64,000 bases of DNA from Candidatus Thorarchaeota archaeon. GTDB lineage: Archaea; Asgardarchaeota; Thorarchaeia; Thorarchaeales; Thorarchaeaceae. The stretch is taken from the NCBI GenBank assembly GCA_003345545.1, contig PRDH01000081.1, positions 1 to 64,000 of the forward strand, given 5' to 3'. The first letter of the stretch is position 1. Every line of letters begins with the position of its first letter. The position numbers were made by a program, and so were the translations under genes. The notes beneath the pieces are model-generated. The model searched no databases and was not told the DNA's origin. It saw only the letters and a program-made list of their open reading frames with translations. Shown here one piece after another: positions 1-64,000 of the stretch.

Positions 1-539
1 CGGTTGGAACAGTGAGATGGGGGATTCAAGTCCGTGCTGGGAAGATTGACCTAGGACTTGACGAGCTCATTGACTCTCCTATCATGGTGAGCGAACGTGA
101 TCCGACCCTGTTCAGGGTTGAAACGACTACTCCCACAGTGTCTCTGGCCGTCATAAGCAGGTCTGATGCTCCCGTCTATTGGGGATATGTAGCCAGTCGA
201 ACTGGAAGCCTGCTTGAGCTACTTAAGGACTCCAGCGATACGACACGAATCGGCTTCTCGAGAAAGGCACCCCCCTTCCAGAGACTGGAGAAAGATCTGA
301 AGTCCACAGTATCCAATACGGGCTCAGTCCTTGCTGTATTTGGAAGCCCAGACAGAGGTATCCTTGAGCTCTGTGACTCAGAGAGAGAGGAAGTCAAACA
401 CCATATTGACTTCTGGGCAAATACGATAGATGATCAAGGGTCCGAAACTGTCCGTCTGGAAGAGGCCCTTACAGTCAGCCTAGGTCTCTTGAACAACACA
501 GTAGGAAAGGTGATTGCACGACCTGGCTTCTATGGGTAA
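1..539 (+). CDS. SPOUT-family RNA methyltransferase (MTH1/SPOUT1-like), 5' truncated by window edge
   Basis: Motifs PVYWGY, VFGSPDRG and NTIDDQGSETVRLEEA; this family normally lies just upstream of rpl3 in archaea. Confidence 0.85.
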   Translation, partial: VGTVRWGIQVRAGKIDLGLDELIDSPIMVSERDPTLFRVETTTPTVSLAVISRSDAPVYWGYVASRTGSLLELLKDSSDTTRIGFSRKAPPFQRLEKDLKSTVSNTGSVLAVFGSPDRGILELCDSEREEVKHHIDFWANTIDDQGSETVRLEEALTVSLGLLNNTVGKVIARPGFYG

Positions 540-628
540 TCTGTTCTCATACGCGACCTTTTTAGATGAATAGGGAAGCATCTATCAACTCGATGCGCAT
601 CGAAGAAGATTAGCCGAGGCTTCCCACA

Positions 629-2995
629 ATGCAGACTGAACGTGTCCAACGACTACGAGAACAGAGTGTGAGCACAAAGCCCTATATCTGCACAGAACGT
701 GCTGAACTCCTAACCGACTTCTATCAGAGTGGCGGAGCAGACACGGTTTCCACTCCAGTTGCGAGGGCACTGGCCTTCAAGCACATCCTCGAGAACAAGA
801 CAATCATCATCAATGATGGGGAGTTGATAGTAGGCGAACGCGGTTCAGCCCCACGAGCCACCCCCACTTATCCTGAGTTGTGTTGTCATTCAGTCAATGA
901 CCTTGAGATAGCCAGCTCACGAGAGCGAACCCCCTTTCTGGTTACCAACGAGGCTCTCAGTACATATCGTGATGAGATTATTCCGTTCTGGGCTGGCAGG
1001 ACAATGCGCGAACGTGTCTTTAGTGCAATGTCTGATGAGTGGATGAGCGCTTTTGAGGCCGGCGTTTTCACAGAGTTCATGGAACAGCGAGCTCCTGGCC
1101 ATGCAATTCTTGATGATAAGATCTATCGGCGAGGGCTCTTTGAATTCATTGACGACATCAAGCAAGCTCTGTTGAGGCTGGACTATTATAGTGACCCCGA
1201 AGCGTATGCGAAAGAACAAGAACTCAAGGCCATGCAGATTGCCGCAGAGGCAGTAGTATTCTTCGCACAGCGACACGCAGAGAAGGCAAGGGAACTTGTG
1301 GAGTCTGAAACCGATCCTGTCCGCAGAAACGAACTGGTACGGATTGCAGAGATCTGTACCCGCGTTCCCGGAAACGCGCCTCGTACCTTCTGGGAGGCGC
1401 TACAGGCATACTGGTTTGTCCACCTGGGGGTAATCATCGAGCTGAACGTCTGGGACAGTTTCAATCCTGGACGTCTGGATGTGAATCTCAATCCATTCTA
1501 TCTGAAAGGCATCAGTGATGGAACACTCACTAGGGAGTCTGCAAAAGAGCTCTTGCAGTGCTTCTGGGTCAAGTTCAATAACCACCCCGCTCCTCCCAAG
1601 GTGGAGATCACTGAACAGCAGAGCGGCACATACCAGGACTTCGCTCTCATAAACACTGGAGGCCTGAAGCCAGATGGCACGGATGCTGTCAACGAGGTTT
1701 CCTATCTCATCCTTGAGGTCTGTAATGAGATGCGGCTCATACAACCAAGCATCTGCATCCAGATGAGCACGAAGAATCCCGATCGTTTCCTGATGTCTGC
1801 TGTCGATGTTGTGAAGGAAGGTTTCGGTCAGCCCTCCATGTTCAATACTGATATGATCATCAAGGAGTTGCTGCGCGCAGGAAAGTCCATTGAAGATGCT
1901 AGGGCAGGAGGCCCGAGTGGTTGTGTCGAGATTAGTGCCTTTGGGAAAGAGAGCTGTATCTTGACGGGCTACTGCAACTGGCCAAAGATACTCGAGATTA
2001 CACTGCACAACGGCATAGATCCTCGCACAGGCAAACAGGTAGGGATTCAGACTGGACGTGCCACTGATTTCAAATCATTTGAGGAGTTGTTCTCTGCGTA
2101 CAAGAAGCAGCTTCGATACTTCATCGATACCAAGATCAAAGGCAACAACATCATTGAACGGCTGTACGCAGAGCATATGCCTGCCCCCTTCATGTCTCTA
2201 TTAATCAACGACTGCATTGCAAAGGGTAAGGATTACCATGATGGTGGTCCCCGCTACAACTCCACGTACATACAAGGTGTGGGAATGGGAACAGTCACCG
2301 ACTCACTCTCCGCAATCAAATACCACATCTTCTGTCAACAGAGCTATACCATGGCTGCATTACTTGAAGCGATGAAAACTGATTTCAGAACAGACGAAGT
2401 CATGAGAATGGCCCTACTGAACAAGACACCAAAGTACGGAAATGATGATGATTTTGCAGATGAGATAGCACGATCAGTGTTCGAGACGTATTTTGATTCG
2501 ATTGATGGTCGTCCAAATACAAAGGGTGGTGAACATCGCGTCAACCTTCTCCCGACCACAGTGCACATCTACTTTGGACAGATGACTGGCGCTACACCTG
2601 ATGGCAGAAAGGCTGGTAGTCCATTGTCTGATGGAATCTCCCCAAGTCATGGTGCTGACAAGAATGGACCTACAGCGGTGATCAAATCTGCTGCAAAGAT
2701 TGACCATTCCAAGACAGGAGGGACGCTCCTCAATCAGAAGTTCATGCCTGACATACTTGCAGGCCAGGAGGGAAGGCGAAAGCTTGCAGATCTTGTCCGT
2801 ACATACTTCAAACTAGGTGGTCATCATATCCAGTTCAATGTCATCAAGGCTGAAACCCTGCGAGATGCGCAAGCTCATCCTGAATCCTATCAGAACCTCA
2901 TCGTCAGAGTGGCTGGTTATTCGGATTACTTCGTCAACATAGGGAAGGACCTGCAAAACGAGATTCTCGCTAGAACCGAACAGAGTCATTTCTAG
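629..2995 (+). CDS. hypD: Glycyl radical enzyme, trans-4-hydroxy-L-proline dehydratase (HypD)-like
   Basis: C-terminal RVAGYS glycyl-radical loop; SGCVE Cys loop; TEFMEQRAPGH, WDSF, SGTYQDF, LTGY and LPTT match HypD active-site segments as I recall them. Confidence 0.8.
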   Translation: MQTERVQRLREQSVSTKPYICTERAELLTDFYQSGGADTVSTPVARALAFKHILENKTIIINDGELIVGERGSAPRATPTYPELCCHSVNDLEIASSRERTPFLVTNEALSTYRDEIIPFWAGRTMRERVFSAMSDEWMSAFEAGVFTEFMEQRAPGHAILDDKIYRRGLFEFIDDIKQALLRLDYYSDPEAYAKEQELKAMQIAAEAVVFFAQRHAEKARELVESETDPVRRNELVRIAEICTRVPGNAPRTFWEALQAYWFVHLGVIIELNVWDSFNPGRLDVNLNPFYLKGISDGTLTRESAKELLQCFWVKFNNHPAPPKVEITEQQSGTYQDFALINTGGLKPDGTDAVNEVSYLILEVCNEMRLIQPSICIQMSTKNPDRFLMSAVDVVKEGFGQPSMFNTDMIIKELLRAGKSIEDARAGGPSGCVEISAFGKESCILTGYCNWPKILEITLHNGIDPRTGKQVGIQTGRATDFKSFEELFSAYKKQLRYFIDTKIKGNNIIERLYAEHMPAPFMSLLINDCIAKGKDYHDGGPRYNSTYIQGVGMGTVTDSLSAIKYHIFCQQSYTMAALLEAMKTDFRTDEVMRMALLNKTPKYGNDDDFADEIARSVFETYFDSIDGRPNTKGGEHRVNLLPTTVHIYFGQMTGATPDGRKAGSPLSDGISPSHGADKNGPTAVIKSAAKIDHSKTGGTLLNQKFMPDILAGQEGRRKLADLVRTYFKLGGHHIQFNVIKAETLRDAQAHPESYQNLIVRVAGYSDYFVNIGKDLQNEILARTEQSHF

Positions 2996-3199
2996 TGCTT
3001 CTTCGTGCTCTTACTCTCCCTGCGTCATGTAAGATTGCCACACAATGAGGACACCCCCGTTCCTAGGCCGGATATGCACGTACTGCAAATGGTCTTGAGA
3101 ACAACGTTAAAAAGGATATCAAAACGCGGTCTTAGCCTGTAGTACGAATAGCCCTAGTTGATTGGCCATTCGATACGGATACTAAAAGTGGTGTTTGAG

Positions 3200-4210
3200 T
3201 TGGCGCACAGAAAAAAGGAAGCACCGAGACGTGGCAGTCTAGCATACTTGCCACGAGGTAGGGCCTCTAAATTTGTGCCCCGTATCAAGAATTGGCCTGA
3301 GTATAAGGACTCGGCTGCAAAACTACTCGGCTTCATCGGTTACAAGGCAGGCATGACTCACGCCGTTGTGACAATAAACAATCCTGAGAGTCCATTCAAT
3401 GGACAGGAAACCGTCGTCCCAGTCACAGTGATCGACGCCCCACCGATTAGGCCGTTCTCAGTTCGCGGTTATGAAGCGACTCCCTATGGCTTGAGGCTTG
3501 TATCAGAAGTTCTTGCCAGCAGTTTGTCGGAAGATCTTCGAAAGACATTGCCGCTGCCAAAAGAGTACAGCCATGAAACCAAGATGAATGAGTTCGAGTC
3601 AAAGCTCGACTCGTTTACCGAAATCCGGATGCTTGTACATACTCAGCCAAGACTTGCGGGACTATCGAAGAAGAAGCCTGATGTAACGGAATATAAGGTA
3701 GGCACTGATGGTAATGTCAGAGCGGCCTTTGAGTATGCCAAGAGCATTCTTGGCACCGATGTCCGTGTGGCAGACATCCTTAACGAGGGAATTCTCATTG
3801 ATACGATTGCCGTGACCAAGGGTCATGGTTTTCAGGGCGTAGTCCGCCGTTGGGGTGTTGCAATTCTTCAGCACAAATCTAGAAAGACAAAGCGTGGAGT
3901 AGCCTGTATCGGTCCATGGACCCCATCCAGTATTAGATACACAGTACCTAGATCAGGTCAGACTGGTTTCCACACCCGTACAAGTTACAACAATGAGGTG
4001 CTGAAGATGGGTGAACGTGGCGAGGAAATCACACCCTCTGGTGGATTTGTGAACTACGGAGTGATTCGCGGCGACTACATAATGCTTCATGGATCAGTTC
4101 CTGGTACAATAAAGCGACCAGTGCGACTCAGACTTGCCATACGTCCAAAGATGGGCCAGAAAGAAGGCCCGATGCAGGTGAGTTACATCAGTACTTCATC
4201 GAAGCAGTAG
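3200..4210 (+). CDS. rpl3: 50S ribosomal protein uL3
   Basis: (M)AHRK..PRRGSLAYLPRGRA, GYKAGMTH, TKGHGFQG; TTG start at 3200 preferred over 3158. Confidence 0.97.
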   Translation: MAHRKKEAPRRGSLAYLPRGRASKFVPRIKNWPEYKDSAAKLLGFIGYKAGMTHAVVTINNPESPFNGQETVVPVTVIDAPPIRPFSVRGYEATPYGLRLVSEVLASSLSEDLRKTLPLPKEYSHETKMNEFESKLDSFTEIRMLVHTQPRLAGLSKKKPDVTEYKVGTDGNVRAAFEYAKSILGTDVRVADILNEGILIDTIAVTKGHGFQGVVRRWGVAILQHKSRKTKRGVACIGPWTPSSIRYTVPRSGQTGFHTRTSYNNEVLKMGERGEEITPSGGFVNYGVIRGDYIMLHGSVPGTIKRPVRLRLAIRPKMGQKEGPMQVSYISTSSKQ

Positions 4211-4223
4211 GAGGATGGCATCT

Positions 4224-5015
4224 ATGGCAAATGTAAAGACTTACACATTAACTGGAAAGGCCAGTAAGGAAACAATCGAACTACCGCCCCATTTTGATAC
4301 TCCCTATCGTCCGGATGTAATCAGGAGGGCAGTGTTGGCAGTTCAGTCACGTAGATTCCAACCACATGGTGTTGATGAACTCGCAGGCAAGCGCAACACT
4401 GCTCAGAGTTGGCAGACTGGTCACGCCAAGGCCAGAGTACCAAGAATCAAGGGCAGTGGAACAGGCGCAGCTAACAAAGCGGGCTTTGCTCCTAGTACCG
4501 TGGGTGGCAGAATGGCGCATCCTCCAGAGGCACGAAGAGTCCTTCTTGAGCGTGTGAATGTCAAAGAGAATCGACTGGCCATCCGCTCAGCAATTGCGGC
4601 TACTGCAAACCCGGAGTTCGTGAAGAAGAGAGGCCACAAGATAGACAGTGTACCTATAATCCCCCTCGTTGTGAGTAGCAAGCTTGAATCAGTTGCTACC
4701 ACAAAGGAAGCATATGATACACTTACGGCCTTGGGGCTTGGCGATGATCTTGAGAGAGCTAGCAACGGCCGTATCGTCAGAGCTGGCAAAGGAAAGATGC
4801 GAGGTCGTAAGATGAAGACCCCGAAATCGTTACTGATCGTCGTCGGTACCGACTCTGGAATTGGCGCAGCCGCGAGGAATCTTCCTGGAGTGGACATTAC
4901 TGAAGTCCAGGGTCTGAATGCAGAGCTCTTGGCTCCTGGAACACATGCCGGTCGCCTGGTGGTCTGGACAACTTCAGCCATTGACAGGCTTGGAAAGGAG
5001 AATCTATTCATCTGA
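4224..5015 (+). CDS. rpl4: 50S ribosomal protein uL4
   Basis: RPDVIRRAV, GGRMAHPP, RAGKGKMRGR, LAPGTHAGRL; GGAGG 9 nt upstream (alternative ATG 4215). Confidence 0.97.
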   Translation: MANVKTYTLTGKASKETIELPPHFDTPYRPDVIRRAVLAVQSRRFQPHGVDELAGKRNTAQSWQTGHAKARVPRIKGSGTGAANKAGFAPSTVGGRMAHPPEARRVLLERVNVKENRLAIRSAIAATANPEFVKKRGHKIDSVPIIPLVVSSKLESVATTKEAYDTLTALGLGDDLERASNGRIVRAGKGKMRGRKMKTPKSLLIVVGTDSGIGAAARNLPGVDITEVQGLNAELLAPGTHAGRLVVWTTSAIDRLGKENLFI

Positions 5016-5026
5016 GGTGAGCTATC

Positions 5027-5290
5027 ATGAGAGATCCAAATGAAGTGATTATCCGACCAGTTGTGACAGAGGCCAGTCTTGAGGCCGTTGATAGAGAGAA
5101 TAAGCTTGTATTCTATGTTGCTTTCAATGCCAACAAGAACACGATTCGGTGGGCAGTGGAATCCCTCTACGATGTTGTAGTGGCTAAAGTGAACACGCTC
5201 ATAATGCCTGATGGAAGAAAGAAGGCATTTGTGAGATTGGCACCAGAGTATAGTGCTGCAGAGGTTGCGACCAACCTCGGGATATTCTAA
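5027..5290 (+). CDS. rpl23: 50S ribosomal protein uL23
   Basis: IIRPVVTE, KVNTLI..G.KKAFVRL; operon position. Confidence 0.97.
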   Translation: MRDPNEVIIRPVVTEASLEAVDRENKLVFYVAFNANKNTIRWAVESLYDVVVAKVNTLIMPDGRKKAFVRLAPEYSAAEVATNLGIF

Positions 5291-5302
5291 GGGGGCTTAT
5301 GA

Positions 5303-6013
5303 ATGGGCAGACGTATACTTGTACAACGAAAAGGGAGAGGTACTACTCAGTGGAGGTCTCCGGGCCACAAGAAGATTGCACCGGCTCGACATCCCAAATG
5401 GGCACCCGGCAAGACCTATGTGGGAACAATTGTCAATCTCCACCACGAATCAGGTAGAGGAGCACCTCTTGCTATAGTGCGATACGGGGGCGAAACCAAG
5501 CTTCACTACATGGTAGCACCCGAAGGAGCGCAGGTTGGCCAGATACTAGAGTGTGGCGAGAATGCACATCTAGAGAATGGCAACACCATGATGCTTGAAT
5601 ACATCCCAGAAGGCACACCTGTCTATAACATAGAGGGCAGTCCTGGTGACGGTGGGAAGTATGTCAAGGCATCAGGCCTTACTGCGACGATTGTGTCAAT
5701 CGACAAGACAAGGGCAATGATCAGACTTCCAAGCGGCGCCCAGAAGGCATTCAGTCCGCGATGTCGAGCAACAATCGGTATCGTCGCTGGTGGTGGTCGG
5801 CCAGAAAAGCCATTCTTGAGAGCAGGTGCGGCCTGGCATTCTGTCAGCGGAACAGCACAAAAGTGGCCTGTGGTCCGAGGTACTGCGATGAATGCGTGCT
5901 CACATCCACACGGTGGTCATTCTCATAAACCAAAGACGACTAGTAGGAATGATCCTCCCGGTCGTAAGGTGGGTAGCATCGCAGCTCGAAGAACTGGTCT
6001 CAAGTCAAAGTAA
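5303..6013 (+). CDS. rpl2: 50S ribosomal protein uL2
   Basis: MGRRILVQRKGRG, WPVVRGTAMN..SHPHGG, PPGRKVG.IAARRTG. Confidence 0.97.
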   Translation: MGRRILVQRKGRGTTQWRSPGHKKIAPARHPKWAPGKTYVGTIVNLHHESGRGAPLAIVRYGGETKLHYMVAPEGAQVGQILECGENAHLENGNTMMLEYIPEGTPVYNIEGSPGDGGKYVKASGLTATIVSIDKTRAMIRLPSGAQKAFSPRCRATIGIVAGGGRPEKPFLRAGAAWHSVSGTAQKWPVVRGTAMNACSHPHGGHSHKPKTTSRNDPPGRKVGSIAARRTGLKSK

Positions 6014-6022
6014 GAATCCATT

Positions 6023-6058
6023 AGAGAAGAGGCTACTCTTCTCTTCTTCTCTTTTTTT
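6023..6058 (+). terminator. Hairpin plus T-tract terminator after rpl2
   Basis: AGAGAAGAG-GCTA-CTCTTCTCT followed by a pyrimidine run ending in T7. Confidence 0.6.
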
Positions 6059-6129
6059 AACTCAATCAGTACGTGAGTATTACACACAGCCATATGCCAC
6101 TTGTTCCTCAATTGCACAGAGGACTCGCG

Positions 6130-6315
6130 ATGCGGCTCATAGCAGTGCACTTGCCCGATAGGATTCTGGACGATATCCAACAACTGGTCAAAAATGGTCT
6201 CTACCCTAATCGGTCCGAGGCAATCAGAATTGCCATCCGTGACCTTCTGAAACGGGAGCTATGGGACCAAAGCATGCTTCCTAAGGAGCGAATCAGTGAG
6301 GTCGTGGGACAATGA
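6130..6315 (+). CDS. cdrS: Ribbon-helix-helix regulator CdrS
   Basis: MRLIAVHLP...GLYPNRSEAIRIAIRDLL; overlaps the ftsZ start (ATGA), as in the conserved archaeal cdrS-ftsZ2 pair. Confidence 0.85.
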   Translation: MRLIAVHLPDRILDDIQQLVKNGLYPNRSEAIRIAIRDLLKRELWDQSMLPKERISEVVGQ

Positions 6316-7568
6316 CATCTTTCATCGATTCTGCTCGCGAGAACAGCCATATCGAGCGAGGATCCTCTACCTCGCGTGATGTGGGCCAGGCCCGCATCGT
6401 TGTAGTGGGCTGTGGAGGCGCTGGAAACAACACCGTGAAGAGACTCATGACCATAGGAATTCAGGGTGCTGAGTGCATAGCAATCAACACAGATCGACAG
6501 CATTTGGCTGTTACAACAGCGCATAGGAAACTGCTGATTGGTGAGAGAATCACTCGGGGGCTTGGAGCCGGAGGTTATCCCCATGTTGGTCAAGCTGCGG
6601 CAGAGGAGTCTGCGGGGCAGCTGACAGAACTGCTTCGTGATGCTGACCTTGTCTTTATTGCGGCAGGCTTGGGTGGCGGTACAGGGACTGGCAGTGCTCC
6701 TGTTGTTGCAGAGATTGCGAAGAAAAACGATGCCATTGTCGTGGGCGTTGTGACAATGCCCTTCAGTCTCGAACGAACCCGAATCGATAAGGCCAAGGCT
6801 GGCCTTGCTCGCCTGCAGGAAAATGTCGATACAGCAGTAGTAATTGATAATCAGAAGCTCATGGAACTGGTTCCCGATCTCCCATTGGAGGAGGCATTTG
6901 GAGTTGCCGATGAAGTTCTTGCAAACATGGTCAAGGGCATTACTGAGACCATCACTATGCCGAGTCTCATCAATCTGGACTATGCTGATGTACGGTCAAT
7001 CATCTGCAACGGTGGAGTTGCTCTTGTGGGTCTTGGAGAGGCCACAGGACCTGAACGAGTTCACGAGGCAATCAAGAACGCACTCAACAGCCCATTGCTT
7101 GAAGTGGAGTGGGACGGCGCAACTGGTGCCTTGATTCACATCACTGGCGGTCCAGATATGAGCCTTGCAGAGGCCAACAAGGTAGGAGAGATCCTTTCCG
7201 AAAAGATGAGCCCGAATGCGAATGTCATCTGGGGGGCACGTGTTGACCCAAGACTGGGTGGTATACTACGTGTCATGCTCATACTCACTGGTGTGAAGAG
7301 TCCACAGCTACTTCCGCGTTCCAAGGAAGAATCTGGAATTTCAGTGGCAACAAAACGGCTGGCTGAGTATGGGGTTATTGGATCAAGAACAGAAACACTA
7401 GAATTATCTCAAGCACGAGCAAAAGTCTTTGGCAAGCTCCCAGAATCCACTCGTGGAAGCTGGGAAGATCGTCTAAAACCCCTAGAACGGACACTCTCTA
7501 GTCGAAAACAGAACGAATGGGCGAAGAAGAAGGAGCTCGAAGAGCTCGGTCTCCGCAAGCTTCTCTAG
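6312..7568 (+). CDS. ftsZ: Cell division protein FtsZ (FtsZ2 type by context)
   Basis: GCGGAGNN, GLGAGG, GGGTGTG tubulin signature, INLDYADV T7 loop. Confidence 0.97.
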   Translation: MTSFIDSARENSHIERGSSTSRDVGQARIVVVGCGGAGNNTVKRLMTIGIQGAECIAINTDRQHLAVTTAHRKLLIGERITRGLGAGGYPHVGQAAAEESAGQLTELLRDADLVFIAAGLGGGTGTGSAPVVAEIAKKNDAIVVGVVTMPFSLERTRIDKAKAGLARLQENVDTAVVIDNQKLMELVPDLPLEEAFGVADEVLANMVKGITETITMPSLINLDYADVRSIICNGGVALVGLGEATGPERVHEAIKNALNSPLLEVEWDGATGALIHITGGPDMSLAEANKVGEILSEKMSPNANVIWGARVDPRLGGILRVMLILTGVKSPQLLPRSKEESGISVATKRLAEYGVIGSRTETLELSQARAKVFGKLPESTRGSWEDRLKPLERTLSSRKQNEWAKKKELEELGLRKLL

Positions 7569-7683
7569 ACGAAGCTATCGTGGTGAAGCAATAGAGTTGG
7601 CCGTTTGATGCAGCAATGAACCTAGATTGACCTAGTCATGACTTGAGTTGTCTTCCGTGTCTGCCGATGTTTCTGATTACTGC

Positions 7684-8118
7684 TTATGCAAGACCATGTT
7701 CTTTCAGCCATTCATCCGCAATGGCTGCCACACGTTCGTACAGAGGCCCTGACCCATCTACACCCTCAGGTGTTATTCGTATCTTGTTCATCACTACGAT
7801 GACTCCAGTTTCAGGATAGAAGTTTACGCCTCCTGGTGGAAATGTCTTCTCTAGCTCCTTAGCAAGGCCCTCAAGACTAATCTCTTTCTGGGCTACTGAG
7901 AATGTACTGATACTACTACCATAGATGAAGATCTTCGGGATGTTTGCCCCGCCACCTGCGACAACAACATCTGATAGGATGATGCTCAGGGTTGCCTGAT
8001 CAATTCCCTTGAGAGTGCCTTGGTAGACCTTTCCTTCCTTTGTCGTGACTTCGACTGTTGCACCGACAACCGCTGCTAATTCACGGTTGAAGGTTCTCAT
8101 TGCTGCGACATCTGACAT
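7684..8118 (-). CDS. Sm/Lsm-like RNA-binding protein with C-terminal domain (SmAP3 type)
   Basis: Sm1 motif (VEV...GKVYQGTLKGID...SIILSD), Sm2 IFIYGSSI, plus about 65-aa C-terminal domain. Confidence 0.8.
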   Translation of the reverse strand: MSDVAAMRTFNRELAAVVGATVEVTTKEGKVYQGTLKGIDQATLSIILSDVVVAGGGANIPKIFIYGSSISTFSVAQKEISLEGLAKELEKTFPPGGVNFYPETGVIVVMNKIRITPEGVDGSGPLYERVAAIADEWLKEHGLA

Positions 8119-8338
8119 AAAGTTTCACCACTAAAGCAAATAGCTTTGGAGGTGAGGGCTGCCGGTTTCCTGTTTTAAAATTGCTGATAGAGTCTGAACT
8201 TGTCGAGCACCAAAAGAACACACTGATGCGACCAGTGACTTCTGCGCCACCGCCTCATTGTGTGAACTCAGTCTATCGGGGCTTAAATTGCTTGAACCAT
8301 CATGACAAATCAATTCATACAGGAGCAGTGGGCTTCCT

Positions 8339-9304
8339 ATGGTGACAAGACAGACCCAAGAACTGGCAGAATCAGCAACACGCAAGTCCTCTATCTGGGC
8401 TTCAATTCAGCTCATTAGACTTGGAGCAGTCATGCTATCTATTGCAGTGGTCTGGAGAATAGTTGATCAGTTTGTATTGAATCTTGGCAGCACTTGGATG
8501 AATATTCTCCCCTCAAAGCTGTTCCCGTTCCTAATCATTCTTCGTTTCTTCTGGAAATATCGTCCACGGGAACTTGCATCAGTCCTTGGTCTCTCGCGGG
8601 ATAGAATCCGGGCTCAACTTGCACTCGGGTTTCTAATTGGTGTAGTATTTGCAGTAGGCATTGATTTTGGGGGAACCATTGTATATGCACTGTTCTTCGA
8701 TGCGGCATACCCCCTTGAACTCCGTATCCTGAACCAAGGACTACTCGGGTATACTCTCATCTTCTTCCTAACGAACGCATTTCTTGAAGAAACCCTGTTC
8801 AGAGGTCTTCTCCTGAATGCCTTCAAGACTCGCCTTACAGCAAAGCTGTCAATCATGCTATCCGCCATCGTGTTCGGCATTTGGCATGCTGGCTGGCCTA
8901 TCATCAATGGCGGCTCTGATGTTCTTGGTCAAGTCGCTTCCATTGTATTCTTTACAACTATACTTGGAATACTCTTTGGTGTCTATTATGAGCGCTTCAG
9001 TTCTGCCCGCTCTCTTGTAGGACCAATAACCGTTCACACACTTGCCAACTTCTTCAGTGAGAGTTTCAAACTTGGTCCAGAACCGGTAATTCAAGGTCCA
9101 GATTTGGCCTTTTTGAATAGTGGACTGATGGCATCAACATTTCTAATGTTTCTAATAGTATTCATTCCACTAATCATATTCCTCTGGAAATACAAGATTG
9201 AACAGGTGACAGACATGTTGCAGAGAGTGATAGGTAGGAATGGCAGGGTGACAGCGGGGTATGATGATAGATCCCGCAATACTGACAAGAGGAACGAGGA
9301 ATAG
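8339..9304 (+). CDS. CPBP/CAAX (Abi) intramembrane glutamic protease
   Basis: EETLFRG, FGIWH and HTLAN motifs in a polytopic membrane protein. Confidence 0.88.
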   Translation: MVTRQTQELAESATRKSSIWASIQLIRLGAVMLSIAVVWRIVDQFVLNLGSTWMNILPSKLFPFLIILRFFWKYRPRELASVLGLSRDRIRAQLALGFLIGVVFAVGIDFGGTIVYALFFDAAYPLELRILNQGLLGYTLIFFLTNAFLEETLFRGLLLNAFKTRLTAKLSIMLSAIVFGIWHAGWPIINGGSDVLGQVASIVFFTTILGILFGVYYERFSSARSLVGPITVHTLANFFSESFKLGPEPVIQGPDLAFLNSGLMASTFLMFLIVFIPLIIFLWKYKIEQVTDMLQRVIGRNGRVTAGYDDRSRNTDKRNEE

Positions 9305-9307
9305 AAA

Positions 9308-9994
9308 ATGCAAGCAGGCACTGATTTGGTACTTATTTCGAGCATAGCAACAATCCTGGTTTCTGGGGTGATCAGTGTGTATCTGGGCCGGCAATGGTAT
9401 CGCCAGAAGGCCAGGCTCATCACTGATTTACCATTGGTCTTTGCAATCTCCTTTGTAAGCCAGACTCTCAACATGATGATACTGACACTTCCAAACGTTG
9501 GGCTCTTAGAACCATCTATGGCACTCTTTCGGCTTCGTTCCGTTGTGATCAGTGGTGCAACTGTGCCGGTTCTGGGCGCTCTTCTCCAAATATGGGCACC
9601 TTCTATTCAAAAATACCACAATCGACTTGTGTATCTCCTTCTCTTATACTGGGTTTCTGTTGCGCTCTTTGGGGCAACAGAGCAGTTCGTCATGATAATG
9701 ACGATTCCTGTGATACTAATCATCGGCGTCATGATGATGGCCACATTTGCCATAACTTGGAAGACGGGTCGTCTCAAAGAGGTACGAAGCGACCTCATGA
9801 TCATATCTGTCCTCTTCGGTATGATGAGCCAAGTCTTGCGAGTCCCCTTTATCTCCACTCCCTTCTTTTACATTCCTGATGTACTTCTGACTATCTCAAT
9901 GGTTGTAGGTGCACTGGCCCTAACCAATCCGTGGTACCATCGGGAGAGAAAGGTCAGAGTGGAAGAGTCCTCACAATTAACAACAGTCGTTTGA
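9308..9994 (+). CDS. Hypothetical membrane protein (about 7 TM)
   Basis: 228 aa with about 7 hydrophobic segments; starts 4 nt after the CPBP gene. Confidence 0.7.
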   Translation: MQAGTDLVLISSIATILVSGVISVYLGRQWYRQKARLITDLPLVFAISFVSQTLNMMILTLPNVGLLEPSMALFRLRSVVISGATVPVLGALLQIWAPSIQKYHNRLVYLLLLYWVSVALFGATEQFVMIMTIPVILIIGVMMMATFAITWKTGRLKEVRSDLMIISVLFGMMSQVLRVPFISTPFFYIPDVLLTISMVVGALALTNPWYHRERKVRVEESSQLTTVV

Positions 9995-10052
9995 AACCAA
10001 AGACAACCTGTATTCTTTACAAATAGAGGAAGTCCTGACTAGAAGGGCAGTC

Positions 10053-10622
10053 CTAGAGTGATTCACCCTCTTCTTTCATGCTCTTCTTGGATTCTGCCCA
10101 CCAATCACGGGATTCTTTCTGTTCTGTCCAAGGTTTGGTCGGTTCCGGTAGTGGTGCTCTCCAGAGAATTAGTAGACCCACTATCATCTGAATCGGCAAT
10201 GGGATGAGGAACCAGTCTGGAAAAGAGAGAGAGAGAGAAGTAATTAAGGCTACTATGTTACCTGGTAGATACACGCCATCGCCAATGAGAATGATGAGCG
10301 CAGTTACTTTTCTTGTCGAATTTCCACGATAATATCTGATCATCTGAAGGACTGGTACTAATCGTAAGCAGAGAAATGGTAGTACTCCATCGAAAAAATG
10401 GTTGATTCTAAATAGCCTGAATGAATCTAGAGCACCATCCCAAAGAAGGGCAATGAAGTAATAATTCGTTTCATAGCCAATGCGAGAGATGATTAACGAG
10501 ATTGGAGCTGCAAGTGCTAAGATTGCCATAATTGTTCCCCAAAGTAGTGTTCTTCGAGACCCGACTTGCTTTGATTCTCCATCCTCTGCAGGCTCTCTCC
10601 GAGTTTCACCCAACGCAACCAC
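10053..10622 (-). CDS. Hypothetical membrane protein (paralog of 54777-55289)
   Basis: About 4-5 TM; C-terminal IPLP..VGLLIL...TKPW. Confidence 0.65.
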   Translation of the reverse strand: MVALGETRREPAEDGESKQVGSRRTLLWGTIMAILALAAPISLIISRIGYETNYYFIALLWDGALDSFRLFRINHFFDGVLPFLCLRLVPVLQMIRYYRGNSTRKVTALIILIGDGVYLPGNIVALITSLSLSFPDWFLIPLPIQMIVGLLILWRAPLPEPTKPWTEQKESRDWWAESKKSMKEEGESL

Positions 10623-10759
10623 TGAGTAGGGAGTATTGATGCATTGTATTGTATCTTTTGTAAAACCTGAGAATCAATTAGGAGCTGACGTTCCACTTCC
10701 CTAAGGAATGGATTATTAACTTAGCACATCACGAATGCGATTGTCTAAGGGTGAATGCA

Positions 10760-11590
10760 ATGTCCTTACACTCAAAGCACTTTGCACTGCCATATCTGCG
10801 TGAAGAAACCCTTCCGAGCACCTTTTGCAGTGGGTGTGGCGCAGGGGAAGTAACAAATGCCCTCATCAGAGCAGTGAAGGATCTTGGTCACGCTGACCTC
10901 AGCAAGTTCTCCTTCGTTTCAGGCATTGGCTGCAGTTCTTGGATTACGTCACCCTACTTCAGGGCTGACACTCTTCATACCACTCATGGCAGAGCTATTG
11001 CGTTCGCCACAGGATTGAAGCTTGCTAATCCAGACTTGAAGGTAATTGTGATCAGCGGTGACGGTGATCTTGCAGCCATTGGTGGAAATCACCTCATCCA
11101 TGCAGCAAGACGCAACATCGATATGGTCGTCATCTGTGTCAACAATTATATCTATGGCATGACTGGCGGACAGGTCGGTCCGACGACCTTTACTGGAGAC
11201 CGGACAAGTACGTCTCCCTATGGAAATCCAGAACGTCCTTTCGATCTTGCTCGTCTTGTTGCTGCAGCGGGCGCCAACTATGTGGCCCGATGGACAACTG
11301 CTCACCCTGTTCAAGCCGCACGTGCCATAAGAACAGCCATTGAAAAGAAAGGATTCTCCTTTGTCGAGATGATATCCCAATGTCCAACAGCGTATGGCCG
11401 TCGGACCGGTACCGGTAGCCCTGAAGAGATGATTGCTTGGTTCAAGAAGTACCCCGTGCGCAAGAAAGACGAGCCAGTAGAGCAGAGAATTCCCACGAGG
11501 GATGGACTGGATCTGGGAGTCTTCGCAGACCGCAATGAGATTGAGTTCATTGACTCAATGAGAGCAATCTACAGGAATTTGGAGGCATAG
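10760..11590 (+). CDS. korB: 2-oxoacid:ferredoxin oxidoreductase beta subunit
   Basis: FCSGCG, SGIGCS, HTTHGRA, GDGD TPP motif, NNYIYGMTGGQ. Confidence 0.92.
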   Translation: MSLHSKHFALPYLREETLPSTFCSGCGAGEVTNALIRAVKDLGHADLSKFSFVSGIGCSSWITSPYFRADTLHTTHGRAIAFATGLKLANPDLKVIVISGDGDLAAIGGNHLIHAARRNIDMVVICVNNYIYGMTGGQVGPTTFTGDRTSTSPYGNPERPFDLARLVAAAGANYVARWTTAHPVQAARAIRTAIEKKGFSFVEMISQCPTAYGRRTGTGSPEEMIAWFKKYPVRKKDEPVEQRIPTRDGLDLGVFADRNEIEFIDSMRAIYRNLEA

Positions 11591-11596
11591 GCCCTG

Positions 11597-12121
11597 ATGA
11601 GAACTGAGATTCGCATTGCAGGCACAGGCGGAATGGGCGTTGTTCTTGCGGGTGTGATTCTCGGGCACGCAGCAGTTGTGTATGGCGGACTTGATGCCGT
11701 CCAGAGTCAGAGCTACGGTCCTGAGGCACGCGGTACAGCTGCTAAGAGCGAAGTGATAATCAGCGATAAACCGATTCAATACCCAAAGGTCCGTCAATCA
11801 GACTATTTCGTTGCCATGTCACAAAAGGCATTTGAGATGTACCTGGGTGGTTCGAAGAAGGGCAGCGTCATCATTGCTGATCCCGACCTTGTGGAGACTG
11901 AGAGTATCAAAGGTTTTGAGATTGTGAAGGTGCCGGCGATGAAGACCGCTGATGAACTCGGTCTCAGACTTGTTTCGAATATGGTGATGCTCGGAGCTCT
12001 CGTGAAGAAGGCTGAGCTCTTTCCACTTGATGTTCTGGAAAAGACACTGCCTGAGTTCGTGCCTCCAAAGGCGCTAGAGCTCAACATCAATGCAGTTCGT
12101 GCCGGTGCAAAATTCATCTAA
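11597..12121 (+). CDS. korC: 2-oxoacid:ferredoxin oxidoreductase gamma subunit
   Basis: IRIAGTGGMG, QSYGPEARG, NMVMLGA. Confidence 0.9.
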   Translation: MRTEIRIAGTGGMGVVLAGVILGHAAVVYGGLDAVQSQSYGPEARGTAAKSEVIISDKPIQYPKVRQSDYFVAMSQKAFEMYLGGSKKGSVIIADPDLVETESIKGFEIVKVPAMKTADELGLRLVSNMVMLGALVKKAELFPLDVLEKTLPEFVPPKALELNINAVRAGAKFI

Positions 12122-12396
12122 CCGCCATGGACCAGCGGTACTATCATAATGACGTCTCCATCGTCTATCAACGAACCGAGCCCTCCGGTCACTCCGATGT
12201 CCACCTCATTGCAGAGTATCATTGAGTCACGGTCAATCTCAGCGGGGCTATTCCATATAGTCTGCAAGTACGAGTCCTCCCGTATCAACAAACTCAGCAG
12301 CTCAGATGCAGTGATAGTGTCCTGAACCTTGACTTCCACAGAGCCGCCCGTAATGCGCCCCGCGATGGGACCCCGGAAACGAACAATCACTGTCAT
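12118..12396 (-). CDS. MoaD/ThiS/Urm1-SAMP ubiquitin-like protein
   Basis: Beta-grasp size; ILCNEVD...DGD...VHGG di-glycine C-terminus. Confidence 0.88.
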   Translation of the reverse strand: MTVIVRFRGPIAGRITGGSVEVKVQDTITASELLSLLIREDSYLQTIWNSPAEIDRDSMILCNEVDIGVTGGLGSLIDDGDVIMIVPLVHGG

Positions 12397-12496
12397 CGTG
12401 TTTCATCACTCTTGGTTGCTGAGAGAATGCTTGATAAAAGGCTTGTTTCATGTTCAAGTGTCCCTTCGCTACAGGGAATGACCGGAGGCGGCGCCC

Positions 12497-14002
12497 ATGA
12501 CTCTAGAGAACAAGCCCTGCCAGCCTGAGGTATCATCGAGCAGATACGCTCGTATGTTTGGTCTGGAAGGAGCAACATCCGATGCTGTTCGTCTAGTGAA
12601 GATATTATTTGTCCTGCTCCCCGCCTTTGGAGCAAGCTTTCAAATCAGCACCACATTCTGGATGATCTTCATTGCAGAGTCACTAGGAAGCGGCGATTAC
12701 ATCGCTGGGCTCACACTTGTCGGAATCCTTGTTGTCATTCAGATGGCAGTTCAGACCATTCTTGACTATCCTACAGGCGTGGTGGGGGATTGGATTGGCC
12801 AGAGATACATACTGGCCTCTGCCCTCCTCTGCTATGCCGCAGCATTCTGGCTCTCTGCACAGATTGTCAAGGACACTCCGGCTCCCTTCCCCATCTATGT
12901 GGCAATCTATTTCCTCTTCGGACTTGGTGCCTCGCAGGAGAGTGGAGCTTTCAACGCTTGGTTCGATAACAACTATCGGGTAGCAATGCCCCATGATGAA
13001 GGCCGTAAGATGTACGGCGTGTTTTGGGGCCGCATGGGTATGATCTGGCAGGTGTCATCAACACTGGTCCTGATCCCTGGCTCCTGGCTTGCATGGTATT
13101 TTAGTGAACAATGGGTCTTCAATCTCCAGGCCATCTTTGCAGTCTTTCTGGCGATAGTTGTGTTCAGACTCATCCGCGACTTGCCTGGGGTCCGAAAAGA
13201 GCAGGAGAACCGCCCAACCATCAAAGAGTATGGTACCCTACTAAAGGATGGATTCAAGTTTCTGTGGTCCTCTCGGTTCGTTACATACATTGTCCTAGGC
13301 GGGGTGGTGCTATGGAGCACTGGGCCTGTCTGGTGGAACCTGATTCTATTCCCTCTATATTTCAGTTATCTTGTCACAATGGTGGCTGTTTCTGCATTCC
13401 GTACCTTCATCTTCATCCCCGAAGCCATTGAAACCGAAAGAAGTGGTGTGCTGGCGAAGAGGTTCGAGCCAAAGAAATGGATTCCACGTTTCAGGTTCCT
13501 GCAGTTCACGGGTGTCATCTTCTATTTACTTCTGGCGTTGATTGTCTACGTCTTCCCTAGAGCAGACCCAGACACTACTGAATTCGTGAGTGTTCTGATT
13601 CCCTTTACGAGTCTTCCTTTGATTGAGATTCCTGTCCAGACCCTGGTCCCCATAGTTCTCATCTTCATTCTCTTTGTGGCTCTGAACATGTTTGGGGCAA
13701 TTGCAGACATTCTTACTCAACGTGTTATGCTGGATGTCGTTCCAAATCGAATTCGTAACTCACTGTATTCCCTACAGCCCACACTGGTCATGGTGATCTC
13801 AATGCCTCTCATCGTGTTCTTCGGATGGCTCTTGCCTCAATCTGGCGGATTCACACTGAGCCTAGTCATCTGTGCGTTCATCTCTCTCATAGGAACGTTG
13901 ATGATAAGAGAGGCTTTCAAGAACCCAATCCCGGTCGCTGAAGCTGTGGTTGAGGCAGGCAAGAAAGAGAGTGAGGAAGTTCAGAAGATGGAAGTCACCT
14001 AG
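12497..14002 (+). CDS. MFS transporter
   Basis: DYPTGVVGDWIGQR motif A; about 12 TM. Confidence 0.85.
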   Translation: MTLENKPCQPEVSSSRYARMFGLEGATSDAVRLVKILFVLLPAFGASFQISTTFWMIFIAESLGSGDYIAGLTLVGILVVIQMAVQTILDYPTGVVGDWIGQRYILASALLCYAAAFWLSAQIVKDTPAPFPIYVAIYFLFGLGASQESGAFNAWFDNNYRVAMPHDEGRKMYGVFWGRMGMIWQVSSTLVLIPGSWLAWYFSEQWVFNLQAIFAVFLAIVVFRLIRDLPGVRKEQENRPTIKEYGTLLKDGFKFLWSSRFVTYIVLGGVVLWSTGPVWWNLILFPLYFSYLVTMVAVSAFRTFIFIPEAIETERSGVLAKRFEPKKWIPRFRFLQFTGVIFYLLLALIVYVFPRADPDTTEFVSVLIPFTSLPLIEIPVQTLVPIVLIFILFVALNMFGAIADILTQRVMLDVVPNRIRNSLYSLQPTLVMVISMPLIVFFGWLLPQSGGFTLSLVICAFISLIGTLMIREAFKNPIPVAEAVVEAGKKESEEVQKMEVT

Positions 14003-14012
14003 TATCTGTATC

Positions 14013-14966
14013 TCACATACCGAGAGAGAGATGAAGAACTTCGGGATTTAGTCCTCCTGCATGATATACCGCTCCACTCTCAATGTGATTGAATGTGACC
14101 TCGGCAGGACCGAAGAGCAGTGGGTCCACCCTGTTGAAGTCAGAGTTGACACTCTTGAACAGATCATAGAAGGGTCGACCGTATTGGCTCGATGTGGATG
14201 ACGGTAGTTTCTCTACAATTGCCCTCAGATCATCACTATCCTTGTCCACATGGTAAAAAGTTCTCCCACCGTACAATATGCAGTCATTACCCAGAGCCTT
14301 TGCCCTGTTGTCATTCTTTGTCACTGGTGCGATCGGGGCAACACCATGACCTCTCTTGATTCGGTTGAGGTCGAATCCAATCTGGCGAAGCTTGTGAAGT
14401 CCGACCCCGACAACTCTTGAGGAACTCTGAACCGAACCCGCAACACTCGCTGTAGGCACCAAGATACAATACAGGCTCGATGGTGCAATTCCACATTTTT
14501 CGGCGATATACTCAGTTACTTCTTCTGTGGGTGCCACCCTCGTTTCAAGTACAATCACGCCCTCCTTTGAAACATCATGATAGTCTATGTTCTCATAGAG
14601 TTCCTTCTCCTCCCGTGCCAAGGATCTAGCTGGACCGGCGCCCATTGCATGAAACTTGCCCACTTTGATATTCCATCCCGCGTATTGCGAACCAAGTGTG
14701 GCAATCTTCGGTTGCTCGGCGCTGACTATGACTGCAGGCAAGTCGAGGTCTCCAACGAACATTCTGGTCAGTCTGACGACTCCGAGTCCACCAAGACAGG
14801 TCTCTCCGATGAGTCTTCCAAGCTCTGGCGTCCCCGCGCAATCAATTCCTGCATCAATCAGTGTAGTTCCCGACCCTATCTCCTTCACGATGCAGAGGAG
14901 TTCCTCCTTTCTGTCAAGTATCTCCTTGACGACCTCAAGTGCTCCCTGATTCACACTATGATGCAT
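14013..14966 (-). CDS. mch: Methenyl-tetrahydromethanopterin cyclohydrolase (Mch) homolog, catalytic Glu replaced by Gly
   Basis: IDAGI, CLGGLG, GSQYAGW, MGAGPARSLA, PTASVAGSVQ, NDCILYGG, YGRPF. Confidence 0.85.
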   Translation of the reverse strand: MHHSVNQGALEVVKEILDRKEELLCIVKEIGSGTTLIDAGIDCAGTPELGRLIGETCLGGLGVVRLTRMFVGDLDLPAVIVSAEQPKIATLGSQYAGWNIKVGKFHAMGAGPARSLAREEKELYENIDYHDVSKEGVIVLETRVAPTEEVTEYIAEKCGIAPSSLYCILVPTASVAGSVQSSSRVVGVGLHKLRQIGFDLNRIKRGHGVAPIAPVTKNDNRAKALGNDCILYGGRTFYHVDKDSDDLRAIVEKLPSSTSSQYGRPFYDLFKSVNSDFNRVDPLLFGPAEVTFNHIESGAVYHAGGLNPEVLHLSLGM

Positions 14967-15116
14967 ATCTGGTCACCTTGGTGAACGGTTTGTTTTTCAA
15001 AGAACACACGCACATTCCTTTGCTTGTCACGCAGAAATCTATTGTGCACTTGTCATGTTTCATACCATACCAGATTATTAAGTAGAGAGTGTTCAGGATA
15101 CGTGGATGCATCATCA

Positions 15117-15731
15117 ATGGAAGAGATCACTCTCTGGGGCGAAACAAAAAGGGGTGGGAGAGTAGTAGAACGGGTCGACCCCAGTACAACATCAATCAAT
15201 CTTGGCGACAAGCGAATTGGTTCAATTGACCTTGCCCCGCTCGGCCAGTTTCTGAATCTTGAAGTATTGACACTCTCTGGAAACGAGATTCAGAGCCTTG
15301 ACCTCTCAGTCCTACATGGCAATGGCAGTCTGCTGGAACTCAACCTCGGGAGCAATGAACTTGAGGTCATTGACCTCTCACCTTTGGAAGGCTGTACTGG
15401 TCTGATGCATCTGGACCTCTCATTCAACAAACTCAGAACTCTCGATCTTGCACCTCTAGGGGGCTGTACTAGCCTGCAAGCACTCCATCTCTACGAAAAC
15501 AAGATTGAGCGCATAGACCTCTCACCCCTCAAGAAGTGCAAGAAACTGCGGAACCTAACTCTGACGAAGAACGAACTCACCTCTTTGGATATATCGGCTC
15601 TGTTCGATTGTCCAAGTCTTATGCAGTTGGGCCTGGATTCAGAGGTGACTCTGACTGCAGCTGCCAAATTCAAAGGAGCCAAGACACCTCGTGCTCTAGC
15701 ACTACTTCTAGGCAAGATTCAGTGGCGATAG
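15117..15731 (+). CDS. Leucine-rich repeat protein
   Basis: About six 22-aa repeats LxxLxLxxNxLxxIDLxPLxxCxx. Confidence 0.88.
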   Translation: MEEITLWGETKRGGRVVERVDPSTTSINLGDKRIGSIDLAPLGQFLNLEVLTLSGNEIQSLDLSVLHGNGSLLELNLGSNELEVIDLSPLEGCTGLMHLDLSFNKLRTLDLAPLGGCTSLQALHLYENKIERIDLSPLKKCKKLRNLTLTKNELTSLDISALFDCPSLMQLGLDSEVTLTAAAKFKGAKTPRALALLLGKIQWR

Positions 15732-15761
15732 CGCTCTCCGAATTTGACTTGGATGACATCC

Positions 15762-16019
15762 TTATTTCTCCTCCTCAAGCCAAGTGCTGCTTGGTGCCTG
15801 AGTATTCTGGAGTGCTCCTCTTGATTGTAAATTCCGGCTTCTCCAGCAGAGGGCCAGCCACGCAATCGCGGTGAAAACAAACAACCATAGATTTAGAACT
15901 ACTGCCTGCTGCATCCACACTGGATGCATGTTTGTTACAAACGTCCCTCCAATCAGGAATCCTATCCCCTCAATAATCAACACGGCTTTCAGGAAGGAAC
16001 AGATATCTCTTTTCTCCAA
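15762..16019 (-). CDS. Small 2-TM hypothetical protein (possibly a fragment)
   Basis: Two hydrophobic helices; TTG start. Confidence 0.4.
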   Translation of the reverse strand: MEKRDICSFLKAVLIIEGIGFLIGGTFVTNMHPVWMQQAVVLNLWLFVFTAIAWLALCWRSRNLQSRGALQNTQAPSSTWLEEEK

Positions 16020-16482
16020 GATTCACGCCCTGTATATTTCGATGGCTCTTGCCTATAACTTCTCACCTGGGAAGTCCTTACTCTCAACGAGTGGCCATTC
16101 ATCAGGGTCTGGAGAGTACGCAGTTGTTCATTTTGTTCAGATGGACCTTGCCAGTTTCAGTGATGAGCCTAGCAAGAGTGATCATGATCATCCGTGGAAA
16201 GAACTATGAAAACGCTCTCTGTCGCTGGGAGTGATGGACCAGCATCGGCACAGGAGAAGGAAGCCAGGTCTGTATGAGGGATTCAATCCCGATGACGTAG
16301 ACAGCGTTCCTGCTAATTCTAGGTTTCGTTTGAGGTTTGGGAGGGGGCGACACTGGCAGGAGAAGGGCAGAATACAGGTTTCTTGCTGTTGGTGGTATGT
16401 CCACAACAAAAAGGAAGAAACGGGTCATCGGTAGCTTAGCTGGTTATTACATTGCATCGATGCCAGCTAGTGAACAAGAAAG

Positions 16483-16590
16483 TGGAGCCCTTGGCGAGAT
16501 TTGTTCCACATTGAGTAAATCCCAACGTGCTTGAACTCGCGACTTCCTCCTTACCAAGGAGGCGATCTAACCGGTCTAAGCTACAAGGGC
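16483..16590 (-). tRNA. tRNA-Thr(GGT) with 30-nt T-loop intron (58/59; 16501-16530)
   Basis: Acceptor GCCCTTG/CAAGGGC, anticodon arm CCTCC-TTGGTAA-GGAGG, GCGAG-TTCAA|intron|AT-CTCGC, encoded CCA; BHB with central helix GTTC/GAAC. Confidence 0.92.
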
Positions 16591-16864
16591 GTTCATCGAG
16601 AGGGCGGCGAGAATGCTGAGATAAAGGTTTCGAAGAGGTGATGTTGTTCAGTCACCCAAAGACCAGTCACCAACCATGCAGAGTTTGTTCCTCCCTCTAA
16701 AGATGGCCTAGAACTCGATGAGAGGCTGATTAGGTAGGTAACGGCTCTTTTTGCATAATAATCATATCTTATCCCGTACCATGTTTTCCGGCTTTCCAAA
16801 ACTGCTGTTCACTGTAGAGGAGGTTCGCGCAAATCAGTCGATTTTACCTCCCCATAGCAACAGT

Positions 16865-17107
16865 CTAGTCGTCGGACAAATCGTCATCATCAAGATTGTG
16901 CTCAAATCCGGCAAAGAGATATTGATGCATCAAGGGTGGAAGTCTTTGAATGCCTGGAGCTATTGAGATATGCTGTCTGGGCTCAATCTCTGCCTGTTGC
17001 TCAAGTGTAATTTTCTGCCGACGATCTACCTCTTCTGCAATGACCACAATCATCACAATGAACACGATTGCCAATAGCCAGAGCAAGACTGATTCCTCCC
17101 TACGCAA
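16865..17107 (-). CDS. Small single-TM hypothetical protein
   Basis: N-terminal hydrophobic helix, acidic tail. Confidence 0.45.
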   Translation of the reverse strand: MRREESVLLWLLAIVFIVMIVVIAEEVDRRQKITLEQQAEIEPRQHISIAPGIQRLPPLMHQYLFAGFEHNLDDDDLSDD

Positions 17108-17229
17108 GGTATCTGCATTACTCTATTGAACTGAAACCATTTAGTTCTTGTGAGTGGTCTGGGTAGAGCCGCGTGTTGATTCCAGATTGATTTGGCGGTG
17201 TGCGCCTACGTCTTGCCTTGAAATAGGAA

Positions 17230-17586
17230 TCACTCTGTGCCATCCAACTGAGGGGACTCTGCTGCAGGTTTCTCTCTGACTCCGTAATACGTTGCAATGC
17301 AGATCAATGCGTAACAGAAGATTGTGGTGAATATCACAGACCCACCATAGAGGAGATTGAGCCACTGACACTCAGAATCATGAAATAGGTTCCAGAGCAC
17401 AGATATCACAGCAGTAGACAGGACGACTAGTATGAAGACGAATATCATGATTCTTGCCTCTCTCCTCGTTAGTCCGGCTTTCCGCGAGCTCCCTAGCCAG
17501 TAGAGCGCGCACATTATGCCAAGAAACAGTAGACTACCGACAAGGAGGGGTATGGTGGAATTGGATCCATCAACAATCGTTTCCAT
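17230..17586 (-). CDS. Hypothetical 3-TM membrane protein
   Basis: ATG with upstream GAGGAGGA; three hydrophobic helices. Confidence 0.6.
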   Translation of the reverse strand: METIVDGSNSTIPLLVGSLLFLGIMCALYWLGSSRKAGLTRREARIMIFVFILVVLSTAVISVLWNLFHDSECQWLNLLYGGSVIFTTIFCYALICIATYYGVREKPAAESPQLDGTE

Positions 17587-17644
17587 TTCCGGAAGTCCTC
17601 CTCAGGGCATGAAGGAATATCAATCGATCCGGAGATAAACGACA

Positions 17645-18052
17645 CTAAGAAGGCACTGAGTCAGCAGTTTCTACCTTATGCTCGATAGAGAACCATCTCG
17701 AGTTGTATTCTTCCACCAGATAAGCAACATCCTTGCACGATTTTCGGAGTCGTTCATCTTCTCTGATTTTCTTTAGAGATTGAATCACAATATAGGCACC
17801 TAGAAACGAGAGCGCGACTATACCAATCAGGAATACGGCAGCGAACAACAGAACCGATTCAATTGCGTAGTAATCGGATGTAGCAATGAGAATAGTCACC
17901 AACGACATGGGGACAGTGAGAATGCCAATGCCTGTTCTCAGCTCTGCAAAATGTGTCCGTTTCTCGGCGTCGATTGTCCGGATGAGTGCAAGCAGGGTTG
18001 ACATATCCTTGGTTTCGTCGGTCAAGTGCCTTGTCATTTCTTTCTCATTCAT
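17645..18052 (-). CDS. DUF202-like membrane protein
   Basis: EKRTHFAELRTGIG resembles the DUF202 ERTxLAWxRT motif; 2 TM. Confidence 0.6.
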   Translation of the reverse strand: MNEKEMTRHLTDETKDMSTLLALIRTIDAEKRTHFAELRTGIGILTVPMSLVTILIATSDYYAIESVLLFAAVFLIGIVALSFLGAYIVIQSLKKIREDERLRKSCKDVAYLVEEYNSRWFSIEHKVETADSVPS

Positions 18053-18305
18053 CTCTGAGCCAAGGGTCGCCTGGCTTCAGTTGTTTTCCGTGCACTCTGC
18101 GGTTGCCTATCAGTCGTGATGCCTCTTCTGGACCCACCAGTTCAGCTATCTTCTTGAATGCCTGTGGAGAATCTATCTTGTCCAACCACCTTGCAATCTC
18201 TTTTTCCACAGAGGGAGGGAGGTCCTTTGCTAGCTTCTTCTTCCTCTCCTTCTCGTTGAGATTGAAGTCATCAGGTCCTAGTAAGCTCATATTACTCACT
18301 ATCAA
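18045..18305 (-). CDS. Hypothetical protein
   Basis: Charged ORF overlapping the next gene by 8 nt; true start may be the internal ATG (MSLLG). Confidence 0.55.
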   Translation of the reverse strand: MIVSNMSLLGPDDFNLNEKERKKKLAKDLPPSVEKEIARWLDKIDSPQAFKKIAELVGPEEASRLIGNRRVHGKQLKPGDPWLRDE

Positions 18306-18389
18306 CTACTGATTGACCGTTATGACCTTATTCATACATGAACTCCTAATCACTCGGCCAAAGGAATAAGAAATAGAACGAGGCTCCTG

Positions 18390-20117
18390 GTGGCCGAATT
18401 GTGTGAGGAATCTTCATTGTCGAACCCCTCTCTTGAAATCCTACCATGGTGGAAGACGACCACAGTCTATCAGATCTATCCACGAAGTTTCAAGGACAGT
18501 ACAGGTGATGGAATTGGAGACATCCCCGGAATCATCTCGAAACTGGACTATCTCCAGGATCTAGGAGTTGGAACAATCTGGTTCTCTCCCTTCTTTTCCA
18601 GTCCCCAGGCAGACCATGGGTATGATGTGAGCGACTACAGACGTATCGCTCCTGAATATGGAACTATGCTGGACTGTGAAAGACTCATACATGAGATTCA
18701 CAATCGAGGCATGCATGTTGTCCTTGATATGGTTCTCAACCACACTAGCAATCAACACCCCTGGTTCCTAGAATCACGGTCGAGCAGAGAGAGTCCAAAG
18801 CGCGACTGGTACATATGGCGTGATGGTCGAAGATCCAGAGGAAGAAAGCCACCGAACAATTGGAAGGCTGTTGTGGGGGGTTCAGGATGGCATTATGATG
18901 AACAGACCGATCAATGGTATTGGGCTCAGTTCTTACCCTTTCAACCAGATCTCAACTATCGTAATTCTGAGGTGAAACAAGAGATGTTTGATATTGTTCG
19001 TTTCTGGTTGAACAAGGGTGTTGATGGGTTTCGTTTAGACATCATTAATGCGATATATGAAGATGAAGCTCTTCGGGATAATCCATTCGTTTTGAAGTTG
19101 TTTCCCTCTGAGGAATACGAAAAGAGCTTCTTCCAAAACAGGATCCACACTGTCAACCACTCTGACAATTTTGCCTTTGTGAAGGAGCTTCGAAGTGTCA
19201 TGGATGAATACTCAGACCCTGAGCGGTTTTTGGTTGGCGAAGTAGCAGCATCCCTTGAAACGCTCAAGAGGTACTGTGGCGAGGAAATAAACACGAACCA
19301 GACCAATGGGCTCCATCTCACATTCCTGTTTCAGTCCCTTGACGCAGATTTTGATGCACACACATTTCGTAACCTAATCAGTAGATACGAGCAGTATTTC
19401 GCAGAGCCGTATTCTCCGACTTGGGTCTTCTCCAACCACGATCAGATGCGTCGTATTAGTAGATTAAGGAATGACGTGGACAAGGCAAAGCTCAATGTGA
19501 CACTGCAACTGACAGTAAGAGGAGTTCCCTACATCTACTACGGTGAGGAGATTGGAATGCCAAATCATAGACTTCCTCTAAAGACCGCACAAGACCCTGT
19601 AGCTCTGAAGTACAGCTGGATTCCCCAGTTTCTTGTCAATCTACTGACAAGAAGTGGTTCCGTTTTGCTCAATCGTGATGATTGCAGGACCCCAATGCAA
19701 TGGAACTCATCACCTAACGCAGGCTTTTGTTCCGAAGAATCGGAACCTTGGCTGCCAGTAGAACCGAGATACGAAACGATCAATGTGGACTACGAAGAGT
19801 CACAGCCCAATTCATTGTTGCATTGCTACAAATCTCTTCTACGACTCCGCAGGCAGATGCCAGCTCTTCATTCAGGCTCATTGCATCTCATCAATCTCTT
19901 CCTACACAAGAAGTCGATTCTCTCTTTCGAACGGAAGTATGACAAGCAAGTAGTACAGATATGGTTGAACTTCTCTGATAGGCCGATCCAGATAGAAGAG
20001 ATTCAGGGGAGGGCAGAACTGATATTCTCCACTCGTAGGGAACCGACTCCACTCAACAACACTGGTATTCACCTTGAACCATTTCAGGGAATCATTCTTG
20101 AAACGCATCATGACTGA
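18390..20117 (+). CDS. GH13 alpha-glucosidase / oligo-1,6-glucosidase
   Basis: YQIYPRSF, DMVLNH, QPDLN, GFRLD (nucleophile), VGE, SNHD. Confidence 0.92.
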   Translation: MAELCEESSLSNPSLEILPWWKTTTVYQIYPRSFKDSTGDGIGDIPGIISKLDYLQDLGVGTIWFSPFFSSPQADHGYDVSDYRRIAPEYGTMLDCERLIHEIHNRGMHVVLDMVLNHTSNQHPWFLESRSSRESPKRDWYIWRDGRRSRGRKPPNNWKAVVGGSGWHYDEQTDQWYWAQFLPFQPDLNYRNSEVKQEMFDIVRFWLNKGVDGFRLDIINAIYEDEALRDNPFVLKLFPSEEYEKSFFQNRIHTVNHSDNFAFVKELRSVMDEYSDPERFLVGEVAASLETLKRYCGEEINTNQTNGLHLTFLFQSLDADFDAHTFRNLISRYEQYFAEPYSPTWVFSNHDQMRRISRLRNDVDKAKLNVTLQLTVRGVPYIYYGEEIGMPNHRLPLKTAQDPVALKYSWIPQFLVNLLTRSGSVLLNRDDCRTPMQWNSSPNAGFCSEESEPWLPVEPRYETINVDYEESQPNSLLHCYKSLLRLRRQMPALHSGSLHLINLFLHKKSILSFERKYDKQVVQIWLNFSDRPIQIEEIQGRAELIFSTRREPTPLNNTGIHLEPFQGIILETHHD

Positions 20118-20192
20118 GAGCACAAATCCGTTCTCTTTCCACGGTTTCGGAGATATTCTTATAACCGGAGCTGAGAGCACACCCAAACATAA

Positions 20193-20333
20193 GGGTCGGT
20201 TGTCTAGCTTGGCTACAGTCAGTCATTCGTGACCGGTTGCCAAAAATGATTCTTGGTTTGGGTCGCCGCTTGGCGCCAACCAAGCCCGCAAGAATCCAAG
20301 AGGTCCCCGGTTCAAATCCGGGCCGGCCCACCA
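20193..20333 (+). tRNA. tRNA-Pro(TGG) with two introns: D-loop (20a/21; 20215-20245) and canonical 37/38 (20263-20294)
   Basis: Acceptor GGGTCGG/CCGGCCC, anticodon stem CTTGG/CCAAG, T-arm CCCGG-TTCAAAT-CCGGG, CCA; both inserts form BHB-type motifs. Confidence 0.92.
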
Positions 20334-20475
20334 CTTCTTTTCGCATCCTCCACTTTCTCAGAAGGTGGAATGATGCATCACGAGCAGAGAGATACAATCA
20401 TCGAGTACGACAAACTCATCTCAACATCGTCAAAAGTCGAAATGCTTATGTTCATCGGGCTCTGAAAATCGTGTA

Positions 20476-21201
20476 ATGTCGTATCAATCATCAGTTCGAG
20501 ACCGCCTAGCAAGACGAATAGCAGGCGAGATTGCACTGTCCGTCAGTCCAGGTAAGTCAATGCGAGTTTGGCGTGAGCGTTTTAGACTTCCCCAGATTGT
20601 ACTTGCAGGGCACCTTGGTATAAGTCCAAGCGTCATAAGCGACTATGAATCGGGAAGACGGAAGTCCCCTGGCACTTCGACGATACGACGGTTTGTGATG
20701 GCCCTTCTCAGTATTGATGAGCGTAATGGCGGTCAAACCATGGCGGCCTTTGTAAGACTGATGGATGTGAGCCTTGTGGATCTCAATATAGTTCTCGCCA
20801 TGAGTGATTTCTCATTGCCTATCAGCTCGAGGGAATTCTGCAAACAACTGAAGTGTACGGTTGTCGCAGGAGAGAAGTACATTGATAGACCAATTTACGG
20901 GTATACCTTGGTCGATGTAGAACGTGCCGTGAAAGAGCTAAACAGCGATGCTTTTCTCAAGCTCTTTGGTGCCACTACCGAGCGATGTCTTCTGTTTACG
21001 AATGTCAATACAGGCAGGGCTCCCATGATTGCTATCAAGTCGCAGGAGTTCAAACCCGCTCTTGTCATCCTCCACGGCGTGGGAGAGGTAGACCGTCTAG
21101 CATTGGAATTGTCTGAACAGATGCGGATACCCCTCGCTGTCAGCAAGATAGGCTCTCTGGATACGCTGACTAGGGAGCTGCGAGGCCTGGAACCGACCTA
21201 A
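20476..21201 (+). CDS. XRE-HTH transcriptional regulator (archaeal COG1709 type)
   Basis: IAGEI, SPSVISDYESGRRKSPG, TGRAPMIAIK. Confidence 0.85.
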   Translation: MSYQSSVRDRLARRIAGEIALSVSPGKSMRVWRERFRLPQIVLAGHLGISPSVISDYESGRRKSPGTSTIRRFVMALLSIDERNGGQTMAAFVRLMDVSLVDLNIVLAMSDFSLPISSREFCKQLKCTVVAGEKYIDRPIYGYTLVDVERAVKELNSDAFLKLFGATTERCLLFTNVNTGRAPMIAIKSQEFKPALVILHGVGEVDRLALELSEQMRIPLAVSKIGSLDTLTRELRGLEPT

Positions 21202-22118
21202 CCAAGAATCATCTTTAGAATAGCCATGCGAACGATGACTCCATTATAGACCTGGTCAAAGTACTTTGCCTGCGGAAGACTATCTATCTCAGTGCTCAGT
21301 TCATCTACTCTCGGGAGTGGATGTAAGATGATCGCATCATCTCGCATCAGCTTGACATCTGCAGCTGAGATACTGAATTTGCCCGACACCTTGTCATATT
21401 CTCTGGGATCCGGAAACCTCTCCTTCTGAATCCGAGTCATATAGACTACATCTGTATCTTTGACTGCTTCTTCAATGGTGTCCACTTCGACAACTTTCAC
21501 GCCTGCTTTCCTCATCTGTTCGATTACCGCAGGTTTCATTCTCAGTGATGGTGGAGCCGCTAGCTTGATTGTGACATCATAATTCGTGAGCGCCATGCCG
21601 AGAGAGTGTACAGTTCTGCCATACTTCAGGTCGCCACAGAGAGAGATTGATATTCCATCAAGTCTTCCCTTGAGTTTCTTGATGGAGTAGAGGTCCAATA
21701 GTGCCTGTGTTGGATGTTCCTCGGAACCACTTCCGGCATTGATGACAGGGATGCTAGAGAACTCCGCAGCGACTCTGGCAGAGCCGTCCAACGGGTGGCG
21801 CATGACGATTACGTCGGCATATCTCTCCACAGTCCTGATGGTATCAGCAAGTGTTTCTCCTTTTCCACCTGCACTTGACGTTCCAGCGTCCGCAAATCCA
21901 AGCACGCTTCCACCAAGGCGTAACATTGCGCTCTCAAATGAGAGGCGAGTGCGTGTCGAGGGTTCAAAAAACAGTGTTGCCATAATCTTGGACTCAAGGT
22001 CCTTGCTTCGTTTCACAGCCACGGCTTCCATCTTGGCTGCGTTAACCATGATTGAATCAATCTGTTTCTTCTCTAGGTCAAGTATGCTAATCAGATTCCG
22101 GAGTTCGAGCATTTTCAC
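21198..22118 (-). CDS. pyrB: Aspartate carbamoyltransferase catalytic subunit
   Basis: FFEPSTRTRLSFE, HPTQALLD, GDLKYGRTVHS, TRIQKER, HPLPR. Confidence 0.97.
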   Translation of the reverse strand: MKMLELRNLISILDLEKKQIDSIMVNAAKMEAVAVKRSKDLESKIMATLFFEPSTRTRLSFESAMLRLGGSVLGFADAGTSSAGGKGETLADTIRTVERYADVIVMRHPLDGSARVAAEFSSIPVINAGSGSEEHPTQALLDLYSIKKLKGRLDGISISLCGDLKYGRTVHSLGMALTNYDVTIKLAAPPSLRMKPAVIEQMRKAGVKVVEVDTIEEAVKDTDVVYMTRIQKERFPDPREYDKVSGKFSISAADVKLMRDDAIILHPLPRVDELSTEIDSLPQAKYFDQVYNGVIVRMAILKMILG

Positions 22119-22177
22119 GTACCTAGAGATGAAGTTGCAGGGAGGTCTCTCTTTAAGCTTTCCAGAAATGTTGTCGC

Positions 22178-22669
22178 TCAGAATTCTCTTGCGGACTTGC
22201 TGCTATTTCTCCCGTAGACTCTTGGAATCTGAATCTGACGAAGAATCAGTTTTGACTCCTTGAGCATTTGTGCTGCCAGATCATCCGCGTATTCATCAAC
22301 ATAGATAATCTCGTCAATGCCTGCATTGATGATCATCTTTGTGCAGATACTACAGGGTCTCGTTGTACAATACATCTTTGCCCCTCTGACACTTATTCCG
22401 TGATATGCTGCCTGAATGATGGCGTTCTGCTCGGCATGAAGGCCTCTACACAACTCGTGACGTTCTCCGGATTTTATGCCCATCTGGTCCCTTAGGCACC
22501 CAACCTCCGAACAATGCGGGAGTCCCTTTGGAGCGCCATTATAGCCCGTACTTAGAATCTGGGACTCCTTCACGATAACAGCACCCACTTGGTCCCTGAG
22601 ACAAGTACTTCGCGATGACACAAGGTCCGCAATCTCCGCAAAATACACATCCTTGCTCTTTCTGTTCAA
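22178..22669 (-). CDS. dCMP deaminase (ComEB family)
   Basis: RSTC, STGYNG, HAEQNA and PCxxC zinc motifs. Confidence 0.92.
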
Positions 22670-22825
22670 CTCACTAGCATCCTCTGTTCGGTCATCTTAC
22701 GAGCCTGCTCAGATGCTTAAGAAGTTCCCTCTCATCATGACTACGGTTCTCGAAGACTAGCCTCATGGGAAAGATAAAAAGTGCAAAAGCATGAGAAACA
22801 GCACTGGAACTCGGGTGCTTTCACC

Positions 22826-23179
22826 ATGAAAAAACATGACAGGATGCTCATCTTCTGGCCAGCGTATTTCGAGAAGAACTATACGCGACTTCAGGGCAGA
22901 AAGATACCGAGCAACCTTGCTGCTTCAGATGTCACAATAGATACTCTTGAAGAGGCCGCAGAGTCTTCAGGATTCGAGTATGAAACTGAGCACGATAAGA
23001 GATACCCCCGTAATTGGAGTGAGAAAAGAGGGTGTATCGTAGTCACCAGTGATGAGGGCCACAAGAAGAAGAGAGTCATGTTGATGCTGGCAAAGGGCGT
23101 CCGAAGAGTTGTCGCCGCCCGAGAGTCCGCCCGTCTGGCTGAAACAACGAAAAAGGAAAAGAAGAAGCATCGAAAGTAG
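22826..23179 (+). CDS. srp19: Signal recognition particle protein SRP19
   Basis: IFWPAYF...R.QGRKIP, KRYPR.W...G. Confidence 0.88.
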   Translation: MKKHDRMLIFWPAYFEKNYTRLQGRKIPSNLAASDVTIDTLEEAAESSGFEYETEHDKRYPRNWSEKRGCIVVTSDEGHKKKRVMLMLAKGVRRVVAARESARLAETTKKEKKKHRK

Positions 23180-23201
23180 TGCATGATTGGAGGAGATCTG
23201 T

Positions 23202-23438
23202 ATGCGGCGGTTAGGAACTGTACTCCACATCTCACATCGCGGGTCAATCATCGTCCGCACAGAGAAGGCCCCGCCTGTGGGCGACAAGTCCATTGTATTT
23301 GACAAACAGGCACAAGAAATAGGATCAATCATCGACGTCTTTGGGCCAGTCAAGAATCCGTATGTGGCAATCCGCCCTCGCAAGGAGTTAGAGTCAAAAC
23401 GACTCCTTGGACAGGTCATCTATATGCACAAGAAGTGA
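23202..23438 (+). CDS. gar1: H/ACA RNP protein Gar1
   Basis: MRRLGTVLH, IG.IIDVFGPVKNPYVAI. Confidence 0.92.
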   Translation: MRRLGTVLHISHRGSIIVRTEKAPPVGDKSIVFDKQAQEIGSIIDVFGPVKNPYVAIRPRKELESKRLLGQVIYMHKK

Positions 23439-23570
23439 ATGGTCACAAGTGTACATCCATGTCACTTCTGATACGACACTTGTCGATAGTGGCTAGTATC
23501 TTCCGATAGTTAAATATCGGTCGGTGTAGTTTCTTTGATGTTGTCATTTGTTAATCTAAAGGTCATTTCA

Positions 23571-23918
23571 ATGAAGGACTTAGCTGGCCTGATACTAAGC
23601 GAAATAAAAGCCGCAGAGAGGGCCGGTCTCACCATCACGGACCTTGTAGAGCGACTTGACATTAGTCCCAAGAAAATCACGTCAGCTATCACAGCTCTGA
23701 TGTCCGAGGGAATGATAATGCAGAAGCAAGAAGTAGAAAATGAAAGGTACATCGCGAAGGATGCGCTCGCAGAGGAATCAGAGTCCATTGGTCTGACTGA
23801 CATGAATGGCTGCCCCTGTTTCCACTGCCTGAAGATAACCAAGTGTGGTGTTAGGCAACCAGACTCTCCAATCTTTTGCCGGGGACTGGAAGAGTGGGTG
23901 GGTACTGACATTCAATAG
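23571..23918 (+). CDS. TFE-beta / RPC34-like protein (winged helix plus 4Fe-4S)
   Basis: wHTH followed by CPCFHC-x5-C...SPIFC..LEEW. Confidence 0.85.
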   Translation: MKDLAGLILSEIKAAERAGLTITDLVERLDISPKKITSAITALMSEGMIMQKQEVENERYIAKDALAEESESIGLTDMNGCPCFHCLKITKCGVRQPDSPIFCRGLEEWVGTDIQ

Positions 23919-23925
23919 TACCAGC

Positions 23926-24552
23926 TCACAGATTTTTCGCATCTGAACGTTTTCTGATTGGCGCAGTGGCCAGTAGATATATCTCTGCACTTGTCTTACG
24001 TGATGCATCCGGTTTGATCAGTTTCACTGTACGGAACATTGACCGGATTTCTGCAACGAATTCCTGAAAGCCCTGTCCCTGGAACACCTTTGCTAGAGTC
24101 TTACCATTTGGTCCAAGAACTCGGTTGCCAATCTCGAATGTTCTCTCTGCAAGTTCAAGCTGTCTTGCAACATCGAGCTCCCAATGACCTGATACATTTG
24201 GTGAGCAGTCTGATAGCACGAGATCGAAAGACCCACCGGTCAATCCCTCAGCTCTTCTGATTATTCCATCATCAAGAATGCTTCCTTGTATGAATTGCAC
24301 ACCTTCAATGGGCAGCATGGCTTCCAAATCTATTGCCACAATTCGCAGGCTCCCATTGAGTTCCCGCAAGACTTGGGTCCAGCCTCCAGGAGCACTACAC
24401 AGCTCCAGAACAGTTTCGACACCGCGTAGCAGGCCTTCCTTCCTAGCCATCTGCATGATTTTGAAGGCGGATCTACTCCGATAGCCTGCCTTCTTTGCTG
24501 CTCTATAATAGTGCTCTCGCTTACGACGTTCGCCTTCGGCCCCTCTTGCCAC
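23926..24552 (-). CDS. rlmE: 23S rRNA 2'-O-methyltransferase RlmE/FtsJ
   Basis: GYRSRSAFKI, LCSAPGGW, VLSDCSPN, KVFQG, KPDASR..SAEIY (K-D-K-E tetrad). Confidence 0.93.
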   Translation of the reverse strand: MARGAEGERRKREHYYRAAKKAGYRSRSAFKIMQMARKEGLLRGVETVLELCSAPGGWTQVLRELNGSLRIVAIDLEAMLPIEGVQFIQGSILDDGIIRRAEGLTGGSFDLVLSDCSPNVSGHWELDVARQLELAERTFEIGNRVLGPNGKTLAKVFQGQGFQEFVAEIRSMFRTVKLIKPDASRKTSAEIYLLATAPIRKRSDAKNL

Positions 24553-24558
24553 TCACTA

Positions 24559-25764
24559 TCACCTTCTCATTAGACTCGCTATCGCAGATGTCACTTCATG
24601 TACGGATGCATTGGTTCTAATTGCAGTCGGGCTGAAGTGTGTTCTGGCTACACTGTGCCCTGCGTCTTTGAGACACTCGAGGATATCATAGTTACTCGGT
24701 GGTGTAAGATTATGCAAGTCACACAGAGAATGAAGGTCTATGAATGGAAAATCTGTCAGAGTACTCTCCTCCAGCATCTCTTCTAGGATTCTTGGAACCC
24801 GCTTGTGATACAAGCTTGCATCATCGTCTTTGAAAGACTCTTGTGCATGCTCTAGATACTCCTTGTTGAACAGGTCCCCAATCCATAGTGGTCCTGCAAT
24901 CCGTATCGGCCCCCTACAATCAGGAATCGCATGTTCGAAGGCAATATCCTCGTATCTGGCTCTCTGTGGGATTGTCTGGGTCTGCATACACCCCTCGCAG
25001 TATCTGATGACACCAAGGCTCTCAGCTTGGCTGTTGGCTCTCTCTCTGTCAGCTTCAACCTTGACCCATACTCTGACATAATGGTCCGTACTCAAGATGG
25101 CGAGAGGCAACATAGAGCAGTCATTGAGACCTGCCACTCGAAATACGAAGCCCTCAAGAAGTCTCACTGCGATCTCGTGAACAAAGGGTGCCTTGATGGA
25201 GAATCCCCCATATCTTCGCAATGCAACCTTTTGATACGTTCCACAGAGAACTGGCATATCGGTGGCAGTCAGAGCTAGGAGCCCGCCGTCTGGGTTCAAT
25301 GACTGTATGGCTGCGTTAAGATATGGCGCGGGAGTTCCAAATGGGTCAACATCCACATAATCAAATCGTTCCTCTCTGGATTCCGATAATAGTAGGAGTC
25401 TGGCATCACCTCTCAGTACTTTAGCCCTATTCTCAAGGTTGAGTAGTCTGATGTTCTTTTGCACAACTTCTACGGCATTGGGATTCACATCGAACATCTT
25501 TGCGGTGAAGTTTCCGGGGACCTCCTTCAGGTATCGGAGGGTTCTGACACCAGAACCTGTCAAGGGTTCACACAAACTTCTAATCGTGTTGTCTCTCAGG
25601 TACGAAGAGAGAAAGAGCACGGACATATCGCGATTGAGTCTCATCCTTGGATTATAGAAGACGGGCAGATTCGCTCTGATCTGCTTCTTATCTCCACTAT
25701 AGTACTCTACATCTGCGCTCAGGAACGTGGTCCTGCCTTCAGTATATTCTCTCTCGACGGTCAT
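24559..25764 (-). CDS. trm1: tRNA (guanine26-N2)-dimethyltransferase Trm1
   Basis: VFYNPRMRLNRD, GSGVR.LR, VDVDPFGTP, TATD, GPLWIG. Confidence 0.95.
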   Translation of the reverse strand: MTVEREYTEGRTTFLSADVEYYSGDKKQIRANLPVFYNPRMRLNRDMSVLFLSSYLRDNTIRSLCEPLTGSGVRTLRYLKEVPGNFTAKMFDVNPNAVEVVQKNIRLLNLENRAKVLRGDARLLLLSESREERFDYVDVDPFGTPAPYLNAAIQSLNPDGGLLALTATDMPVLCGTYQKVALRRYGGFSIKAPFVHEIAVRLLEGFVFRVAGLNDCSMLPLAILSTDHYVRVWVKVEADRERANSQAESLGVIRYCEGCMQTQTIPQRARYEDIAFEHAIPDCRGPIRIAGPLWIGDLFNKEYLEHAQESFKDDDASLYHKRVPRILEEMLEESTLTDFPFIDLHSLCDLHNLTPPSNYDILECLKDAGHSVARTHFSPTAIRTNASVHEVTSAIASLMRR

Positions 25765-25914
25765 CTGTATCGTGGACTCCCTGTATCTGCTAATAAGCCG
25801 ATAGGCAACGATGCAAAATGTTCGGGAACTGTGCCTCCGGAACGCCTAAGAGGAGAGAAGGGGCGCCTGTGAGGAGCAATTGTGTTCGCTGACCACGTTG
25901 AAAGGTGTTGAAGT

Positions 25915-26403
25915 TTGCCAACAAGAATCAAAATTCAAACAAATCGGGGCGATATTCTCGCTGAATTCTGGAACGATGATGCAATTAACACGGTCAAGAA
26001 CTTTGTCACTCTCGCCAAAAGCGGATATTATAATGGACTGACCTTCCATAGAGTCGTGGACAAATTTGTGATTCAGGGTGGCGACCCTACTGGCACAGGA
26101 TCCGGTGGACCGGGGTACGCTATACCCTGTGAAACACGAGGGCCTCGACAGAAGCACAAGAATGGTGCCTTCTCGATGGCACATGCTGGAAAGGACACCG
26201 GCGGAAGTCAGTTCTTTGTAGTCCTTGACGAGAACAACACAAAACATCTTGATGGAAAGCATACAGTCTTCGGTCAGACGATTCAGGGGTTTGACGTTGT
26301 TCAGAAGATTCGACAGGGGGACAAGATGCTCAAGGTTGAGGTCCTTGAGGTAGATCCCAAGATTGAAGCTCACGAGCTTCAGAAACTGAGGTCACGGCGT
26401 TGA
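25915..26403 (+). CDS. Cyclophilin-type peptidyl-prolyl isomerase
   Basis: FHRVVDKFVIQGGDP, SMAHAGKDTGGSQFF, HLDGKHTVFG. Confidence 0.95.
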   Translation: MPTRIKIQTNRGDILAEFWNDDAINTVKNFVTLAKSGYYNGLTFHRVVDKFVIQGGDPTGTGSGGPGYAIPCETRGPRQKHKNGAFSMAHAGKDTGGSQFFVVLDENNTKHLDGKHTVFGQTIQGFDVVQKIRQGDKMLKVEVLEVDPKIEAHELQKLRSRR

Positions 26404-26450
26404 ATTCAGGTATGTTCCTGCAGAAGACCGGGGTTTCCTATTCGTTCAGG

Positions 26451-27125
26451 CTACTCTAGTCTGTATTCCTCTCCCTCTCTGAGCAAGACAACCTTCGTGG
26501 ATGATTTCGACCCAACTTCCCTCTTGAAGATCTCCGGGTCCGTATCCCAAAGGTGCATCGGTATTGCGACCTTTGGTCTTATTACTGAAGCCGCCTTTGC
26601 AGCCTCTTTGATGTCCATCGTATATGTATCTCCACCTGGAAGTAGAGCGACCTCCACGCCAACTCCGCTCAGTTTCTCCATTTCCGGAATCAGATCGGTA
26701 TCCCCTGCATGGTATATTCTCTTTCCCTCTACCGTCAAGAGATACCCCACACCAAATCCCTTTGGATGGAATGGCTGACCATTGGGTCGGAATCTCTTCA
26801 CGTTGTATGCCTCTGTGGCCAACACATCGACCCCGCCGGCTGTCATCACATGTTCTCCTGGCTTCAGGCTCAAAGCCAGTCCGCCGCCTATCTCCCTCCT
26901 AACTTTCTCTGGGGCAATGATCTGAGACCCTGGACCTCGAATCTTCTTGACGAGGTCCTTCTCAAAATGGTCGTAGTGTCCATGCGTGATCAGTATTAGG
27001 TCTGCAGATTTCAAATCGTCCATCCTCACACCAGTATCCTTCGTGGAGGGATCAATGTAGATGTTCTGCGTTTCTGTCTTGATCTGGAAACTCGCATGAG
27101 CCAAGCATCTAACAGTCACACCCAA
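26451..27125 (-). CDS. Metallo-beta-lactamase-fold hydrolase
   Basis: IDP, THGHYDH, YHAGDT, PMH. Confidence 0.88.
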   Translation of the reverse strand: MGVTVRCLAHASFQIKTETQNIYIDPSTKDTGVRMDDLKSADLILITHGHYDHFEKDLVKKIRGPGSQIIAPEKVRREIGGGLALSLKPGEHVMTAGGVDVLATEAYNVKRFRPNGQPFHPKGFGVGYLLTVEGKRIYHAGDTDLIPEMEKLSGVGVEVALLPGGDTYTMDIKEAAKAASVIRPKVAIPMHLWDTDPEIFKREVGSKSSTKVVLLREGEEYRLE

Positions 27126-27230
27126 TCAAATCACCTAGTCTTAGTATGACGCAGTTGTCTATATGTGTTTCACAAGATGGCATACTTTATGGGTCACGCT
27201 GCTCTCTGAGTATAAGGAGATGGTCATCAA

Positions 27231-28169
27231 GTGCCCCTTCGTTTTGGCATAGCAGCGTTTGAATTTCAGTCAACAGCAGACCAGATTATCGTCGATGGAG
27301 TTCCTGATTTCTCTCGCTTCAGCATCGAGAATGAGATACGTACTGCTGTACAGGCAGGGTACTCTGTTCTCGAGCTCGGGATGGATGCAAAGTACATGAT
27401 TCCGGGCGCACTCACACCAGAGTCATTCAATCGTCTTCTTGAACTACAGACAGAACTCGGGCATTCATACACAGTACATCTGCCATTTTGGTCTGTGGAA
27501 TTGGCCACGTTCAATGAGCCTGTCCGAGAAGGAAGCATCAAGAGCATAGTCGATTGTATCAGATCTGCAGAAGTCTTACAGCCTGAAACCTACGTCTTGC
27601 ATGCAACTGGAAGCCTGGCTGCAGAATTCTCCACACTACGGTTCTCAAGCAAGATTGTACATCTGATTTGCACGCTACTTGCAGGATTCTCAAATAGGGG
27701 CATCGAGGACATCATCACTCAGACTGAGATAAGTCCACGAAAGTTCGCGATTGAGAACTGCGTGTTTCCGTTTGTAATAATGCGGGATCTCGTTGATGAT
27801 TTGGACACAAGCATCTGTTTTGACACTGCTCATCTCATAACACGCATGTCTGGAACGGAGTCGGTCATGGAGTTCTACAGGGCTCACAGGGACAGAATCG
27901 CAGAGATTCATCTGCAGGACGGTAGCTACTCTGAGCACAGGGGAGTGGTTTCACGTGAGGACCATATTGCATTGGGACGAGGCATCATGGGAGATAACGT
28001 ATTGCGAGAGTTCTTGACGGAACTTGTCAAAGACAAATTCACAGGCCCTATCATCTTCGAGCTCCCACAAGGTGACGCCAATGAGTCTCTAGCAAGAATC
28101 AGGGATGTGGTTCCGGAAGTGTTGAGAAGAACCGGAAAGGCAAGAGGTATTGGCCCGCATAAGGACTAG
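27231..28169 (+). CDS. TIM-barrel metalloenzyme (xylose isomerase/AP endonuclease 2-like; possibly CbiR-like)
   Basis: VHLP, VLH, IEN, FDTAH, IHLQD, DH and IFE metal-ligand pattern. Confidence 0.7.
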   Translation: MPLRFGIAAFEFQSTADQIIVDGVPDFSRFSIENEIRTAVQAGYSVLELGMDAKYMIPGALTPESFNRLLELQTELGHSYTVHLPFWSVELATFNEPVREGSIKSIVDCIRSAEVLQPETYVLHATGSLAAEFSTLRFSSKIVHLICTLLAGFSNRGIEDIITQTEISPRKFAIENCVFPFVIMRDLVDDLDTSICFDTAHLITRMSGTESVMEFYRAHRDRIAEIHLQDGSYSEHRGVVSREDHIALGRGIMGDNVLREFLTELVKDKFTGPIIFELPQGDANESLARIRDVVPEVLRRTGKARGIGPHKD

Positions 28170-28239
28170 TTAGTAAGATTGAAGAGAATACTCTCGGTTC
28201 CTGCAGGTATATCCTATCACATATCGGAGCGATTGACGG

Positions 28240-30468
28240 ATGTCAGAACAAGGACCAATCTATCTCGACTACAATGCTACTACACCCATCGATAAGGAGG
28301 TAGCAGCGGCGATGGCTCCCTATCTGTATCAGCACTTTGGAAATCCATCTAGCAGTCATCCGTACGGGACCACCACAAAACGAGCCATTGAAAATGCAAG
28401 ATCTCAGGTTGCAGGACTCTTGGGCTGTCAACCGTCAGAAGTGATATTCACAAGTGGTGGCACAGAGAGTAACAACTATGCCATAAAGGGCGCTGCCTTG
28501 GCCTCTAGAAATCGGGGCAATCATATCATCACATCAGCAATCGAGCATCCTGCTGTAGTAGAAGTCTGCGCGTGGTTGGAAGAACAGGGCTTTCGAATCA
28601 CTGTATTACCTGTCGACGAGTATGGTCTTGTAGACCCCATAGATCTGGAGAATGCGATTTCGCCAGACACCATTCTCGTCACAATTATGCATTCTAATAA
28701 TGAAGTGGGAAGCATTCAACCAATCTCGGAACTCTCAAAGATTGCACATCGCTATGGTGCGATTATGCATACTGATGCGGCTCAGTCAGTTGGCAAAACC
28801 CGCGTGAATGTGAATGAACTGGGTGTTGATCTACTCTCAGTAGCAGGACACAAGCTCTATGCTCCAAAGGGGATAGGTGTCCTCTATGTTCGCAGTGGCA
28901 CAGACCTGAAACAATTGATGCATGGCGCGGCCCATGAAGGTGGCCGCAGGCCTGGCACCGAGAATGTCCTTGAAATCGTGGGTCTGGGGCAGGCATCTGA
29001 AATCGCTGCGCGTGACCTTGACAAGAACATGGCGCATCTTCATGAAACGAGAGATAGGCTTTACAGCATTCTTATTGATGCGTTGGGCACTGATATGGTC
29101 AGGCTCAACGGACATCCTGAACACCGTCTTCCGAATACTCTGAGTCTTAGTTTTCGTGGCATTGAAGCCACCACGCTTCTCTCGGAAATCAGCAATAGAG
29201 TTGCAGCCTCAGCAGGTGCGGCTTGTCATGCTGATGAAGTTGACATATCTGCAGTTCTTCAGGCCATGAAGGTCCCAGTAGAATGGGCAATGGGCACAGT
29301 TCGTTTCTCCACGGGCAGGTATACAACTTTTGGGGAGATCGATGAAGCAGCACGAACCATAATCGATGCAGTTAGAAGACTGCAGCCCGAAACTGCTGGC
29401 ACTTCTCCTGAACCATCTTCCAAGGTAGATGATTATAGGCTTACAAGGTATACTCATGGTCTGGGTTGTGCCTGCAAACTCCGTCCCCAGGCACTTGAAG
29501 AGGTCCTACGTGGCCTACCAATGTCTAAAGACCCAGCTGTCTTGGTTGGAATAGAAACAGCAGATGATGCAGCGGTCTACCGCCTGAGCGACGAACTGGC
29601 AATAGTTGAGACCGTGGATTTCTTCACGCCAGTAGTAGATGATCCTTACTGGTTCGGTGCTATCTCTGCAGCCAACTCCCTAAGCGACATCTATGCAATG
29701 GGAGCAAAACCGCTCTTTGCATTGAACATTGTGGGATTTCCCTCTAGTAGACTTCCACTGTCTGTCTTACACGATATTCTTCGTGGAGCGCAGGACAAGG
29801 CTGACGAAGCTGGAATCAGTATCATCGGAGGTCATACTGTTGAAGATATAGAACCCAAGTTTGGTCTGGCTGTGACTGGTGTAGTCCATCCCGATAGGGT
29901 CATGCGTAATAGTACTGCACGGCCCCGCGATGTGCTTGTTCTGACGAAACCAATTGGACTGGGGATAATCTCCACAGCGGTCAAACGCGGGCTGGCTGAC
30001 AAAGAGACTGCAGAGAAGGCGACTCATCTGATGGCCACACTGAACCAGAAGGCCGCAGAGGTAATGATGGAAGTAGGAGCCAATGCATGCACTGATGTCA
30101 CTGGTTTTGGGCTCTTGGGGCACTTACATGAGATGGCTGCTGGAAGCGGCATGGATGTAAAGATTCGAGCAAGTGCGGTACCTGTGTTGAAAGAGGCACA
30201 GACTTTTGCTGGGGCTGATGTTGTACCAGGAGGAACCATCAGCAATCTAGAGTATGTTGAACCCTTCGTCGACTTCGCCTCAAACATATCTCGCACCACA
30301 AGACTAGTCCTAGCAGATGCTCAGACTTCAGGTGGGCTCTTGATCAGCTTACCTGCGAAGCGAGGTGAGCATTTGATTGAGCTGCTCAAATCATCTGGCG
30401 TGAATGATGCAGCAATAATAGGAACAGTGACTGGAAAGGGGACTGGACGAATTCTTGTCGAGCCCTAG
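28240..30468 (+). CDS. selD: Fused NifS-like cysteine desulfurase/selenocysteine lyase and selenophosphate synthetase SelD
   Basis: N-terminal YLDYNATTP, GHK PLP lysine, SAGAACH; C-terminal LTRYTHGLGCACK, DDAAV, TVDFFTP, NSLSDIYAMG, TDVTGFGLLGH, DAQTSGGLL, all in one uninterrupted ORF. Confidence 0.93.
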   Translation: MSEQGPIYLDYNATTPIDKEVAAAMAPYLYQHFGNPSSSHPYGTTTKRAIENARSQVAGLLGCQPSEVIFTSGGTESNNYAIKGAALASRNRGNHIITSAIEHPAVVEVCAWLEEQGFRITVLPVDEYGLVDPIDLENAISPDTILVTIMHSNNEVGSIQPISELSKIAHRYGAIMHTDAAQSVGKTRVNVNELGVDLLSVAGHKLYAPKGIGVLYVRSGTDLKQLMHGAAHEGGRRPGTENVLEIVGLGQASEIAARDLDKNMAHLHETRDRLYSILIDALGTDMVRLNGHPEHRLPNTLSLSFRGIEATTLLSEISNRVAASAGAACHADEVDISAVLQAMKVPVEWAMGTVRFSTGRYTTFGEIDEAARTIIDAVRRLQPETAGTSPEPSSKVDDYRLTRYTHGLGCACKLRPQALEEVLRGLPMSKDPAVLVGIETADDAAVYRLSDELAIVETVDFFTPVVDDPYWFGAISAANSLSDIYAMGAKPLFALNIVGFPSSRLPLSVLHDILRGAQDKADEAGISIIGGHTVEDIEPKFGLAVTGVVHPDRVMRNSTARPRDVLVLTKPIGLGIISTAVKRGLADKETAEKATHLMATLNQKAAEVMMEVGANACTDVTGFGLLGHLHEMAAGSGMDVKIRASAVPVLKEAQTFAGADVVPGGTISNLEYVEPFVDFASNISRTTRLVLADAQTSGGLLISLPAKRGEHLIELLKSSGVNDAAIIGTVTGKGTGRILVEP

Positions 30469-30605
30469 GAGTGCTGGAATCAAAGGAATGTGACGATAAT
30501 GAGATTCCGCACAATCCGCGTATCATAGTATCACGAGATAGTATCTGATTCATATTCACAACCTTTTTATCGCCAGCAAAGACAAACCGAAAACGCGAAC
30601 GCACT

Positions 30606-30712
30606 GGGCCCGTGGCTTAGACTGGTTATAGCGCCGCTCTGATAAGGCGGATATCGCGCGTTCAAACAGATAGGGAATTTCCCCTCTGGAATTCATCGCG
30701 TCGGGCCCACCA
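30606..30712 (+). tRNA. tRNA-Ile(GAT) with 29-nt T-loop intron (58/59; 30666-30694)
   Basis: Acceptor GGGCCCG/CGGGCCC, CCGCT-CTGATAA-GGCGG, GCGCG-TTCAA|intron|AT-CGCGT, CCA; central helix GTTC/GAAT with 3-nt bulges. Confidence 0.92.
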
Positions 30713-30718
30713 CTTCTT

Positions 30719-31093
30719 CTACTGCGACTGTTTTGACAGTTCACTGACTTGTCTCTCTCTTCTCAGAAACCGACCGACAAATACTGTATATGCTAGTGCC
30801 ATATTGATTCCAATGAGTATTGCTAGAGATACTATGAATACAGGGAGAAGAAGAGGGTCACTTGGATTTCCCTGAAATGTGCTTGCCAATATCAGGAGGA
30901 AAATGCCTGTCATTAGAATGAAAATGGCTGATATCAGCGTAATTCGACGATAGCTGCCAGCGGCAAAACACTTGAACGAGCAATACTGATGCCTGTTGCC
31001 GCTCCATACGATCTGCACTTCTGATTTTCCACACCAATCACATGTATATGGTGGCTCTTCGCCATCTATCCCCAGACACTCTCTAAACGACAC
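30719..31093 (-). CDS. Zn-finger (TRASH/FCS-like) 2-TM protein
   Basis: CDWC...YCSFKC followed by two hydrophobic helices. Confidence 0.6.
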   Translation of the reverse strand: MSFRECLGIDGEEPPYTCDWCGKSEVQIVWSGNRHQYCSFKCFAAGSYRRITLISAIFILMTGIFLLILASTFQGNPSDPLLLPVFIVSLAILIGINMALAYTVFVGRFLRRERQVSELSKQSQ

Positions 31094-31221
31094 AAATTCT
31101 TCCCTCTCTCTATTGGTGAAACTGGAGCCTAATGATTCTATTCGTGCTAGGTTCGGAGCAATTGCTCATTCTCTCTAGGACCTTATATTCGTAAGTCATC
31201 ACAGAGAATTGGGTCACAAGA

Positions 31222-31476
31222 ATGGATCTTACATTGCTTCTCCAGTCTCCATTGGCCAATTTTGCTCAGATGATTGGTCGGTATCTTGCCGAGATCTGGG
31301 ACTTTCTCATCTTCATCGGGCAGGTTTCAGGAGTCATAATTGTTCTTGCTGGAGCTATCCTCTGGTTCACTGAAACCAACCAGAGCAGGGGGAAGGGACT
31401 CGTCTTCAGTGGCATCCTTCTCTCGATTGTTGTGGAGTACTTCATCATCTTCCCGCCGAGTTTTGTCATCGCATGA
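31222..31476 (+). CDS. Small membrane protein, VirB2/TrbC pilin-like architecture
   Basis: Two hydrophobic helices joined by ETNQSRGK; TATA-like CTTATATT upstream. Confidence 0.55.
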   Translation: MDLTLLLQSPLANFAQMIGRYLAEIWDFLIFIGQVSGVIIVLAGAILWFTETNQSRGKGLVFSGILLSIVVEYFIIFPPSFVIA

Positions 31477-31714
31477 CTTGCGGTCCAGATTCAACCATCA
31501 CCATGGCTTTTCCCTTATCTTTCTGAACCTGGTCCAACGCATTCCTGAGCTCATTTCGTAGTAGTTCTATCATATCAGGAGCATTACAGGCTCCAAACTG
31601 ACCGTGATAGTCTCTGAACTCCTCGGGGTCCAGTAGTTTCAGAATCTTGTCGATTGCCTCAAGTTGTTCTCTGGAAAAATGAATCATGACCGATGAGAGA
31701 GCTGTATCTGTCAT
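31466..31714 (-). CDS. Hypothetical protein
   Basis: ATG preceded by GGAGAG; soluble 82 aa. Confidence 0.5.
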   Translation of the reverse strand: MTDTALSSVMIHFSREQLEAIDKILKLLDPEEFRDYHGQFGACNAPDMIELLRNELRNALDQVQKDKGKAMVMVESGPQVMR

Positions 31715-31929
31715 GCTCTCCAGTCTGCCATACTGGATTTATTCTCGTCAGAAATATCTAGGTGCTTATTAGATGGCATCATGATTGATTATTGTACGGC
31801 GCCACAGATTCCAAACTGCTTTTGCTGTCTGTCGTGTCCGCTTCCCGGCGGTGTGGCGCCCTCACCTCTTCTCGCTCAGATAATCACGCTTTAATGTACC
31901 ATTTCCCGCGCTCTCGCCAGAGGAAACGC

Positions 31930-32754
31930 TTGGTGACCGATAGTCAGATACTAATTGTGAAGAGTATTCATGAAATTGACGATAAGATGGTTTGCGAGCG
32001 CCTTGAAGGCTTAATCAAAGAGCCCTATGTTCTTGGCGTGATGTTGTGGGGGAGCAGGGCGACAGGCTTTGGAGCTCCGACAGCAGACTGGGATGCACTC
32101 ATCTATGTCACTGAGGAATATTATAACACTCTCAAGCTCAAGGACACAATCTGGTTGGAGTTCGATGAGTCTGTAGAGCCTCGCAAGCTGGTGATTGATT
32201 TCTCTCCTGTGTCTGACGCTTGGTTCAGACAGCAGATCGAATCTCCCCTTGATATGGACCACTTTCCATATGTCGAAGGTGTTGTGATTCATGATCCAAC
32301 GGGCAAGCTTGAGGAGTGGCGGAAGAGACTCGCTAGATATCCCGAGGAGGAACACCTCGACCGGCTCAAGAACAAGTACTGCACTCTGCTTGGTTCTTTA
32401 GGATATGCTGATATCAACAGCAGACGAGGCCACATATACGACTCGAAATTGAATGCTTTCCGCTCGGTCGTGGCTGCTGCCAATCTGTGGTTCACAATAC
32501 AGAAACAATGGACCCCTCCTCTGAAGTGGTGGACTCCCCATGTGAAGAATATGGGCATGTCTGAGGAAACCTACAAGTTGTTCTGTCACGCATTGGATGA
32601 TCCAAAGTTTGAAACTGCTCTTGAACTGTTTAAGAAACTGAAGCAGGAAATCCTTGAGAAGGACTATGATTTTCCCAACGATTCAATGTCAACCTTCCTC
32701 GAAACAATCCATGTGAACGGTCGTCCTGCCCAGATTCGTCACACCTATCTCTAG
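31930..32754 (+). CDS. Nucleotidyltransferase (Pol-beta superfamily) with helical C-terminal domain
   Basis: WGSRATG-x5-ADWD signature; start uncertain. Confidence 0.75.
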   Translation: MVTDSQILIVKSIHEIDDKMVCERLEGLIKEPYVLGVMLWGSRATGFGAPTADWDALIYVTEEYYNTLKLKDTIWLEFDESVEPRKLVIDFSPVSDAWFRQQIESPLDMDHFPYVEGVVIHDPTGKLEEWRKRLARYPEEEHLDRLKNKYCTLLGSLGYADINSRRGHIYDSKLNAFRSVVAAANLWFTIQKQWTPPLKWWTPHVKNMGMSEETYKLFCHALDDPKFETALELFKKLKQEILEKDYDFPNDSMSTFLETIHVNGRPAQIRHTYL

Positions 32755-32875
32755 ACAGCATTGGCGCTATATCACGGTCTTCTCTCTGAGAACAACCCTC
32801 TTGATGGCTCTCATCTTGAACGAAGAAGTAGCCGAGGCAGTGCTGCCCCAGAGCATTGATCAATAGCCCCTTCTA

Positions 32876-34762
32876 CTACAACTTCAGTCGAAAGACGTAC
32901 TCCTCATCCTGTATCGAGATCTTGCTCTCTACAACCTTGCCCGTCTTATGGATGAAACGAATCATCGGTTGGTTCTGAGGATGCACAATGGCGATGAATG
33001 CCTCAACCCCCTTACTCTTTGCAATCCTCATCAGATGATTCAACAGGAATGTACCTATGCCCTTGCCTTGGTAGTCATCGTTTATGAGCAGAGCAAATTC
33101 AGCTTCGTTGGTGCTCCTGTCGAGGACGTATCTGCCTGCTCCAATAATCCGTTCAGTTTCGCCATCTGTATCCGACTTTATCACTGCTACAACACTGATA
33201 TCACGGGACTGGTCCACATTATAGAAGTCCTGGAGTGTCTGCCTTCTTAGACTCCTCAGCGGGGTGAGGAACCTGAAGTAGATACTCTCCTCGCTGAGCC
33301 CATAGAACAGCTCTTTGATTCGGTCAGTATCGTCAGGTCGGATAAGTCTAAAGTGTACATCAACTGGTCCCTCGGGACCTTTGAATCTCTCAGTCATCTC
33401 ATACTCGGAGGCAAAGTACGTTCCCTGTACTAGAAACGGGACCTGATCCTCAAAGACATAGCGCATCTTCTTTGCGGCCTCAAGGAGCTCATTTCGGAAC
33501 TTGGGGTGTGCAATAGCTATGAGGGATAATACACGTTCTCGGATAGTCTTCCCATACATGTTTGCCAGGCCATACTCCGTTATTATTACGTCTACATCTC
33601 CACGAGTAGTTACGACGCCGGCTCCCTCGCTCAGTTGCGGAACGATTCTTGACACTGTTCCATCAACAGCTGTGGAGGGCAAACAAATGATGGCCTTCCC
33701 TCCCACAGACCTCTTGGCTCCTCGAATGAAGTCAACTTGTCCTCCGATTCCACTGTAGAACCTGTGACCAATCGAGTCTGCACAGACCTGACCCGTGAGG
33801 TCGACCTCCAATGCGGAGTTTATTGCGATCATCTTTCTATTCTGCCCGATGACGTACGGGTCATTGACATACGCTGTGTCATGGAACTGGAAGAGAGGAT
33901 TGTCGTCAATGTACTCGTACAGCTTGCTAGACCCCATGGCGAAGCTCGCTATCACTTTTCCCTTGTTGATTGACTTCTTCTTGTTGGTCACAATACCAGC
34001 GTCTATCAGAGGAAGCAGGCTATCACTGAACATCTCTGTATGGATGCCCAAGTCTCGGACTCCCGAGTCCAAAAGGTTGTTACATACAGACTGTGGGAGT
34101 GCTCCAATTCCAAGCTCAAGAGTCGATTCATTCTCAACCAGTCTTGCTACATATTTACCAATGAGGTCTACTGTCTCTGTAATCTCATCACCTTGGAACT
34201 CTCTCAGTGGTTCGTTGAAGGGGACAAGATAGTCAATCTCTCGTATATCTACGAACGAGTCACCATGTGTTATTGGCATTTTGTCATTGACCTGTGCTAT
34301 GACGATATCAGCACTCTCGGAGGCAGCTTTTGTGATATCCACTGAGATACCCAGGGAACAGTATCCATAGCGGTCGGGTGGGCTAATCTGTATCATGGCG
34401 ACATCGAGAGGCATTCTCTTCTGTCTGAAGAGGTCAGGAATATCGGACAGCATCATGGGTGTATAGTCCGCGCGTCCCTCTGCGACTGCATCTCTGATGT
34501 TTGCGCTGACAAAGAACGTGTTGTGACGGAACTGGCTCTGGAATTTTGGATCTGCAGAAGGTGTATCTCCAAGAGTGAGAAGGTGTACAATCTCGTTGTC
34601 TGCCATCTGGTCGGCATGAGCTGCCAATTCTTGCACAAGATGATATGGTACGCCGCATCCCGTTCCCAAGAAGATTCTCGATCCTCGCCTAATCTTCTTG
34701 ATGGCCTTTGAGGCTGTCAGGATTTTGCTCTTGTATTGTTCAGTCCAATCAACCGCGACCAT
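32876..34762 (-). CDS. Acetyl-CoA hydrolase/CoA-transferase fused to a GNAT acetyltransferase
   Basis: GIGALP, HTEMFSD (catalytic Glu), SGIGGQVDFIRGA, IAHPKFR; C-terminal AEFALLINDDYQGKGIGT GNAT motif A. Confidence 0.9.
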   Translation of the reverse strand: MVAVDWTEQYKSKILTASKAIKKIRRGSRIFLGTGCGVPYHLVQELAAHADQMADNEIVHLLTLGDTPSADPKFQSQFRHNTFFVSANIRDAVAEGRADYTPMMLSDIPDLFRQKRMPLDVAMIQISPPDRYGYCSLGISVDITKAASESADIVIAQVNDKMPITHGDSFVDIREIDYLVPFNEPLREFQGDEITETVDLIGKYVARLVENESTLELGIGALPQSVCNNLLDSGVRDLGIHTEMFSDSLLPLIDAGIVTNKKKSINKGKVIASFAMGSSKLYEYIDDNPLFQFHDTAYVNDPYVIGQNRKMIAINSALEVDLTGQVCADSIGHRFYSGIGGQVDFIRGAKRSVGGKAIICLPSTAVDGTVSRIVPQLSEGAGVVTTRGDVDVIITEYGLANMYGKTIRERVLSLIAIAHPKFRNELLEAAKKMRYVFEDQVPFLVQGTYFASEYEMTERFKGPEGPVDVHFRLIRPDDTDRIKELFYGLSEESIYFRFLTPLRSLRRQTLQDFYNVDQSRDISVVAVIKSDTDGETERIIGAGRYVLDRSTNEAEFALLINDDYQGKGIGTFLLNHLMRIAKSKGVEAFIAIVHPQNQPMIRFIHKTGKVVESKISIQDEEYVFRLKL

Positions 34763-34931
34763 CGTAGTTTCCTCTGTGAATGTGCTTCTCCCTTAGGCTC
34801 GCTATATAGGCATTTCCACATGGCATACTAAGCAAAGGGCGGTTGATTGTGTACCTAGAAGACGGAAGACTTTTAGTGCAGAACTATTCGCAAGCGATGT
34901 AGTATCTGACACATTACTAGGTGGATATCAT

Positions 34932-36197
34932 ATGTCGGAAGAAAAGATAGGAAATCGAAACCTGGTCGTACTCGGCGCAATCATAGTACAGCTCTGCCTT
35001 GGATCTATCTATGCATGGGGGATATTTCAGAATGAGCTGTACAGGCTTGACGGCTTGTATGGATGGGATAAGTTGTGGTCTAATCTGCCATTTGCAGCTG
35101 GTCTTGCATCATTTGCGATTGTCATGATATATGCTGGTCGCAGACAAGACCGTGTAGGCCCCCGTAAGGTTGCCACACTTGGGGGTGTCCTACTAGGAAT
35201 AGGTGTAATCCTCTCTGGATTAGTTGACATACTTGGGTTCGGAGCTGATATGGTTCAAGGTACACTGTATCTGATAATCACCTATGGTATCGTTGGTGGT
35301 GCTGGAATTGGGTTTGCCTACGTCTGTCCAATTGCAGCTCTTGTAAAATGGTTCCCTGACAAAAAAGGATTCATGACCGGAATCGCAGTTGCTGGTTTTG
35401 GTGGCGGTGCATTGATTTTCAACTTTGTTGAACAGGGTCTAATCAGTTACTTTGGATATGTCATTGGATATCCATTGATGATTCTTGGAGCAATCTATCT
35501 CATATTCACAGTACTCGGTGCTCAACTGCTAGTCAATCCCCCGGTTGGTTGGCTTCCTCAGGGCTTCACACCTCCCGCAACAACAGCGGACGGCAAAGGT
35601 ACAGGATGCGTGCCAGGTGTAATGATTCGAACGAGTAGTTTTTGGGTTCTCTGGTTGATGTTCATCTTTGCTGCAACAGCTGGTCTGATGACCCTTGGCA
35701 ATGTTGTATCAGCAGCTAGAGGCATCGATCTGACCATCACAGCGTTCATCGCCGCTCTGATTCCAAGTATTATGGCAATCTTCAATGCAGCTGGAAGAAT
35801 AGTCTGGGGGACAGTTTCTGATAGGATTGGGAGAATCTCTACCTTCATCATGATGTTCTCGATTCTTGCCTTAGCTATGTTTGGACTTGCATTCATTCCA
35901 ACAGGGACTTCATGGATTGTGATCACTCTCATAGCATCTGTTGTAGGATTCTGCTTTGGAGGCAACTTTGCTCTATTCCCATCCGCAACAGCAGATTACT
36001 TCGGCTCTGCAAACGTTGGTAAAAACTACGGTGTCGTCTTCACTGCCTATGGAATTGCAGGAATTACTGGTGCTCTAGTTGCAGGCACATTTGGTCAAGC
36101 CTTCGGCTACTCAATGGCCTTTCTTGTAACAGGAATTCTTGCCGTTATAGCAGTACTACTGACTTTCGCTCTAAAATCGTGCAGAAAGAATGCATAA
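34932..36197 (+). CDS. OFA-family (oxalate/formate antiporter-like) MFS transporter
   Basis: GSIYAWG, KWFPDKKG..TG, GRIVWG.VSDRIGR, NYG.VFTAYG. Confidence 0.88.
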   Translation: MSEEKIGNRNLVVLGAIIVQLCLGSIYAWGIFQNELYRLDGLYGWDKLWSNLPFAAGLASFAIVMIYAGRRQDRVGPRKVATLGGVLLGIGVILSGLVDILGFGADMVQGTLYLIITYGIVGGAGIGFAYVCPIAALVKWFPDKKGFMTGIAVAGFGGGALIFNFVEQGLISYFGYVIGYPLMILGAIYLIFTVLGAQLLVNPPVGWLPQGFTPPATTADGKGTGCVPGVMIRTSSFWVLWLMFIFAATAGLMTLGNVVSAARGIDLTITAFIAALIPSIMAIFNAAGRIVWGTVSDRIGRISTFIMMFSILALAMFGLAFIPTGTSWIVITLIASVVGFCFGGNFALFPSATADYFGSANVGKNYGVVFTAYGIAGITGALVAGTFGQAFGYSMAFLVTGILAVIAVLLTFALKSCRKNA

Positions 36198-36207
36198 TCA
36201 GTACCAT

Positions 36208-36254
36208 GAGAGGTCAGAGGATGTGAATTCTCCGACCTCTTGTCACTCTTTTTT
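36208..36254 (+). terminator. Hairpin plus T-tract terminator
   Basis: GAGGTC...GACCTC stem followed by T6. Confidence 0.5.
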
Positions 36255-36355
36255 GGGAACTAACCCTCTGAACAATTTCCGTTCCGATTGGACAAGCTTC
36301 ATATAGTACATTTCTTGTGGCCGGTCAAATCATCTACCGGATTTGGTGACCGATT

Positions 36356-38344
36356 TTGTCAACAGATAAGAAGATTACAGTTTACAGCCAAGAGGAAAGG
36401 CATTTTCCACCTCCAAAGAGCTTCTCCAAGAAGGCTTACATAAAGAGCCAAGAAGAGCGGATGAAGATGTGGAAGGAGTCTATAGAAAAGCCTGACACCT
36501 TCTGGCTAAAGGCAGCAAAGGAATTGTGTTACTGGAAGAAGGAGCCGACCAAGGCTCTCGATTGGAAGGACCCCAAGAATGCAGTATTCACGTGGTTCGA
36601 AGACGGTGTGACCAACATGGCTTACAACTGTCTTGACAAGCATGTGAAAGCAGGTAAGGGCGATCAGATTGCACTCATCTGGCAGGGCGAGCCTTTGGAT
36701 GAGTCAAGGACCTTCACCTACAAACAGCTTCTCAGCGAGGTCAACAAGGCTGCGAATATTCTGAAGAGCCTCGGGGTCAAGAAGGGCGACAGAGTCACGA
36801 TCTATCTCCCGATGATTCCTGAGCTCGGAATCATCATGCTTGCATGTGTGAGGATTGGCGCGGTCCACAGCGTCGTCTTTGGCGGGTTCAGTGCTGATTC
36901 CTTGGTGGATAGGATTACAGACTCTCAAGGCAAGGTCCTAGTCACGGCTGATGGTTACTACCGCAGTGGCAAGGTTGTCCCACAAAAGGCAGGTGCTGAC
37001 AAAGCACTCGAATCTGTTCCTGTGGTAGAGAAGGTTCTTGTTATCAAGAGAGTTGGAATCGACGTTCCATGGGTCAAGGGCAGAGATGTCTGGTACCATG
37101 AAGAGCAAGCAAAAGTCAATGACAAGTGTGAGACCGAGTGGATGAAGGCTGAAGATCCCCTATTCATCCTCTATACTTCAGGTTCTACTGGCAAACCAAA
37201 GGGTGTGCTTCACACACTTGCGGGATTCATGGTCTACACAACTCAATCCTTTCTCTATATCTTTGACTGGCACCCTGGAGATGTCTACTGGTGTACTGCT
37301 GACATCGGCTGGATTACAGGTCATTCCTACATCTTGTATGGCCCTCTCTCAGCTGGAGCGACAACTCTGATGTATGAGTCGGTACCTACATACCCTGACA
37401 ATGACCGCTTCTGGCATGAAGTAGAACACTGGAAAGTGAACGAGTTCTACACGGCTCCTACTGCACTTCGTGCACTAATGAGATTCGGTGATGGCCCCGT
37501 ACTGAAGCACAATCTGTCAAGCCTGAAACTTCTCGGGACCGTTGGTGAGCCAATCAATCCGGAGGCCTGGATGTGGTATCATAGGGTAGTTGGCAAAGAG
37601 AAATGCCCGATTGTTGACACCTACTGGCAGACTGAAACGGGTGGTGTGATTCTCACACCTCTACCTGGTGCAACGTCAACAATCCCCGGTTCAGCCACTT
37701 TCCCCTACTTTGGTCTTGAGCCCCTCATCGTTGCCGAAGACGGAGTACCCGTAGGTCCAAACGAGGGTGGCTATCTCTGCTTCAAGAAACCTTGGCCAGG
37801 TCTCATGAGGACTGTCTATGGCAACCACAAACGATTCATCGAAACTTACTGGGTCCAGTTCAAGAACCCCGAAGACAAGAAGCCGATGTACTACACTGGT
37901 GATGGCGCTCGATTCAACCAAGATGGCTACTACTTTGTTATGGGCCGTCTAGACGATGTCTTGAAAGTTTCCGGCCATAGACTCGGAACTGCAGAGATTG
38001 AGTCTTCACTCGTCAAGCATCCTGCTGTTGCGGAGTGTGCAGTTGTTGGATTCCCACACGAGATCAAGGGAGAAGACATCTACTGCTTCGTGACCCTCAA
38101 GGTGGGTGTTGAGAAGACTGATGCGCTCCGTCAGGAACTCAAGAACCACGTTCGTAATGATGTAGGCCCCATCGCAACCCCGGCCAAGATACAGTTTGCA
38201 GATGCTTTACCCAAGACTCGCTCCGGCAAGATCATGCGCCGCATTCTGAAGCGCATTGCTGCGGGTCAGATAGACGATCTCGGTGATGTCACCACGTTGG
38301 CAGACCCATCAGTCGTCGATACCTTAGTCAGTGAGCGTCAGTAG
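36356..38344 (+). CDS. acs: AMP-forming acetyl-CoA synthetase
   Basis: YTSGSTGKPKG, WCTADIGWITGHSY, DTYWQTETGG, LPKTRSGKIMRR. Confidence 0.96.
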   Translation: MSTDKKITVYSQEERHFPPPKSFSKKAYIKSQEERMKMWKESIEKPDTFWLKAAKELCYWKKEPTKALDWKDPKNAVFTWFEDGVTNMAYNCLDKHVKAGKGDQIALIWQGEPLDESRTFTYKQLLSEVNKAANILKSLGVKKGDRVTIYLPMIPELGIIMLACVRIGAVHSVVFGGFSADSLVDRITDSQGKVLVTADGYYRSGKVVPQKAGADKALESVPVVEKVLVIKRVGIDVPWVKGRDVWYHEEQAKVNDKCETEWMKAEDPLFILYTSGSTGKPKGVLHTLAGFMVYTTQSFLYIFDWHPGDVYWCTADIGWITGHSYILYGPLSAGATTLMYESVPTYPDNDRFWHEVEHWKVNEFYTAPTALRALMRFGDGPVLKHNLSSLKLLGTVGEPINPEAWMWYHRVVGKEKCPIVDTYWQTETGGVILTPLPGATSTIPGSATFPYFGLEPLIVAEDGVPVGPNEGGYLCFKKPWPGLMRTVYGNHKRFIETYWVQFKNPEDKKPMYYTGDGARFNQDGYYFVMGRLDDVLKVSGHRLGTAEIESSLVKHPAVAECAVVGFPHEIKGEDIYCFVTLKVGVEKTDALRQELKNHVRNDVGPIATPAKIQFADALPKTRSGKIMRRILKRIAAGQIDDLGDVTTLADPSVVDTLVSERQ

Positions 38345-38359
38345 TAATTCGCTATTTTA

Positions 38360-38396
38360 CGAGAGACCTACAAAGGTCTCTCGAGTTCTTCTTTTT
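38360..38396 (+). terminator. Hairpin plus T-tract terminator after acs
   Basis: CGAGAGACCT-ACAA-AGGTCTCTCG perfect 10-bp stem, then TTCTTCTTTTT. Confidence 0.65.
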
Positions 38397-38704
38397 CAGA
38401 GTGATCACATGTTTCGACAACGCTCGGCTATCGAGCGGGTTCAGTCAGAGTTTCCGAGAAGGATAATGACCATTGATATACGCATCATCTCAAAGTCCGT
38501 GTCTACTACTGTATCTGACAAGAGATAAGCTACCAGACGGTCTTGGGACGTCTCAGAACGTTTCTTCCAATGATTTCTCTTTTGAGTTCGGCAATCACGA
38601 TACTCGTTCTTGGAAGCGTAGATGTGCTGCAATACTCTGCTGGTTTGGGGAAAACCATGACACCTCTCAAGCATTGGATTGAACATGGTGTTCGATACTG
38701 ATGT

Positions 38705-40801
38705 CTACTTGCAGATTTCGCCATACTTCCTCTTGAAGTTCGCAGCCATCTCCGGAAAACCATACTTGACCCAGGCTCTGTACGCCAAATCGAATGTTTC
38801 CCTTGCCAGTTGAGGGTACTTCTTGTTGTCCAGTCGCTTGCACGCGTCCATTAGTATCCCTACATACTGGCTCGACATCATGGCTACCTCGTAGTCGTAT
38901 TTTGTTGGGTCTTGAACTGCAATTCGGTTGAGTGCAATCACCCTGTCTACGACTTCTTCCAACTCCTTCGCCTTCAAGGACCCCGTGACCAGAGAGGCAT
39001 GAAAACTAGCAGACATTATATCATCCCTGCAGATTATGCCCCTAGAAACAAACCACTCTTGGGTGTCCAATATGACCTCCACGCATCTCTTGAGAACTAC
39101 TATCCTCTCATCGCGCTTGAGCAGCCTTGCAGCAAGCGCAGTCAGTGCAGTTACTGCATTTCCGAGGCTTGTGGCATAGGCCTCTGGTTTTGTTATCTGT
39201 TCTGCGTCAATCGTATTGACGTCAAGCGATTTCATAGCGATATAGATCAGACGCGTTTCATCTTCAGATAAGATGTCTGCCCTTGTAAGAATCGGACTAA
39301 GAGAATTCGCAACTACGAATACCGAGAATTGCACCTGTGCCTTCTGCCATTCTCCGTCTATGGTACTATAGATATCCAAGAGAAACTCTAATGATTGATT
39401 CAGATGCTGTTCGCGAGCATCGCCAGTTGCCAAGAAGTAGTACTCTGCGTAAGCAACACCTAGACTCTGGAATACACTATCTAGTGTGTAGTTGAAGATG
39501 GGAATCTCAGTTGTCAGTAGGCTCCTGAAGTAGTCTCGATACAACATGAGGACTTCCTCGAGTATCTTCCTGCGTTCGTCTATTGTGAGCACAGGGGATT
39601 CAGCCAGGGCGGTAAGAATCGCGATGTAATTCTGCAGCTTCAGAGAAGCTGTGACACCAATCTCGATTCCCTTTCCCTCTTTCTTTAACTCCCATAACAG
39701 ATCCGGGTCAAGCACCCAGTTGATATTTCCAAGGATACCTGTAATCTTCGACTTATATGCTCCTAACTCGTCACGAAAACCATCATAGCTTGTGATTGAG
39801 TAGAGTTTTTTGAATAACTTGCCTCGTTCATCAATAGCCTCAATGAATGTACAATACACATCTGACTTCTCTCTATACATATCGAGTATTCTCGCGGCGA
39901 ACTCCGGGTAATCTACAACTCTCACATCAAAAAACAGAAAACCAAGTAGAAGATGCTCATCATCATTCCTGAACTCAAAATGCTTCACTGCCTCTCTGAA
40001 TGCCCGAGAGTAATCAGCAGGAATGAGGTCCCCAGCTGTAAAGCCTACGAGTGTCCGGGCAAGATCTGTGAAAGGATAGTCCTGTGGAAGAGCTGCGGCA
40101 ATTCTCTTCAGTTCTGCCATCGGAGGTGAAACCGCCTTAGTCATGGTATGCGTCAATGCACCCATCTTGAGACAGAAGACGCTGGCCAGTGCCCCCTCTT
40201 GACTCATCGCCACAGCACATGCTCTATCGAACTCTCCCTGAAGGGCCAATTCAAGTGCATCATCGAGAGTTCCCTTCGCTTTTGTCTTGAGATTATTCCA
40301 CTTCTCAATGGATTCTGCCCTACTGAAAAGTGACTCCACGTCCTGAAGAGCCTTGGAGAGTTTCTTATCTTGCATCAAGACCTTCAGTGTGGGATTCCAG
40401 ATGCCGTATATTGTTTCCGCGAATCCTGTTTCAATGTGATCTCGTGTATAGGTATGAAGAATCTGATCAATTGTCCTTGTGTGAGTGTCACCCACTAATC
40501 CATCTGCTGCCACTAAGTCCGAGTCATCAATTGCATCTGCTATCACTCGGAGGAGGCTATCCATGTAGTCTTCTGCCCTGTCTACAAGTGCGACAACTGT
40601 GTAGCCCTTCTTGCACTCCGTCACAATCAGAGTGTTCTCCCTAAAACCCAGCTTTCTGACCTCTCCGCTCCCTATGACATTACTCAGTGCCTTTGCAGCC
40701 TCTATCAGGGGGCCAAGGATCATCTCACCATCTGCATCCATTGAGCTCTTGATCTTGATAGGGACGCCGCCTGTGGTCAGGACACCGATGAGCCGAATCA
40801 T
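38705..40801 (-). CDS. Longin-like N-terminal domain plus large helical region (eukaryotic-signature-like protein)
   Basis: N-terminal beta-beta(GVPI)-alpha-beta-beta-beta-alpha pattern typical of longin domains; remainder looks all-alpha. Confidence 0.6.
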   Translation of the reverse strand: MIRLIGVLTTGGVPIKIKSSMDADGEMILGPLIEAAKALSNVIGSGEVRKLGFRENTLIVTECKKGYTVVALVDRAEDYMDSLLRVIADAIDDSDLVAADGLVGDTHTRTIDQILHTYTRDHIETGFAETIYGIWNPTLKVLMQDKKLSKALQDVESLFSRAESIEKWNNLKTKAKGTLDDALELALQGEFDRACAVAMSQEGALASVFCLKMGALTHTMTKAVSPPMAELKRIAAALPQDYPFTDLARTLVGFTAGDLIPADYSRAFREAVKHFEFRNDDEHLLLGFLFFDVRVVDYPEFAARILDMYREKSDVYCTFIEAIDERGKLFKKLYSITSYDGFRDELGAYKSKITGILGNINWVLDPDLLWELKKEGKGIEIGVTASLKLQNYIAILTALAESPVLTIDERRKILEEVLMLYRDYFRSLLTTEIPIFNYTLDSVFQSLGVAYAEYYFLATGDAREQHLNQSLEFLLDIYSTIDGEWQKAQVQFSVFVVANSLSPILTRADILSEDETRLIYIAMKSLDVNTIDAEQITKPEAYATSLGNAVTALTALAARLLKRDERIVVLKRCVEVILDTQEWFVSRGIICRDDIMSASFHASLVTGSLKAKELEEVVDRVIALNRIAVQDPTKYDYEVAMMSSQYVGILMDACKRLDNKKYPQLARETFDLAYRAWVKYGFPEMAANFKRKYGEICK

Positions 40802-41045
40802 ATGGGCACTCCTCTATAGACCTCTCTACATACTATAGCATGTGAAAAGGGTTCTTACGACTTAGTGCTGTGACTCAGTCTACTGATGCTAATACTCCTT
40901 CAGAATCCGGAGAAAAACAGGCATAGCTCTTGAAGCAAGCCTGATCATGCAATGATTCGGCATCATTTCCCTCTGGCGGGAGTCTTAAATATCGCAATTG
41001 AATTCAGAAGGTATTACTCTCCCGAAGACTGAATTGAATACGGCG

Positions 41046-41921
41046 ATGAAAATGTGTCAATGGTGTTTCAAACACGGCGATGGCGGCAAGTGGTACAACA
41101 ATGCCCGGCTCTACCGGAACGAACTGGCTGATGAGTATAATGCGAGTGAGTACCTGCAGGAACAGTGGAAGAACATGGAAACCCTCTTTATTCGTAAGAT
41201 TATGGGATTCAACTCCATTGGCCTAGGTTACAAGATGCAGATGCCAATCATAGGGCGAGTCATTCGCAAGGTCGTTGAGGCTCAGATACATAGTGAGAAG
41301 AAGAACAGAAATCCAGTACGTGCCGACGGCCACTTCGGACAGGTTGTCCCCCTCGAAGATGCTCAGCACATCCTTGGGAATCTTGCGGCTGAACCTATCA
41401 TCAAGAACTACTGTGTCTGCAGATGGATGCAGAGAGGAGTAAAGGATGCAGTCTGCATCAACTTCGGTCAGTTGTCAGGGATAATTGAGAAATGCACGCG
41501 ATATATCCCTGAGGGCGTGAAGTATAAACTCGACCGTGAAGAAGCAATCCAAGCGCTTCAAGAGCAGAACCAAAAAGGCTACGTTGCGACGGTCTGGTTC
41601 CAACCAATACCCTACATCAATGCGGTCTGTTCCTGTGAGAGTCCCGAGTGCGGAGGTCTCAGACTGAGAAACGACTTCAATCTGAGGACCGTGTACAAGG
41701 GTGAGTACGTCATCAACATTGATATTGACAAATGCCAAGGCTGCCAGTCGTGCGTCAAGATGTGTCAGTTCAGCGCGCTCAGATATCTTCCATCTGTGAA
41801 GCGGACCATTGTAGACCTAGACAAGTGTTTTGGGTGTGGTGTCTGTCGGCATGCATGTAAGCATGATGCGCTCAGCTTAGTCCCGAGAGAGTCTGTCCCC
41901 GGGCAAGCCGGGAGGTACTGA
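41046..41921 (+). CDS. 4Fe-4S dicluster protein with additional Cys-rich N-terminal region
   Basis: CQGCQSCVKMC and CFGCGVCRHAC; N-terminal CQWC..HG, CVCR, CSC...CGG. Confidence 0.85.
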   Translation: MKMCQWCFKHGDGGKWYNNARLYRNELADEYNASEYLQEQWKNMETLFIRKIMGFNSIGLGYKMQMPIIGRVIRKVVEAQIHSEKKNRNPVRADGHFGQVVPLEDAQHILGNLAAEPIIKNYCVCRWMQRGVKDAVCINFGQLSGIIEKCTRYIPEGVKYKLDREEAIQALQEQNQKGYVATVWFQPIPYINAVCSCESPECGGLRLRNDFNLRTVYKGEYVINIDIDKCQGCQSCVKMCQFSALRYLPSVKRTIVDLDKCFGCGVCRHACKHDALSLVPRESVPGQAGRY

Positions 41922-41931
41922 GGTGTGTGAA

Positions 41932-42216
41932 ATGGTCAAGAGAACGAGCATCAAGATTGACTATTCCAAATGTCATAGTGGAGCTAGCACAGACCCGCGC
42001 GAGTGCAGAAAATGTCTCTTTGTCTGTGACCCCGCAGTATATCTGATGCATCCGACGTTGGAGAACCACCCAGACCCCTATAATCCTGAGATCTGGCGCA
42101 TTGACGCGATTTGGCTCTCAAAATGCACTGGATGCATGAAATGTGTCGAAGTCTGCCCGGAGAAAGCAATCACAGTGAAACCTGGAGACTCGCTCATGAC
42201 GATCAGGGGATACTGA
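41932..42216 (+). CDS. Ferredoxin-like 4Fe-4S protein
   Basis: C...CRKCLFVCDP and CTGCMKCVEVCP. Confidence 0.85.
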   Translation: MVKRTSIKIDYSKCHSGASTDPRECRKCLFVCDPAVYLMHPTLENHPDPYNPEIWRIDAIWLSKCTGCMKCVEVCPEKAITVKPGDSLMTIRGY

Positions 42217-43195
42217 GAGTAGTTATCGGTCGTGATTGAAGAATCACAATCTCACCGTCTGATTTGATACACCACTCGATGTCTTGGGGTGTTCCCATCA
42301 TCTGCTCAATCTCCAGTCCTATCTGTGCCACCTTCAGCACTAATCGATTATCCAGAGTGAACTCCTCACGTTTCTCCCTGGGCGTATCGTGTGTTGTGGC
42401 CTTAGCGCTGTTCTCTGAGACTGAAGCAATACTAGTAATCATCTTCGTTCCTAGTTCTCTCTGTAGGACACGTCGCGGTTTCTTGGATAGTATGAAGGTG
42501 TCGGGAATGACTCTCCCCGATACTAGTGTTTCTCCTAGTCCCCAAGTTGCGTTGATCAACATCTCGTTCGTGTTGCTATTCACTACATTAGCTGTGAACA
42601 TTACACCTGAAACAACGGCAGGTATCATCTCCTGAACTACTACAGCCATCTTGACTTGTTTCAATGGAATTCCCTTGGACTTCAGATAGATTGCTGCGCT
42701 TGGAGAGTATGCTGATCTCCAGACCCGTTTCACAGCTTCAAATATGTCTGAAGTGTTTCTGATACAGAGAAGAGTTTCTGCTTGACCTGCAAAGGAAATA
42801 TCACTGCGGTCTTCGATTGTGGCTGACGAACGAACCGCATAACCTGCCTTAGAGCCGGTTGTTGATTCCTGCATACTCTGAAGTCCCTTCATAATCTCGG
42901 ATTTCAGATCCTCCCCCAACTGACAGAGACTCACCAGTGTCTGGATCTTTTCTGCAAGAAGAAGCATCTCTTCGAAGTCATCCACAGATTCGATTTTATC
43001 AAGCAGTCTGATCACATCTGGAATTCTATCTCTCATCCGAACGAAGTTATGACTCGAGATTGAAAACCCTCTTGGTGTACGAAACCCCTCACGGCGCAGA
43101 TGGGCAAGGCTCGTTGCCTTACCACCATGAGTTTCAATATCCTCTGGTCGAATGCTGTCCAGAGATTGAATCAGAGGAATCTTGCAGTTGTCCAA
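42203..43195 (-). CDS. Stand-alone PEP-synthase/PPDK N-terminal ATP-grasp domain
   Basis: GGKATSL, AVRSSATIED...SFAGQ, VVVQEMI, GLGETLVSG, PQDIEW, LQSRPIT, then stop. Confidence 0.9.
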   Translation of the reverse strand: MDNCKIPLIQSLDSIRPEDIETHGGKATSLAHLRREGFRTPRGFSISSHNFVRMRDRIPDVIRLLDKIESVDDFEEMLLLAEKIQTLVSLCQLGEDLKSEIMKGLQSMQESTTGSKAGYAVRSSATIEDRSDISFAGQAETLLCIRNTSDIFEAVKRVWRSAYSPSAAIYLKSKGIPLKQVKMAVVVQEMIPAVVSGVMFTANVVNSNTNEMLINATWGLGETLVSGRVIPDTFILSKKPRRVLQRELGTKMITSIASVSENSAKATTHDTPREKREEFTLDNRLVLKVAQIGLEIEQMMGTPQDIEWCIKSDGEIVILQSRPITTLSIP

Positions 43196-43212
43196 GTGTT
43201 GATGCGCCTCAA

Positions 43213-43563
43213 CTATTCGCCTACATAGAGAACCCCTGAAGCACCCTCTTCAGGCTTGATCATGGCATGTTTTCCATTGAGCCCTTCTGGGTCCTCTATC
43301 TTCACCCCCATCAGTGCCGGTATCTCAAACTCACGAGTGACAATGGCTAGGTGTGATCCCAATGCCCCAGACCTGCACACAACGCCTGCCAATCTTGAGA
43401 GAACTGGCGCAAGGAAAGTGGTGCCTGCATCATCTACGAGTACTATCTTTCCATCGGGCCCTTCTTTCAAAAGCTTGACCACTTCCTGAACAGAGGTAAT
43501 GTACCTGAGTTCACCCTCTGCACTCAGTTTCAATGAGATAAGTCCATCTCCAACTCGTTTCAA
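43213..43563 (-). CDS. Stand-alone PEP-utiliser swivel (phospho-His) domain
   Basis: AGVVCRSGALGSHLAIVTREFEIPALMG. Confidence 0.88.
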   Translation of the reverse strand: MKRVGDGLISLKLSAEGELRYITSVQEVVKLLKEGPDGKIVLVDDAGTTFLAPVLSRLAGVVCRSGALGSHLAIVTREFEIPALMGVKIEDPEGLNGKHAMIKPEEGASGVLYVGE

Positions 43564-43691
43564 CAGAAATCGGCCACCCGGGGCTTTCTTTGTTTAGGAA
43601 TATCCGAATTATAAGACTGCTTATGCTTTCGAACAACTTAATACTGACAGTGACTGCGGCATCATTTCAATGAGCATTGCTCTCTGTGGAG

Positions 43692-44858
43692 ATGAATGCA
43701 TTGGAAACCAGCGAGATTAACCAACAACTAACTCACCTGTCTCAAGTCTTCTCTGATATTCTTGCGGAACGTGGTCTTCTCGAGTCAAAGCTCTTCCCTG
43801 TGAACGAGTACATCTGTGTGAGTTTCTACCAGACGTATGAACATCTCTTTGATGTGATGACTCAGGTGTGGAAGAAGATTACTCCTGAGGTGCTTGCCAA
43901 GAAGAGCAAGACGCTTCTCTCAGAGATTCAGGCACTGTCAATCACCTACCTCTGGCTTTACTATGGTCTGGCACGGATGGGTGTGATTTTCAACAAATGT
44001 AATAGTGACCCCTCAAAAGAACCCACTGAGCGTCAGGAACAGTGGAAATGGATGCTTGAGCAGTGGTACAGACTAGGCACGAACTACTTCAACACAGGCA
44101 AGCCCACGGTTGCATCATCGGGAGGGGTGAACCTTGCCCTTCGCAATGACAGTATCAGCTGGTTGAAAGACCATCTAGAACCCGTGAGTGAGGAACAAGT
44201 ACGCAAGATTCGTCGTCAGATTGGTGCGGTCGATCTCTATGCCTTCATGGATGAGTGCGAGGCTAGAGCAAAGATCATTGATCACGGTCCGTACCCCGTT
44301 GGGCACAACGAGGTCCTCATCATCTCAGAGTATACTCATCTTCATGATGGAAAAGAGGCACTATGGCTACCTTGGTCTGACACAGAATCGAAACTTCCAT
44401 CCGCATCGCTTGGCATCGCTATGACCATGCGTGACTGTACGACCTTCTTCAATGACGTCGGTACTGCGACCGTTCAGCCTGGTGACTACTCCAAGCTGGT
44501 TACTAATGCTTGTGCATACACAAAACATGGCTCCAAGATTGTGGCACTAGGCTTGGATGAGCTCTCAGCATTTGCTGAGGCAGCTGATGCTGCTCAGACA
44601 GAGCTATACCTGAAGTTTGCAGAATGGGACAAGAAGACACTCATGATTGCGGGAGCTGAAGCATACTGGAGGTGCTATGCTCGCTATACAAATCAGGTTG
44701 GAATCACTAGTAAGATAGACTGGAAGATATCTCAGGCCGTCATAGACGAACATGTGCCGTTCTTCATGGATAATGATGCGGACCCAGCTTTCATGCGATT
44801 TGGCCGATTCGATGATGAAATGGAGGCAGACCCAACTCTCTACTTGCTTCCCGAGTAG
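43692..44858 (+). CDS. Uncharacterised soluble protein (candidate acceptor-binding subunit of the split dikinase)
   Basis: Long ORF of about 390 aa, divergent from the His-domain gene; no known motif recognised. Confidence 0.75.
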   Translation: MNALETSEINQQLTHLSQVFSDILAERGLLESKLFPVNEYICVSFYQTYEHLFDVMTQVWKKITPEVLAKKSKTLLSEIQALSITYLWLYYGLARMGVIFNKCNSDPSKEPTERQEQWKWMLEQWYRLGTNYFNTGKPTVASSGGVNLALRNDSISWLKDHLEPVSEEQVRKIRRQIGAVDLYAFMDECEARAKIIDHGPYPVGHNEVLIISEYTHLHDGKEALWLPWSDTESKLPSASLGIAMTMRDCTTFFNDVGTATVQPGDYSKLVTNACAYTKHGSKIVALGLDELSAFAEAADAAQTELYLKFAEWDKKTLMIAGAEAYWRCYARYTNQVGITSKIDWKISQAVIDEHVPFFMDNDADPAFMRFGRFDDEMEADPTLYLLPE

Positions 44859-44870
44859 GAGTGAACGCAG

Positions 44871-45767
44871 TTGAGAAGACACCGTTTCACACAGAGCGAC
44901 GAATATGCGCATGAGGCAGATGAGCGCCCTGATTGGCGTGAGAGCTACTACTTCAACTGGGTCGATCTTGATGCACGGATATCTGGCTTCTCTACTATCG
45001 GCCTTCTTCCGAACACCAACAAGCGTGAGTTTGTGTGTGCACTCTTCTATGATGATGAGCGTGAGGTCCATTTCAATGAGCCACTCAGCTCAATCTCTGA
45101 TGACCTATCAGAGTCGTTGACCGATGGCGTACTATCGTACAACTTGGTCAAACCGATGAAGGAGTGGAGAATCACTTACAGAGGCAAGAGTCTCAATGCA
45201 GACATCATCTGGTCTGCTCGATTCCCACCTTATGACTTTGGCAGTGGAAGTGGGACATCCTGGGCCGGCCATTTCGAGCAATCTGGTGTGCCCCATGGTA
45301 CAGTCAAGTTCTCAGATGGGACTGCTGTGACGATACAGGGGTACGGCGAGCGTGACAAGAGCTGGGGCTCTCGAGACTGGCACATTGAGAGCTGGTTTGC
45401 TCTGCATGCACAGTTTGATGATATGTCAATAGGACTTCGACGTGACGTGGTCAAGGGTGAAGAGCATCCCTCTGGCGGAATCAGCAATATCGATGGCAAC
45501 GTTCCTATCAAGAGCGTGAAACTGGTGACAGAGACACACAAGGAGTCTGGAATACCCATCGGAGCGAAGGTCCGGATCATAGGCAGGGATGATGCTGTCT
45601 ACAATCTCAAGTCCCATCTGATTAGCCCCAAGAGTTTCGCGCGATTCGCTCGAGAGTTTCCGGGTGGCACCACCGAGCTCTACGAGGGGATGGCAGTCCA
45701 TGAGTGCAAGGAACTGGGTACCACTGGCACAGGATTACTTGAGTGGTTGTTCACTCATCCCAAGTAG
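44871..45767 (+). CDS. Beta-rich AttH/tocopherol-cyclase/CrtC-like protein
   Basis: WRESYYFNW, GHFEQSG, GERDKSWG.RDW, G.GLLEW pattern. Confidence 0.6.
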   Translation: MRRHRFTQSDEYAHEADERPDWRESYYFNWVDLDARISGFSTIGLLPNTNKREFVCALFYDDEREVHFNEPLSSISDDLSESLTDGVLSYNLVKPMKEWRITYRGKSLNADIIWSARFPPYDFGSGSGTSWAGHFEQSGVPHGTVKFSDGTAVTIQGYGERDKSWGSRDWHIESWFALHAQFDDMSIGLRRDVVKGEEHPSGGISNIDGNVPIKSVKLVTETHKESGIPIGAKVRIIGRDDAVYNLKSHLISPKSFARFAREFPGGTTELYEGMAVHECKELGTTGTGLLEWLFTHPK

Positions 45768-45829
45768 TGACCCCTGTAGGCAATCCAGCAGCGATCTCAC
45801 CCCAGTTTGTTGTGACTCATCATAGTCTA

Positions 45830-47539
45830 TCATCTGAATGACAGTATTGATGCCAGTAACCATGCACATATCATTGCGTTGACCATCGCGCCAAGCCATC
45901 TGTTTCCTGTCAGACGGTATCCAAACATAGTGATCAGGGTGCATACTGCGAACCATGGTGTAAAGGCATAGAAGAACAACCACGAGTACCCAATCATACC
46001 TGGAATGACCGGCGCACCCGCAATCAGACCACCAAGAAACTCGATAGCGATCAGAGCGAGATATGGAATGCACTTGATGAAGACTGCTGTTACAGACCAC
46101 TCGAGCTGCACTCTTGCCCAGCTCCCCGTACTCTTTGGCAACATGATACTCGTGAACCAAGTTCCTTCTACGACGGAGTACACAAGAAATACAACAAAGT
46201 ATAGGGGTACTAGAATCGCTTGCAGCAATGTGAGGTCATGAAGCCCGGGCAGGAAACATCTCAGGTCCAATACGAAACCGAGATCGACCATCAAGGTCAG
46301 GGCGTATAGCCAGACAAAGACGATAGCTGTCAAGAGGACAAGTCTGACGATATCCGGAAGGCCTCTCTCAGTCCCTACTGATACCAATTTGCGAAGGCTG
46401 AGCTGTGGATTGCCTCGGCGTCTTAGCAGCAATGTAAGTGCCCCAGCCGCAATCAGCCCGCTCCCCAACATCCATGACATCACTGGCAGTCCATTGTATT
46501 GTGGGAAGGGAATGACTAATTGCAGTACTGTTCCAAGAATCAAGAAAGGAAAGAATGTTGCAACCCCGATTGCGCCGTAAAGTGTCCCATATGCCAGAAT
46601 GGATCCTGTGCTCTGTGCTTTCTCCTGAGGTAGAGTTCTACGCAGGTCCGAGAAAAATGGCAGGCTCAGTAGTATTGCCAGCAGAGGGAAGATTGTGAGT
46701 ATGGCACCAAGCAGTCCGAATAGGCCACCGATCAACCACGCTGAAAACAGAAGAATCGAACTGTCTATCCAGTGTTCGTCTTCAACGCCTCCCTTTAGGC
46801 TCATCCTCATCCAGTCAACACTCTCGCTCACGATGGTGGGGTCTATGGTTTCAAAGAGGTGATTGGTCGGAGGGAAAACAGCTCTCCTTGCTGTATTATT
46901 TGCGAAGTCACCATATGTGATACCAGGTACAACCCCAGTCACATTGAAGTATGGGTCAAGTTTAGTATGATTGCCGGGATAGCTCGAGAGTGAGTCAAAG
47001 CTACCGACTGCTACAAGCGTATTTGGTATGTAAACTGCAGTTGGGCTGAAGCCTGATCCAACAAGAACCAATGCACGCACATACACGCTTGAGCCTGCTA
47101 TGGCAGTCCACGCGATACCGCCTCCCATGCTGTGACCAATCAATCCAATCTCTGTGTTGTCGACATAGTCCAGTGAAGCGATATAGTCAAGTGCTGCAGG
47201 TCCACTTCCTGTACCTGGGTCAGAGTTGCCATGACCGTTGGCATCAATCGTGAGCACGACAAAGCCTCGTCGTGCGAGTTCAATGCCAAACGCCATCAGC
47301 CACTCCTTGTTCTGCAATGAGCCATGAATCACGACTACGCCCGGGAGAGGATTAGCGCTGGTGCCGTATATTGGACGTTGTAGTGTACTGTGAATTGTAG
47401 AGCCGTCCGCAGCCTGAAAATCGACTTCGGTGACACTCACAGTCCCATGACCGCTCTGGGTATATGCCGCCACACTGACCCCTGCTGACAGCATTATGAG
47501 ACCAAGGATCAGTACTAGGTATCTCCTTCTGATTGCCAT
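45830..47539 (-). CDS. Membrane-bound alpha/beta hydrolase with multi-TM C-terminus
   Basis: N-terminal signal anchor, VIHG, GHSMGG nucleophile elbow, about 8 C-terminal TM. Confidence 0.85.
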   Translation of the reverse strand: MAIRRRYLVLILGLIMLSAGVSVAAYTQSGHGTVSVTEVDFQAADGSTIHSTLQRPIYGTSANPLPGVVVIHGSLQNKEWLMAFGIELARRGFVVLTIDANGHGNSDPGTGSGPAALDYIASLDYVDNTEIGLIGHSMGGGIAWTAIAGSSVYVRALVLVGSGFSPTAVYIPNTLVAVGSFDSLSSYPGNHTKLDPYFNVTGVVPGITYGDFANNTARRAVFPPTNHLFETIDPTIVSESVDWMRMSLKGGVEDEHWIDSSILLFSAWLIGGLFGLLGAILTIFPLLAILLSLPFFSDLRRTLPQEKAQSTGSILAYGTLYGAIGVATFFPFLILGTVLQLVIPFPQYNGLPVMSWMLGSGLIAAGALTLLLRRRGNPQLSLRKLVSVGTERGLPDIVRLVLLTAIVFVWLYALTLMVDLGFVLDLRCFLPGLHDLTLLQAILVPLYFVVFLVYSVVEGTWFTSIMLPKSTGSWARVQLEWSVTAVFIKCIPYLALIAIEFLGGLIAGAPVIPGMIGYSWLFFYAFTPWFAVCTLITMFGYRLTGNRWLGAMVNAMICAWLLASILSFR

Positions 47540-47632
47540 CGACGAGAGAACTCCTGAGATTTGTGAGTCCGATGTAACGACTCCGGTCTTTTATTTACCC
47601 CGATACTTGATAGTATTCATATAAATCACAGA

Positions 47633-48283
47633 ATGACAACTCCCAGTACCATGCCTACCTGGGATAGTATCTTCAGAGAACAAGGGTACTTGTTTGTTGA
47701 TCCTCACCCAGATATGGCAAGGATTGCTGTTCTCTTCAAGGAACATGGTGTCAAGAGAGTCCTTGACCTAGGTTGTGGCACTGGCCGACATCTTGTGTAT
47801 CTATCAAGACTGGACTTTCAGATGGATGGCCTTGATTCTTCCTCACATGCTCTTGCACTCTCCAATAGATGGTTGGATGAAGAGGGTCTTTCTGCAAGCC
47901 TGAGAGAGCATCTGATAGAACGGCCATTTCCTTACCCAGACGGAATGTTCGACGCTCTGATTTCGATACAAGTGATTCATCACAATCTGCTCAAGGACAT
48001 TGTCTTCACAGTTTCTGAGATCGAACGTGTTCTGAAACCTGGCGCTTTCGTCTTCATCACTGTTCCCACACTAGGGCTGAAGCGGGAGAATCATGAGGAG
48101 GACTGGCAGCTTCGTCAAGTCGAGGATGGAACCTACATTCCAATGGGAGGCCGTGAGAGTGGTATACCTCATCACTACTTCACCGAGAATGAACTACGTG
48201 AAGTGTTCGGCAGTTTTGAAATTCTTGAGATCTTTCTGGACAGTACTGGCCACAGGTGTCTCTTGGGTTCTAAGAGAGTGTAG
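47633..48283 (+). CDS. Class I SAM-dependent methyltransferase
   Basis: VLDLGCGTGRH, RVLKPG. Confidence 0.9.
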   Translation: MTTPSTMPTWDSIFREQGYLFVDPHPDMARIAVLFKEHGVKRVLDLGCGTGRHLVYLSRLDFQMDGLDSSSHALALSNRWLDEEGLSASLREHLIERPFPYPDGMFDALISIQVIHHNLLKDIVFTVSEIERVLKPGAFVFITVPTLGLKRENHEEDWQLRQVEDGTYIPMGGRESGIPHHYFTENELREVFGSFEILEIFLDSTGHRCLLGSKRV

Positions 48284-48293
48284 GCGCTGATGG

Positions 48294-49574
48294 TCACTCT
48301 AGCCCGAACACGGGGAATATGAGTTCCTTCACCTTATTGATGGCATCATCAACAGCACGCTTGACCTTGGGATAGTGCTTCTCGTCCATCCTACTTGGCC
48401 TGTCAGTCCAGCCATCCCGCCCCATCTTGAGGCCATACTTCTCAATCAGCACTAGCCATTTGTTCGGCAGTACTGGCGGCAGTGCCATATCTGCAAGACC
48501 TGCAAGCACTATTGTCCATACCTTCGCTGTTGTTACAGGGTTGTAGCCTCCACCCCCTACAGCAACAAGCTTTCTTTCTCCCTCATGTACAAGCTGTCGG
48601 ACTGTCATAGTCAGGCGATGGTATGTATCAAAGGTGAGCATTAGGTCTGCTAAGGGATCGCCAAAATGTGCATCCGCTCCGACGTTCCAGAACACAAGGT
48701 CTGGTTTGTAGACCTGCCAGATGGGAACAATGGCATCTTCGAAGGCCCTCCAGTACTCAACATCATCGGTCAGTGGTGGAAGGGGGACATTGACGGAGTA
48801 GCCTTTTCCTTCACCTATCCCCATTTCTTCTGGTTTTCCAGTTCCAGGGAAGAATCCCATGCTCTTCTCGTGAAGTGATATGGTGAGAACATCCGGGTCG
48901 GCATAGAACGCTTTCTGTGTACCATCACCATGATGAACATCCGTGTCGAGATACAGAACCTTCTTGCCCGGATTCACTTCTTTGTATTTCTTGATGGCAA
49001 CTACCGTGTCATTGAGGTAACAGAATCCTGCAGCTTGGCTCTCCATAGCATGATGGAAACCGCCAACAAACGACATCGCATTTTTGAACTTCCCCTTGGC
49101 AACACCTATTGTGGCATCAATCACTCCCCCTACTGGTAGACGTGCGTACCTATGAACCCCCGGAAAAACAGGGCAATCATCAGTATCAAGACCAAATCGG
49201 GCAGAGAATGCTGACCCTGTGTTCCCAAAGAGATCAAGCGTTTCTACAAAGGATGGATCGTGGAAGGTCAGCAATTCCTCCTTGGTCGCCTCCCTCATTT
49301 GCTGGAGAGAGATCTTCGAACTCTCGGTCATTCCTGCCATCACTGGAAGACTCCACGTGACATCAAGACGTGCTCTATTCCAGAAGGGATTGACTACTGC
49401 CTTCATCCTCTCCAGCTCATCGATACCATCTAGAGCTAAGAGGCTCTCAGGACTATAGAGGGCTGTGCGTTCAGTCACTTGGTTCCCACCGCATGCAAAT
49501 AGGTACTGCCTTTCTCCAACATGAAGTCTACTTATGTGTGATGGCATATCACTCTTCGAAAGCCTCATTATCAT
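48294..49574 (-). CDS. Zn-dependent deacetylase, AcuC/HDAC class I-like
   Basis: GGFHHA, GFCYLND, DTDVHHGDG, FFPGTG, NVPLPP, GADAH..DPL, GGGGY. Confidence 0.92.
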   Translation of the reverse strand: MIMRLSKSDMPSHISRLHVGERQYLFACGGNQVTERTALYSPESLLALDGIDELERMKAVVNPFWNRARLDVTWSLPVMAGMTESSKISLQQMREATKEELLTFHDPSFVETLDLFGNTGSAFSARFGLDTDDCPVFPGVHRYARLPVGGVIDATIGVAKGKFKNAMSFVGGFHHAMESQAAGFCYLNDTVVAIKKYKEVNPGKKVLYLDTDVHHGDGTQKAFYADPDVLTISLHEKSMGFFPGTGKPEEMGIGEGKGYSVNVPLPPLTDDVEYWRAFEDAIVPIWQVYKPDLVFWNVGADAHFGDPLADLMLTFDTYHRLTMTVRQLVHEGERKLVAVGGGGYNPVTTAKVWTIVLAGLADMALPPVLPNKWLVLIEKYGLKMGRDGWTDRPSRMDEKHYPKVKRAVDDAINKVKELIFPVFGLE

Positions 49575-49596
49575 GAATGGAGATTGAAGATGTGTT

Positions 49597-50610
49597 ATGT
49601 CGAAGTATGAACTTCTGAAGGAAACATTTCTTGGAAACCTTGGGGAGCAGATACCTGTTTCCCTATGGAAGCATCACCCCGACCTGGATCGTACCCCTGA
49701 GGGACTGGCAAATGCTGAGATTGAGTTTCACAGAAAGTTTGACCATGATCTCCTCAAAGTATCCTTCTTTGGTCACTATCCATGCATTGACTTTGGATGT
49801 ACTGCAGAATACGATGGTGCCAGCACTGGGTCTACTACATTGACTTCTTATCCCATTAAGGACTCAGCTGGCTGGGAGGTCCTTGAGCCAGTCGATGTGA
49901 ATGCCGGTGAATTCGGCAACCAGGTTAGGGCAGTAGAACTGATTCAGAGGTATGCACACGGGAAAGTCCCAACTATGGCCACCCTCTTCGATCCTGCCAT
50001 GGTTGCTGATAGACTGTGTGGTCAGAATCTAGTCAAGTATGCGGATGAGGTCCCTGTCATCCTGAAGAGAGCTCTTGATCTGATCTGTGACGTGATGATT
50101 GATTTTGCACGAGCTACGCTTGAATCAGGGGCTGATGGACTGTTCATCGCCAGCCAGCACTCGACTCTTTCATCAATTTCAGATAAACACTATAATACCT
50201 TCATCTATCCCTATCATCTGAGGATGGTTTCCAAGCTGCGTAGCAAGGCCAAGTTCATCATCATGCATCTCCATACGAGAGAGGAGAGAGAAGAGATTCG
50301 ATTCAACAGAATCGCTGAAACTCCCGGGGTTGTTGGCATCAACTGGGAGGATCGGAGTTCTTCGCTGTCACTCAGAGAAGGCAAGAGAAGATCACGAAAG
50401 ACTGTGCTGGGCGGTATCGACCATAATGGCGTATTGAGGACCGGGACGCCCCATGAGGCCGAGAAACAGGTCTTGAATGCAGTGGATGAGGCTGGGTTCG
50501 AACACCTCATTGTGGCTCCAGGCTGCGTAATCACTGTCGATACACCGCCTGAAAACGTACTAGCTGTCAGGGATGCAATACGGTCCATCGACCCATTCAG
50601 AGGCAAATAG
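49597..50610 (+). CDS. Uroporphyrinogen decarboxylase (URO-D/MtaA) superfamily protein
   Basis: PVSLWKH, GADGLFIA, VLGGID, IVAPGCVI. Confidence 0.8.
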   Translation: MSKYELLKETFLGNLGEQIPVSLWKHHPDLDRTPEGLANAEIEFHRKFDHDLLKVSFFGHYPCIDFGCTAEYDGASTGSTTLTSYPIKDSAGWEVLEPVDVNAGEFGNQVRAVELIQRYAHGKVPTMATLFDPAMVADRLCGQNLVKYADEVPVILKRALDLICDVMIDFARATLESGADGLFIASQHSTLSSISDKHYNTFIYPYHLRMVSKLRSKAKFIIMHLHTREEREEIRFNRIAETPGVVGINWEDRSSSLSLREGKRRSRKTVLGGIDHNGVLRTGTPHEAEKQVLNAVDEAGFEHLIVAPGCVITVDTPPENVLAVRDAIRSIDPFRGK

Positions 50611-50620
50611 GAGGAAGAGA

Positions 50621-52339
50621 TTGTTGACAAGAAACGCTGAGGTTGCACGAGTCCTGAAGGAAATAGGCCTGCTTCTAGAGTTCGAGGGAAAGGAACCCTT
50701 CAAGGTCAAGGCATACCAGCGAGCTGTCAGATCCATCGCAGCTCTTGGTGAAGATGTTGCTGTACTAGCAGAACGTCGAGAGCTCACCAGTATTGCAGGC
50801 ATTGGTAAAGGTCTTGCTGAAGTCATCACGAGCTATCTCGAAACCGGGCATGTTGCGGTTCTCGATGAATTGAGAACACGTGTTCCAATAAGAATCATGG
50901 AGCTCGATGCTATTCCGGGCGTTGGCATCAAGACAATCAAGTTGGTCTATGAGAGGCTAGGAGTCACTAATCTGGACTCACTCGAGAAAGCCGCCAACGA
51001 GAACAAGCTATCACAGCTGCCTGGTCTTGGAGCGAAGACACAAGAACAGATCATTGAGGGGATTCAAGTCGCGCGAGGTGGTCTGAGCAGGACCCTTCTA
51101 GCTGATGCGCTGTCAATCGCCAGTGACGTGGAGAAACAACTTCGCAGGTTACCCGTGGTTCGCCAGTTCGTCATTGCAGGTTCCATGCGTAGGAGAAAGG
51201 AAACGATTGGTGACATTGACATACTTGTCGAAGCGACTGATTCAAAGCTAGTGATGGACACATTTGTAACCCTTAAGGAGGTGTCAAGTATCTCTGCCCA
51301 TGGTGAGACCAAATCCTCAGTACGGCTCTCAGGTGGAATTCAGGTGGACCTCCGAGTGCTGCCTGCTGACAGCTTTGGTGCTGGTCTTCAATACTTCACT
51401 GGCAGTATCGACCACAATGTGAAACTACGTGCCATTGCACAGAAGAAGGGGCACAGACTGAACGAGTACGGTCTCTTTAGAGGGGAAGAGAAGATTGCTG
51501 GAAAAGACGAGTCTGGCATATACCGCAGCTTGGGAATGGACACAATCCCACCAGAGCTCAGAGAAGACTGGGGTGAGATAGAGGCAGCTCAGAACGGGAC
51601 TCTACCTACGCTCATCGAGTTGAAGGATATACGTGGCGACCTTCACAGCCACACTGATCAGTCTGATGGAAAGAATACCATTGATGAGATGCTGGATGCG
51701 GCCCAAGCAAAGAGGTACGAATACTATTGCGTATCGGACCACACGCAGAGCCTCACGATTGCCAATGGAATGGATGAGGACCGATTGTTGAGGCGCATTG
51801 ATGAGATTGATGAACTGAATGCCTCTGGTCGCTGGAAGATGAAGATTCTCAAGGGTGCAGAGGTGGATATCTTGTCTGATGGTTCATTAGACATCAAGGA
51901 TGAGGTCCTGTCTCAACTCGACATTGTCACAGCGTCAATCCACAGTAGAATGAAGGATGACCGGAAGACCATGACTGAACGTGTCTGCCGAGCTCTTGAG
52001 AGCAAATATGTGCATATCCTCGGTCACCCTACTGGTCGCATGCTTTTGAAGAGAACAGAGTTTGAGATTGACCTTGAGGCAGTATTTGAGTCCGCTAAGA
52101 AGAACAATATTGTGATGGAGTTGAATGCACACCCAGAGCGTCTCGATCTCAATGCCAGCAATTTGCGGGCTGCAACCAAGGTGGGCCTGCGCATTGCAGT
52201 TAACACTGACGCTCACTGGACAACAGAACTCGACCATATGCAATTCGGGGTCTACCAAGCACGGCGTGGCTGGCTGTCAAGAGACGATGTCATCAATACC
52301 TATCCCCTGAAGAAGATGATGAGCACAATCAGAAAGTAA
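50621..52339 (+). CDS. polX: DNA polymerase X with PHP domain
   Basis: AGSMRR.KETIGDID, QVDLR, YFTGS..HN; PHP motifs HSHT..SDG, SDH, NTDAH. Confidence 0.95.
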   Translation: MLTRNAEVARVLKEIGLLLEFEGKEPFKVKAYQRAVRSIAALGEDVAVLAERRELTSIAGIGKGLAEVITSYLETGHVAVLDELRTRVPIRIMELDAIPGVGIKTIKLVYERLGVTNLDSLEKAANENKLSQLPGLGAKTQEQIIEGIQVARGGLSRTLLADALSIASDVEKQLRRLPVVRQFVIAGSMRRRKETIGDIDILVEATDSKLVMDTFVTLKEVSSISAHGETKSSVRLSGGIQVDLRVLPADSFGAGLQYFTGSIDHNVKLRAIAQKKGHRLNEYGLFRGEEKIAGKDESGIYRSLGMDTIPPELREDWGEIEAAQNGTLPTLIELKDIRGDLHSHTDQSDGKNTIDEMLDAAQAKRYEYYCVSDHTQSLTIANGMDEDRLLRRIDEIDELNASGRWKMKILKGAEVDILSDGSLDIKDEVLSQLDIVTASIHSRMKDDRKTMTERVCRALESKYVHILGHPTGRMLLKRTEFEIDLEAVFESAKKNNIVMELNAHPERLDLNASNLRAATKVGLRIAVNTDAHWTTELDHMQFGVYQARRGWLSRDDVINTYPLKKMMSTIRK

Positions 52340-52419
52340 GAATCAAGAGAGATTGGTCGGATTCAATAACTCTTGTTCAATAATCGACAGTATCTATCAT
52401 AGTTCCTGTAATACCGCCT

Positions 52420-53334
52420 CTATGAGATCATTTCAATGAAATTGTATTGCTTGAGAGATATCAAGCACTCGACAGTTATCTTTCCTGCCCATTCCTTTTT
52501 TGCATGTGACCAGCTATCCATGTATTGACCCCACTCCCATGTTGGCCACCAACCCCCATCATCGGATTGTTTCTGTATCTGGGAGGCGATTAGCCCAGTC
52601 ACTCTGTCGGGGTAAAGTCGGTACAAGAGTGATTGAGGATCTGGAGCTATCACAAAGACCCGGACCTCTCGTAATACTTGTTCAATCGTCGGCATAATCT
52701 TTCGCAGAGTTCTTTCAATCTTATCAGTAGCCTTCCTTCTCAAGGCATCAGGAAGGTATGAATATGCACGATTCCAACATACGATATCGTAAATCAGACC
52801 TTCAATATATGTTGAACTCTCAAGATTGAGAAGGGCACGCCGATTTACAGCGATTAGAACGTCCTTCGGAACATGTATTGCGTACTTGTTCATATAGCCC
52901 ACAAGCTCTGCATTTGGATTCGGCCATCCTGCCTCTGATGGCGAAATGACGCTCTCTACATGCCACCAAGGTGCATGTGGCTCTTCATTTACATTCATAA
53001 ATGTGGGCGGCCAATATCCGCCATCTGATTGATATGTAGATACAAGATACTTCATCGCCGATTCAATGATTGGGTCAGCAGAGTCTAATTCAATTTGAGT
53101 GCAGTACTGTAATCCTACTGATGTTGCCATTGGAGAAGATGCTTTGAGTCGAAAATCGGGGTCTATCGCATTACCAAATCCTCCGTCTGGATTTTGGTAC
53201 TTTACTAAGGCCTTACGTACTTCCTTCTCTGATTCGTTTCCAAATTGAGATTCAATCAGTTTCCTATCCAGTTCTCTTGCATTGTTCTTGACAAACTCAA
53301 ATGCTTGCAAGAATTCTTCACGTTTGAGTAACAT
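52420..53334 (-). CDS. Hypothetical protein with prenyltransferase/terpene-cyclase-like QW repeats
   Basis: YQNPDGGFG, QSDGGYW, QSDDGGWW. Confidence 0.65.
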   Translation of the reverse strand: MLLKREEFLQAFEFVKNNARELDRKLIESQFGNESEKEVRKALVKYQNPDGGFGNAIDPDFRLKASSPMATSVGLQYCTQIELDSADPIIESAMKYLVSTYQSDGGYWPPTFMNVNEEPHAPWWHVESVISPSEAGWPNPNAELVGYMNKYAIHVPKDVLIAVNRRALLNLESSTYIEGLIYDIVCWNRAYSYLPDALRRKATDKIERTLRKIMPTIEQVLREVRVFVIAPDPQSLLYRLYPDRVTGLIASQIQKQSDDGGWWPTWEWGQYMDSWSHAKKEWAGKITVECLISLKQYNFIEMIS

Positions 53335-53497
53335 TTCAGATCATCGATGAGTTGTTTTATTCTCGATGGCACAACTGACCTGCTGCAGTCTCTCGCCTTA
53401 ATCAGTATTGTTTAGTGTATACCTTACTGCATTGCAGGGAGTTCAATATTCAGAATAATATGCAATCCGCCTACCTTTGATATTCTTGAAGAAGGAA

Positions 53498-53649
53498 TGG
53501 TGCCGAGAATGGGATTTTCGGATCAGATGCAAACCATCTAATCCTTCGAACCCATGAACCCCTACGAGAGTGGATTTCTCCTGGGAGTCAAGCCGGCAGC
53601 TTGAACGATCTTGAGCCCACCGCCTTTAACCGGGCTTGGCTATCTCGGC
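53498..53649 (-). tRNA. tRNA-Leu(CAA) with two introns: 37/38 (53576-53609) and T-loop 59/60 (53515-53544)
   Basis: Acceptor GCCGAGA/TCTCGGC, long variable arm, ATGGG-TTCGAA|intron|T-CCCAT with strict BHB (TTCG/CGAA), CCA. Confidence 0.88.
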
Positions 53650-53897
53650 TTGGACTCCCAGAAATCCAATCAGTATATAGTCATTTTGGACAGACGCACA
53701 GCGATGATGGAACCATCCTTGCTAATCTGTGCAAATAAGGAAAAGGAGCGCCACTTTGGACACGATGAACCGTTCGAGAGCGAGTAATCGATTTTGATGT
53801 TATACTAATAGAGATGAGATTCACATTGAGGATGGCGAAGAAAGGACTGCCTCCAATATGACGAATAAAGAGCCCACCAACGACCGATGACTGGTTC

Positions 53898-53941
53898 AAA
53901 AATGAAGAGGGTGGCTCAAAACAAACAGCAAGGGTAAGTTC
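53898..53941. repeat. Degenerate direct repeat of about 45 bp, copy 1 (core AGGGTGGCTCAA)
   Basis: Aligns with 54440-54485. Confidence 0.6.
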
Positions 53942-54011
53942 CCTGATATGATTTTTGAGAATTGGAAATCATACACTCTATGGTGCCGGTAATCGTCTGG
54001 ATGGATAGACC

Positions 54012-54437
54012 ATGAAGAGATCAGTTTTGATCATGACTGGGATATCTTTGCTTGCTACTTTGATTGCACTCACTATTGAAGTATACTATATTATTCTTCA
54101 GACTGAACCCATAGAACTCGATGTAAGGACTAGAGGGGTTACGGAAATTCTTCTCTTTCTCATAAGTGCTCCCTTATTTGCTGCAGCCTGGAATTTGAAG
54201 CAGAAGACAGACAAGACTGTAGTGCTCATTCTGATAGCGATTGGGATTCTCGGCGCCAGTGGAACTTGGGTATTTCACGATTCACTTGCAAGTATTTTCT
54301 TTCCGAAATTGTCCATAATCACATTCTTGATCATCGATTTTGCATGGTTTTGTTTTGTTGGCTTCTTTCTATGGGTTCGTCGGTTGGGCACTCCAGCCAA
54401 ACGAGAGCTAGAGAATCCCCTAAAGATAACAAACTAA
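54012..54437 (+). CDS. Orphan 4-TM membrane protein
   Basis: Four hydrophobic helices; AT-rich. Confidence 0.65.
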   Translation: MKRSVLIMTGISLLATLIALTIEVYYIILQTEPIELDVRTRGVTEILLFLISAPLFAAAWNLKQKTDKTVVLILIAIGILGASGTWVFHDSLASIFFPKLSIITFLIIDFAWFCFVGFFLWVRRLGTPAKRELENPLKITN

Positions 54438-54439
54438 CG

Positions 54440-54485
54440 AAAAAAAGGAAGGGTGGCTCAACAGCGACAAGCTAAGGGAGAGTTC
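54440..54485. repeat. Degenerate direct repeat of about 45 bp, copy 2
   Basis: AAAAA..AGGGTGGCTCAA..AAGGG..AGTTC shared with copy 1. Confidence 0.6.
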
Positions 54486-54612
54486 GACGATTACCTGACC
54501 CCATCGAAAGCCCGCACCTCTGCCTGTCTGAAGCAAGGACAAACAAGAGGATGCGCCAGTCTGCTTTGACGTTCGGAATTACAGGTGAAGAATATCATTG
54601 CACTAGCCCAAT

Positions 54613-54696
54613 GAGAGTGGATGTCTCATCGGAGACAAGCCAGCAGCCTGAATGACCTTGAATCCACGGCCTTTAACCGGATTTGGCTACCTCGGC
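54613..54696 (-). pseudogene. Truncated tRNA-Leu(CAA) copy (5' part through variable arm, with its 37/38 intron)
   Basis: GCCGAGGTAGCCAAATCCGGTTAAAGGCCGTGGATTCAAG-intron-ATCCACTCTC; no T-arm or 3' acceptor strand. Confidence 0.8.
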
Positions 54697-54776
54697 CCAT
54701 ATAGCCAGAAATGAATTACCTGTTACTATTTCAATAGTCCTTCGACGAATATTTCTTTCATACTCGTCTTGAATTT

Positions 54777-55289
54777 CTAGTTGGAATCCTCAACAACTGT
54801 TGATTCATCCCATGGAGAATCTAGCTTTTTCACAACTTTGGACACAAGCAGTAGGGCTATTATCCCTGTACTGGGGACGGGGATACACAGGAGAGGGTTT
54901 GTCGAGATTGGGCAAGGAATGAATATCCAAATGATTAGTATATAGACTACCTGCAATAGAAGAACTTGTTCCAAGTATGTATATCTACTCAAGTTTGGAT
55001 TCTTGAATCCACGCCACACATACGTTGCAACAATAATTCCAGGTGAATAGAACGGAAACATGAAGAGAGTTAGCAAGATTGATACGACAATTGGAGAGGT
55101 TGAGTAGGGATTGCTTGGAAGATATGACCATAGACCAGCATAGATGATGATATTCAGGTTGCCCGAAGTGGGAAGTATGATCTTCAGTGGAGTGAGAAGA
55201 TTCCAAATATGCAAGAAGACTGTTGTTCGTGCTGGAGACCACAAGACCATCCCATTATTCCCCTGAACGTTTCGCCCTCGTTTGCCCAT
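54777..55289 (-). CDS. Hypothetical membrane protein (paralog of 10053-10622)
   Basis: LLTPLKII, YAGLW, IPVP..IIALLL...DSPW. Confidence 0.65.
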   Translation of the reverse strand: MGKRGRNVQGNNGMVLWSPARTTVFLHIWNLLTPLKIILPTSGNLNIIIYAGLWSYLPSNPYSTSPIVVSILLTLFMFPFYSPGIIVATYVWRGFKNPNLSRYTYLEQVLLLQVVYILIIWIFIPCPISTNPLLCIPVPSTGIIALLLVSKVVKKLDSPWDESTVVEDSN

Positions 55290-55314
55290 CTACGGTCTAA
55301 ACTCCGACGCTAGA

Positions 55315-55347
55315 TGGCTACCTCGCCCATATAGCCAGAACTGAATT
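55315..55347 (-). repeat. Third tRNA-Leu 5'-end/leader remnant
   Basis: Matches 54684-54717 with one indel and one mismatch. Confidence 0.75.
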
Positions 55348-55378
55348 GTCTATAGTATTTAGCCATTTCCGTAGAAAA

Positions 55379-55669
55379 TCAGGGACCTTCGAGGTGTGGC
55401 CTGATTATTTCATAGAACTCGGAGATGATCTTGGACTTGGGATCCTCGGTTTCTAGAATGAACAGGCGTATCTGCTGCCCGACCTTGATCTCCTTGACAA
55501 TACCCATGTCAACCAGAGGCTGCATCACACGATGGATGGTAGAATGTGCCAGACCTGTTTCCTTCGCGACTCTACTGAGGTTGAAGAAATCCTTTGGACG
55601 GTCCAAGAAATGCTGGACCACACGTGTCTGAGCTCGGGATGCGAAAACTTTCTCAAGTAACTTCTTCAA
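55379..55669 (-). CDS. Winged-HTH transcriptional regulator
   Basis: NLSRVAKETGLAHSTIHRVMQPLVDMGIV. Confidence 0.8.
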   Translation of the reverse strand: MKKLLEKVFASRAQTRVVQHFLDRPKDFFNLSRVAKETGLAHSTIHRVMQPLVDMGIVKEIKVGQQIRLFILETEDPKSKIISEFYEIIRPHLEGP

Positions 55670-55675
55670 GTCATT

Positions 55676-56377
55676 CTACCTCTGCTTTGCATTATCATAT
55701 ACAACTCGGGTACCAATCTTTTCTCCACGAAAGGCTCGCGAGAAATTGCTTGCATCTGTCCCATCGAAAATGATCGTAGGTATCTTTGATCGCTCAACAA
55801 CCCTAATGGCGACCGGATCGAACAGCTTGTACTCTCCAGCTTTTGTACCTCCGGCTTCGAGTATCTTTCGCAACTTGTCAATGGTGACAGACTCCAGTTT
55901 TACAGCGCCCGTCTTCTTAGGATCTCTGTCATAGACCCCATCGACATTGGTTGCATTAAACAGAATCTCTGCTCGAACAGTTTCGGCTGCTACTGCTGCG
56001 ACTGCATTGGTGGACTGTGCTGGTATCAGGCCTCCCATTAATACAACCTTGTTCAAGTTGACAGCGACTTCAAGCTCATCAAGGGTTTCCACTATCGTCG
56101 GATACGCAATACTGCCAAGGGCTGCGCATAACAGCTCTGCATTGTCCCTAGCTAGTTTAATTCCAAGCCAGTCACACTGAGCCTCGGTTGCTCCGAGAGA
56201 CCGAGCTGCATCTATGAACGTTCGTGCTGGCTTGCCGCCACCGACCACGACAATAATGGAATGGCCCTCTTTCACCAAGGACTTGATGATATTGGCATAG
56301 TCCTTCACTCTATCGACGATTACACTGCCGTCTTTGTCATAGAGGAGAGACCCTCCAAGTTTCAACACTGCTCTCAT
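55676..56377 (-). CDS. pyrH: UMP kinase (archaeal type)
   Basis: VLKLGGS, VVGGG..AR, D.LGI, QSTNAVA, TNVDGVY..DP; start MRAVL at 56377. Confidence 0.95.
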   Translation of the reverse strand: MRAVLKLGGSLLYDKDGSVIVDRVKDYANIIKSLVKEGHSIIVVVGGGKPARTFIDAARSLGATEAQCDWLGIKLARDNAELLCAALGSIAYPTIVETLDELEVAVNLNKVVLMGGLIPAQSTNAVAAVAAETVRAEILFNATNVDGVYDRDPKKTGAVKLESVTIDKLRKILEAGGTKAGEYKLFDPVAIRVVERSKIPTIIFDGTDASNFSRAFRGEKIGTRVVYDNAKQR

Positions 56378-56614
56378 GGCAAGTCCTCTTGGTATGCCTT
56401 GTGGATAGTTTTCCTTCTGACCATTAAAGAAGCTTTCTTGAATGCACCAGTTCGCCGAATTTTCGAACACTACCAGTTTTCTCCCAGAATCCCTGTAATG
56501 TCATGCGGGCCACATAGGCAAATAGAACTGACCAAAGCCCTTTTAGGTGGAATAACCTCAGCGAGTCTAAGCGGCGAGAGCCGACCCTTGTTGACATCAA
56601 GGAGATTGATCCTT

Positions 56615-59086
56615 TTGTCGAACTTAGAACCCAAAATCAAGTCCAAACGGTGGACACCTGAATCAGAGGCTGAACTGCTGGAAACTTGGGCAAAGGAAGA
56701 TACATACGAGTTCAATATGGACTCAGGGAAGAAGATCTACACGGTTGATACTCCCCCTCCCTATCTCTCAGGCCCCATGCACGTAGGGCAGGTCACGCAC
56801 TATACACAGATTGACGCTATTGCACGCTACAGACGAATGCAGGGGTTCGAGGTCAATTTCCCACTTGGAATTGATCGTAATGGTCTACCGGTAGAGATTC
56901 GAGTCGAGAAGGATCTCGGTATTAGTATGCACAGGACACCCCGTGATGAGTTTCTCCACCTGTGCAAGAAACGTCTAGATGATGATGAAAAGATAGCTAT
57001 TCGTGCCTTCAAGAGACTTGGAATCGCCTTCAACACGTATGAGGATAGGGGCAGTTATCGTACCGATAGCCCACGATTCAGGGCTGTGACTCAGGCCACG
57101 TTCATTGAGATTTGGAACAAGGGACTCGTGTATTCTGATGTACGTCCAAACAACTGGTGCTTTGAGTGTGGTACAACTATCGCAGATGCTGAAGTGGAGT
57201 ACTCTGAGCGTCAGACTACCCTGAACTATCTACACTTTGAGGTAGAAGGACTTGATCCGATTGAGATTGCTACAACAAGACCTGAGCTACTCTGTGCATG
57301 TGGCGCAGTGTTTGTTCATCCTGATGATGCACGATATTCTGCTTATCATGGAAAGAAAGCCAGGGTTCCAATCTTCAACATTGAAGTACCCATAATAGCA
57401 AGCTCTGCTGCTCAGATGGAGTTTGCCACAGGAGCTCTAATGGTCTGTAGTTATGGTGATCAGGCTGATGTGATGGCTTTCAGAGATCATGCGCTTACTC
57501 CGATTGCTGCTGTTACACCTGAGGGTACAATGACTGAGGCTGCTGGGAAATATGCCGGCATGACGATGGCTGACGCTAGGAAAGCAATTCTGGCTGATCT
57601 CAAGAAGAAGAAACTGCTTATCCGACAGGAACAGACAATGCAGAGGATACCCCTATGCTGGCGTAGTGGTACACCCATTGAGTTCATTGCGATGAACGAG
57701 TATTACGTGAAACAGGTGGAGTTCGTCGAGGACCTGCTGAAGATCGCCAGAGAAATGACCTTCTACCCACCATTTCACAGGCAGATTCTCATTGATTGGC
57801 TCAACAGAGTCACTGTAGACTGGCCAGTCAGCAGACGCAGATACTATGGCACTGAAATCCCAATCTGGTACTGCAAGTCATGCGGAGCGGCTGTTCTTCC
57901 TGAGCTGACTGGAGAGCCTAAGTATTACCAACCATGGCGAGAGAATCCTCCCTTCTCTAAGTGTCCCAAGTGTGGTGTGGAAGAGGGATTCAGAGGAGAA
58001 GAACGCACCTTTGATACATGGATGGACTCGTCTACTACTGGCCTCCAAATCATAGGATTCATGCGTAATGAAAAGCTGTTCAAGAAAGCCTTTGGAAACG
58101 TACTTCGCCCACAGGGAAAGGACATTGTAAGGACTTGGCTCTATTACTCTCTTCTCCGGACTCTGCAGCTGACAGGGAAGCCTGCGTTTAAAGAAGCATG
58201 GATTTCCGGTCATGTAGTGGATGAAAACGGCGAAACAATGAGCAAGTCCAAAGGCAACTCACCACCTCCGATGCCATTCGTCGAGAAGTATGGTGCCGAT
58301 GCGATGCGTATGTTCGGAATTCTTGAGGCTGGACTCGGCAGCGATGTTCGTTTCTCCGAGGATCGCTTGGCTGGAGTATCGAAATTCATGACCAAGCTCT
58401 GGAATATCGCTCGTTTCATCTCGATGTTTCCAATACCCAAAGAGATGGGATTCAAGAAGCTCACTAGTGTGGATCAATGGATTCTTGCAGAACTGAACAA
58501 GGTCTTGGAGCGAATAGTGCCTGAATGTGATCTTCTTGACTTTCACAAGCCCGCAACAGAAGTCCGAGGATTCACTTGGAACTTCTTCGCGGACATTGTC
58601 ATGGAGATGATCAAGGGACGTGCACTCAATACGAACGGCACCTTTTCAGCAGATGAACAGAAATCTGCCTGGTCCACCTTACATGAGGTATTGAAGAAAG
58701 TGACTCGAGCACTGGCTCCAATTACTCCCTTCATCACTGATCGAATCTACAGAGAGCTCTATGATGAGAGAGGAGTTCACAGACAGAGCTATCCCTTAGT
58801 GCGTAAGGACTGGGAGTCAGATTTGACGGAACACACAGTGCTCTTGCTTCAGACAAACCAAGCACTCTGGAAATTCAAGCGTGAGAATGGGATTTCACTG
58901 AGACAGGGACTCCCTGAGGCCTATATCCCAGAGAATCTTAGACCTTGGTCAAAGGACCTTCAGGCAATGCATGGCATTGAGAGAATCAGCTTTGGACAGC
59001 CCAACGATGCCAAGTTTGTGGAAGTCAAGTTTCTTGAGGTGGAAGGTGCAATCTACATTCGTCCCCCGGCAGAGAATAAGACATGA
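56615..59086 (+). CDS. valS: Valine--tRNA ligase (archaeal type)
   Basis: DTPPPY.SG.MHVGQ (HIGH), TTRPEL, DW.VSRRRYYG, DTWMDSS, RPQGKDI, TMSKSKGN; TTG start near 56615. Confidence 0.95.
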   Translation: MSNLEPKIKSKRWTPESEAELLETWAKEDTYEFNMDSGKKIYTVDTPPPYLSGPMHVGQVTHYTQIDAIARYRRMQGFEVNFPLGIDRNGLPVEIRVEKDLGISMHRTPRDEFLHLCKKRLDDDEKIAIRAFKRLGIAFNTYEDRGSYRTDSPRFRAVTQATFIEIWNKGLVYSDVRPNNWCFECGTTIADAEVEYSERQTTLNYLHFEVEGLDPIEIATTRPELLCACGAVFVHPDDARYSAYHGKKARVPIFNIEVPIIASSAAQMEFATGALMVCSYGDQADVMAFRDHALTPIAAVTPEGTMTEAAGKYAGMTMADARKAILADLKKKKLLIRQEQTMQRIPLCWRSGTPIEFIAMNEYYVKQVEFVEDLLKIAREMTFYPPFHRQILIDWLNRVTVDWPVSRRRYYGTEIPIWYCKSCGAAVLPELTGEPKYYQPWRENPPFSKCPKCGVEEGFRGEERTFDTWMDSSTTGLQIIGFMRNEKLFKKAFGNVLRPQGKDIVRTWLYYSLLRTLQLTGKPAFKEAWISGHVVDENGETMSKSKGNSPPPMPFVEKYGADAMRMFGILEAGLGSDVRFSEDRLAGVSKFMTKLWNIARFISMFPIPKEMGFKKLTSVDQWILAELNKVLERIVPECDLLDFHKPATEVRGFTWNFFADIVMEMIKGRALNTNGTFSADEQKSAWSTLHEVLKKVTRALAPITPFITDRIYRELYDERGVHRQSYPLVRKDWESDLTEHTVLLLQTNQALWKFKRENGISLRQGLPEAYIPENLRPWSKDLQAMHGIERISFGQPNDAKFVEVKFLEVEGAIYIRPPAENKT

Positions 59087-59107
59087 TAATGCCCGCTCCA
59101 CTCGATT

Positions 59108-59542
59108 CTATCCCACTGTCACTTCATTTACATGCTCAGTTGGACACTTCATGCTGTTGGACACAAGGCAGTACTTCCCAGCGAGTTCCAACGCTCGTTC
59201 TGCCTTTGGTATGAGATCTTCAGTGTCGACCGTCACCTTTGTTCTCAGAAGAAGCTTGGTGAACTGAAAGCCCTTCTCCACCTTCTCCAGCGTTCCAAGC
59301 CCTTCACAGGCGAATGACTTGAATTCAACGTGTACTTTCTTTGCGAATGTAATGAAGGTTGTCAGGAAACATGAGGTGGCAGCTGCTACAAAGAGGTCCT
59401 CTGGACTGATGATTCCTTCAGGTCCATCGAATTCAGGAGGTGCTGAGATCTGTATCTTGGGTTTTCCTTTTACAGTCAGATCTCCAACCCTACCGTGTGT
59501 CCAATCAATCTTCACAAGATACTCGTGTGACTCGTCACTCAT
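59108..59542 (-). CDS. OsmC/Ohr family protein
   Basis: PPEFDG, SPEDLFVAA..SC, KYCLVSNS. Confidence 0.9.
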   Translation of the reverse strand: MSDESHEYLVKIDWTHGRVGDLTVKGKPKIQISAPPEFDGPEGIISPEDLFVAAATSCFLTTFITFAKKVHVEFKSFACEGLGTLEKVEKGFQFTKLLLRTKVTVDTEDLIPKAERALELAGKYCLVSNSMKCPTEHVNEVTVG

Positions 59543-59603
59543 CTCTTTCGCCGTAGTTTCTAGCCTTCATCTCCATGAAAAAAGGATTTGGTTCTTGCCG
59601 CAA

Positions 59604-60038
59604 CTACAGAACAACAATCTCAACATCATGTGAGATTGGGCACTTCATACTGTTACCAACAAAACAATACTTCTTTGCTAGCTCTAGGGCCCGACCAATC
59701 TTATCACGAAGCTCTTCGGATTCAATCTGGGCTCTAGCCCTTATCCGAATTCTGGTTATCTCAAAGCTGCGACCGACCTTCTCCAGTGTCCCGACAGCAT
59801 CACATGTGAATGCCTTGAAATCGATGTGCATCTTTCTTGTGAAATCGACGAAGCCATTCATGTAGCAGACTGATGCGGAGGCTACAAAGAGGTCTTCTGG
59901 AGAATGATAGTTCGCCTCCTCAGGATCGCTTGATGAGGTACCAGTTCTTATGACTGCTTTCCCCTCGACTGATAACTTGCCGGTCCTTCCACCGGTCCAG
60001 ACAAGGCTCACAGGAAAAAGTGTTGGCTCTTCACTCAT
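59604..60038 (-). CDS. OsmC/Ohr family protein (tandem paralog)
   Basis: SPEDLFVAS..VC, KYCFVGNS. Confidence 0.88.
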   Translation of the reverse strand: MSEEPTLFPVSLVWTGGRTGKLSVEGKAVIRTGTSSSDPEEANYHSPEDLFVASASVCYMNGFVDFTRKMHIDFKAFTCDAVGTLEKVGRSFEITRIRIRARAQIESEELRDKIGRALELAKKYCFVGNSMKCPISHDVEIVVL

Positions 60039-60098
60039 TCAATACACCTATCCTTTCTCTTGCATAGTCCTGAAAAAGCATTTAGGCGTGGCAACGCT

Positions 60099-60872
60099 CT
60101 ATCCCTTTTCGCCCTTGAAGACGGCAAAGAACGGAATTCGATGCTCTCGATCAAAGAACGCATCATCAGCTGTTGGCTGGGGCTCTCTGAAGGCTACGAG
60201 ATTGAAGCCAGAAGCAATTAGCGCATTCAGGTATGTGCCAAGAGTTCTGTGAAAGAAGCTTATTGCTGCTGGAAATCTCTCGCCTGTCCGAGTGGTCCAA
60301 TAACGTTCGTACTCTCTCTCATCAAAGTACTTGTCGACTTTGAAGTACACCCCCTCTCTTCTTCCAGTCTTAGGGTCTTTCTCACCCATCTCCCAAGAAC
60401 CAGGACCATAGAGATTGAAGGCAGGGTGCACGATGGAGAATACAAGATGTCCACCTTCTCGAAGGACTCGGTAGAACTCTCTGAGTGCCTCTCTGAGGCA
60501 TGGAACATTCAGAAGGACTAGATTTGCGAGCACAATGTCGAATTCGTGGTCTGGAATCGAATCCAGATGACATATGTCCGTCGCTCTGTATTCAACGATG
60601 ATTCCCTCGCGCTTTGCCAGGCTCCTAGACGTTTCTATTAGACGCTCAGATAAGTCGACAGCAGTGACAGAAGCTCCCTTCCCTGCGTAATATCGAGATA
60701 GGTATCCCTCTCCACACCCTGCATCAAGGAGCTTCTTGCCCTTGACATCACCGAGGAGCTGCTCGACGCATGGATTCAGAATGTGTCTGTGGTGAGGTGT
60801 ACCACTTTCTGCAATGAGATCCGCGAATGCCTCTGCATTAGCTTCCCACTGCTGTCGAAATCGGTCGTCCAT
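60099..60872 (-). CDS. Class I SAM-dependent methyltransferase
   Basis: LLDAGCGEG, RVLREGG, FSIVHP, FHRTL. Confidence 0.9.
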   Translation of the reverse strand: MDDRFRQQWEANAEAFADLIAESGTPHHRHILNPCVEQLLGDVKGKKLLDAGCGEGYLSRYYAGKGASVTAVDLSERLIETSRSLAKREGIIVEYRATDICHLDSIPDHEFDIVLANLVLLNVPCLREALREFYRVLREGGHLVFSIVHPAFNLYGPGSWEMGEKDPKTGRREGVYFKVDKYFDEREYERYWTTRTGERFPAAISFFHRTLGTYLNALIASGFNLVAFREPQPTADDAFFDREHRIPFFAVFKGEKG

Positions 60873-61095
60873 GAGCTGTCAACCTAGATCGGCTCTTCTC
60901 AAGTTTTCGCTTGCCTAACCATATTCTATCCCAGGCCTTGCGGACCCGTTTTCTGGTCTTCCCAAGTACTGGGCAACGGTCTACTTGATTGCAGGCCCCA
61001 CTTCGGCTGCAATCTCGTTTTCTACGTGAATTCATGACAAATCAGACCAATCAAAATAAGAGGTCGTAGATATCCGTGCATTTTGGTAGTTCAAG

Positions 61096-62298
61096 ATGGT
61101 CATCGACGAACGGCACTCAGATGAAGCAAAAACAGAGAGAAATCCGGCATACGTGCTTGGACTCGCCTCTTTGCTTAATGATACTGGATCTGATATGATT
61201 GCTCCTATCTGGCCTGCCTTTCTTACCACTCAGCTTGGCATAGATCCCGGTGTTGTACAGATGATTGATGGTCTGGCATTGACAGTCACTTCCCTCTCAA
61301 AGCTAGGCGCTGGCTATGCTTCAGACAAAACAGGCAAACGGAAGCCATTCATTGCTCTGGGATATGCCCTGTCGTCTATTGCACGCATAGGATTCATTCT
61401 TGCCACCTTTGGATACCAGTTCTTCCAGATACTCCTCTGGAAGTCTATGGACCGACTTGGCAAAATGCGAGGGCCCCCACGTGATGCAATAGTTGCTGCT
61501 TACGCATCAGAGAAGAAACGGGGACGTACATTTGGTGTACTGCGGGCACTTGACACCACAGGTGCAGTTCTGGGCTCGTTTATTACCCTCCTTCTCTTTG
61601 CCTATTTAGGTTATACGGGGATTATCCTGTTGGCCGTTGTTCCAGGTCTCGGTTCCGTTGTTGTAGTTTCTGCACTTATAAAGGAAAGAAGAGGAAGAGA
61701 TGCCTTCAAGGGGGTGAATTTCCGTGGTCTTGACCGCAATCTTAAGGTATTTCTCGTGGCCTCTGTTCTCTTTGCTCTTGCGACTTTCAGCTACTCACTA
61801 TTGATTCTCTATTCAGCCACTTTTGGGCACACAGTCATTCAACAGACGGCTCTCTATCTGCTGTTCACGATTGTGTACGCTGCCACAGCATACCCCTTTG
61901 GCAGAATCTCGGATAGGGTGGGTCGAAAACCTGTACTAATTGCTGCCTTCCTCTTCTTGATACTGACAGCAGTCTGGGCCTACTCATTCACCACTGATAT
62001 GCTGACTATCGTGCCTCTCTTCATCCTCTTTGGACTGATGAATGGTGCTCTCGATCCTGTTCAGACAAGCCTGGTCGCTGACCTAGTGGAGGAGAAGCGC
62101 CGTGCGAGTGTCATTGGAGCATTTCAAATGGCGATTGGTATGTCCGCGCTTCCTGGGGGACTGATTATTGGATATCTCTGGGATCAATTCAATCCTCAAG
62201 CAGTCTTCCTGTATTCAATCGTTCTCACATTTCTAGCATTGATTCTACTGTTACTCATACGAACGAAAAGGAGCGAACTGGTAACCAGCGCAAGTTGA
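61096..62298 (+). CDS. MFS transporter
   Basis: SDKTGKRK, DRLGK.RGPPRDA, GRISDRVGRK. Confidence 0.9.
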   Translation: MVIDERHSDEAKTERNPAYVLGLASLLNDTGSDMIAPIWPAFLTTQLGIDPGVVQMIDGLALTVTSLSKLGAGYASDKTGKRKPFIALGYALSSIARIGFILATFGYQFFQILLWKSMDRLGKMRGPPRDAIVAAYASEKKRGRTFGVLRALDTTGAVLGSFITLLLFAYLGYTGIILLAVVPGLGSVVVVSALIKERRGRDAFKGVNFRGLDRNLKVFLVASVLFALATFSYSLLILYSATFGHTVIQQTALYLLFTIVYAATAYPFGRISDRVGRKPVLIAAFLFLILTAVWAYSFTTDMLTIVPLFILFGLMNGALDPVQTSLVADLVEEKRRASVIGAFQMAIGMSALPGGLIIGYLWDQFNPQAVFLYSIVLTFLALILLLLIRTKRSELVTSAS

Positions 62299-62301
62299 AG
62301 A

Positions 62302-62408
62302 TGGTGGACCGGGCGAGATTTGAACTCGCGGCCTTCTGAAGTGTCGGCCTGTGGCTAACACCAGCAAGCTTGCGAATCAGACGATCTACCGGTCTGATCT
62401 ACCGGCCC
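62302..62408 (-). tRNA. tRNA-Ala(CGC) with 30-nt canonical 37/38 intron (62341-62370)
   Basis: Acceptor GGGCCGG/CCGGTCC with G3:U70, TCTGA-TTCGCA|intron|T-TCAGA, CCA. Confidence 0.93.
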
Positions 62409-62460
62409 ACTGAGATGCTTCTCCGTATGGATTTCTTAAAAGATTGTCTGCTCATATGAA

Positions 62461-62754
62461 TCAGATCTCAATCCCAAATGCCTCGGAGAACCGTTCCATT
62501 CTAAGGAACTCCCGAAGGAACTCTCTGCCTTTCTCTGTCAGCAGGTATGACCGATTGTTACTATCAGGGCCCACCTCTTGCACGAGTGCTTTTTCGACCA
62601 GTTCTTCCAGATATTGGGTCAATCGATCATGGGACAGATTTGCCGCGTAGAGTATCTTAGTCGGGCCTGTGCCTTCCTCCCCCTCACTCTGAATGGCACG
62701 CATCATATCTGCTAGGATGCGCATCTTTGAGCGATAGGGTCGCTTCTTACTCAT
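62461..62754 (-). CDS. Archaeal winged-helix regulator (COG3432-like)
   Basis: RSKMRILADM, TKILYAANLS, Y.LTEKG.EFL. Confidence 0.88.
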   Translation of the reverse strand: MSKKRPYRSKMRILADMMRAIQSEGEEGTGPTKILYAANLSHDRLTQYLEELVEKALVQEVGPDSNNRSYLLTEKGREFLREFLRMERFSEAFGIEI

Positions 62755-63368
62755 ACGTTTCGGCCTGCCTTATAGAGCATGACCAATAGCGACAAGAAAC
62801 CAAGGAATTGCGCTCCTTGGCTCAACAGATAGAGGCCGGGAGCTGCAGCGACTTGAGCCATCATAATGTGGCTCAATAGGATGAGGAAGAATCCAACTAG
62901 GACATAACGTGCGAACTTGCTACGCGTTGCCAAGTAGTTGAGGATGGCCTGGAGAACCACCACGACTAGTACCAGTATTGCAACGATCTCGAGACTCGGA
63001 TTGACCAGAAAGGTTGCCATCAACAGCATAGTGACACTTGCTGTGTCTTGGTTCTCTGTTTCCCTACGTGTGGGTTTCGTGGAGATTACGAAAATGGCAT
63101 AGGCCATGATTCTGGATACTCCGTAGGCTATTGTGACAATGTCGGAGATTACATCTGTTGGTTCCCTTACAAGAAAATACCATGTCCCAATCACTCGCCC
63201 GAACATGCCTGCAGATAGGACAAGGAATCCAGTAGATAGATCTGAGAGTCTCTTCTCACCAGTCAGTCGATATGCCTTTGTGGCATAGTAAGACACCATC
63301 AAGGCGATTATCCCACTGACTGCTTCAAAGAGTAAGTCTAGTCTGATGATTCCGGGATCTACTTGCAT
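62751..63368 (-). CDS. Multi-TM membrane protein coupled to the wHTH gene
   Basis: About 6-7 hydrophobic helices; ATGA overlap with the regulator. Confidence 0.7.
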   Translation of the reverse strand: MQVDPGIIRLDLLFEAVSGIIALMVSYYATKAYRLTGEKRLSDLSTGFLVLSAGMFGRVIGTWYFLVREPTDVISDIVTIAYGVSRIMAYAIFVISTKPTRRETENQDTASVTMLLMATFLVNPSLEIVAILVLVVVVLQAILNYLATRSKFARYVLVGFFLILLSHIMMAQVAAAPGLYLLSQGAQFLGFLSLLVMLYKAGRNV

Positions 63369-63696
63369 TGGGTGACGCCTGTCCTATTCTTGTCAGCTTT
63401 GGTCTTATTACTGGTGAATGAATCATCTATGGCTTTTCTCTAATTCGGTGACATAATCCCCTGCTTCAGACGGTCTTTAGTGCGGATACTTCTTCTAGAT
63501 GAATCATCTAGTGGTATCGTTCATCGCGCCTTTATATCGAGAATGCACTATACTTAACGTGCAAATCATGGAGCATGCCAAGAAGGCACTTGCATTCGTG
63601 GTTGCACAGATGGGCCGAACTCTCACGGCCCAACACATGATGGAAGAGTTCCGACAACTGCAAGATGAGCAGACAGGTAGACACTGTTTCTGCTTT

Positions 63697-63722
63697 GAAA
63701 GGCGGAGGAAACTCCGCCCTTC
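63697..63722. terminator. GC-rich hairpin downstream of the last gene
   Basis: GAAAGGCGGAG-GAAA-CTCCGCCCTTC. Confidence 0.45.
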
Positions 63723-63736
63723 CATCGCCTTTTGTT

Positions 63737-64000
63737 CTATCCCTCTTTCTTCTCTAGCATAGACTCTATCTTGTCCAATCGGTCCTTGAGGTCTCTGTTT
63801 TGTTTCTCCAGTTCTTCTATACTCTTTTTCAGAGAATCGATTTCTTTTGGCTCCTTCTTCTTGCTCAGGTTTCTAATAGCAATCCTGCATCTACGAACGG
63901 TTCCACTCTCGGCAGCCTGCTCAGCAAGCCGTGACAGCGCAGGTATGAGAGATGCGTCCTCATAGTCTGAAATTGCGGAGATCGTCATGCTCTGCACTCG
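63737..64000 (-). CDS. C-terminus of a HEAT-repeat/coiled-coil protein (likely M1 aminopeptidase type), truncated by window edge
   Basis: Helical repeat followed by coiled coil LKKSIEELEKQNRDLKDRLDKIE. Confidence 0.55.
   Translation of the reverse strand, partial: RVQSMTISAISDYEDASLIPALSRLAEQAAESGTVRRCRIAIRNLSKKKEPKEIDSLKKSIEELEKQNRDLKDRLDKIESMLEKKEG

Follow-up and report, generated by a model that had tools for sequence, protein, structure and literature searches.

A conserved archaeal gene module linking a putative three-protein phospho-histidine dikinase to a homologue of 25-phosphosteroid lyase

Introduction

Sterolibacterium denitrificans carries out the ATP-dependent dehydration of a tertiary alcohol with two enzymes, the kinase 25-HSK and the 25-phosphosteroid lyase 25-PSL (PMC8449060, PMC11061730). 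The kinase is one 40-kDa phosphotransferase whose relatives include phosphotransferases of actinobacteria, 25-PSL then eliminates the phosphate, and the genes for the two enzymes are unlinked (PMC8449060). Phosphoryl transfer through a phospho-histidine swivel domain is known from PEP synthase and PPDK, which contain a PEP/pyruvate TIM barrel, and from the single-chain dikinases of RPH/PigC type ("PEP synthase" PRK06241 models), in which the ATP-grasp, acceptor and swivel domains follow one another in one polypeptide. A separate ATP-grasp subunit is likewise established for the two-component dikinases HpeHI, CreHI and PpsAB, in which the swivel sits on the C-terminus of a rifampin-binding-type domain (PMC12167813).

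Here we describe a gene set that is conserved and unstudied, found in a Thorarchaeota genome within a window of 64,000 nucleotides (contig PRDH01000081.1 of assembly GCA_003345545.1), and compare it with these systems. As in PpsAB, CreHI and HpeHI, there is a separate ATP-grasp subunit and a phospho-histidine swivel carrier and no pyruvate-binding barrel, and as in PpsA and CreH a serine directly precedes the catalytic histidine. In contrast to them, the swivel is a free protein or, in some relatives, an N-terminal fusion, the presumed acceptor subunit belongs to an unrelated family with no detectable similarity, and a lyase gene is linked to the set. Relative to the RPH/PigC type, the same ATP-grasp and swivel chemistry would be divided among three polypeptides, with an acceptor protein of another, undescribed family; relative to PEP synthase and PPDK, the ATP-grasp and swivel domains are homologous but the TIM barrel is missing. 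The likeness to the Sterolibacterium pair lies in the predicted sequence of kinase followed by phosphate-eliminating lyase, whereas the kinase itself, a three-protein phospho-histidine relay, is unrelated to 25-HSK, and the kinase and lyase genes are tightly linked.

The first-pass annotation of this DNA proposed a phosphorylation system. The phospho-histidine relay that it envisaged is supported, but the description was incomplete, since the unit also contains a gene for a 25-PSL-like lyase, and with that homologue a kinase plus lyase performing ATP-driven dehydration fits better than phosphorylation alone. We therefore lean towards reading the module as a three-protein phospho-histidine dikinase combined with a phosphoester lyase, an ATP-driven dehydratase all of whose catalytic steps are inferred.

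Results

Composition of the locus

All four ORFs of the module were found where they had first been placed, and the two tightly spaced divergent genes are separated from the other pair by 128 bp, close to the earlier figure of about 130 bp (Table 1). PPDK_N is the only Pfam domain of the ATP-grasp protein (residues 23-327); as first noted, its ORF ends just beyond LQSRPIT, and its matches to the PEP synthase, RPH and PigC models are confined to the first ~320 positions at their N-terminus. The pyruvate-binding barrel is missing as reported: PEP-utilizers_C (PF02896) is absent from the locus, and the genome's sole copy belongs to a complete PPDK, a 913-aa frame on another contig (C26). The swivel protein is the free phospho-histidine domain described earlier, with His71 (codon 43351-43353) inside a GSHLAIVTRE motif; His71 and the SH..I(V)..RE pattern are invariant in an alignment of 25 homologues. 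We rejected the possibility that the swivel and ATP-grasp genes are frameshift fragments of ppsA, which the first-pass annotation had wanted checked, because both are intact ORFs that dozens of genomes conserve in this form; in gene order the swivel precedes the ATP-grasp, the opposite of the ppsA domain order.

Table 1. Features of the module and of the adjacent Fe-S pair (positions in the window)
Feature	Coordinates	Strand	Remarks
Cys-rich protein with C-terminal 2x[4Fe-4S] domain	40998..41921	+	Fer4 domains at residues 239-292
97-aa ferredoxin-like protein	41923..42216	+	Fer4 matches
Stand-alone ATP-grasp (PPDK_N) nucleotide-binding subunit, 330 aa	42203..43195	-	Pfam PF01326, E 3e-82
Free phospho-histidine swivel carrier, 116 aa	43213..43563	-	Pfam PF00391, E 4e-10
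Divergent intergenic region	43564..43691	.	128 bp; presumed shared promoter region (putative)
~388-aa protein of an undescribed family (P0003)	43692..44858	+	Proposed acceptor-binding and phosphotransfer subunit
298-aa DUF7065+DUF7064 protein (P0004), 25-phosphosteroid lyase homologue	44871..45767	+	Proposed phosphate-eliminating C-O lyase

The lyase homologue

Both divergent genes had been taken for unknowns, which holds for the first and not for the second. The 298-aa product of the latter contains DUF7065 (E 1e-13) and DUF7064, with a weak match to the Rv3169 family. Its AF2 model (pLDDT 94) has as best Foldseek matches the 25-PSL entries 9g4c, 9g2i and 9fzn (E 3e-14, probability 1.00, TM 0.72 to 9g4c_B), with kievitone hydratase and AttH ranking below them, and a profile of the family alignment run against PDB sequences returned 25-PSL (9fzn) at E 9e-7 as its only match. 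The motifs YYFN and RD(K/R)SWG align between the family and 25-PSL, and the second is kept. Its aspartate (Asp162) is invariant in the family alignment, and we take it to be catalytic because the product-complex entry 9g4c carries an asparagine at that position. Only about 16% of residues are identical to 25-PSL; fold and sequence profile together mark the protein as a true, distant homologue. By analogy, we propose that it eliminates phosphate from an alkyl phosphoester.

This fold is shared with kievitone hydratase, AttH and the pericyclases CghA, Fsa2 and Phm7, so that other chemistry is conceivable. The beta-barrel protein might be a hydratase or cyclase (of the CrtC, kievitone hydratase or Diels-Alderase type) or a terpene-synthase-like enzyme for which phosphate is only the leaving group in a cyclisation or group transfer; the pathway would in that case assemble or remodel an isoprenoid and not simply dehydrate an alcohol. 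Two gene contexts would suit such a role, one a distant module flanked by a squalene-hopene-cyclase-like and a cis-prenyltransferase-like gene and the other a module in a PKS cluster. However, 25-PSL is the nearest structure by four orders of magnitude in E-value and the sole solved protein found by sequence, the RD(K/R)SWG motif is conserved, and Pfam CrtC-type families gave no match, which makes this an unlikely alternative to phosphate elimination.

Source of the phosphoryl group

We propose, from the chemistry of homologous dikinases, that the ATP-grasp protein loads the swivel histidine from ATP. What is conserved across phyla, however, is the triad of swivel, 390-aa protein and lyase and not the full tetrad, and two triad-bearing genomes (Methanomethylicota and Bathyarchaeota) encode PPDK_N solely within a canonical PEP synthase, with no stand-alone ATP-grasp protein, which places the phosphoryl donor in those two genomes in doubt. 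The ATP-grasp gene could thus be a lineage-specific addition to a three-gene core, in which the 390-aa protein would load the swivel with PEP, pyrophosphate, polyphosphate or some other compound as donor, or else PEP synthase would act in trans to charge the swivel, leaving acceptor binding to a further protein, perhaps the beta-barrel one. The conserved arginines of the 390-aa protein would suit an anionic donor too, but Pfam and NCBIfam revealed no recognised nucleotide- or PEP-binding motif in it. Moreover, the genomes lacking the gene are metagenome bins and may be incomplete, and the ATP-grasp gene adjoins the module in 30 loci, all from Thor- and Hodarchaeota, and accompanies it again in a Hermodarchaeon operon, in L078 and in the bacterial PKS cluster (L074), which has the same four components. 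We accordingly regard a core that works with another donor as improbable and retain the ATP-driven relay.

The 390-aa protein

The frame from 43677 or 43692 to 44858 encodes 393 or 388 aa, and translation could start at the ATG at 43692 or at a TTG at 43701. The protein drew no Pfam or NCBIfam match even at E 10. Its 244 close homologues (59-98% identity) are all archaeal, and the wider family comprises 219 cluster representatives. Foldseek found nothing at E<=0.001 with the AF2 model (pLDDT 81, pTM 0.82), and neither Foldseek nor VIA-align revealed a fold or motif that marks substrate binding or phosphotransfer. Arg32, Arg100 and Arg197 (100%), Gly204-Pro-Tyr206 and Trp233 are conserved family-wide, and several invariant arginines would fit a phosphoryl-handling site. 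The acceptor-binding role that the first-pass annotation gave this protein, as one part of a three-part dikinase, is inferred from context: its linkage to the swivel gene, the swivel fusions and the Hermodarchaeon operon all favour it.

A phenol or aromatic dikinase like PpsAB, CreHI or HpeHI, in which the point of phosphorylation is to trap or activate an aromatic growth substrate and the role of the beta-barrel protein is unrelated or auxiliary, would account for the separate ATP-grasp subunit and the serine before the catalytic histidine. The distribution, patchy like that of accessory genes (78 of 301 Asgard genomes and, within the own genus, 12 of 24), would suit a catabolic trait. Against this, hhalign comparison of the 390-aa family with the rifampin-binding-type middle domains of 14 RPH/HpeH-like proteins gave probabilities of 0.1-0.2%, and RPH was not among the matches of Foldseek or VIA-align (best Z 2.8), a result that with a pLDDT-81 model is still compatible with a shared RPH fold. 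The conserved neighbourhood holds no UbiD-type carboxylase or other aromatic-pathway gene, and the ever-linked partner is a relative of a lyase acting on an alkyl phosphoester, whereas aryl phosphates cannot undergo elimination. Taken together, we think a role in aromatic catabolism very doubtful.

Conserved linkage

The DUF7065 gene adjoins the 390-aa gene in every one of 71 archaeal loci from Asgard and TACK lineages. Surveying the neighbours of the 390-aa homologues, as the first-pass annotation had suggested, placed the swivel gene next to them in divergent orientation in 60 of the 68 loci with upstream sequence (Thor-, Hod-, Bathy- and Brock-archaeota, Methanomethylicia and Thermoproteota). 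In loci of Hermod- and Promethearchaeota the 390-aa and lyase genes stay together, and the swivel gene was not found within 10 kb. Outside the orthologous set, the swivel adjoins or is fused to a 390-aa-type gene in seven of eight contexts; the fusions, with the swivel at the N-terminus, occur in four distant relatives (P0152, P0187, P0253 and P0262). In a paralogous set of a Hermodarchaeon, the swivel, ATP-grasp, 390-aa-like and DUF7065 genes form one co-directional operon.

That the divergent pairs are functionally unrelated and adjacent merely by inherited synteny is scarcely credible, for even though related Thorarchaeota, kin that are not independent, contribute many of the 71 loci, and some Asgard loci lack the swivel gene, the layout holds between phyla with entirely different flanking genes, the swivel and 390-aa domains are found fused, and paralogous and bacterial versions repeat their association in other gene orders.

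The Fe-S pair

Adjacent to the module lie two genes for Fe-S proteins. The Cys-rich protein probably starts at Met19 (41052), giving 289 aa, and its N-terminal 230 aa matched no family. Its gene stands beside the module, with 63-95% identity and in three arrangements, at loci of Thor, Brockarchaeota/Thermoproteota and Bathyarchaeia. Of 24 genomes in the own genus 12 have it, precisely those that have the 390-aa protein; it also occurs without the module. The ferredoxin-like gene accompanies it at every locus found, stand-alone pairs included. This conserved pair may belong to the module as an accessory redox partner.

Discussion

Domain identities, gene linkage, fusions of the swivel with the 390-aa protein and homology to the lyase are what the analysis established, and on these the proposed mechanism is built. 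From the chemistry of PEP synthase, RPH, PpsAB and HpeHI, the ATP-grasp protein would bind ATP and (pyro)phosphorylate His71 of the swivel. The phospho-swivel would then dock on the 390-aa protein, which stands where RPH and HpeH have a rifampin-binding-type domain and would hold the acceptor alcohol and catalyse phosphoryl transfer. The DUF7065/DUF7064 protein would remove phosphate from the resulting phosphoester, yielding an alkene or, more generally, a carbocation-derived product, and the Fe-S pair may perform a redox step before or after.

To our knowledge, the host archaea have no steroid metabolism, so the substrate presumably differs from that of Sterolibacterium; we guess at a hydrophobic alcohol of isoprenoid type, tertiary or allylic. 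In a broader and more tentative proposal, which we put forward as possible but not as the probable case, the 390-aa family has an unrecognised fold and provides the catalytic domain on the acceptor side in swivel-histidine dikinases of a third architectural class. Combined with a lyase of PSL type, and perhaps with an Fe-S reductase pair, the family would enable Asgard and TACK archaea, as well as some bacteria, to remove hydroxyls that are unactivated and probably of the tertiary isoprenoid kind without oxygen, and Sterolibacterium would represent just one known case of a general "phosphorylate and eliminate" strategy.

If these readings are correct, swivel-histidine dikinases gain an acceptor domain family that is new and has a new fold, and cassettes of dikinase and phosphoester lyase provide a modular route to ATP-driven dehydration that is widespread in anaerobic archaea and bacterial secondary-metabolite clusters. 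DUF7065/DUF7064 (the Rv3169 family) and several hundred "hypothetical" archaeal proteins would thereby obtain a testable function. The module could also indicate anaerobic conversions of isoprenoid or other hydrophobic alcohols in sediments rich in Thor- and Bathyarchaeia, and its enzymes could serve as biocatalysts for the dehydration of tertiary alcohols.

The association of dikinase and lyase extends beyond the split form. The same genome encodes a single-chain RPH-type protein of 909 aa, followed 3 nt downstream by a second PSL-like gene, and loci of Brockarchaeota/Thermoproteota and Bathyarchaeia likewise pair a single-chain dikinase with a PSL-like gene, showing that dikinase-lyase pairing is a general theme. 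Rv3169, the Mycobacterium tuberculosis namesake of the lyase family, adjoins the gene for the APH-fold kinase Rv3168. A scan of the window genes between 34932 and 52339 gave no match to the APH family; APH genes do accompany a fused relative in L073.

Genes of the locus

All four genes that the first-pass annotation had placed at 42203-45767 were found where it described them (table below). Against the models for PEP synthase, rifampin phosphotransferase (RPH), and PigC, the ATP-grasp protein aligns only over the N-terminal ~320 positions, and its gene lies 17 bases downstream, on the same strand, of the gene for a free phospho-His domain (swivel). A 128-bp gap separates the swivel gene from the divergent gene of the undescribed 390-aa protein. 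The annotation had named frameshifted fragments of an ordinary ppsA as an alternative origin of the swivel and ATP-grasp genes, which we reject because both are whole ORFs, conserved as separate genes in dozens of genomes, and the swivel gene precedes the ATP-grasp gene, opposite to the ppsA domain order. The genome itself, a 2.69-Mb Asgard (Thorarchaeota-type) bin, encodes a complete PPDK with TIM barrel elsewhere and an RPH-type single-chain enzyme away from the locus.

Features of the locus and of related loci
Feature	Position	Strand	Description
Cys-rich 2x[4Fe-4S] protein	40998-41921	+	convergent with ATP-grasp/swivel genes; likely start Met19 at 41052
Small ferredoxin	41923-42216	+	97 aa; paired with Cys-rich Fe-S gene
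ATP-grasp	42203-43195	-	330 aa; sole domain PPDK_N (PF01326, E 3e-82, residues 23-327)
Swivel	43213-43563	-	116 aa; PEP-utilizers mobile domain, E 4e-10; motif GSHLAIVTRE
390-aa gene	43692-44858	+	~388 aa; no Pfam/NCBIfam match
DUF7065 gene	44871-45767	+	298 aa; DUF7065 + DUF7064
Alpha/beta hydrolase	45830-47539	-	569 aa; convergent with PSL-like gene
Fe-S pair paralogue, own genome	C26:42695-43345
RPH/PigC-type "PEP synthase", own genome contig C3	L084:1255-3984	+	909 aa; single chain
PSL-like (DUF7065-type) gene, own genome contig C3	L084:3987-4961	+	324 aa; 3 nt after the RPH-type gene
Hermodarchaeal operon	L076:4410-7997		genome G005, contig C46
Distant module, JGI metagenome contig	L078:1968-7096		ATP-grasp, swivel, 374-aa relative
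Bacterial four-component set	L074/L075:3944-9963, GCA_902829765.1		embedded among polyketide synthase / ACP / KAS III genes
Swivel/390-aa-type fusion with flanking genes	L073:4885-10281		fusion of 794 aa; two APH-fold kinases among the flanking genes
Solitary Fe-S pair, another Asgard family	L089:5143-7450		beside 3-beta-hydroxysteroid dehydrogenase/isomerase-family gene

Gene linkage and distribution

A word-indexed search returned 244 homologues of the 390-aa protein at 59-98% identity, all unnamed, from Thorarchaeota, Hodarchaeota, and Methanomethylicaceae, and a species-genome scan found the gene at 68 loci, archaeal without exception, that span Thor-, Hermod-, and Promethearchaeota, Bathyarchaeia, Brockarchaeota, Methanomethylicia, and other Thermoproteota. 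When the four window proteins were searched by tblastn over these and three other loci (71 in all), the DUF7065 gene stood downstream of the 390-aa gene at every locus with downstream sequence, and the swivel gene was divergent and adjacent in 60 of the 68 loci having upstream sequence. Since the genes flanking this module are completely different from phylum to phylum, the linkage of swivel, 390-aa, and DUF7065 genes exceeds inherited synteny. The neighborhood survey suggested in the first-pass annotation thus bears out the pairing with the swivel gene, whereas the expected company of the ATP-grasp gene holds only in part: it adjoins the module in 30 of these loci, all from Thor/Hodarchaeota. 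At Hermod- and Promethearchaeota loci the 390-aa gene and its neighbor, a homologue of 25-phosphosteroid lyase (25-PSL), are kept as a pair with no swivel nearby, and the surroundings of the Hermodarchaeal orthologue revealed no additional recurrent partner.

The association extends to more distant relatives, 219 of which were recovered when 1.84 billion cluster representatives were searched with a profile. Four of 10 longer relatives (P0152, P0187, P0253, and P0262) carry an N-terminal swivel fused to the 390-aa-type domain, and among eight non-orthologous contexts inspected, the swivel is adjacent or fused in seven and a PSL-like gene is present in four. In a Hermodarchaeon, genes for a swivel, an ATP-grasp protein, a 390-aa paralogue (30% identity), and a DUF7065/7064 protein form one co-directional operon, and the genome additionally has an orthologous 390-aa and PSL pair elsewhere without its own swivel. 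The four components recur side by side in a bacterial polyketide synthase (PKS) cluster, where the 390-aa family is represented by a 726-aa relative and the ATP-grasp by an ATP-grasp-swivel protein, next to a DUF7065 gene and a swivel. The 380-aa neighbor protein at another locus (L081) was tried as 390-aa-like and rejected.

Of 301 Asgard genomes sampled, 78 have the module, as do half of those of its own genus (12/24), where some absences fall in bins 93-95% complete; this patchy occurrence suits an accessory function better than a core one.

Several further genes were noted around these loci. The 569-aa alpha/beta hydrolase beside the PSL-like gene is conserved there in Thorarchaeota, and a homologue at ~40% identity lies 4-8 kb from the 390-aa and PSL pair in Hermod/Promethearchaeota loci. 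Beyond the hydrolase, a methyltransferase, an HDAC-type deacetylase, and a URO-D-like gene are syntenic across Thorarchaeota. The 794-aa swivel/390-aa-type fusion lies near a tyrosine-phosphatase-like gene, a P450, and dehydrogenases, in what looks like an actinobacterial-style cluster combining both kinase types known to supply PSL-type lyases.

A lyase homologue and an unplaced fold

The predicted structure of the DUF7065/7064 protein (pLDDT 94) matches three 25-PSL entries best (E 3e-14 to 1e-12, TM 0.72), followed by kievitone hydratase, AttH, and fungal Diels-Alderases. In sequence searches, 25-PSL is the sole significant PDB sequence (E 9e-7) for a profile of 26 orthologues, with the motifs H..., YYFN, Q, and RD(K/R)SWG.R aligned. 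The Asp of RD(K/R)SWG is invariant among the orthologues, and we take it to be a catalytic residue, because Asn replaces it in the product-complex entry 9g4c. A 317-aa neighbor protein in L078 was considered as PSL-like and rejected; it weakly resembles cis-prenyltransferase instead.

The 390-aa protein is modeled fairly confidently (pLDDT 81, pTM 0.82) as a helical bundle plus an antiparallel sheet. Foldseek found no PDB match to this model at E<=0.001, the best hit by VIA-align against 48,161 chains reached a Z of only 2.8, and Pfam and NCBIfam searches with the full protein and its halves returned nothing up to E 10. When the family was compared, profile against profile, with rifampin-binding-type middle domains taken from 14 RPH/HpeH-like proteins, the probability was 0.1-0.2%. 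Across 90 diverse members (median identity of 21% to the window protein), Arg32, Arg100, Arg197 (100%), Gly204-Pro-Tyr206, and Trp233 are conserved, residues that would suit a phosphoryl-handling site. The predicted complex of swivel and 390-aa proteins (alignments A3 and A1) scored 0.62, and one unrelated control 0.54. Searches of a literature library found no paper on the 390-aa family, no mention of DUF7065, and no functional study of Rv3169.

Proposed mechanism and substrate

Sterolibacterium dehydrates a tertiary side-chain alcohol at the expense of ATP in two steps, phosphorylation by 25-hydroxysteroid kinase (25-HSK) and elimination of the phosphate by the lyase (PMC8449060, PMC11061730). 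A separate ATP-grasp subunit has precedent in two-component dikinases (PMC12167813). We propose that the ATP-grasp protein would use ATP to load His71 of the free swivel, which would dock on the 390-aa protein. The latter would transfer the phosphoryl group to an alcohol that it holds, from which the PSL homologue would then expel phosphate. The first two steps would follow the established chemistry of PpsAB, HpeHI, and RPH, and the third that of 25-PSL. The system would thus share the kinase-then-lyase logic of 25-HSK/25-PSL and the kinase mode of two-component dikinases. Lacking a barrel, it falls outside PEP synthase/PPDK; with a free swivel and a presumed acceptor protein that is apparently unrelated to theirs, it falls outside the PpsAB/HpeHI class too.

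The pairing of dikinase and lyase is independently supported by a second such pair in the same genome, the RPH/PigC-type gene and adjoining PSL-like gene on contig C3, and by Brockarchaeota/Thermoproteota and Bathyarchaeia loci in which RPH-type or HpeH-type genes adjoin PSL paralogues.

The ATP-grasp gene is not universal. A Methanomethylicota genome (G002, L046) and a Bathyarchaeota genome (G004, L067) have the swivel, 390-aa, and PSL-like genes and no PPDK_N besides canonical PEP synthase; the latter genome includes a 1.09-Mb contig and also encodes an HpeH-like protein without ATP-grasp. There, PEP synthase may act on the swivel in trans, a different donor may be used, or the bins may be incomplete.

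The PSL/CrtC/kievitone-hydratase fold class acts on prenyl termini. In two JGI metagenome contigs (L078 and L079), the distant module has a squalene-hopene-cyclase-like gene on one side and, on the other, a gene with weak resemblance to cis-prenyltransferase (UPP synthase). Together with the PKS cluster, the fold class and these neighbors hint at a hydrophobic isoprenoid-type alcohol as the substrate.

An associated Fe-S pair

The Cys-rich Fe-S and ferredoxin genes adjoin the module in Thorarchaeota, Brockarchaeota/Thermoproteota, and Bathyarchaeia loci at 51-95% identity and in three arrangements, and within the genus their presence matches that of the 390-aa gene genome for genome. The pair is also solitary in other Asgard genomes and has a paralogue in the same genome, so an obligate part in the module is not upheld, and membership is possible but unproven. 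The N-terminal 230 aa of the Cys-rich protein matched no family and no solved relative in sequence searches. The TTG annotated as its start probably lies too far upstream, Met19 being the likely true start; selenocysteine, suggested by in-frame TGA codons in genome-search matches, is rejected because these codons lie upstream of that start. In another Asgard family, a solitary Fe-S pair stands directly beside the 3-beta-hydroxysteroid dehydrogenase/isomerase-family gene.
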